In this document: positions 1 to 4,079 of the stretch, in pieces
Position numbering within the stretch: position 1 is the stretch's first letter
Layout: each line of letters opens with the position of its first letter
IMG/VR virus record: IMGVR_UViG_2657244940_000015
From: a virus
Taxonomy: Duplodnaviria > Heunggongvirae > Uroviricota > Caudoviricetes
Length of the DNA: 4,079 bases
Direction: 5' to 3' (one strand)
Notes under the pieces: model-generated
Database searches by the model: none
What the model saw: the letters and a program-made list of their open reading frames with translations, nothing else
What the model was told of the DNA's origin: nothing
Made by a program: the position numbers and the translations under genes

Positions 1-2010
1 GATGGCGGTGGTCAGCAGGCGGCTGTTCTCATCGCTTCCACTGGTCAGGCGCAGACTGAAGCGCACGCCCTTCACCACCCTCGGCGTGTCCCATTTCGCC
101 AGCGCCAGATACTGGCTGTCAGCTGCGCTCACCTCCACCGTGAGGTGCTGTACTGCCGGTGGGATAACGCTGTTCAGGGTGCCTGACTGCGGCTCAAAGC
201 GGGCTCCGTTATCCACAATGGCTTCTTTTTCCGGTACGTGCTGCACCGCCGTGATGGCAAAGGTGCCGTCCGTGTTTTCCCGGATGGAGACACAGCGGAA
301 CAGGCGACGGCGCAGTGACGGCAGGGAGAGTCCCCACACCCCGTATGTCTCCACACCATCAGGCAGGGTACTGACCTGTATCCGGTCCGGCGCGGGGTGT
401 GCGGTGATGTCCACACTCACCGGCTTACCGCTGCCGTTAATCAGGTTCACCGCCGATGTACCTGTCTCCGGCAGGGTAACCTCACGGTCCAGCGTCAGGG
501 TGCGGGTGGCAGCATCAATGGACAGGATACGTCCGCCGGTCATAGTCCCGGCATAGTCGTTATCACAGATTTCAATAATGTCACCCGGTGTGTGACGCAG
601 CCCCTGTGACCCGAGCGTGAAGTCCACCGTCTGCGTTTCCAGCAGTTCGGTCTTTATCACCCACAGACCTGCACGGTGAGCCTGACCGCGGCTGGTACAG
701 CCAAACGCATCCATCTTCAGCAGATTGCGTCCGTAGCGCAGTATGGCTTCCGGGTCTTCCACCAGTTCCGTGTAGGTCTGCCAGCCGTTCTGCGGGTCGG
801 TGTAATTCACCTCCACCGCCGTGTGCCGGTCCTTCAGGGCACTGAAGCTGTAGCGGAACCCCACGCCGTTATCATCCACCACCACATCGCTGTTGGTGTA
901 CGGCCACACCACATCCGACGGGCGGTCCTGAACGAACGTCAGCGTCTGGCCGTTCCATACCGGCATACAGCGCATCGCCGAGCAGAAATCACTGAGAACG
1001 TCCCACGCCTTACGCTGTTGTGCCAGGTACGCATTAAAGGTCATCCGCGGCTCTGTGCCCCCGAAACCATCCGGGACCGTCTGGTCGCAGTACTGCCCGA
1101 TGGCATACAGCGCCCACTTGTCCACATCCGCCGCCCCCAGACGTTTTCCCATGCCGTAGCGCGGGTGAGTCAGCATGTCCCACAGACACCAGGCCGGATT
1201 GTTACTGTATGCCGGTTTCAGACTGCCGTCCCAGATACCACTGTACGTGCGTTTTTCCGGGTCATAGTTTGACGGCACCTGGATGATGCGACCGCGGATA
1301 TGGTAGTTCACCGTCATCTGCTGGCCGCCGAACTGCTCCGCATCCACCTGCAGCCCCACAATGGCCGTGTTCGGGTAGCACTGTTTCACATCGATAATTT
1401 CGGTGTATGACGACCAGAGCGTCTTATTCTGCAGCTGGTCCGTGGTGCTGTCCGCCGTCTCCCTGACCATCCGGATGTTAAAAGGACGGGGAGGCAGATT
1501 ATCCAGAATCACCGACGCCAGAAACTGCGAGGTGGTCTTGCCGTTAATGGTGACATCCTTTTCCGTCATCCATTTACCACCACGCTCAAGCTGAATCAGC
1601 AGGCGGACAGACGTCGGGTTACGGTCACCCTTTGACGTGGTCTGCACCAGTGACTGCACCCCGAAGGTCACCCGCAGGCGGTCAATGTTCGCGGACGTAA
1701 TGGTGCGCGTCACCGGTTTTGCCTTCGTCACTTCCACGCCCAGTACAGTTTCAGCTCCGGAGGACTCAAAGCCTTCCGGTGGTGTCTGCTCCTGCTCCCC
1801 GGCGCGCCAGACCGCCGTCACACCGTGTATCACGGGATTACCGTCCGTGTCCGTCAGCGGGGTTTTGTTCACCAGGATACTCTGCAGTCCCTTCACCGGG
1901 CCTTCTATCGGTCCCTCACCAACCGCATCAATCACGCTCATCATCTGCGTGGATTTGAGATTATCCTTCGCCTCACGAGGCGTGTGTGCCTTACCGCCAC
2001 CTTTTCCCAT
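1..2010 (-). CDS. J: Tail tip host-specificity protein J (lambda gpJ homolog), N-terminal 670 codons; 3' end lies beyond the left edge of the window
   Basis: Minus-strand ATG at 2010-2008 preceded by a purine-rich SD (GGGGAAGG). Translation begins MGKGGGKAHTPREAKDNLKSTQ..., closely matching the lambda gpJ N-terminus as I recall it. I scanned every codon in this frame from 2010 to 1 and found no stop (670 sense codons). It is absent from the supplied ORF track only because it has no in-window stop. Confidence 0.9.
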   Translation of the reverse strand, partial: MGKGGGKAHTPREAKDNLKSTQMMSVIDAVGEGPIEGPVKGLQSILVNKTPLTDTDGNPVIHGVTAVWRAGEQEQTPPEGFESSGAETVLGVEVTKAKPVTRTITSANIDRLRVTFGVQSLVQTTSKGDRNPTSVRLLIQLERGGKWMTEKDVTINGKTTSQFLASVILDNLPPRPFNIRMVRETADSTTDQLQNKTLWSSYTEIIDVKQCYPNTAIVGLQVDAEQFGGQQMTVNYHIRGRIIQVPSNYDPEKRTYSGIWDGSLKPAYSNNPAWCLWDMLTHPRYGMGKRLGAADVDKWALYAIGQYCDQTVPDGFGGTEPRMTFNAYLAQQRKAWDVLSDFCSAMRCMPVWNGQTLTFVQDRPSDVVWPYTNSDVVVDDNGVGFRYSFSALKDRHTAVEVNYTDPQNGWQTYTELVEDPEAILRYGRNLLKMDAFGCTSRGQAHRAGLWVIKTELLETQTVDFTLGSQGLRHTPGDIIEICDNDYAGTMTGGRILSIDAATRTLTLDREVTLPETGTSAVNLINGSGKPVSVDITAHPAPDRIQVSTLPDGVETYGVWGLSLPSLRRRLFRCVSIRENTDGTFAITAVQHVPEKEAIVDNGARFEPQSGTLNSVIPPAVQHLTVEVSAADSQYLALAKWDTPRVVKGVRFSLRLTSGSDENSRLLTTAI

Positions 2011-2113
2011 ACAGCCTTCCCCTGAATAAATTAACCGCCACTTGCCATTCCGTACAGAAGTCGGATATCCTTCGCCCGAAAAGCATGAAACACATTTCTG
2101 CCATGCTAAAGAG

Positions 2114-2148
2114 AAACCCCGGTATCAGCAGATACCGGGGTTTTCTTT
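2114..2148. terminator. Strong hairpin with U-rich tails on both strands (bidirectional intrinsic-terminator-like) in the I-J spacer
   Basis: Perfect 13-bp stem AAACCCCGGTATC (2114-2126) / GATACCGGGGTTT (2131-2143) with loop AGCA. Followed on plus by TCTTT and on minus by CTCTTT. Confidence 0.5.
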
Positions 2149-2213
2149 CATGTCCACCGATAATCCTGTTGGTAAAAACCGGTAATGGCATAAAAATTCT
2201 GAATATCTTCACA

Positions 2214-2243
2214 TTTTCACAAACTGACTGTGGCGCGTATAAT
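2214..2243 (+). promoter_or_regulatory. Sigma70-like promoter candidate (TTTTCA -N18- TATAAT), oriented antisense to the tail genes
   Basis: Perfect -10 hexamer TATAAT at 2238-2243 and a -35-like TTTTCA at 2214-2219 with 18-bp spacing, in an AT-rich stretch (about 2160-2300). Predicted TSS near 2250. Confidence 0.3.
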
Positions 2244-2310
2244 TTCGCTGCGTTAGTGTTTTTTTGCCCGAGTAACAAAAACAACTCCTTAACTCTAATC
2301 TTTGTCTGTC

Positions 2311-2345
2311 CCCGCAGCTCCGCGATCACTGCGGGATTTTTTTAT
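2311..2345 (+). terminator. Plus-strand rho-independent terminator candidate ending 6 bp from the I stop codon
   Basis: Stem CCCGCAG (2311-2317) / CTGCGGG (2329-2335) with an 11-nt loop, followed by A + TTTTTTT + ATT (2336-2346). On the minus strand the hairpin is followed by GACAGACAAAG, so it is plus-strand specific. Confidence 0.4.
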
Positions 2346-2350
2346 TCTTT

Positions 2351-3031
2351 TTACCCCTGCCGCCCGATAACCACGACCTTTCCGCACCCGCCTTCATCAC
2401 GGGTACTGATGTCCTGGGATATACGGCGGGAGCCAACCAGCATTTCCCCGTAAGGCACCGGCATCGGGTTACCCTGGGCAATCATGTTGTCCAGTGACGA
2501 AAAATACGTGTTCTGTCTGCCGTTATCCGTTGCGCGGTAATCCGGTGTTTTTGCCTTCGGGGCCAGCATCTGGGCCACACCACCCAGAATCATGCTGGCC
2601 CCCAGTGAAAACAGCATCGTGGTGGCAGAAAAACCGCCGGCACTCAGGGCTGTACCCCATAACGCCATCGAGGCACCGGCAGTGAGGAAAGAGCCCACGA
2701 TGGCTGCCGCCCCCAGCACAATCTGCAGTCCACCCTTTCCGGCCCCGGCCAGTCGCGGCACAATATGGATAACCGTTCCCTCACTCAGTGGTTCGTGAAG
2801 GCGGGCATACACCGCCTCCGGTGCCGTATCCTCACCGGCAATGCGTATCTGGTACCAGCCTTCGTTCATCTGACGGCGAAAGCCCGGCACCTGCATCGAC
2901 AGTGCGCGGATGGCTTCCGCTGCCGTGTTCACATACAGGCTGAGGCGGCGGCCAAATCGTTGTAAATCCCCGTGAAGGCAGATGCGTGCCAGTGGCGGTG
3001 ACGCCAGACAGAATGCGTTCGTCGTTGCCAT
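2351..3031 (-). CDS. I: Tail tip assembly protein I (lambda gpI homolog), 226 aa
   Basis: ORF from the track (MATTNAFCLASPPLARICLHGDLQRFGRRL...QGNPMPVPYGEMLVGSRRISQ...) resembles lambda gpI in length (223 aa in lambda) and sequence, including the hydrophobic Gly/Ala-rich central segment. SD-like GGGAGAGG lies about 11 nt upstream of the ATG. The start sits 103 bp inside the K reading frame, as in lambda. Confidence 0.88.
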   Translation of the reverse strand: MATTNAFCLASPPLARICLHGDLQRFGRRLSLYVNTAAEAIRALSMQVPGFRRQMNEGWYQIRIAGEDTAPEAVYARLHEPLSEGTVIHIVPRLAGAGKGGLQIVLGAAAIVGSFLTAGASMALWGTALSAGGFSATTMLFSLGASMILGGVAQMLAPKAKTPDYRATDNGRQNTYFSSLDNMIAQGNPMPVPYGEMLVGSRRISQDISTRDEGGCGKVVVIGRQG

Positions 3032-3918
3032 TTTTCGGAATACCTCTCCCGTTTACTCAGTTGTTCAGGCAGATGGTGAAGCAGTTCACCGTTGCCGCAG
3101 TAAATGGCGGCATGATTAGCCACCGATGCGCCGAAGCAGCACAGCAGGATATCGCCCGGCAGTGCAGAGGACAGGGGCACCCGGTAAAAGCCCGTTTCCT
3201 CCATATTGTCCAGGTAAAGGTTCTGACCGTTGCACCACCAGTCATCCTCACGGTGAAAATCCGGCATATCAATGCCTGCCAGATGGTATGCATCCCGGAA
3301 CAGCGTGTAACAGTCCGTCACCCCGTGCGCAAAGCGCCGTCCTGTCAGATGTGGCACACAGCGGAATTTGTGAATGTCACCCCGGCTGACCAGCCACCAG
3401 GGCAGTGCGCTTTTTATCTGCAGCCGCCGGTCAGCCTCGCTCAGCCAGGGCAGACCACCGGGATGACTGTGGACCAGTGCCACAATCTCCCCCTGCATCT
3501 CTGCCCGCAGCCAGTCTTCCGGTGCGATACGAAAATACGCCTCAGGCTCTGCAGAGATATTCACGCACGGCTGGTACTGGTTGCCCTCCGGCGTGCTTAT
3601 CACGAAGCCGCACGACTCCGCAGGCGCACACCGCCGGGCATGCGCCAGAATCGCTGATTCAGTCTGTGTCATGGGATTTACTGCGAAAGACTGCACGGCC
3701 CCATCAACGCGGGTGATGGCGTTAACCGGGCAGACCGTTGCGCAGGGTGCATCTTCACAGTGGTGACAGAGCTGCGGCGCAGATTCTTTTTCATTGAGCA
3801 TCACTCTCAGGCGCGGCATTGATTGCAGGCCGTGCTGGCGATGCGTCTCTGAACAGGCAGCCTCACAAGTGTGGCAGCCGATACAGAGCGTGGAGTCAGC
3901 AATTACAAAACGATTCAC
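2929..3918 (-). CDS. K: Chimeric ORF: N-terminal 82 aa HycB/HyfA-type 4Fe-4S ferredoxin fragment fused in frame to a full-length tail tip assembly protein K homolog (JAB/MPN + NlpC/P60). A K-only product could start at the internal ATG at 3672 (247 aa)
   Basis: 329-aa ORF with GTG start at 3918 and SD GAGGA 7 nt upstream. Residues 1-76 carry CIGCHTCEAAC (CxxCxxCxxxC) and CHHCEDAPCATVCP (CxxCxxxxCxxxCP). From residue 83 (MTQTESAILAHARRCAPAESCGF...) the protein matches lambda gpK, including the JAMM motif HSHPGGLPWLSEAD (HxHx7SxxD) and the NlpC/P60-type Cys in GVTDCYTLF. The internal ATG at 3672 has no obvious SD. Confidence 0.8.
   Translation of the reverse strand: MNRFVIADSTLCIGCHTCEAACSETHRQHGLQSMPRLRVMLNEKESAPQLCHHCEDAPCATVCPVNAITRVDGAVQSFAVNPMTQTESAILAHARRCAPAESCGFVISTPEGNQYQPCVNISAEPEAYFRIAPEDWLRAEMQGEIVALVHSHPGGLPWLSEADRRLQIKSALPWWLVSRGDIHKFRCVPHLTGRRFAHGVTDCYTLFRDAYHLAGIDMPDFHREDDWWCNGQNLYLDNMEETGFYRVPLSSALPGDILLCCFGASVANHAAIYCGNGELLHHLPEQLSKRERYSEKWQRRTHSVWRHRHWHASAFTGIYNDLAAASACM
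3673..3918 (-). pseudogene. hycB: 5' fragment (about 77-82 codons) of a formate-hydrogenlyase-type Fe-S subunit gene (HycB-like), truncated after the second Cys motif and fused to phage K
   Basis: MNRFVIADSTLCIGCHTCEAACSETHRQHGLQSMPRLRVMLNEKESAPQLCHHCEDAPCATVCPVNAITRVDGAVQ matches my recollection of the E. coli HycB N-terminus nearly residue for residue. Similarity ends at ...GAVQ, where an intact HycB would continue with further Cys motifs. The gene symbol is from memory and was not verified by search. Confidence 0.5.
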
Positions 3919-3990
3919 CAGGCATTCCTCAGGTGATTGTCATTTTTGACGAAAACATGCCGATGAAATGTCATTTTCGACACTCATCGA
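3919..3990 (-). promoter_or_regulatory. 5' leader of the chimeric ORF: SD plus two tandem palindromic operator-like sites (TGTCATTTTYGAC x2, 31 bp apart)
   Basis: SD GAGGA is the reverse complement of plus 3926-3930. Direct repeat of 13-mers at 3938-3950 (TGTCATTTTTGAC) and 3969-3981 (TGTCATTTTCGAC), each an inverted repeat GTC-N6-GAC (second copy TGTC-N6-GACA), spaced about three helical turns apart. Confidence 0.35.
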
Positions 3991-4079
3991 CACGCCCATC
4001 CCCAAACAGGCGTAACGCCTGCAAAACGGGCAAAGCCTCAGCTCATGCTGCCGGGCTTTGTCCCTTTACCAGTTGGCTT

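Follow-up and report, generated by a model that had tools for sequence, protein, structure and literature searches.

The sequence examined is a 4,079-nt stretch of a Caudoviricetes genome (IMG/VR record IMGVR_UViG_2657244940_000015), hereafter called the window. It carries, on the minus strand, homologues of the lambda tail genes I and J. The product of I aligns with lambda I along its full length at 65% identity, and that of J aligns with lambda J from the first residue at 72% identity (residues 1 to 65 were compared). ORF and start-codon coordinates in the window place the gap between the two genes at 2011-2350, a length of 340 bp, exactly as given by an earlier reading made from the letters alone (the sequence-only reading). 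The same boundaries apply in E. coli G1/2, in which the spacer is 100% identical and the RefSeq J start and I stop fall on the same bases as in the window. The I-J gap of lambda measures 60 bp (15445-15504), in agreement with the few tens of base pairs given for it in that reading. The features discussed below are as follows.

1 to 2010, minus strand: 5' part of J (tail tip, host specificity), with its ATG at 2010-2008; the gene exits the window at the left end.
2011 to 2189, no strand assigned: module A (179 bp), comprising the J leader, the Shine-Dalgarno sequence GGGGAAGG and a small and a large hairpin, delimited by sequence comparison.
2082 to 2107, no strand assigned: small 6-bp hairpin (GCAUG.../...CAUGC), from minimum-free-energy folds of both strands.
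2108 to 2148, no strand assigned: large 18-bp hairpin with a GC core, AAAGAGAAACCCCGGUAUC-AGCA-GAUACCGGGGUUUUCUUU, from fold and scan.
2190 to 2243, plus strand: predicted PasB promoter region, with the AT-rich upstream block ATAAAAATTCTGAATATC, tandem TTCACA hexamers and a -10.
2208 to 2213 and 2216 to 2221, plus strand: the TTCACA hexamers, the second being the -35.
2238 to 2243, plus strand: -10 TATAAT, with a 16-nt spacer to the -35.
2250 to 2343, plus strand: predicted PasB-family sRNA gene, from homology to the published RNA and the predicted promoter and terminator.
2311 to 2343, plus strand: predicted PasB terminator and Hfq-binding module, from scan call and fold.
2351 to 3031, minus strand: I (tail assembly), a 226-aa ORF with a Pfam Lambda_tail_I match.

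The gap differs in composition from its surroundings. Its GC content was 0.405 to 0.445 in 200-nt windows, compared with 0.55 to 0.65 in the flanking genes, which bears out its earlier description as AT rich (0.40 to 0.45 against about 0.6 in round figures). On the plus strand, a pattern scan returned a promoter match, TTCACA-16-TATAAT, at 2216-2243 with 11 of 12 consensus positions, as well as two terminator-like hairpins (2113-2144 and 2319-2335), both leading into a T-run. Shuffled sequences contained, on average, 0.7 terminator-like and 0.8 +/- 0.9 promoter-like sites per shuffle. The two hairpins and the TATAAT at 2238-2243 are those that the sequence-only reading had reported; from this promoter, a terminator and the composition it had, in effect, picked out the locus of a known sRNA, PasB.

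PasB (pathogenicity-associated sRNA B) was described in prophage PP6 of E. coli O127:H6 E2348/69 (Pearl Mizrahi et al. 2021, PMC8550237). Hfq RIL-seq in this EPEC strain revealed five prophage sRNAs, PasB among them, that were validated by Northern blotting (PMC8550237). Its published position (NC_011601.1, 1466343..1466261, minus strand, 83 nt; Northern probe AATCCCGCAGTGATCGCGGAGCT; PMC8550237 table S6) falls in the gap that separates gpJ from the tail assembly gene I, in antisense orientation to the two. Alignment of 2190-2350 with this locus gave 93% identity; both lie in the I-J gap in the same orientation to the tail genes, with the same promoter and an identical terminator. Indeed, the TTCACA-16-TATAAT promoter and the PasB terminator were also called in E2348/69 by the same scan. 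The probe corresponds to window positions 2316-2338 at 23 of 23 positions (0 mismatches) and is complementary to the plus strand. Within the RNA body, the window allele carries substitutions at 2293, 2296-2297 and 2299 and a 4-nt deletion after 2303 (UAAUC----UUUG) relative to E2348/69 PasB, and it also differs in the promoter region and beyond the U-tail. Judged from its sequence, 2190-2350 is a self-contained putative pasB allele, on the plus strand and antisense to the tail operon.

A primary transcript is predicted to begin at about 2250, 7 nt after the -10, and to extend for 94 nt to the last U at 2343. Mapped by homology to the 83-nt E2348/69 RNA, the 5' end lies at 2265 (RNA 2265-2343, about 79 nt), which is 22 nt past the -10 as opposed to the usual 7 or so; this offset could indicate either a processed RNA or an imprecise coverage-based 5' end. 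The terminator consists of a stem formed by CCCGCAG (2311-2317) and CUGCGGG (2329-2335) with an 11-nt loop, followed by an A and by U7 at 2337-2343, and the U7 tail ends 8 nt short of the I stop codon. A U-tract of 7 is also listed for E2348/69 PasB (PMC8550237 table S5). On the tail-sense strand, the PasB hairpin is followed by GACAGACAAAG, with no T-run.

In E2348/69, PasB gave a Northern band of the expected size, and its log2 fold changes in a delta-hfq background were -6.8 and -2.4 (PMC8550237). It took part in 37 RIL-seq interactions, with partners in both the core and the accessory genome, and was RNA2 (the second position, which is typical of sRNAs) in at least 98.7% of chimeras; its targets yielded no common motif, and table S7 has no PasB entry (PMC8550237). 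By analogy with its homologues, the window allele is predicted to be expressed as a discrete RNA of about 80 nt that depends on Hfq and, by analogy with the E2348/69 allele, to pair in trans with multiple mRNAs on Hfq. Since the window allele differs in the RNA body, its targets may differ from those of E2348/69 PasB. The sequence identity, anatomy and conservation of PasB described here come from this analysis; expression, Hfq dependence and trans partners are taken from the published homologues.

We aligned PasB-family sequences to define what is conserved. Across 34 unique transcripts, the promoter, a 5' GCGUUA followed by a U-run, AAYUCC, UAAUCUUC and the terminator CCCGCAG...CUGCGGGAU7 were conserved, and the rest of the body was allelic. 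Across 44 unique spacers, the -35 and the AT-rich upstream block were invariant or nearly so, and the -10 was TATAAT or a close variant. RNAalifold analysis of 18 diverse family members retained the terminator stem alone, giving a single hairpin preceded by an open 5' region. The seven pairs of this stem were invariant in the 18 members, and the loop varied in length and sequence. No covariation was seen in the PasB terminator stem among these 18 members because the stem does not vary, so that the support for the structure is one of conservation only.

The PasB body contains A-rich ARN-type repeats and the heptamer CUCCUUA, which is complementary to Shine-Dalgarno sequences and is the reading of the conserved motif in most alleles, that of the window included. 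CUCCUUA is the same heptamer as that at the 3' end of 16S rRNA. It is plausible that PasB uses it as a seed that pairs with Shine-Dalgarno regions.

PasB-type modules were present in 1808 of 5426 complete E. coli genomes, with up to 10 per genome, and were annotated in none. For want of an Rfam model, annotation has thus passed over a validated, Hfq-dependent sRNA gene at 5288 places, spread over a third of the complete E. coli genomes. Consistent with this, the Rfam search that had been suggested for the gap came back empty: the covariance models, including those of AgvB, AsxR, STnc100, IsrG and IS009, matched no part of the window at E<=1, and the same scan detected both AgvB and STnc100 in Sakai Sp10. 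The exact window allele is uncommon (40 records at >=99% identity). It recurs behind long and short J-proximal modules alike, which indicates a circulating allele rather than a decayed copy.

Members of the same family appear to have been recovered earlier from EHEC. EcOnc22, EcOnc23 and EcOnc24 are Hfq-CRAC sRNA candidates from the O157:H7 Sakai prophages Sp15, Sp14 and Sp11, respectively (Tree et al. 2014, PMC4104026, Table S2); they gave a Northern band of about 85 nt and were destabilised in the delta-hfq strain (PMC4104026). We found that all three lie inside I-J gaps, antisense to the tail genes, and that these gaps hold diverged PasB-like genes. Taken at face value, the published coordinates fall on the J-proximal hairpin instead of PasB. 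They refer to an older Sakai record, for which the.1-to-.2 offset is about +128 to +146; this offset was calibrated in two ways, with AgvB (Rfam match at 1941920-1941981) and by comparing EcOnc42 with its E2348/69 homologue. With the offset applied, the Hfq peaks land on the PasB-like bodies, the Sp15 peak (2902842-2902902) falling within the gene at 2902836-2902926. The three candidates share with window PasB the location in the I-J gap, the antisense orientation, the -35, the terminator, AACUCC and UAAUCUUC, but they are only about 74% identical to the window module and have AATAAT as the -10 and a different 5' body. On the strength of this calibration, EcOnc22-24 (2014) and EPEC PasB (2021) appear to form a single family with a fixed location, an equivalence stated in neither PMC8550237 nor PMC4104026. 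The targets of EcOnc22-24 are given as unknown in a 2021 review.

To place the gap among its relatives, we assembled 92 I-J spacers (47 unique) from 80 viral contigs encoding near-identical I proteins and from reference loci. The spacers were 234 to 344 bp long, with a few at 851 bp. A long I-J gap is the normal state in this E. coli prophage group, and lambda is the short outlier; the gap, which the sequence-only reading had called unexpected, is therefore unusual when its 340 bp are set against the 60 bp of lambda but ordinary among its relatives. A PasB-type module occupied the I-proximal end of the gap in all 92 spacers. A further search of contigs with protein I returned only 4 loci, 3 of them probable contaminants, and so gave no view across species.

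The gap is made up of two independently reassorting modules rather than a single insert. The modules meet at a junction immediately to the left of ATAAAAATTCTGAA (2190), some 60 nt upstream of the point at which PasB begins. On the J-proximal side of this junction, module A was 95.6 to 100% identical in every copy; the adjacent PasB module was 79 to 100% identical and the flanking I and J DNA 91 to 100%. That a PasB module this variable stands beside a near-invariant module A implies that the two reassort. Comparison of the spacers among lambdoid relatives had been proposed as a check on whether the insert is mobile, and what it revealed was this independent reassortment. The proposal of an inserted, moron-like, noncoding element thus holds for the I-proximal half, which is the PasB sRNA unit, but not for the gap as one insert.

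Module A was found in 1446 of the 5426 genomes, always at >=95% identity, and no diverged copies were detected in E. coli genomes, phage records or viral contigs. The phage records that carry it are ompW-type prophages and ASU11 only. It has no counterpart in E2348/69, Sakai, BP-4795 and PhiR5_1, in which the gaps are 237 to 246 bp long and contain an unrelated J-proximal segment of 76 to 100 bp; the gap of E2348/69, for example, is 240 bp with a 77-bp module, compared with 340 bp and 179 bp in the window. In the 851-bp class of spacer, a sodC gene lies in the same I-J gap, which confirms the I-J site as a moron hotspot. The gap is a modular moron site that holds the PasB cassette, or sodC in some phages, always beside a hairpin upstream of J.

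On either strand, the large hairpin of module A has an A-tract to its 5' side and a U-tract to its 3' side. On the plus strand it has the form of an intrinsic terminator (a GC-rich stem-loop and then a U-tract), and the terminator-like scan call at 2113-2144, with 14 pairs, was made on this strand only. On the minus strand the U-tract that follows it (UUUCUCUUU) is imperfect, and the terminator rule made no call. Folding of 2078-2152 gave a dG of -31.9 kcal/mol, with a z score against shuffles of -6.8 for the plus strand and -5.0 for the minus strand. The exact 18-bp hairpin was present in 114 viral contigs and stood in an I-J context in all of those with flanks long enough to judge. The few natural variants of module A were uninformative or conflicting with regard to pairing in this hairpin.

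Spacers of the short class have a different hairpin at the same position, and in E2348/69 and Sakai it was called as a tail-sense terminator. Its variants include a C-G pair, a U-A pair and an intermediate, which forms a U.G wobble on the tail-sense RNA and a C.A mismatch on the other strand. Because the intermediate pairs only in the tail-sense RNA, it points to selection on the tail-sense transcript for the short-class hairpin. The 60-bp gap of lambda consists mostly of one hairpin with flanking A and U runs, on which the terminator rule made no call. At least three unrelated sequences, that of lambda among them, place a hairpin immediately upstream of J, which suggests that the PasB cassette is an addition between I and the hairpin. 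We infer that the 2108-2148 hairpin is most likely a bidirectional intrinsic terminator or insulator upstream of J.

Taken together, these data make it highly probable that the I-J gap is a two-module intergenic region, composed of a pasB allele and a J-leader hairpin, that is typical of E. coli lambdoid prophages. PasB would be an sRNA moron that stands by itself: a sigma-70 promoter of its own would drive transcription antisense to the late tail operon, and the transcript would end at a Rho-independent terminator with a U7 tail. By homology, lysogens would contain a PasB RNA of 80 to 95 nt, the stability of which would depend on Hfq, and its unstructured 5' body would pair with mRNAs in trans. 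In the tail sense, the module A hairpin may stop unantiterminated transcription before it reaches J in the lysogen. Given its symmetry, the hairpin would also protect the PasB promoter against transcription reading in on the other strand. The seed of PasB and the function of the module A hairpin are the parts of this scheme that we infer.

A different role for PasB has to be weighed, in which it acts mainly in cis: the RNA is perfectly complementary to the I-J part of the late tail mRNA and could direct RNase III cleavage or exert some other control over J or, conversely, be titrated by the late mRNA on induction. The pasB gene does fall entirely between I and J, on the strand opposite to theirs, its position is fixed in 92 of 92 spacers, and its terminator is one-directional, so that late transcripts would read through it. 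However, the homologue has 37 trans partners by RIL-seq and behaves as a typical trans-acting RNA2. PasB is also kept in degraded prophages that lack K and I (Sakai Sp9) and in the remnant represented by the window, and there a cis role in tail assembly would be pointless. We consider a mainly cis function unlikely, bearing in mind that cis and trans roles are compatible with each other. It is more doubtful that module A encodes a second plus-strand sRNA of about 72 nt in tandem with PasB, starting near 2078 and ending at the 2108-2148 hairpin and its U-tract. A promoter-like sequence, TTGCCA-18-TATCCT, does occur at 2042-2071 (9 of 12 positions) ahead of the plus-strand call at 2113-2144, the two-hairpin fold of 2078-2152 is stable (dG -31.9, z -6.8), module A surpasses the flanking coding DNA in conservation, and in one natural variant (L036) the stem is kept as a U.G pair on the plus strand only. 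A 9-of-12 promoter match is nevertheless within chance (0.8 +/- 0.9 per shuffle), the U-tract, interrupted and paired along its whole length with the A-tract, makes a poor Hfq 3' module, there is no Rfam match, and the near invariance could reflect recent spread. Module A is not known to give rise to a transcript; the EPEC and EHEC strains with published data belong to the short spacer class. EcOnc33 (about 71 nt) was considered as a module A transcript and rejected, as it adjoins a nanS-type esterase in Sp6. Sakai Sp9 was likewise rejected as a carrier of module A at ompW, having a short spacer and neither K nor I; with its short spacer, the EHEC CRAC data are silent on module A. Also improbable, if marginally less so than the second sRNA as such, is a two-RNA regulatory island in which module A, alongside PasB, encodes either the plus-strand sRNA of about 72 nt or a tail-sense leader that gates J. 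Were it true, PasB, through its perfect complementarity to the late mRNA at the I-J junction, would link tail-tip synthesis, and the supply of PasB itself for host targets, to whether the phage is in the lysogenic or the lytic state.

Two further readings take the gap to hold a small protein gene or to be nonfunctional DNA, and we give either of them very little credence. A small protein gene would be represented by a 66-aa, tail-sense ORF (2191..1991), which is ATG initiated and is annotated in one phage record, as hypothetical protein gp9c of phage ASU11. This ORF has no Shine-Dalgarno sequence upstream and no Pfam match, its PHROG E values are >=0.18 (0.045 for its 37-aa sub-ORF), and its frame spans the 18-bp hairpin and overlaps J by 20 nt. 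Its variants do not behave as coding sequence, either: L018 has 6 nonsynonymous changes versus 1 synonymous change, and L012 has a frameshift and a premature stop. RefSeq leaves the ORF unannotated in about 1450 genomes, and none of the small ORFs in the gap, on either strand, stands as a gene. The Pfam, PHROG and variant analyses all support the original statement that the gap has no convincing protein-coding ORF, and a conserved small protein gene, the discovery of which was to have counted against a noncoding element, did not emerge, the only annotated ORF (gp9c) failing as a gene. It is just as hard to credit that the spacer is ordinary, nonfunctional intergenic DNA, a recombination scar of mosaic lambdoid genomes. 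Reassortment of two modules at a fixed junction is typical of lambdoid mosaicism, but the promoter and terminator are conserved while the PasB body diverges, and module A varies less than the coding sequence next to it. Homologue transcripts have been detected in two pathotypes, and for the PasB half the scar reading is contradicted by Northern and RIL-seq data. The sequence-only reading had itself allowed for a spacer shared by relatives as conserved DNA with no transcript; the relatives do share the spacer, but a transcript of the homologue is documented.

The two-module reading, which we prefer, places PasB beside other RNAs of lambdoid prophages. AgvB and AsxR of EHEC (RF02702 and RF02703) are, like PasB, short Hfq-binding RNAs encoded by noncoding morons. 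Unlike PasB, which occupies the I-J gap, they are found at the moron site downstream of PR', and they have no sequence or covariance-model similarity to the window. AgvB and AsxR are sponges of GcvB and FnrS, a mode of action not known for PasB. AgvB was considered as the content of the gap and rejected, as it is located at the PR' moron site and has no Rfam match in the window.

The moron concept reportedly goes back to Juhala, Hendrix and colleagues in 2000, and lom, bor and sodC are lambdoid protein-coding morons. The PasB unit has the corresponding properties, namely, its own promoter and terminator, a deviant GC content, a location between conserved late genes and absence of the cassette from lambda, with its 60-bp gap. 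It differs from the protein-coding morons in that its product is a noncoding RNA and it is antisense to the host operon. The element itself is already known, from the 2021 description of PasB and from a 2026 study of its distribution (Zhu, Shabalina and Storz, bioRxiv 10.64898/2026.05.13.724894). Our additions, the apparent unity of EcOnc22-24 and PasB as one family and the I-J gap as a modular moron site, are modest and leave the current understanding of prophage sRNAs as it is.

The surroundings of this pasB allele are not those of an intact prophage. Phage homology in the window ends at 3689, 17 nt upstream of the K start, and the sequence from 3690 onward is nonphage, core-genome hycB/hycA. 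The phage and hyc parts are joined in frame, giving a 329-aa ORF with 4Fe-4S, JAB and NlpC/P60 domains, and the phage-hycB junction was found in 0 of 5426 complete genomes. The window PasB gene sits in a prophage remnant fused to hycB, a context that fits the remark of Zhu et al. that PasB often occurs outside recognisable prophages (bioRxiv 10.64898/2026.05.13.724894).

The Hfq-CRAC sRNA candidates EcOnc22, EcOnc23 and EcOnc24 of EHEC Sakai (Tree et al. 2014; PMC4104026) were placed on the sequence of the corresponding prophages. Once a coordinate shift of approximately +128 nt between versions of the Sakai record is applied, they coincide with the PasB-like genes of Sp15, Sp11 and Sp14, of which that of Sp15 (locus L007) lies as follows.

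2337-2427 of L007: PasB-like gene.

Because the shifted candidates fall on PasB-like genes and the paper describing PasB (PMC8550237) gives no EHEC homologue, the two literatures appear to describe one sRNA family under two names, PasB and EcOnc22/23/24. A further Sakai prophage, Sp9, has suffered loss of K, I and a section of L and retains a PasB variant together with the short J-proximal module, immediately upstream of J (L096, 8586-8772).

Inspection of the PasB promoter in the window revealed two tandem TTCACA hexamers (2208-2213 and 2216-2221), which are preceded by a highly conserved AT-rich block (2190-2207). The arrangement may constitute a regulator binding site; PasB levels are reported to be higher in "non-activating" growth conditions. 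The promoter is replaced in the four loci with I-J spacers of 851 bp (L014, L073, L082 and L088), where a gene for a Cu,Zn superoxide dismutase (sodC; Pfam PF00080, E value of 4e-32) occupies its place on the PasB-sense strand. The PasB body and terminator are kept in these spacers, 3' of a sodC terminator hairpin; in this setting PasB may be a relic, or else an RNA derived from a 3'UTR.

The 60-bp I-J gap of lambda (L097, 746-805) is mostly a single hairpin, GAAACCGCC-UGCG-GGCGGUUUU. At the same place, the short-class spacers carry a hairpin unrelated to that of lambda, with its U-run on the tail-sense strand (3431-3454 in L002; 2265-2242 in L007); its variants include a U.G intermediate, which is strand diagnostic. 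Tail operons of this kind thus seem, as a general rule, to have a hairpin just upstream of J. The J-proximal module of a further locus, L062, has four tandem copies of the heptamer GTCTGAT versus two in related spacers, and the extra copies lengthen its spacer to 260 bp.

In the window, phage DNA stops 17 nt ahead of the start of K (junction at 3689/3690). There it is fused, directly and in frame, to approximately codon 77 of hycB, a core gene that has hycA on its far side.

2929..3918, minus strand: chimeric 329-aa ORF, HycB 4Fe-4S N terminus joined to K JAB/NlpC-P60.

This junction was found in none of 5426 complete E. coli genomes, which leaves either a chimeric contig or a host in which the prophage survives as a truncated remnant and the hyc operon is disrupted. 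Among the genome_contigs matches, E. coli-type I genes (91 to 98% identity) also occur on the 0.5- to 3.4-kb contigs of L012, L013 and L014, attributed to Streptomyces flavalbus, Parendozoicomonas haliclonae and a Clostridiales MAG; their presence in these assemblies is probably contamination.

Follow-up and report, generated by a model that had tools for sequence, protein, structure and literature searches.

The question raised by this locus is whether the non-coding spacer between the tail genes I and J of a lambda-like prophage carries a small RNA gene read against the tail operon and, if so, which gene it is and how its product might act. The window, by which we mean the whole stretch of 4,079 nucleotides that was analysed, is a lambda-like prophage tail region with its tail genes read on the minus strand, and is laid out as follows.

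Positions 1–2010, minus strand: 5' part of the tail tip gene J (NCBIfam NF049904 lambda_TipJ, 1489 bits), downstream of the spacer in the operon
Positions 2011–2350: non-coding I–J spacer, 340 bp
Positions 2351–3031, minus strand: tail assembly gene I (Pfam PF06805 Lambda_tail_I, E = 2.8e-16), stop codon at 2351–2353, convergent with the sRNA gene
Positions 2929–3672, minus strand: gene K, with JAB and NlpC/P60 domains

The RefSeq version of gene I is shorter (582 nt). In phage lambda the I–J spacer measures just 60 nt and is devoid of the sRNA module. By BLAST, the whole spacer of the window is present in 1649 of 5426 complete E. coli genomes, and a 164-bp module (2187–2350) recurs in 147 phage records at 71–95% identity; the right-hand ~160 bp of the spacer correspond exactly to the promoter-to-terminator module and are conserved independently of the rest. 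At the other end of the window (3673–4079), phage homology stops 17 nt before the K start codon, at about 3689, and from 3691 onward the DNA is core E. coli sequence found at 99% identity in many strains, comprising the first 76 codons of hycB, the hycA–hycB spacer and the end of hycA. The junction of K with hycB gives an in-frame HycB'–K ORF of 329 aa (2929–3918, minus strand) and is absent from all 5426 complete E. coli genomes; it reflects either a deletion by which the prophage was reduced to a remnant or a join made in assembly.

The signals that delimit a transcription unit on the plus strand of the spacer are the following.

Positions 2197–2217, plus strand: A/T-rich upstream block TTCTGAATATCTTCACATTTT, at about −53 to −33 from a start at 2250, UP-element-like or a regulator site
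Positions 2216–2221, plus strand: −35 hexamer TTCACA, 16 nt upstream of the −10, part of an 11/12 scan match
Positions 2238–2243, plus strand: −10 hexamer TATAAT, from the consensus scan
Positions 2311–2343, plus strand: intrinsic terminator (stem 2311–2317/2329–2335, loop 2318–2328, A2336, U7 at 2337–2343), from scan and folding

With 11 of 12 consensus positions matched, TTCACA-N16-TATAAT (2216–2243, plus strand) was the top promoter of the window in the consensus scan, which returned four promoter-like sites as compared to 1.8 ± 1.3 in shuffled sequence. An initial sequence-only reading of this DNA had proposed the promoter TTTTCA-N18-TATAAT (2214–2243); the scan recovered this register as well, at 10/12, with the TTCACA register scoring higher. 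The terminator proposed in the same reading, a 7-bp GC stem at 2311–2335 followed by a T7 run, was borne out by both scan and folding, in which C2311–G2317 pairs with C2329–G2335 to form a GC-rich stem of 7 bp closed by an 11-nt loop; the scan also reports an alternative 6-bp register of this hairpin. The terminator is specific to the plus strand, as had been claimed, the minus strand lacking a T-run after the hairpin. The transcript does end close to the stop codon of gene I, the U-tract terminating 7 nt from it and not the 6 bp originally given. Likewise, the assertion that the intervening sequence has no ORF longer than three codons holds for ATG starts, as there is no plus-strand ATG in 2244–2346, and fails for GTG and TTG starts: GTG2256 opens a frame of 65 codons and TTG2302 one of 22 codons, both of which read through the terminator. 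Neither frame is preceded by a Shine-Dalgarno sequence, and the reading frames are not kept among alleles.

The element at 2197–2343 (plus strand) is an allele of pasB, an already described gene, so that the original call was correct without being a discovery. PasB (pathogenicity-associated sRNA B, E2348CN_0006) is one of five "pathogenicity-associated" prophage sRNAs found through RIL-seq in enteropathogenic E. coli (EPEC) O127:H6 E2348/69 (Pearl Mizrahi et al. 2021, Sci Adv, PMC8550237), where it maps to NC_011601.1 1466343..1466261 (minus strand, 83 nt, prophage PP6) and was detected on northern blots with the probe AATCCCGCAGTGATCGCGGAGCT (PMC8550237, Table S6). Two segments of the window correspond directly to this RNA.

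Positions 2265–2343, plus strand: region homologous to mature PasB, 79 nt here vs. 83 nt in E2348/69, from alignment to NC_011601.1 1466343..1466261
Positions 2316–2338, plus strand: exact reverse complement of the PasB northern probe AATCCCGCAGTGATCGCGGAGCT, 23/23, a single occurrence in the window

In the alignment of PasB with 2265–2343, 75 of 83 columns are identical, with four substitutions and one 4-nt deletion in the single-stranded stretch upstream of the terminator, whereas the terminator itself is identical and the promoter region upstream of PasB is nearly so. The context is also the same: in E2348/69, PasB lies between the tail assembly gene (ending at 1466255) and gpJ (starting at 1466496) and ends 6 nt from the stop codon of I, so that both alleles occupy the I–J spacer, converge on I and end 6–7 nt from its stop. 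Cumulatively, the probe match, the alignment and the matching context identify the window element as a pasB allele. It carries A at PasB position 27, like the variant named PasB-2. The two loci differ more widely between the promoter and J, the segment being 176 bp with a 14-bp hairpin in the window and ~75 bp with a CAGGCAYC hairpin in E2348/69. A search of the whole window against Rfam 15 (E-value mode) gave no match at E <= 1, which says nothing against this identity since PasB is not in Rfam.

What is published on PasB describes a typical Hfq-associated sRNA. Its size on northern blots agrees with RNA-seq coverage and its stability depends on Hfq (PMC8550237), the log2 fold change in an hfq mutant being −6.8 under the activating and −2.4 under the non-activating condition (PMC8550237). 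It takes part in 37 RIL-seq interactions, with chimeras found mostly in the non-activating condition (258 vs. 1820), and it holds the second position in these chimeras (PMC8550237). The target motifs of Fig. S5 in that study are those of PasA, PasD1 and PasD2, with no common target motif reported for PasB (PMC8550237). A later distribution survey obtained 1,158 PasB hits and noted that PasB is often the sole Pas gene of a genome, that it occurs in extraintestinal isolates too, and that it is embedded in a phage structural gene operon; the seed was proposed to be the single-stranded stretch directly upstream of the terminator (Zhu, Shabalina and Storz 2026, bioRxiv 10.64898/2026.05.13.724894).

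A second set of known sRNAs belongs to the same locus. EcOnc22, EcOnc23 and EcOnc24 were described from the prophages Sp15, Sp14 and Sp11 of EHEC O157:H7 Sakai (Tree et al. 2014, Mol Cell, PMC4104026, Table S2) as plus-strand RNAs of ~85 nt on northern blots that are destabilised without Hfq, all detected with the probe GGGAGAGAACGATGAAGATTAACTGATGAGTTA (PMC4104026). The I–J spacer of Sp15 (NC_002695.2 2902691–2902930) holds the same module with a different body, and the 23-nt exact target of GGGAGAGAACGATGAAGATTAACTGATGAGTTA lies inside it. As the published EcOnc22 coordinates (peak 2902714–2902774) are off the expected NC_002695.2 position, having probably been given for an older release of the record, we placed EcOnc22 by its probe sequence. 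From the position of this target in the Sp15 spacer we conclude that PasB and EcOnc22–24 are alleles of one locus. In the window the target of GGGAGAGAACGATGAAGATTAACTGATGAGTTA is absent, with a match only around TAATCTT and the start of the stem, which makes the window a homologous locus bearing an allele different from EcOnc22–24. The two groups share position and orientation in the I–J spacer, the upstream block, the position of the −10, the AAUCUU motif, the terminator stem CCCGCAG/CUGCGGG with U7, a similar size (~85 nt) and Hfq dependence. In contrast, the EcOnc body allele is GAUGCCUGAAAAAUAACUCCAUAACGUUAAUCUUCAUCGUUCUCU, identity over the module is ~72–74%, and the EcOnc promoter is weaker, with AATAAT as the −10 and no −35 match at or above the scan threshold. 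In the literature searched the link between PasB and EcOnc22–24 is not stated; the PasB papers do not mention EcOnc22–24, and the note field for PasB in Table S6 is empty. With northern, RNA-seq, Hfq-CRAC and RIL-seq support at these homologous loci (PMC8550237, Table S6; PMC4104026, Table S2), the claim of a small non-coding RNA gene in the spacer, convergent with I and equipped with a promoter and a terminator of its own, stands.

The length of the RNA is a separate matter. A transcript of ~95 nt starting at 2250 had been predicted, and is not supported in that form: published PasB is 83 nt long, and its ends map to 2265–2343, which is 79 nt here on account of the 4-nt deletion. The TTCACA-N16-TATAAT promoter nevertheless predicts a start near 2250, as opposed to the published 5' end at 2265. 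The intervening sequence is as follows.

Positions 2250–2264, plus strand: possible 5' leader GCGUUAGUGUUUUUU (conserved GCGUUA and U-run), transcribed only if the start is at ~2250

Two explanations can be offered, namely trimming of a longer primary transcript at the U-run and use of a weak second promoter. In the first case, the TATAAT promoter would give a primary transcript of 94 nt that is later trimmed. Alternatively, 2250–2264 belongs to a weak second promoter with the TAnnnT at 2254–2259 and GTGGCG 18 nt upstream; this GTGGCG-N18-TAGTGT, with a start near 2266, fits both the published 5' end and the conserved TAnnnT, while matching the consensus at just ~6 of 12 positions. Across alleles, predicted lengths are 90–103 nt from the strong-promoter start and 76–87 nt from the published 5' end. 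On northern blots, 83 nt was found for the PasB allele (predicted 98 or 83) and ~85 nt for the EcOnc22 allele (predicted 91 or 79). When the 94–98 nt primary transcripts of the window and E2348/69 alleles were folded, the 5' U-run was predicted to fold onto the A-rich run (2250–2285), at about −18 to −19 kcal/mol overall, a pairing that would mask the putative distal-face motif for Hfq as long as the leader is present. Folds of 20 alleles did not predict this pairing in most of the others.

For the survey of the family, 19 phage and prophage spacers were aligned first, and further copies were then collected with the conserved block TTCTGAANNTCTTCACATTT, the IMG/VR pattern collection comprising at least 120 loci. 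Among the matches listed, at least 139 modules carry the CTGCGGG–T-run terminator, 58 of them distinct; these 58, together with the divergent copy L069, form the 59 aligned sequences of the conservation profile. Of 137 collected copies of the module (among the matches listed), 136 run straight into the antisense of the I C-terminus. The upstream block TTCTGAATATCTTCACATTTT is unchanged across the 19 BLAST-derived spacers; as it later served as the search pattern, its invariance in the IMG/VR set is by construction. The sequence-only reading had staked its promoter on conservation in related spacers, and the −10 indeed occupies a fixed column in 59 of 59 aligned sequences, as TATAAT (31), AATAAT (17), TATCAT (8), GATAAT (1), GATAAA (1) or GAAAAT (1) among the matches listed. 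The −35 is TTCACA in only 38 of the 59 (again among the matches listed), the remainder having TTCTGT, TCCGGC or TTTGCA. What is kept across the alignment, as far as the matches listed go, is GCGTTA with the T-run just past the −10, the A-rich run, UCC, AAUCUU and the terminator; the remaining RNA body varies, falling into at least eight allele classes among the matches listed, and alleles are distinguished by indels of 1, 2, 4 and 5 nt. The terminator stem is unchanged in 10 of 10 diverse alleles, and the divergent copy L069 has the compensatory stem CCCACAG/CTGTGGG. In the comparison of homologous spacers that had been suggested, no covariation was found for any internal structure, and the terminator stem was invariant apart from the compensatory pair in L069. 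In line with this, folding of the alleles (as a consensus of 10 diverse ones and singly for 20) revealed no shared structure beyond the terminator.

A pattern scan with one genome per species returned 42 matches, nearly all of them chance hits in unrelated phyla; true copies came only from Escherichia albertii and three short, probably contaminant contigs. The latter, assigned to Asaia platycodi (L024, 546 bp), Parendozoicomonas haliclonae (L032, 460 bp) and Streptomyces flavalbus (L039, 3408 bp), contain an E. coli-type I–J spacer with pasB, and their modules are most likely E. coli contamination in these assemblies. In L024 and L110 the pasB module is broken after TTCACAAACTGA, between the −35 and the −10, by unrelated DNA that begins with ACCGCCCCGGGAATCCTGGAGACTAAACTCCCTGAG and encodes a transposase-like start, which is probably an IS insertion inactivating the promoter. 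Some IMG/VR phage contigs hold two upstream blocks in one spacer, 179 nt apart in L064 (9949–10147), L119 (4151–4349) and L139 (7423–7621), and 471 nt apart in L105 (4543–5033). The extra tandem unit has another body, with ACCUCCUUA or AACUCCUUA, and another terminator (CUCCCG...CGGGAG with a T-run); its −10 is TATAAT in L105, and none is recognisable in L064, L119 and L139.

The comparison of alleles bears directly on the objection that there is no RNA gene here at all, and that a chance promoter and terminator, or a small protein gene on either strand, has been mistaken for one. Mechanical ORFs do span the spacer (1986–2453 on the plus strand and 1991–2329 on the minus strand), and the records of phages ASU11, PhiR12_1 and 1720a-02 annotate hypothetical CDSs over it. 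However, the longest sense-strand ORF changes its start, frame and length (7–45 codons) between alleles, and terminates within the module in 79 of 139 copies, both counts being taken among the matches listed; alleles differ by indels of 1, 2, 4 and 5 nt; there is no plus-strand ATG; and northern blots show an RNA of 83–85 nt for two homologous alleles. We regard this objection as extremely improbable. A protein-coding reading of either strand was rejected on the non-conserved frames seen in the family comparison. Among the annotations concerned, two "hypothetical protein" CDSs lie on the tail-operon strand over the pasB module (L017, 523–621; L019, 551–703), and a third (L004, 305–505) covers the spacer segment between the module and J and extends over the start of J as well as the module's first bases; L004, L017 and L019 are from ASU11, PhiR12_1 and 1720a-02, respectively. 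Since frames are not conserved among alleles, these CDSs are probably mis-annotations.

Within the RNA body of the window allele, three motifs stand out.

Positions 2274–2285, plus strand: A-rich block AACAAAAACAAC, four A-R-N triplets, a candidate Hfq distal-face contact
Positions 2285–2291, plus strand: CUCCUUA, anti-Shine-Dalgarno-like, a candidate seed
Positions 2297–2302, plus strand: AAUCUU, the most conserved internal motif, within the single-stranded PasB seed region proposed by Zhu et al.

A-rich runs of the ARN type are retained in all allele classes among the matches listed despite their differing sequence. CUCCUUA has the sequence of the 3'-terminal 7 nt of E. coli 16S rRNA. In the 59 aligned sequences, as far as the matches listed go, its UCC is at least 90% conserved and the flanking A residues at least 98%, the allele variants being UUCCUUA, CUCCCUG and CUCCAUA; AUCUU is likewise conserved to at least 98% (59 aligned, among the matches listed). 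The window allele lacks 4 nt directly after AAUCUU (AAUCUU[CAUU]UGUCUG), a deletion that falls inside the region proposed by Zhu et al. as the seed.

This deletion invites the suspicion that pasB is here a decaying relic, namely that the prophage is truncated and that the loss of 4 nt beside AAUCUU has disabled the pairing region, leaving no functional product. The phage DNA does give way to hycB 17 nt before the K start, and the deletion takes the C of an otherwise conserved AAUCUUC, thereby shortening the proposed seed. The promoter (11/12) and the terminator are nonetheless intact, and the allele is not confined to this DNA: the AAUCUU–UGUCUG junction recurs in at least three exact copies of the window allele, the window included, in at least eight close variants, and in a different body class (L068, L129, L138 and L159), all among the matches listed, and tail operons that are otherwise complete, such as that of strain G1/2, carry the window allele as well. 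Such recurrence marks it as an established variant and not as a private lesion, and we consider decay very unlikely.

Considering the anatomy of the RNA, which is that of a trans-acting, Hfq-dependent sRNA (a long U-tail behind a terminator hairpin, an A-R-N run and a C/U-rich single-stranded stretch with an anti-Shine-Dalgarno-like core), and the matching behaviour of the homologues, we have good confidence that it works by base-pairing in trans with Hfq, probably at ribosome-binding sites. In the mechanism that we propose, the sigma-70 promoter, with its −10 at 2238–2243, the TTCACA −35 of this allele and the A/T-rich block upstream, would fire from the prophage independently of late transcription, and the transcript of the sRNA gene would end at 2343, at the terminator with the 7-bp stem and U7. 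The stable product would be 2265–2343 (79 nt), either starting there or trimmed from a 94-nt precursor at the U-run. Hfq would be bound by the U-tail and the terminator hairpin, and probably also by the A-R-N run at 2274–2285, leaving the C/U-rich single-stranded region 2285–2310 (CUCCUUA ... AAUCUU ... UGUCUGU) to pair with other RNAs in trans; occlusion of the ribosome-binding site would be the most likely regulatory outcome. Existence as an RNA, dependence on Hfq and numerous RIL-seq partners are established for the homologues only. Expression of the window allele, its seed nucleotides and its regulatory outcome are what we infer from the present analysis.

The position of the gene suggests another role. 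The RNA is perfectly complementary to the late tail mRNA over the I–J spacer and is transcribed towards I, so that its main function could be in cis, through cleavage of the tail transcript, through collision with late transcription, or through limitation of J in lysogens together with a hairpin upstream of J. The gene lies wholly, and in antisense, within the transcribed spacer, with its position fixed in 136 of 137 copies among the matches listed. In both E2348/69 and Sakai Sp15, the stretch from the sRNA promoter to the J start contains a sense-strand terminator-like hairpin, and a comparable one exists in the 60-nt I–J spacer of lambda, where there is no sRNA module. The strong variation of the RNA body around a constant promoter and terminator, however, fits changing trans targets better than a cis function indifferent to sequence; PasB behaves in RIL-seq as a typical trans-acting Hfq sRNA (second position in chimeras, 37 partners); and the complementarity misses the J ribosome-binding site, ~240–340 nt away, the J start being at least 255 nt from the RNA and the overlap being limited to non-coding spacer. 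Pairing of the RNA body with the translation starts of K, I and J in the window was not better than that of shuffled RNA (z = +1.8, 0.0 and +1.0, respectively). A main role in cis, by any of these routes, thus appears quite unlikely to us. The antisense, 3'-UTR or transcriptional-interference modes initially envisaged are not supported as stated, the data instead describing an Hfq-stabilised RNA with 37 RIL-seq partners and trans-acting behaviour.

The remainder of the spacer, from the J start to the pasB promoter (2011–2186), has features of its own. It contains a 14-bp hairpin (2113–2144) flanked on either side by T-rich runs, which gives it the look of a plus-strand terminator, as well as a second hairpin (2083–2106) and a promoter-like site at 2042–2071 (9/12); from its sequence, it could conceivably give rise to another plus-strand RNA, of ~70 nt. 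Among 46 copies the segment hardly varies, and it occurs alongside several different pasB body alleles. Other phages have a shorter segment directly before J; its CAGGCAYC hairpin, in which a compensatory C-G/T-A change is seen, has the form of a sense-strand terminator.

A broader reading joins these observations: the I–J spacer of lambdoid phages could be a dedicated hypervariable sRNA cassette whose body is swapped by recombination, combined with gating of J in cis. PasB, EcOnc22–24 and at least six more body alleles would share one frame, made up of the upstream block, the −10, the GCGUUA–U-run leader, the CUCCUUA-like and AAUCUU motifs and the terminator, with two tandem cassettes in some phages, and the hairpin upstream of J would gate expression of this host-range protein from prophage or late transcription. 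Taken as a whole, this remains speculative and, in our judgement, unlikely. The reading that we prefer is that the window holds a pasB allele as a stand-alone sRNA gene in the I–J spacer, transcribed against the tail operon and yielding an Hfq-bound, trans-pairing RNA, and we hold it with considerable confidence.

Reading the sequence by itself had thus recovered a bona fide, experimentally supported sRNA gene, and the case may serve as a positive control; genome annotations leave the pasB locus blank or overlay it with spurious "hypothetical protein" CDSs. PasB is among the more abundant Hfq-bound prophage sRNAs in EPEC. The value added here is modest and consists in the link between PasB and EcOnc22–24, based on shared locus and frame, and in the survey of alleles. 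An 83-nt BLAST query greatly understates the variability of the locus, with 147 phage records here vs. 24 reported. The conserved CUCCUUA-like and AAUCUU motifs may aid the study of PasB; its classification as a known gene is unchanged.

Among known systems, the element can be compared with the "anti-sRNAs" AgvB and AsxR of Stx-type prophages (Rfam RF02702 and RF02703), which are likewise prophage-encoded, Hfq-bound and short, have A-R-N motifs, keep their terminator-proximal part conserved while the pairing part varies, and are moron-like insertions convergent to phage genes. They differ in locus, lying downstream of PR' and Q (the moron site) as opposed to the tail operon, and in size (51–60 nt), and have no sequence similarity to the window element; neither RF02702 nor RF02703 matched anywhere in the window at E <= 1. 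Furthermore, AgvB and AsxR are anti-sRNAs, whereas PasB is not known to sponge another sRNA. The element also resembles phage morons, which are, in the description attributed to Juhala et al. 2000 by PMC4104026, independent transcription units inserted between phage genes: it has its own promoter and terminator, is absent from lambda and is expected to be expressed from the prophage. It departs from them in that the cargo of pasB is an RNA and not a protein, and in that its orientation opposes that of the flanking operon.

Follow-up and report, generated by a model that had tools for sequence, protein, structure and literature searches.

A reading frame joining hycB to the phage tail gene K rests on an accidental, non-recurrent junction in a draft contig

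The HycB subunit of Escherichia coli formate hydrogenlyase binds four [4Fe-4S] clusters, B1-B4 (PMC9474812). The tail tip of bacteriophage lambda likewise has a natural [4Fe-4S] protein, gpL, and gpK, undetected in lambda virions, is thought to be non-structural (PMC10721106). The window analysed here is 4,079 bp long and is the entire contig CDRA01001286.1 of assembly GCA_000947375.1. It places part of hycB in one frame with a complete K homologue, an arrangement that the original prediction read as either a deletion scar inactivating hycB or an expressed Fe-S-tagged tail-tip protein. We find that the hycB-K junction is accidental and non-recurrent. The features of the window are as follows, each with the evidence for it.

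1..2010, minus strand: tail tip/host specificity gene J, first 670 codons, open to the contig end (ORF and homology)
2011..2350, no strand assigned: conserved unannotated I-J spacer, 340 bp, outside the fusion (sequence comparison)
2351..3031, minus strand: tail assembly gene I, overlapping the 3' end of K (PF06805; 226 aa from ATG 3031)
2929..3672, minus strand: complete gpK homologue, 247 aa, Prok-JAB/MPN and NlpC/P60 domains, annotated as a C40 peptidase (Pfam and cluster)
2929..3918, minus strand: chimeric ORF, HycB 1-76, SFAVNP and K 1-247 (ORF listing, phase test)
3678..3689, minus strand: remnant of the phage minor tail gene L, last three codons (L-S-Q) and TAA (alignments with sister phages)
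3689..3690, no strand assigned: breakpoint, hycB ...GTGCAGT / CTTTCGCAG... phage (three-way alignment, sister phages, flank comparison)
3690..3918, minus strand: hycB nt 1-229, codons 1-76 and the first base of codon 77 (75/76 to 7Z0S_B)
3919..4042, minus strand: native hycA-hycB intergenic spacer with the hycB Shine-Dalgarno sequence GAGGAA at 3930-3925 (match to A42)
4043..4079, minus strand: last 37 nt of hycA, the formate hydrogenlyase regulator, at the contig end (match to E. coli A42)

One reading frame over two unrelated segments

The ORF listing of the window gives a single open reading frame at 2929..3918 on the minus strand, 329 codons from a GTG start, in which HycB residues 1-76 are followed by a six-residue linker, SFAVNP, and then by residues 1-247 of K. 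The linker consists of the 3' end of L and the L-K spacer, read in a different frame from that used by the phage. The assignment of the two modules to a HycB ferredoxin and gpK, fused in frame, is correct at both the DNA and the protein level, and the frame is uninterrupted as had been claimed, with eight cysteines in 76 residues arranged as motif I (CxxCxxCxxxC; Cys12/15/18/22) and motif II (CxxCxxxxCxxxCP; Cys51/54/59/63-Pro). In the Pfam search, Prok-JAB (PF14464) matched chimera residues 85-187 with 57.6 bits against a cutoff of 25, and NlpC/P60 (PF00877) matched residues 193-306 with 49.2 bits against a cutoff of 23. The Fer4 families gave marginal scores on residues 5-75, near or below their cutoffs, Fer4_6 lying just above its own (27.0 versus 25). 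The Shine-Dalgarno sequence lies 6 nt 5' of the GTG start, and inspection upstream of the K ATG (3672-3670) found no purine-rich stretch or Shine-Dalgarno sequence, both in agreement with the original prediction. The open frame across the join is unremarkable and carries no meaning, because a join can fall in three phases, of which one leaves hycB and K in register and gives the 329-codon ORF, while the remaining two run into stops after 79 and 85 codons.

On the host side, window positions 3690-4079 are 99.7% identical to E. coli A42, where hycA and hycB are annotated, with one mismatch in 390 nt, and this segment is single-copy in each of 5,426 complete E. coli genomes. Upstream of the hycB fragment lie hycA and the native spacer; downstream, phage K stands in place of hycC. 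Residues 1-76 are identical to residues 1-76 of PDB 7Z0S chain B at 75 positions (E=9.8e-46). Codon 61 (window 3736-3738) encodes Thr61 (CATVCP) and not the Val (CAVVCP) of the K-12 protein in PDB 7Z0S, and the Thr61 variant is also present in strain A42, the closest hyc match. Full-length HycB has 16 cysteines in four motifs, and the fragment in the chimera retains motifs I and II; motif III (C82/85/88/92) and motif IV (C143/146/155/159) are gone. In four-cluster ferredoxins of the FdnH/DmsB/PsrB/ArrB fold, motif I pairs with motif IV and motif II with motif III. With only I and II remaining, incomplete ligation is therefore predicted, such that no cluster of the fragment would keep all four of its native ligands.

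On the phage side, positions 1-3689 form a lambdoid tail module that is at most 97.3% identical to prophages in complete genomes and at most 98.7% identical to draft relatives, with up to 15 matching places per E. coli genome, and every phage match starts exactly at 3689. Past the 12 nt of L, I and then J follow K as expected; the rest of L and everything upstream of it are absent from the contig. The gpK homologue is 95% identical to P0002, the 247-aa representative of a 1,082-member K cluster, and the chimeric 329-aa protein was itself grouped in a cluster of ordinary 247-aa K proteins. In the protein search, all 247-aa relatives of K begin at the same ATG. The lack of a Shine-Dalgarno sequence before this ATG is native to all relatives, in which 5 or 10 nt separate the K ATG from the L stop upstream of it. 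The original proposal that translation begins upstream thus draws no evidence of an evolved upstream start from the bare K ATG, and stands in the sense that, if the junction is real, most K would be made as the chimera.

The L-K spacer (window 3673-3677) is dimorphic, reading ATCCC here and in the sister phages as against ATCCCGGTTT in the closest complete genomes. As the latter have an extra GGTTT before the K ATG, which would put K out of frame, we had suspected a second rare event; this was rejected when the variant without GGTTT proved common. The 15 records listed for a 45-nt query of that variant match it over its full length with 97.8% identity, identities of 95% or above were reached in more than 2,000 records, and the exact 24-mer of the variant occurs in 52 IMG/VR contigs.

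Further observations concern the remainder of the tail module. The start of gene I is ambiguous between ATG 3031, giving 226 aa and an overlap of about 100 nt with K, and GTG 2932, giving the 193 aa of public gene calls; the 226-aa form resembles the 223-aa gpI of lambda. The I-J spacer (2011-2350) recurs with about 97% conservation in PPompW-type prophages and two further Escherichia phage records, and some of the PPompW-type prophages that carry it are joined to Stx2a phages in one record. Its plus strand, antisense to the tail genes, carries at 2216-2243 a sigma-70-like promoter close to consensus (TTCACA-16-TATAAT); a hairpin and then T7 follow about 75 nt further on (2319-2335), and a perfect 14-bp hairpin lies at 2113-2144. 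The letters suggest a candidate plus-strand transcript at 2250-2346, which may be a CA-rich small RNA of about 95 nt or a moron. Its fold z-score is only -1.56, and an Rfam search of the spacer gave no match. The anti-sRNA AgvB was considered and rejected on the latter ground and because the AgvB/AsxR genes are located 3' of PR' (PMC4104026).

A different in-frame join was seen in three sister draft assemblies (CCCK01, CDRO01 and CDQW01), where a lysozyme (PF00959) is fused to L (PF05100) in a 345-aa frame directly upstream of K, after holin and DUF1327 genes.

L057:715-1752, L058:1796-2833 and L061:1387-2424: lysozyme-L fusion in the three sister draft assemblies

It has the appearance of a prophage deletion that extends from R to L. 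Coverage of this fusion stays below 80% in every complete E. coli genome, and in the O157-like strain SRCC 1675 lysozyme and L are adjacent, aligning as two pieces.

The breakpoint and its recurrence

A three-way alignment places the join between T3690 of hycB and C3689 of the phage, reading ...GGGGCCGTGCAGT / CTTTCGCAGTAAATCCCATG..., and the phage sequence starts three codons short of the L stop and continues with ATCCC and the K ATG as in the sister phages, to which the 89 nt aligned past the join are identical. Microhomology at 3690/3689 is 0 nt, the flanking bases differing on both sides. The alignments and flank comparison found no inserted or filler bases, IS end or att sequence at the join, nor is adapter or linker sequence present there. 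Within about 120 nt of the breakpoints, the flank comparison found no shared word longer than 8 nt. We rejected repeat-driven misassembly and homologous recombination, as the longest shared words are of 7-8 nt and lie away from the join. Phage integration, an IS join and specialised transduction were likewise rejected, given that att, int and IS are missing and that the breakpoint falls three codons before the L stop; the order of host DNA followed by K-I-J also differs in orientation from a lambda-dgal-type transducing genome.

These features leave a close to negligible probability that residues 1-82 belong naturally to K as an N-terminal extension, or that a phage integrated in hycB, or that an insertion sequence mediated the join. 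Nothing beyond the adjacency itself speaks for any of the three. The first, which the original prediction had named as grounds for abandoning its view, was checked and is not so, the K relatives all being 247 aa long and sharing one ATG. Against the other two, the breakpoint lies in the middle of a tail module and not at an att/int end, and both flanks are native up to the join, with no IS end.

We then looked at whether the fusion recurs, as had been suggested, and found it to be unique. With a 301-nt probe centred on the junction, no occurrence was found among 5,426 complete E. coli genomes, 50,697 phage records or 72,556 plasmid records, in each of which at most 50% of the probe was covered, and a 24-mer spanning the join was found 0 times in IMG/VR. 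The exact 329-aa protein is on record from one contig only, CDRA01001286.1. Among the best 120 of 721 protein matches at E<=1e-5, none had a Fer4 plus K architecture and none covered more than 81% of the chimeric query.

The contig number, 1286, sets the assembly at 1,286 contigs or more, and sister assemblies, recognised by neighbouring accession prefixes and an identical gpI, have contig numbers up to 2556; for 5-Mb genomes, such numbers indicate that these assemblies are very fragmented and very poor. Public assemblies also contain three singleton K proteins, P0016, P0017 and P0018 (347, 335 and 277 aa), with internal tandem duplications of K segments, which are probably misassemblies or recombinants among the near-identical prophage tail modules of E. 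coli.

Origin of the junction

From the anatomy of the junction and its uniqueness we infer that a chimeric contig is its most likely origin, with a probability of roughly 55%. Two unrelated DNA fragments would have been joined during library preparation or by the assembler, and the ORF would be an accidental read-through over one non-homologous join, from the hycA 3' end and hycB nt 229 to the last 12 nt of L, K, I and J'. The cell would then contain no chimeric gene, and both hycB and the L-K-I-J prophage of the strain would be ordinary. This origin is favoured because the draft assembly is very poor, because the terminal hyc segment of 390 bp is about the size of one long read or library fragment, and because a blunt, homology-free join accords with fragment ligation and excludes an event driven by repeats; the lack of a second sighting in the collections searched and the other singleton aberrant ORFs that the K region yields in public assemblies (P0016-P0018) argue in the same direction. 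Against it, graph assemblers normally break at chimeric links, where true continuations compete, and a real junction would produce just such an unbranched path over the join. The sequence is also clean on both flanks and free of adapter, and if the contigs average about 2-4 kb, an end at 390 bp is only mildly unusual.

The unbroken run of the contig through the junction and its two clean flanks would be expected of a real, strain-private rearrangement, an illegitimate (homology-free) deletion or inversion that joined hycB codon 76 to the end of L, which we hold to be a serious possibility at somewhat short of even odds. The original idea of a deletion scar that inactivates hycB falls under this reading. 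The intact Shine-Dalgarno sequence and GTG of hycB are in keeping with it, as is the 345-aa lysozyme-L fusion shared by three sister assemblies, since in-frame deletion decay does occur in this phage group. It is weakened by the single sighting in all collections searched, by the very low quality of the assembly and by the zero microhomology at the join, much illegitimate recombination in E. coli using a few bases of microhomology. Geography also counts against it: the phage records most closely related in the tail module are PPompW-type prophages, whose name refers to insertion at ompW, far from hyc. A simple deletion would thus have to span a large region, and the essential gene alaS lies about 30 kb downstream of hyc in K-12; an inversion would be needed instead. 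The reciprocal join of such an inversion would consist of L minus three codons followed by TGAATGAAAG..., with a TGA immediately after L minus three residues.

If the junction is real, hycB would be destroyed and hycC-I removed or uncoupled from the hyc promoter, leaving no formate hydrogenlyase and no H2 gas, and the prophage would be left without L and all the genes upstream of it on that side. The FhlA/sigma-54 hyc promoter sits upstream of hycA and thus outside the contig. With transcription from this promoter under fermentative conditions, the hycB Shine-Dalgarno sequence and GTG would yield HycB(1-76)-SFAVNP-K as a by-product, and the K-only product would be reduced because the K ATG has no Shine-Dalgarno sequence and is uncoupled from L. 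The expected outcome would be loss of formate hydrogenlyase, giving a gasless strain, and a further decayed prophage, which is ordinary genome decay.

An evolved and selected functional fusion, in which the tail-assembly peptidase K has gained an N-terminal Fe-S ferredoxin domain, is very improbable. The open frame, the undamaged state of both parts, the eight cysteines, the Fer4_6 score of 27.0 against 25 and the natural use of a [4Fe-4S] protein, gpL, in the tail tip (PMC10721106) are what could be said for it. However, it recurs in none of the collections searched, and its ferredoxin portion is hycB proper, still preceded by hycA and the native spacer with a nucleotide identity of 99.7%, which points to a recent event and not to an adapted domain. 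Only motifs I and II of HycB's four are retained. L, the natural Fe-S tip protein, is gone together with all upstream tail and head genes, and K is therefore left without its tail-assembly partners in cis. Finally, gpK was not detected in lambda virions (PMC10721106), hence there is no structural tail-tip protein to display a tag. The unique junction, the two of four cysteine motifs and the loss of L and upstream genes leave the proposed expressed Fe-S-tagged tail-tip protein unsupported. Exceedingly improbable, in turn, is an accidental redox-sensitive JAMM/NlpC-P60 peptidase, for which the junction would have to be real, the chimera would have to be made under fermentative, FhlA-activating conditions, and motifs I and II would have to pair non-natively and hold one or two [4Fe-4S] clusters.

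In the sense in which it was proposed, the hycB-K fusion is thus no real biological feature, nor does it represent a novel type of phage protein. An uninterrupted ORF of 329 codons with good support for both of its domain sets mimics a new domain architecture, yet here it rests on one breakpoint in a very fragmented draft contig, and it would be wrong to report the chimeric ORF as an 'Fe-S gpK'.

Comparison with known systems

With E. coli HycB (formate hydrogenlyase subunit 2; PDB 7Z0S/7Z0T chain B), the chimera shares residues 1-76 and, at the DNA level, the native hycA 3' end, spacer, Shine-Dalgarno sequence and GTG. In contrast to HycB, it is truncated past motif II and lacks motifs III and IV, which complete B1-B4, as well as the loop that contacts HycF and HycE, and hycC onward is absent. 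Residues 83-329 correspond to a full-length 247-aa K as in bacteriophage lambda gpK, with both Pfam domains above cutoff, and K is followed by the overlapping I and then by J as in lambda; the differences lie in the 82 foreign N-terminal residues and in the absence of L, M, H and other tail genes upstream.

Like HycB, lambda gpL is an Fe-S protein, and in intact phages it is encoded directly upstream of K (PMC10721106; L in L059). It is, however, unrelated to the ferredoxin fold, having four cysteines in a C-terminal domain, and only the last three L codons survive in this contig. Prophage-decay fusions such as the lysozyme-L ORF of the sister assemblies offer a parallel in form: there, too, two unrelated genes are joined in frame where a deletion has apparently occurred, within the same tail module. 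That ORF recurs in three assemblies and draws both of its genes from one prophage, whereas the hycB-K ORF has a single sighting and connects prophage DNA to an operon of the chromosome.

Follow-up and report, generated by a model that had tools for sequence, protein, structure and literature searches.

In native lambdoid phages and prophages, among them the prophages integrated at prfC in UPEC-245U and at btsS/yehV in EC2 and the phage vB_EcoS-783R2, the tail genes L, K, I and J follow one another in this order. Host genes are also known to be joined to the interior of a prophage. In cryptic prophage remnants and in lambda-dgal/bio joints, a host gene is fused non-homologously to the prophage interior, and the prophage retains its attR-side tail genes but loses the upstream ones. 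Here we analyze a stretch of DNA of 4,079 bp (the window), which is the entire contig CDRA01001286.1 of GCA_000947375.1, a highly fragmented draft assembly of more than 1,300 contigs. In the window, K, I, the I-J spacer and a truncated J gene (J') are collinear with the native L-K-I-J modules at 95-97% identity, K and I overlap in the same way, and the stop codon of L with the 5-nt spacer that follows it corresponds to the native short-spacer allele. Unlike the native modules, the window carries hyc DNA in place of everything upstream of the last 9 coding nucleotides of L (L, M, H and the others). The locus also departs from the cryptic remnants, which are inherited and recurrent: its joint is a singleton, no prophage lies beside hyc in Escherichia coli A42, and a sister contig with identical K-I has a different partner. 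The window is more like the chimeric contig ends that form at repeat boundaries, with which it shares a short tail (390 nt) and a blunt joint that no other record supports, placed 17 nt from a distinguishing site. We conclude that the hycB'::'L-K joint is probably such a chimeric contig end, produced during assembly or library preparation, and not a structure of the chromosome.

Results

The window carries a truncated hycB gene followed by a lambdoid tail-tip module

All genes of the window are on the minus strand and, read from position 4079 downwards, they are ordered as the end of hycA, a truncated hycB gene (hycB'), a remnant of L, K, I and J'. Positions in the A42 hyc region (L002) convert to positions in the window by an offset (window = L002 + 2189). 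The features are as follows.

4043..4079, minus strand: 3' end of hycA (last ~12 codons and stop), collinear through the final base of the window with hycA as annotated in E. coli A42
3919..4042, minus strand: native hycA-hycB intergenic region with the ribosome-binding site of hycB, 99.7% identity to A42
3690..3918, minus strand: hycB', GTG start at 3918, codons 1-76 and base 1 of codon 77
3673..3689, minus strand: L-K junction remnant, CTT TCG CAG (LSQ), TAA at 3680..3678 and the 5-nt spacer ATCCC, an exact match to native short-spacer L-K junctions
2929..3672, minus strand: K, complete, 247 aa, tail-tip assembly, Pfam Prok-JAB (JAB/MPN) and NLPC_P60
2351..3031, minus strand: I, tail assembly, 226 aa from the ATG at 3031, Pfam Lambda_tail_I
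2350-2011: I-J spacer, 340 nt
2265..2343, plus strand: PasB homologue in the I-J spacer, antisense to the tail genes
1..2010, minus strand: J', N-terminal 670 codons of the tail-tip/host-specificity protein, Pfam FNIII-A_GpJ, Phage-tail_3 and Ig_J; the gene is cut off by the contig end

The HycB part is identical to WP_001079173.1 through Q76. It keeps 2 of the 4 Cys motifs of this ferredoxin-like FHL subunit, and the Pfam domains Fer4_9 and Fer4_6 match residues 12-68 of HycB'. A protein homology search returned K homologues of 247 aa with up to 95% identity, and the exact K protein is encoded on 15 other contigs. I overlaps K by about 100 nt. Gene callers start I at the GTG at 2932, which gives a protein of 193 aa; because the Lambda_tail_I match begins at residue 15 of the 226-aa form, the longer version is favoured. 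J' is collinear with J of phages and prophages, and the domains of K, I and J occur on one strand in the order of a lambdoid tail tip, which identifies the segment as a tail-tip module. A complete L gene, which encodes 232 aa in native contexts (L020, L023-L025), is absent before K, and only 9 coding nucleotides and the stop codon are left. The first-pass annotation of this DNA had started K at the ATG at 3672 and had found L, M and H missing; the K start codon indeed occupies 3672..3670, and the absence of the three genes from the contig is borne out.

Phage and host sequences meet at a blunt joint

Lambdoid tail homology covers positions 1-3689 of the window, with 93-97% identity in phages and prophages, and reaches 3689 in all matches. 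Homology to hyc covers 3690/3691-4079, with 99.2-99.7% identity in all 5,426 of the 5,426 complete E. coli genomes searched by megablast. Base-level alignment to the intact hycB of A42 and to native L-K junctions, an analysis that the first-pass annotation had proposed, fixes the crossover exactly between 3689 and 3690, within the interval 3660-3700 in which the breakpoint had been expected. The hycB sequence ends at 3690, which is base 1 of codon 77, and the L-derived sequence starts at 3689. With the crossover marked by a slash, the coding strand reads ...GCC GTG CAG T/TG AAT in hycB, ...AAT AAA /CTT TCG CAG TAA ATCCC ATG in native L, and ...GCC GTG CAG T/CTT TCG CAG TAA ATCCC ATG in the window. 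The joint is blunt, with 0 nt of microhomology and with parental sequences that diverge on both sides, and we found no k-mer of 12 nt or longer shared between the phage and the hyc parts. This confirmed that the switch from hycB to a prophage tail gene is truly present in the sequence, where it can be placed to one phosphodiester bond.

Around the joint, HycB is native through Q76, so that the ferredoxin-like similarity ends at ...RVDGAVQ, as had been noted; native HycB continues with LNESLC after this residue, and the window departs there. The last L codons and stop were also correctly recognized just before K in the earlier reading, which counted 18 nt between HycB and K. Seventeen of these are of phage origin and one, position 3690, comes from hycB. 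The 17 phage nucleotides (3689..3673 on the minus strand, CTTTCGCAG-TAA-ATCCC) match the L-K junctions of L016, L017, L023 and L024 exactly. The joint is in frame and creates a 329-aa ORF (3918..2929) with the structure HycB(1-76)-SFAVNP-K. Because about one third of random joints would be in frame by chance, the frame of HycB'-K carries no weight.

The joint is found on a single contig

The joint occurs in 0 of the 5,426 complete E. coli genomes, in which no place covers 80% or more of 3400-4079. Searches of the GTDB species representatives (with two exact patterns), the JGI metagenome contigs and IMG/VR returned no match, and the exact 329-aa fusion protein is found only on contig CDRA01001286.1. 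This exact-protein search is what covers the E. coli drafts, which number in the hundreds of thousands, and a near-identical joint among them could be missed. Homology searches with the whole fusion or with the junction peptide detected no other HycB-K fusion among cluster representatives, to which these low-power searches were confined, and no match to the 103-aa junction-spanning peptide covers more than 62% of it. The HycB'-K fusion is itself filed within a K cluster, which weakens the negative result of both protein searches. As a control we used another unusual joint, lysozyme::L, which is present in at least 4 drafts and yet occurs in 0 complete genomes at 80% coverage or more. Because this recurrent joint is also missing from the complete genomes at that threshold, the recurrence test is not cleanly calibrated. 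Nothing relevant that connects hyc with prophages and anaerogenic strains was retrieved from the literature, and the assembly and WGS accessions returned no publication.

Several matches of the protein searches were set aside. The top matches of the whole fusion (P0001-P0006), the scores of which are inflated, are not HycB fusions. They are K proteins, 277-347 aa long, in which segments of K are duplicated in tandem; each is found on a single contig, and they look like mis-assemblies of the multi-copy K gene. P0195, P0145 and P0189, examined as possible relatives of the fusion, are unrelated aberrant forms of HycB; in P0195, the HycB N-terminus runs into its own reverse complement, a chimera of the hairpin type.

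The joint lies at a repeat boundary where contigs habitually break

An exact look-up of the K protein showed that the same assembly, GCA_000947375.1, has a second contig (CDRA01001308.1) with native L-K-I-J. Between the start of the 17-nt remnant and nucleotide ~490 of K, the sole difference between this contig and the window is a 5-nt GGTTT indel. Because the two contigs are nearly identical here, the strain must have at least 2 lambdoid prophages that form near-perfect repeats, and because the GGTTT indel is the sole distinguishing site, the joint lies only 17 nt from where the copies can be told apart. In its native form, the short-spacer allele has the order M-L-K-I-J (L020, L023-L025), and K, I and J' are intact in the window. 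In unrelated drafts, contigs begin 0-77 nt upstream of the K ATG (L014, L015, L026 and L027). The L/K boundary is a habitual contig-break zone.

The GGTTT motif is present or absent at 3672/3673, between the L stop codon and the K ATG, and this defines two alleles of the L-3'/K-5' region that are otherwise identical. Both spacer alleles occur within single genomes.

A sister contig carries a different foreign tail on the same prophage sequence

Contig CCCK01002666.1 (L016) of assembly GCA_000944435.1 has K-I without any difference from the window across 3689-2344. The accession series and the fragmentation of GCA_000944435.1 (contig numbers above 2,600) suggest that it belongs to the same batch. 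At positions 1-600 of L016, the last 105 nt of L, which are identical to the 3' end of L in CDRA01001308.1, are joined to 489 nt of F-plasmid traA-traL sequence that reaches the contig end. At most 1 nt is shared at this traL::L' joint, which is placed 96 nt further into L than the joint in the window and does not occur in any of the complete E. coli genomes. Two different foreign tails attached to the same prophage cannot both be inherited, and the sister retains the longer L; if both joints were real, two independent illegitimate recombination events would be needed. The window and L016 have in common unique tails of a few hundred bases that run to contig ends, attached about 100 nt apart, a pattern that looks like that of contig-end chimeras.

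In strain A42, the chromosomal surroundings of hyc leave little room for a deletion

The genes downstream of hycB in this strain are hycC-I, hydN, hypF, norVW, srl, mltB, recA, recX and then alaS, at a distance of 25.7 kb; the interval contains no prophage. The closest relatives of the tail module are integrated at prfC (UPEC-245U) and at btsS/yehV (EC2). With the essential alaS gene 25.7 kb off and no intervening prophage in A42, a simple deletion is hard to accommodate, and a real event would more probably be an inversion or a translocation.

The I-J spacer contains a homologue of the PasB sRNA gene

PasB is an 83-nt Hfq-dependent sRNA that has been validated by Northern blot in EPEC E2348/69 (PMC8550237). 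The Northern probe used for this sRNA (PMC8550237, Table S6) matches positions 2316-2338 of the window exactly, and PasB of E2348/69 lies in the same I-J spacer and in the same orientation, with 93% identity that includes promoter and terminator. In the window, a scan of the plus strand located a strong promoter (TTCACA-16-TATAAT, 2216-2243) with 11 of 12 consensus matches and an intrinsic terminator at 2319-2345. The unit in the I-J spacer is a complete sRNA gene homologous to PasB. A search of the I-J spacer RNA against Rfam 15 gave no match, and AgvB, considered as another candidate, was discarded given that it sits downstream of PR'. The PasB module (~2187-2350) is present at 71-97% identity in many Stx-converting phages.

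In the less conserved, J-proximal half of the spacer, positions 2113-2144 form a strong GC-rich hairpin of 14 bp (GAAACCCCGGTATC-AGCA-GATACCGGGGTTTT) followed by a T-rich stretch. Judged by its sequence, this hairpin could be a terminator, possibly bidirectional, between PasB or I and J.

Related prophages contain other unusual gene arrangements

The lysozyme::L joint produces an ORF of 345 aa in which lysozyme (PF00959) is fused to the C-terminal part of L (PF05100). The ORF has the same length in at least 4 drafts of the same batch, where its positions are as follows.

L010, 1387-2424: lysozyme::L ORF
L017, 380-1417: lysozyme::L ORF
L021, 715-1752: lysozyme::L ORF
L022, 1796-2833: lysozyme::L ORF

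Its gene context is holin-DUF1327-lysozyme::L-K-I-J. Among the complete genomes, lysozyme is found beside L only in strain SRCC 1675, at 70% coverage. Lysozyme::L is probably a real internal prophage deletion that circulates in that strain collection. In the EC2 prophage at btsS (L006, 16580-17743), a close relative of the prophage in the window, an ompC-like porin gene lies between M and L, apparently as a moron within the tail operon.

Discussion

Two ways in which host and phage DNA could have come together fit the window poorly. If the joint were the attL or attR of a prophage integrated in hycB, host DNA would adjoin phage DNA, and this adjacency is all that the window offers for it. The joint falls within the late operon, where 9 nt of L are left before its stop codon, and not beside int; related prophages end past J, lom and the tail-fibre genes, beside prfC or btsS; no core sequence is common to phage and host; and the junction occurs in no other lysogen, neither among the 5,426 complete genomes nor in the other collections. 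An attachment site is thus extremely improbable, and the first-pass annotation was right to reject site-specific integration, considering the position within the late tail operon, the missing core and the lack of recurrence. It is also very unlikely that a piece of hyc of ~390 bp was captured in a prophage or transducing genome, where it would have replaced the upstream tail genes, with the native hyc operon located elsewhere. The visible hyc segment is short and the contig ends right after it, and lambdoid phages are mosaic, as illustrated by the ompC-like porin gene that the EC2 prophage carries between M and L. However, the joint is in no phage, prophage or metagenome record, a phage would not be viable if it lacked L and its upstream genes, and the segment follows hycA without interruption as far as the contig extends, so that it has no second joint. 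The sister contig with another foreign tail disfavours such a capture as well.

An illegitimate recombination event private to this strain, either an inversion, a translocation or a deletion from a prophage between hycC and recX, is in our view unlikely. In its favour, the sequence on either side of the clean joint is undamaged, the joint is not an attachment site, and the contig crosses it without a break. Internal prophage deletions do circulate in these strains, as indicated by the lysozyme::L joint in at least 4 assemblies of the same batch, and homology-independent joints are known from aberrant lambda excision. Against this, the joint is on one contig only and falls at a repeat boundary, it has no microhomology, and the hyc DNA amounts to just 390 nt, after which the contig ends in unique sequence. 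In the sister assembly, the same K-I sequence is attached to another foreign tail, equally unique, and more of L is retained. A simple deletion could not extend as far as alaS, 25.7 kb away; in A42 this interval is free of prophages, and the related prophages are at prfC and btsS. A joint made in vivo is expected to be a non-homologous fusion of host and phage DNA, which was found, and to have independent support from relatives or from multiple reads; in relatives it was not found. Aberrant excision of the lambda-dgal type was rejected: the polarity of its chromosomal product fits, but a prophage beside hyc would be needed. If the joint were real, the cut at codon 76 of hycB would destroy formate hydrogenlyase, and K-I-J would come under the control of the FhlA/sigma-54 hyc promoter, beginning with an in-frame fusion of K to HycB' and its two Cys motifs; this outcome seems to us quite improbable. 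The sigma-54 promoter is inducible by formate/FhlA and lies upstream of hycA, outside the window.

A chimeric contig end remains our preferred explanation, and it is likely the correct one. The joint is near a contig end, it carries a foreign tail of 390 nt, it is at a repeat boundary, and a comparable chimera is found in the batch. Our data show a joint that is placed to the base and unique, a repeat boundary in a zone where contigs tend to break, and a similar chimera in the sister assembly, and a sequence of steps that could lead to them may be proposed. Two prophage copies that are alike except for the 5-nt spacer indel may have prevented the assembler from extending the sequence unambiguously, and the contig of the short-spacer copy would as a rule have ended no more than about 100 nt from the K start. 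A rare chimeric molecule or read, in which the allele-specific spacer was combined with unrelated hyc DNA, would then have been the only unambiguous extension and could have been incorporated, adding a tail of roughly the length of a read or insert (390 nt). The chimera itself would have been formed by ligation of fragments during library preparation or by a mis-join of the assembler, and the HycB(1-76)-SFAVNP-K ORF would be an accident without biology. A mis-join driven by repeats in the assembly graph was discarded, as there are no terminal overlaps and no common k-mer of 12 nt or longer; the absence of such a k-mer means that the joint must have been in at least one sequenced molecule. Blunt joints are typical of library ligation chimeras, and spontaneous deletions in E. 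coli mostly use short homologies.

Some considerations count against a chimera. Strict de Bruijn assembly with a coverage cutoff drops a single chimeric read, so that the unbranched path would suggest that the native continuation of hycB is missing. In addition, fusions between host genes and truncated prophages do occur in E. coli, and the chimera in the sister assembly bears on the window only indirectly. The first-pass annotation had attributed the joint to illegitimate recombination or deletion in the cell. This attribution is not supported by the singleton joint, the repeat boundary, the contig end, the sister contig with a different tail and the awkward geometry, all of which a chimeric contig would account for; the observation was correct and its interpretation as recombination in the cell probably wrong.

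Should the joint be true, it would represent a private loss of formate hydrogenlyase in one isolate and one more truncated prophage, and would be of local interest only. If it is an artefact, breakpoints and fusion ORFs at the ends of short draft contigs need read support before they are used for claims about recombination or protein architecture. The protein collection already lists HycB'-K as a 329-aa 'Fer4 + JAB + NlpC/P60' protein, and the caution applies most strongly beside the multi-copy tail genes of lambdoid prophages.

Follow-up and report, generated by a model that had tools for sequence, protein, structure and literature searches.

A putative FhlA enhancer in the hycA-hycB spacer of a short contig that joins hyc sequence to lambdoid tail-tip genes

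The window analysed here is a stretch of DNA of 4,079 nucleotides, which a look-up of exactly matching proteins identified as the entire record CDRA01001286.1, a 4,079-bp contig of NCBI assembly GCA_000947375.1; no mention of this assembly was found in the literature. All genes of the contig are carried on its minus strand. Taken in the direction of their transcription, its features are the following.

4043..4079, minus strand: 3' end of hycA, last 12 codons plus TGA stop (stop codon 4045..4043); the contig terminates here
3919..4042, minus strand: hycA-hycB spacer, 124 bp, placed by mapping onto hycA and hycB as annotated in strain A42 and K-12
3987..3993, minus strand: third conserved hexamer, (G)TGTCGA (hexamer 3987-3992), 10 bp upstream of the TGTCGA of the distal site
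3969..3982, minus strand: putative distal enhancer site of FhlA type, TGTCGAAAATGACA, copy 2 of the repeat plus one base; equals the published consensus
3938..3951, minus strand: putative proximal enhancer site of FhlA type, CGTCAAAAATGACA, copy 1 of the repeat; matrix score 11.96
3930..3927, minus strand: hycB Shine-Dalgarno sequence GAGG, within the hycA-hycB spacer
3690..3918, minus strand: hycB codons 1-76, with the GTG start at 3918..3916; 99.7% identity to E. coli A42 hycB
3918..2929, minus strand: hycB'-L'-K open reading frame, 329 aa, reading in frame across the join
3689..3690, no strand: blunt join of host hycB and lambdoid prophage, at which BLAST matches split, placed also by three-way alignment
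2929..3689, minus strand: end of L (3 codons plus stop), then tail-tip gene K (ATG 3671..3669; Prok-JAB and NlpC/P60)
3031..2351, minus strand: tail gene I (Lambda_tail_I), tail-tip module
2011-2350: I-J gap, 340 bp, without annotated gene
2010..1, minus strand: 5' part of tail gene J, tail-tip module

Host and phage DNA meet in this contig. Positions 1-3689 are lambdoid prophage, comprising J, I, K and the end of L, with a best identity of 97.3% in a megablast comparison with 5,426 complete E. coli genomes, and positions 3690-4079 are truncated hycB and hycA, 99.7% identical to strain A42 and found by the same comparison in every one of those genomes (5,426/5,426). The segment ahead of hycB, 3919-4079, is identical to E. 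coli K-12 MG1655 at 161/161 positions and, as judged from its sequence, is ordinary E. coli chromosome, comprising the hycA-hycB spacer of 124 bp and, beyond it, the final 37 nt of hycA; annotation places the start of hycB at the GTG of 3918..3916. An earlier note on this DNA had surmised that the ferredoxin gene might be hycB and the region ahead of it the hycA-hycB intergenic region, and the identity to K-12, together with the presence of the sequence in all complete genomes, bears this out. On the phage side, the plus strand of the I-J gap, which is antisense to the tail genes, carries a strong sigma-70-like promoter at 2216-2243 (11/12 matches) and terminator-like hairpins at 2113-2144 and 2319-2335, with no match in Rfam. 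E. coli prophages share this spacer, as do 53 phage records (PPompW and Stx-converting phages), and it may harbour a small antisense RNA or a moron.

The spacer between hycA and hycB contains two copies of a 13-nt sequence, TGTCATTTTTGAC at 3938-3950 and TGTCATTTTCGAC at 3969-3981, which are identical at 12/13 positions, are spaced 31 nt from start to start, and lie ahead of the hycB GTG at distances of 20 and 51 nt. Their number, spacing and exact coordinates are as the earlier note had given them; its description of the copies as palindromic applies to the arms, which are short (GTCA/TGAC in copy 1, and TGTC/GACA, 4 bp, in copy 2 after extension to 3982), and fails for the A/T-rich centre, which is without symmetry. 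Recurrence of the 13-nt sequence is unusual for a window of this composition, shuffled windows yielding a mean of 0.14 matches against the 2 observed. The bare pattern GTC-N6-GAC, which the note had proposed as a query for motif collections, is by contrast commonplace, with an average of 1.17 matches in shuffles and at least two in 69/200 of them. Both sites match a published matrix for FhlA.

FhlA activates the formate regulon in response to formate, as an enhancer-binding protein that depends on sigma-54. A position matrix derived from 13 characterised FhlA sites, with the consensus TGWC-RAWRAT-GWCA, is available from a study of the Proteus protein (PMC7658346). Scored with this matrix, the distal site (3969-3982) attains 16.36, the maximum possible, a value reached by 0/300 shuffles, and it and the proximal site (3938-3951) are the top two scores in the window; over 6.4 kb of the hyc-hyp locus of A42, the three top scores are these two sites and the hyc upstream activating sequence (UAS) in the hycA-hypA spacer. 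The proximal score is modest when taken alone, with 0.18 equal or better matches expected per shuffled window. As the matrix probably includes these very sites, both were subtracted from its counts and then rescored, which lessens the circularity without removing it: the distal site retained 15.14 of a possible 15.72 and the proximal site 11.05. The consensus of Leonhartsberger, as given in a review (PMC4987338), is phrased differently, as CATTTCGTACGAAATG, and is fitted by the sites as half-sites only, its CGAAATG half-site appearing as CGAAAATG and CAAAAATG. A text search of the literature for the site sequence itself returned only an unrelated plant-virus preprint.

The hycB locus was then compared across 80 species of Enterobacteriaceae, including members of Escherichia, Salmonella, Citrobacter, Klebsiella, Raoultella, Kluyvera, Enterobacter, Lelliottia and Leclercia. 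The proximal site, as CGTCAAAA[AG]TGAC, was recovered from 80/80 species, always at -33+-1 relative to the start of hycB, with a second copy at -62 in 2/80. Paired TG[TA]CGA hexamers, corresponding in E. coli to the third hexamer and the left half of the distal site, occur in 77/80 species and are spaced by 10 bp in 75/77; in an alignment of 40 species the hexamer columns are invariant, and the other columns of the spacer, like the 3' end of hycA, are poorly conserved. Spacing between the second hexamer and the proximal site falls into two classes differing by about one helical turn, with 60 loci at 30-31 bp and 16 at 18-22 bp, and the E. coli spacings of 10 and 31 bp place at least two UAS sites on the same face of the helix. 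In Enterobacter, Lelliottia and their relatives, a deletion of ~12 nt (loci L057, L058, L061, L064, L065, L072, L074 and L083, at about 1440-1470) removes the right half of the distal site (TGACA) and shortens the spacing by one helical turn, with the TGTCGA hexamers and the proximal site left intact.

Conserved blocks, a drifting spacer and helical phasing together form the footprint expected of protein-binding DNA under a face-of-helix constraint, and the comparison thus yields a clean phylogenetic footprint of three putative FhlA elements over 80 species. The three elements in the window, at 3938-3951, 3969-3982 and 3987-3993, are by this evidence under selection as DNA sequence. That the repeats exceed chance is argued by the 13-nt repetition, the match to the FhlA matrix and the conservation across species taken together.

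Promoters near the repeats were sought on the same strand. No sigma-54 promoter is present in 3600-4079, where the best score is 8.3 versus 15.3 for the hyc and 18.5 for the hyp promoter when scored alike, and no sigma-70-like promoter was detected on the minus strand in 1900-4079. ChIP-seq has located sigma-54 upstream of hycA and of hypA, the latter being activated by FhlA (PMC4591121). In reference genomes, the hyp promoter lies ~700 bp and the hyc promoter ~570 bp from the element, the contig ending before both, and a promoter of hyp type is found 700-790 bp from hycB in 80/80 species. hycB is transcribed from outside the window, its sigma-54 promoter being the one ahead of hycA. A further sigma-54-like sequence, TGGCACATCTACTGCA, was noted inside hycA and likewise outside the window (L001, 3731-3746, minus strand), with a score of 14.9 against 15.3 for the hyc promoter; it is located ~70 nt into the gene in the orientation of hyc, and some of the 80 species have a counterpart at about the same position.

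Since the consensus is that of an enhancer-binding protein and the region has no promoter of its own, the two repeats and the third TGTCGA hexamer very probably constitute a putative FhlA enhancer, or UAS, of the formate regulon, and not a set of operators. The earlier note had called attribution to FhlA speculation; the match to consensus and matrix makes it the best-supported reading. The note's other proposal, that these are operators of a leader driving the genes downstream, finds no support: the region is devoid of sigma-54 and sigma-70 promoters, and the consensus belongs to a protein that acts at a distance. Short inverted arms, a tandem arrangement and a position within 20-65 nt of the hycB start codon would indeed suit a dimeric repressor or activator at a sigma-70 promoter just upstream of hycB, but there is no such promoter on this strand for it to control, the sites have the consensus sequence of an enhancer-binding protein, and the proximal site, just 20 nt from the start codon, allows no space for a promoter and leader. 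We therefore regard operator function as extremely improbable. A promoter-proximal operator was set aside as a candidate, there being neither a sigma-70-like nor a sigma-54-like promoter on the minus strand in 3919-4079 which the repeats could overlap or abut.

An alternative of a different kind is that the repeats act in RNA, as an intercistronic hairpin of the hycA-hycB mRNA that controls processing, stability or translation of hycB. A 180-nt minus-strand RNA does fold strongly (-74.7 kcal/mol, z = -5.3) into a structure whose long hairpin has the distal site at its tip; however, inverted repeats bound by protein would by themselves give a strong fold in E. coli, and RNAalifold applied to 40 species did not recover the hairpin, its consensus energy being -6.3 kcal/mol with a covariation term of -0.16. 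None of the 13 predicted pairs (0/13) shows a compensatory change. Conservation is moreover block-wise in the primary sequence, and the 12-nt deletion seen in several genera takes out one arm of the hairpin. This reading is rejected as very improbable because the 40-species fold shows neither the hairpin nor compensatory pairs, and a structured intercistronic RNA element, strongly folded in the single sequence yet without support from covariation, was dropped as a candidate; the spacer has no Rfam match at E <= 1. Two smaller hairpins of the minus strand were also observed. The Shine-Dalgarno sequence and GTG of hycB lie inside a small conserved hairpin, CACC...GGTG (3916-3937), which shows only one-sided changes across species, and just past hycA a CAGGCGTTACGCCTG hairpin followed by TTTGGGG (4003-4017) has the look of a weak terminator and is not conserved beyond Escherichia.

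For the putative enhancer, the question of its target promoter arises. The hycA-hycB enhancer probably serves the divergent hypABCDE-fhlA promoter, which in K-12 is ~700 bp distant and which the window does not include. This choice of target is made on background knowledge and on geometry: the hyc UAS is 30-60 bp from the hyp promoter, and the hycA-hycB element is ~700 bp upstream of it. A hyp enhancer between hycA and hycB is said to have been described by Lutz et al. in 1990 (reportedly Mol Microbiol 4:13), and the same placement is reportedly to be found in Schlensog et al. of 1994 (J Biol Chem 269:19590) and in Leonhartsberger et al. of 2000 (Eur J Biochem 267:3672), the three reports being said to include FhlA footprinting and deletion data. 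A search of full-text literature found no primary statement placing the hyp UAS between hycA and hycB. The hycA-hycB FhlA element is in any event an already known, textbook piece of the E. coli formate regulon.

By the general scheme for enhancer-binding proteins (PMC3844500), formate-bound FhlA would oligomerise on sites lying on the same face of the helix, the 31 bp between the repeats corresponding to three helical turns. Looping of the intervening DNA would then bring FhlA into contact with sigma-54 RNA polymerase waiting as a closed complex at a promoter far away, and ATP hydrolysis by the activator would open that promoter. The sigma-54 promoters of the locus are situated in the hycA-hypA spacer, and the sites themselves start no transcription of hycB or of genes further downstream.

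Whether any of this reaches the phage genes depends on the join at 3689|3690, since it is because of this blunt join only that K, I and J follow hyc sequence. At the join, hycB breaks off after codon 76 and the frame continues with the final three codons of tail gene L: in the three-way alignment, the hycB sequence ...GTGCAGT directly abuts CTTTCGCAGTAA, which represents these three L codons and the stop, with no shared base or microhomology. Megablast searches found no complete E. coli genome among the 5,426 that holds both halves together, nor the join in plasmids, and a 24-mer spanning it had no exact match in genome, metagenome or viral collections. The fusion protein is recorded in one contig alone, with no other HycB-K fusion among the protein matches listed; seemingly longer fusions among the top matches were K proteins with internal duplications. 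An attachment junction between prophage and host was discarded as an explanation, the join being situated inside L, 9 nt before its stop codon and in the middle of the late operon. A simple deletion between hyc and a neighbouring prophage was also considered, and the data place no prophage near hyc. Among the proteins P0001-P0006, several are singleton K proteins from short contigs in which segments of K are duplicated internally. These look like assembly errors, for which multiple similar prophages are the suspected cause; such duplicated singletons on short contigs imply that the region is often mis-assembled in drafts, which bears on the trust to be placed in the join.

On balance, we lean towards an assembly or library chimera as a likelier account of the join than a real rearrangement. 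A real join would create a fusion of hycB codon 76 to L, place K, I and perhaps J under the FhlA- and formate-dependent hyc promoter, and possibly give rise to a HycB(1-76)-K protein, and we hold this to be a tentative, lesser possibility. It is favoured by a reading frame that stays open and in register over the join, by the lack of terminator-like sites from hycA to I on the minus strand (2930-4079), by the status of the sequence as a deposited NCBI contig, and by a blunt boundary without microhomology, which is unlike a mis-join in a k-mer graph. Against this, chance alone would give an in-frame fusion 1 time in 3, and the join is a singleton, found in none of the 5,426 complete E. coli genomes and in none of the further collections searched, at a place 9 nt short of the L stop codon that is no phage attachment site. 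The host portion, moreover, is only 390 nt long and ends in single-copy sequence, about the length of one read or insert; the record number, 1286, points to a very fragmented assembly; and obvious assembly duplications affect K genes on other short draft contigs.

Should the join be real, formate would act via FhlA and the sigma-54 hyc promoter to drive HycB(1-76)-K, K, I and J, and formate hydrogenlyase would be broken, an outcome that we consider unlikely as a whole. The co-transcription of K and I with a formate-responsive operon foreseen in the earlier note would then hold, but through the hycA promoter rather than through the repeats. Hydrogenase 3 would in that case be inactivated by an allele private to this isolate, and the control of three tail genes by formate would be incidental. 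More generally, where a host regulatory region precedes phage genes in a short contig of a fragmented draft, a chimera should be suspected for as long as the join lacks confirmation from reads or PCR.

With respect to known systems, the phage portion of the contig resembles the lambda-type K-I-J module, its K, I and J being 96-97% identical to those of E. coli prophages; it differs in that hycB' replaces L and everything upstream of L, and in that the join has no phage late promoter or attachment site. The enhancer-binding proteins NorR and GlrR provide analogies for the host element, the former with three GT-N7-AC sites and the latter recognising TGTC-N10-GACA (PMC4987338). As in the hycA-hycB spacer, several short inverted repeats are bound there by an oligomerising, looping AAA+ activator, and GlrR shares the TGTC/GACA arms, whereas the length of the spacer within each site (6 in the hycA-hycB sites) and the regulator are different, so that these are analogues and not homologues.

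Closer relatives are found within the formate regulon. The UAS elements of fdhF, hydN-hypF and hyfA are assigned to the same regulator and consist of inverted units of the GTC..GAC type (for example CGTCAAAACTGACG upstream of fdhF), but their matrix scores are far weaker, at 7.5-9.6, and each occupies the usual place ~100 bp upstream of its own sigma-54 promoter. The nearest counterpart is the hyc UAS in the hycA-hypA spacer, which belongs to the same locus and regulon and has a high FhlA matrix score (15.4). That UAS precedes the hycA sigma-54 promoter by roughly 60-100 bp. The hycA-hycB element, by contrast, follows this promoter at ~570 bp and is ~700 bp upstream of the hyp promoter, and it possesses in addition a separate third site, CGTCAAAAATGACA, 31 bp away. 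In both, the arrangement TGTCGATGA(G)TGTCGAAA(A)TGACA recurs, with paired TGTCGA hexamers about one helical turn apart, and the core string reads TGTCGATGATGTCGAAATGACA in the hyc UAS and TGTCGATGAGTGTCGAAAATGACA in the hycA-hycB spacer.
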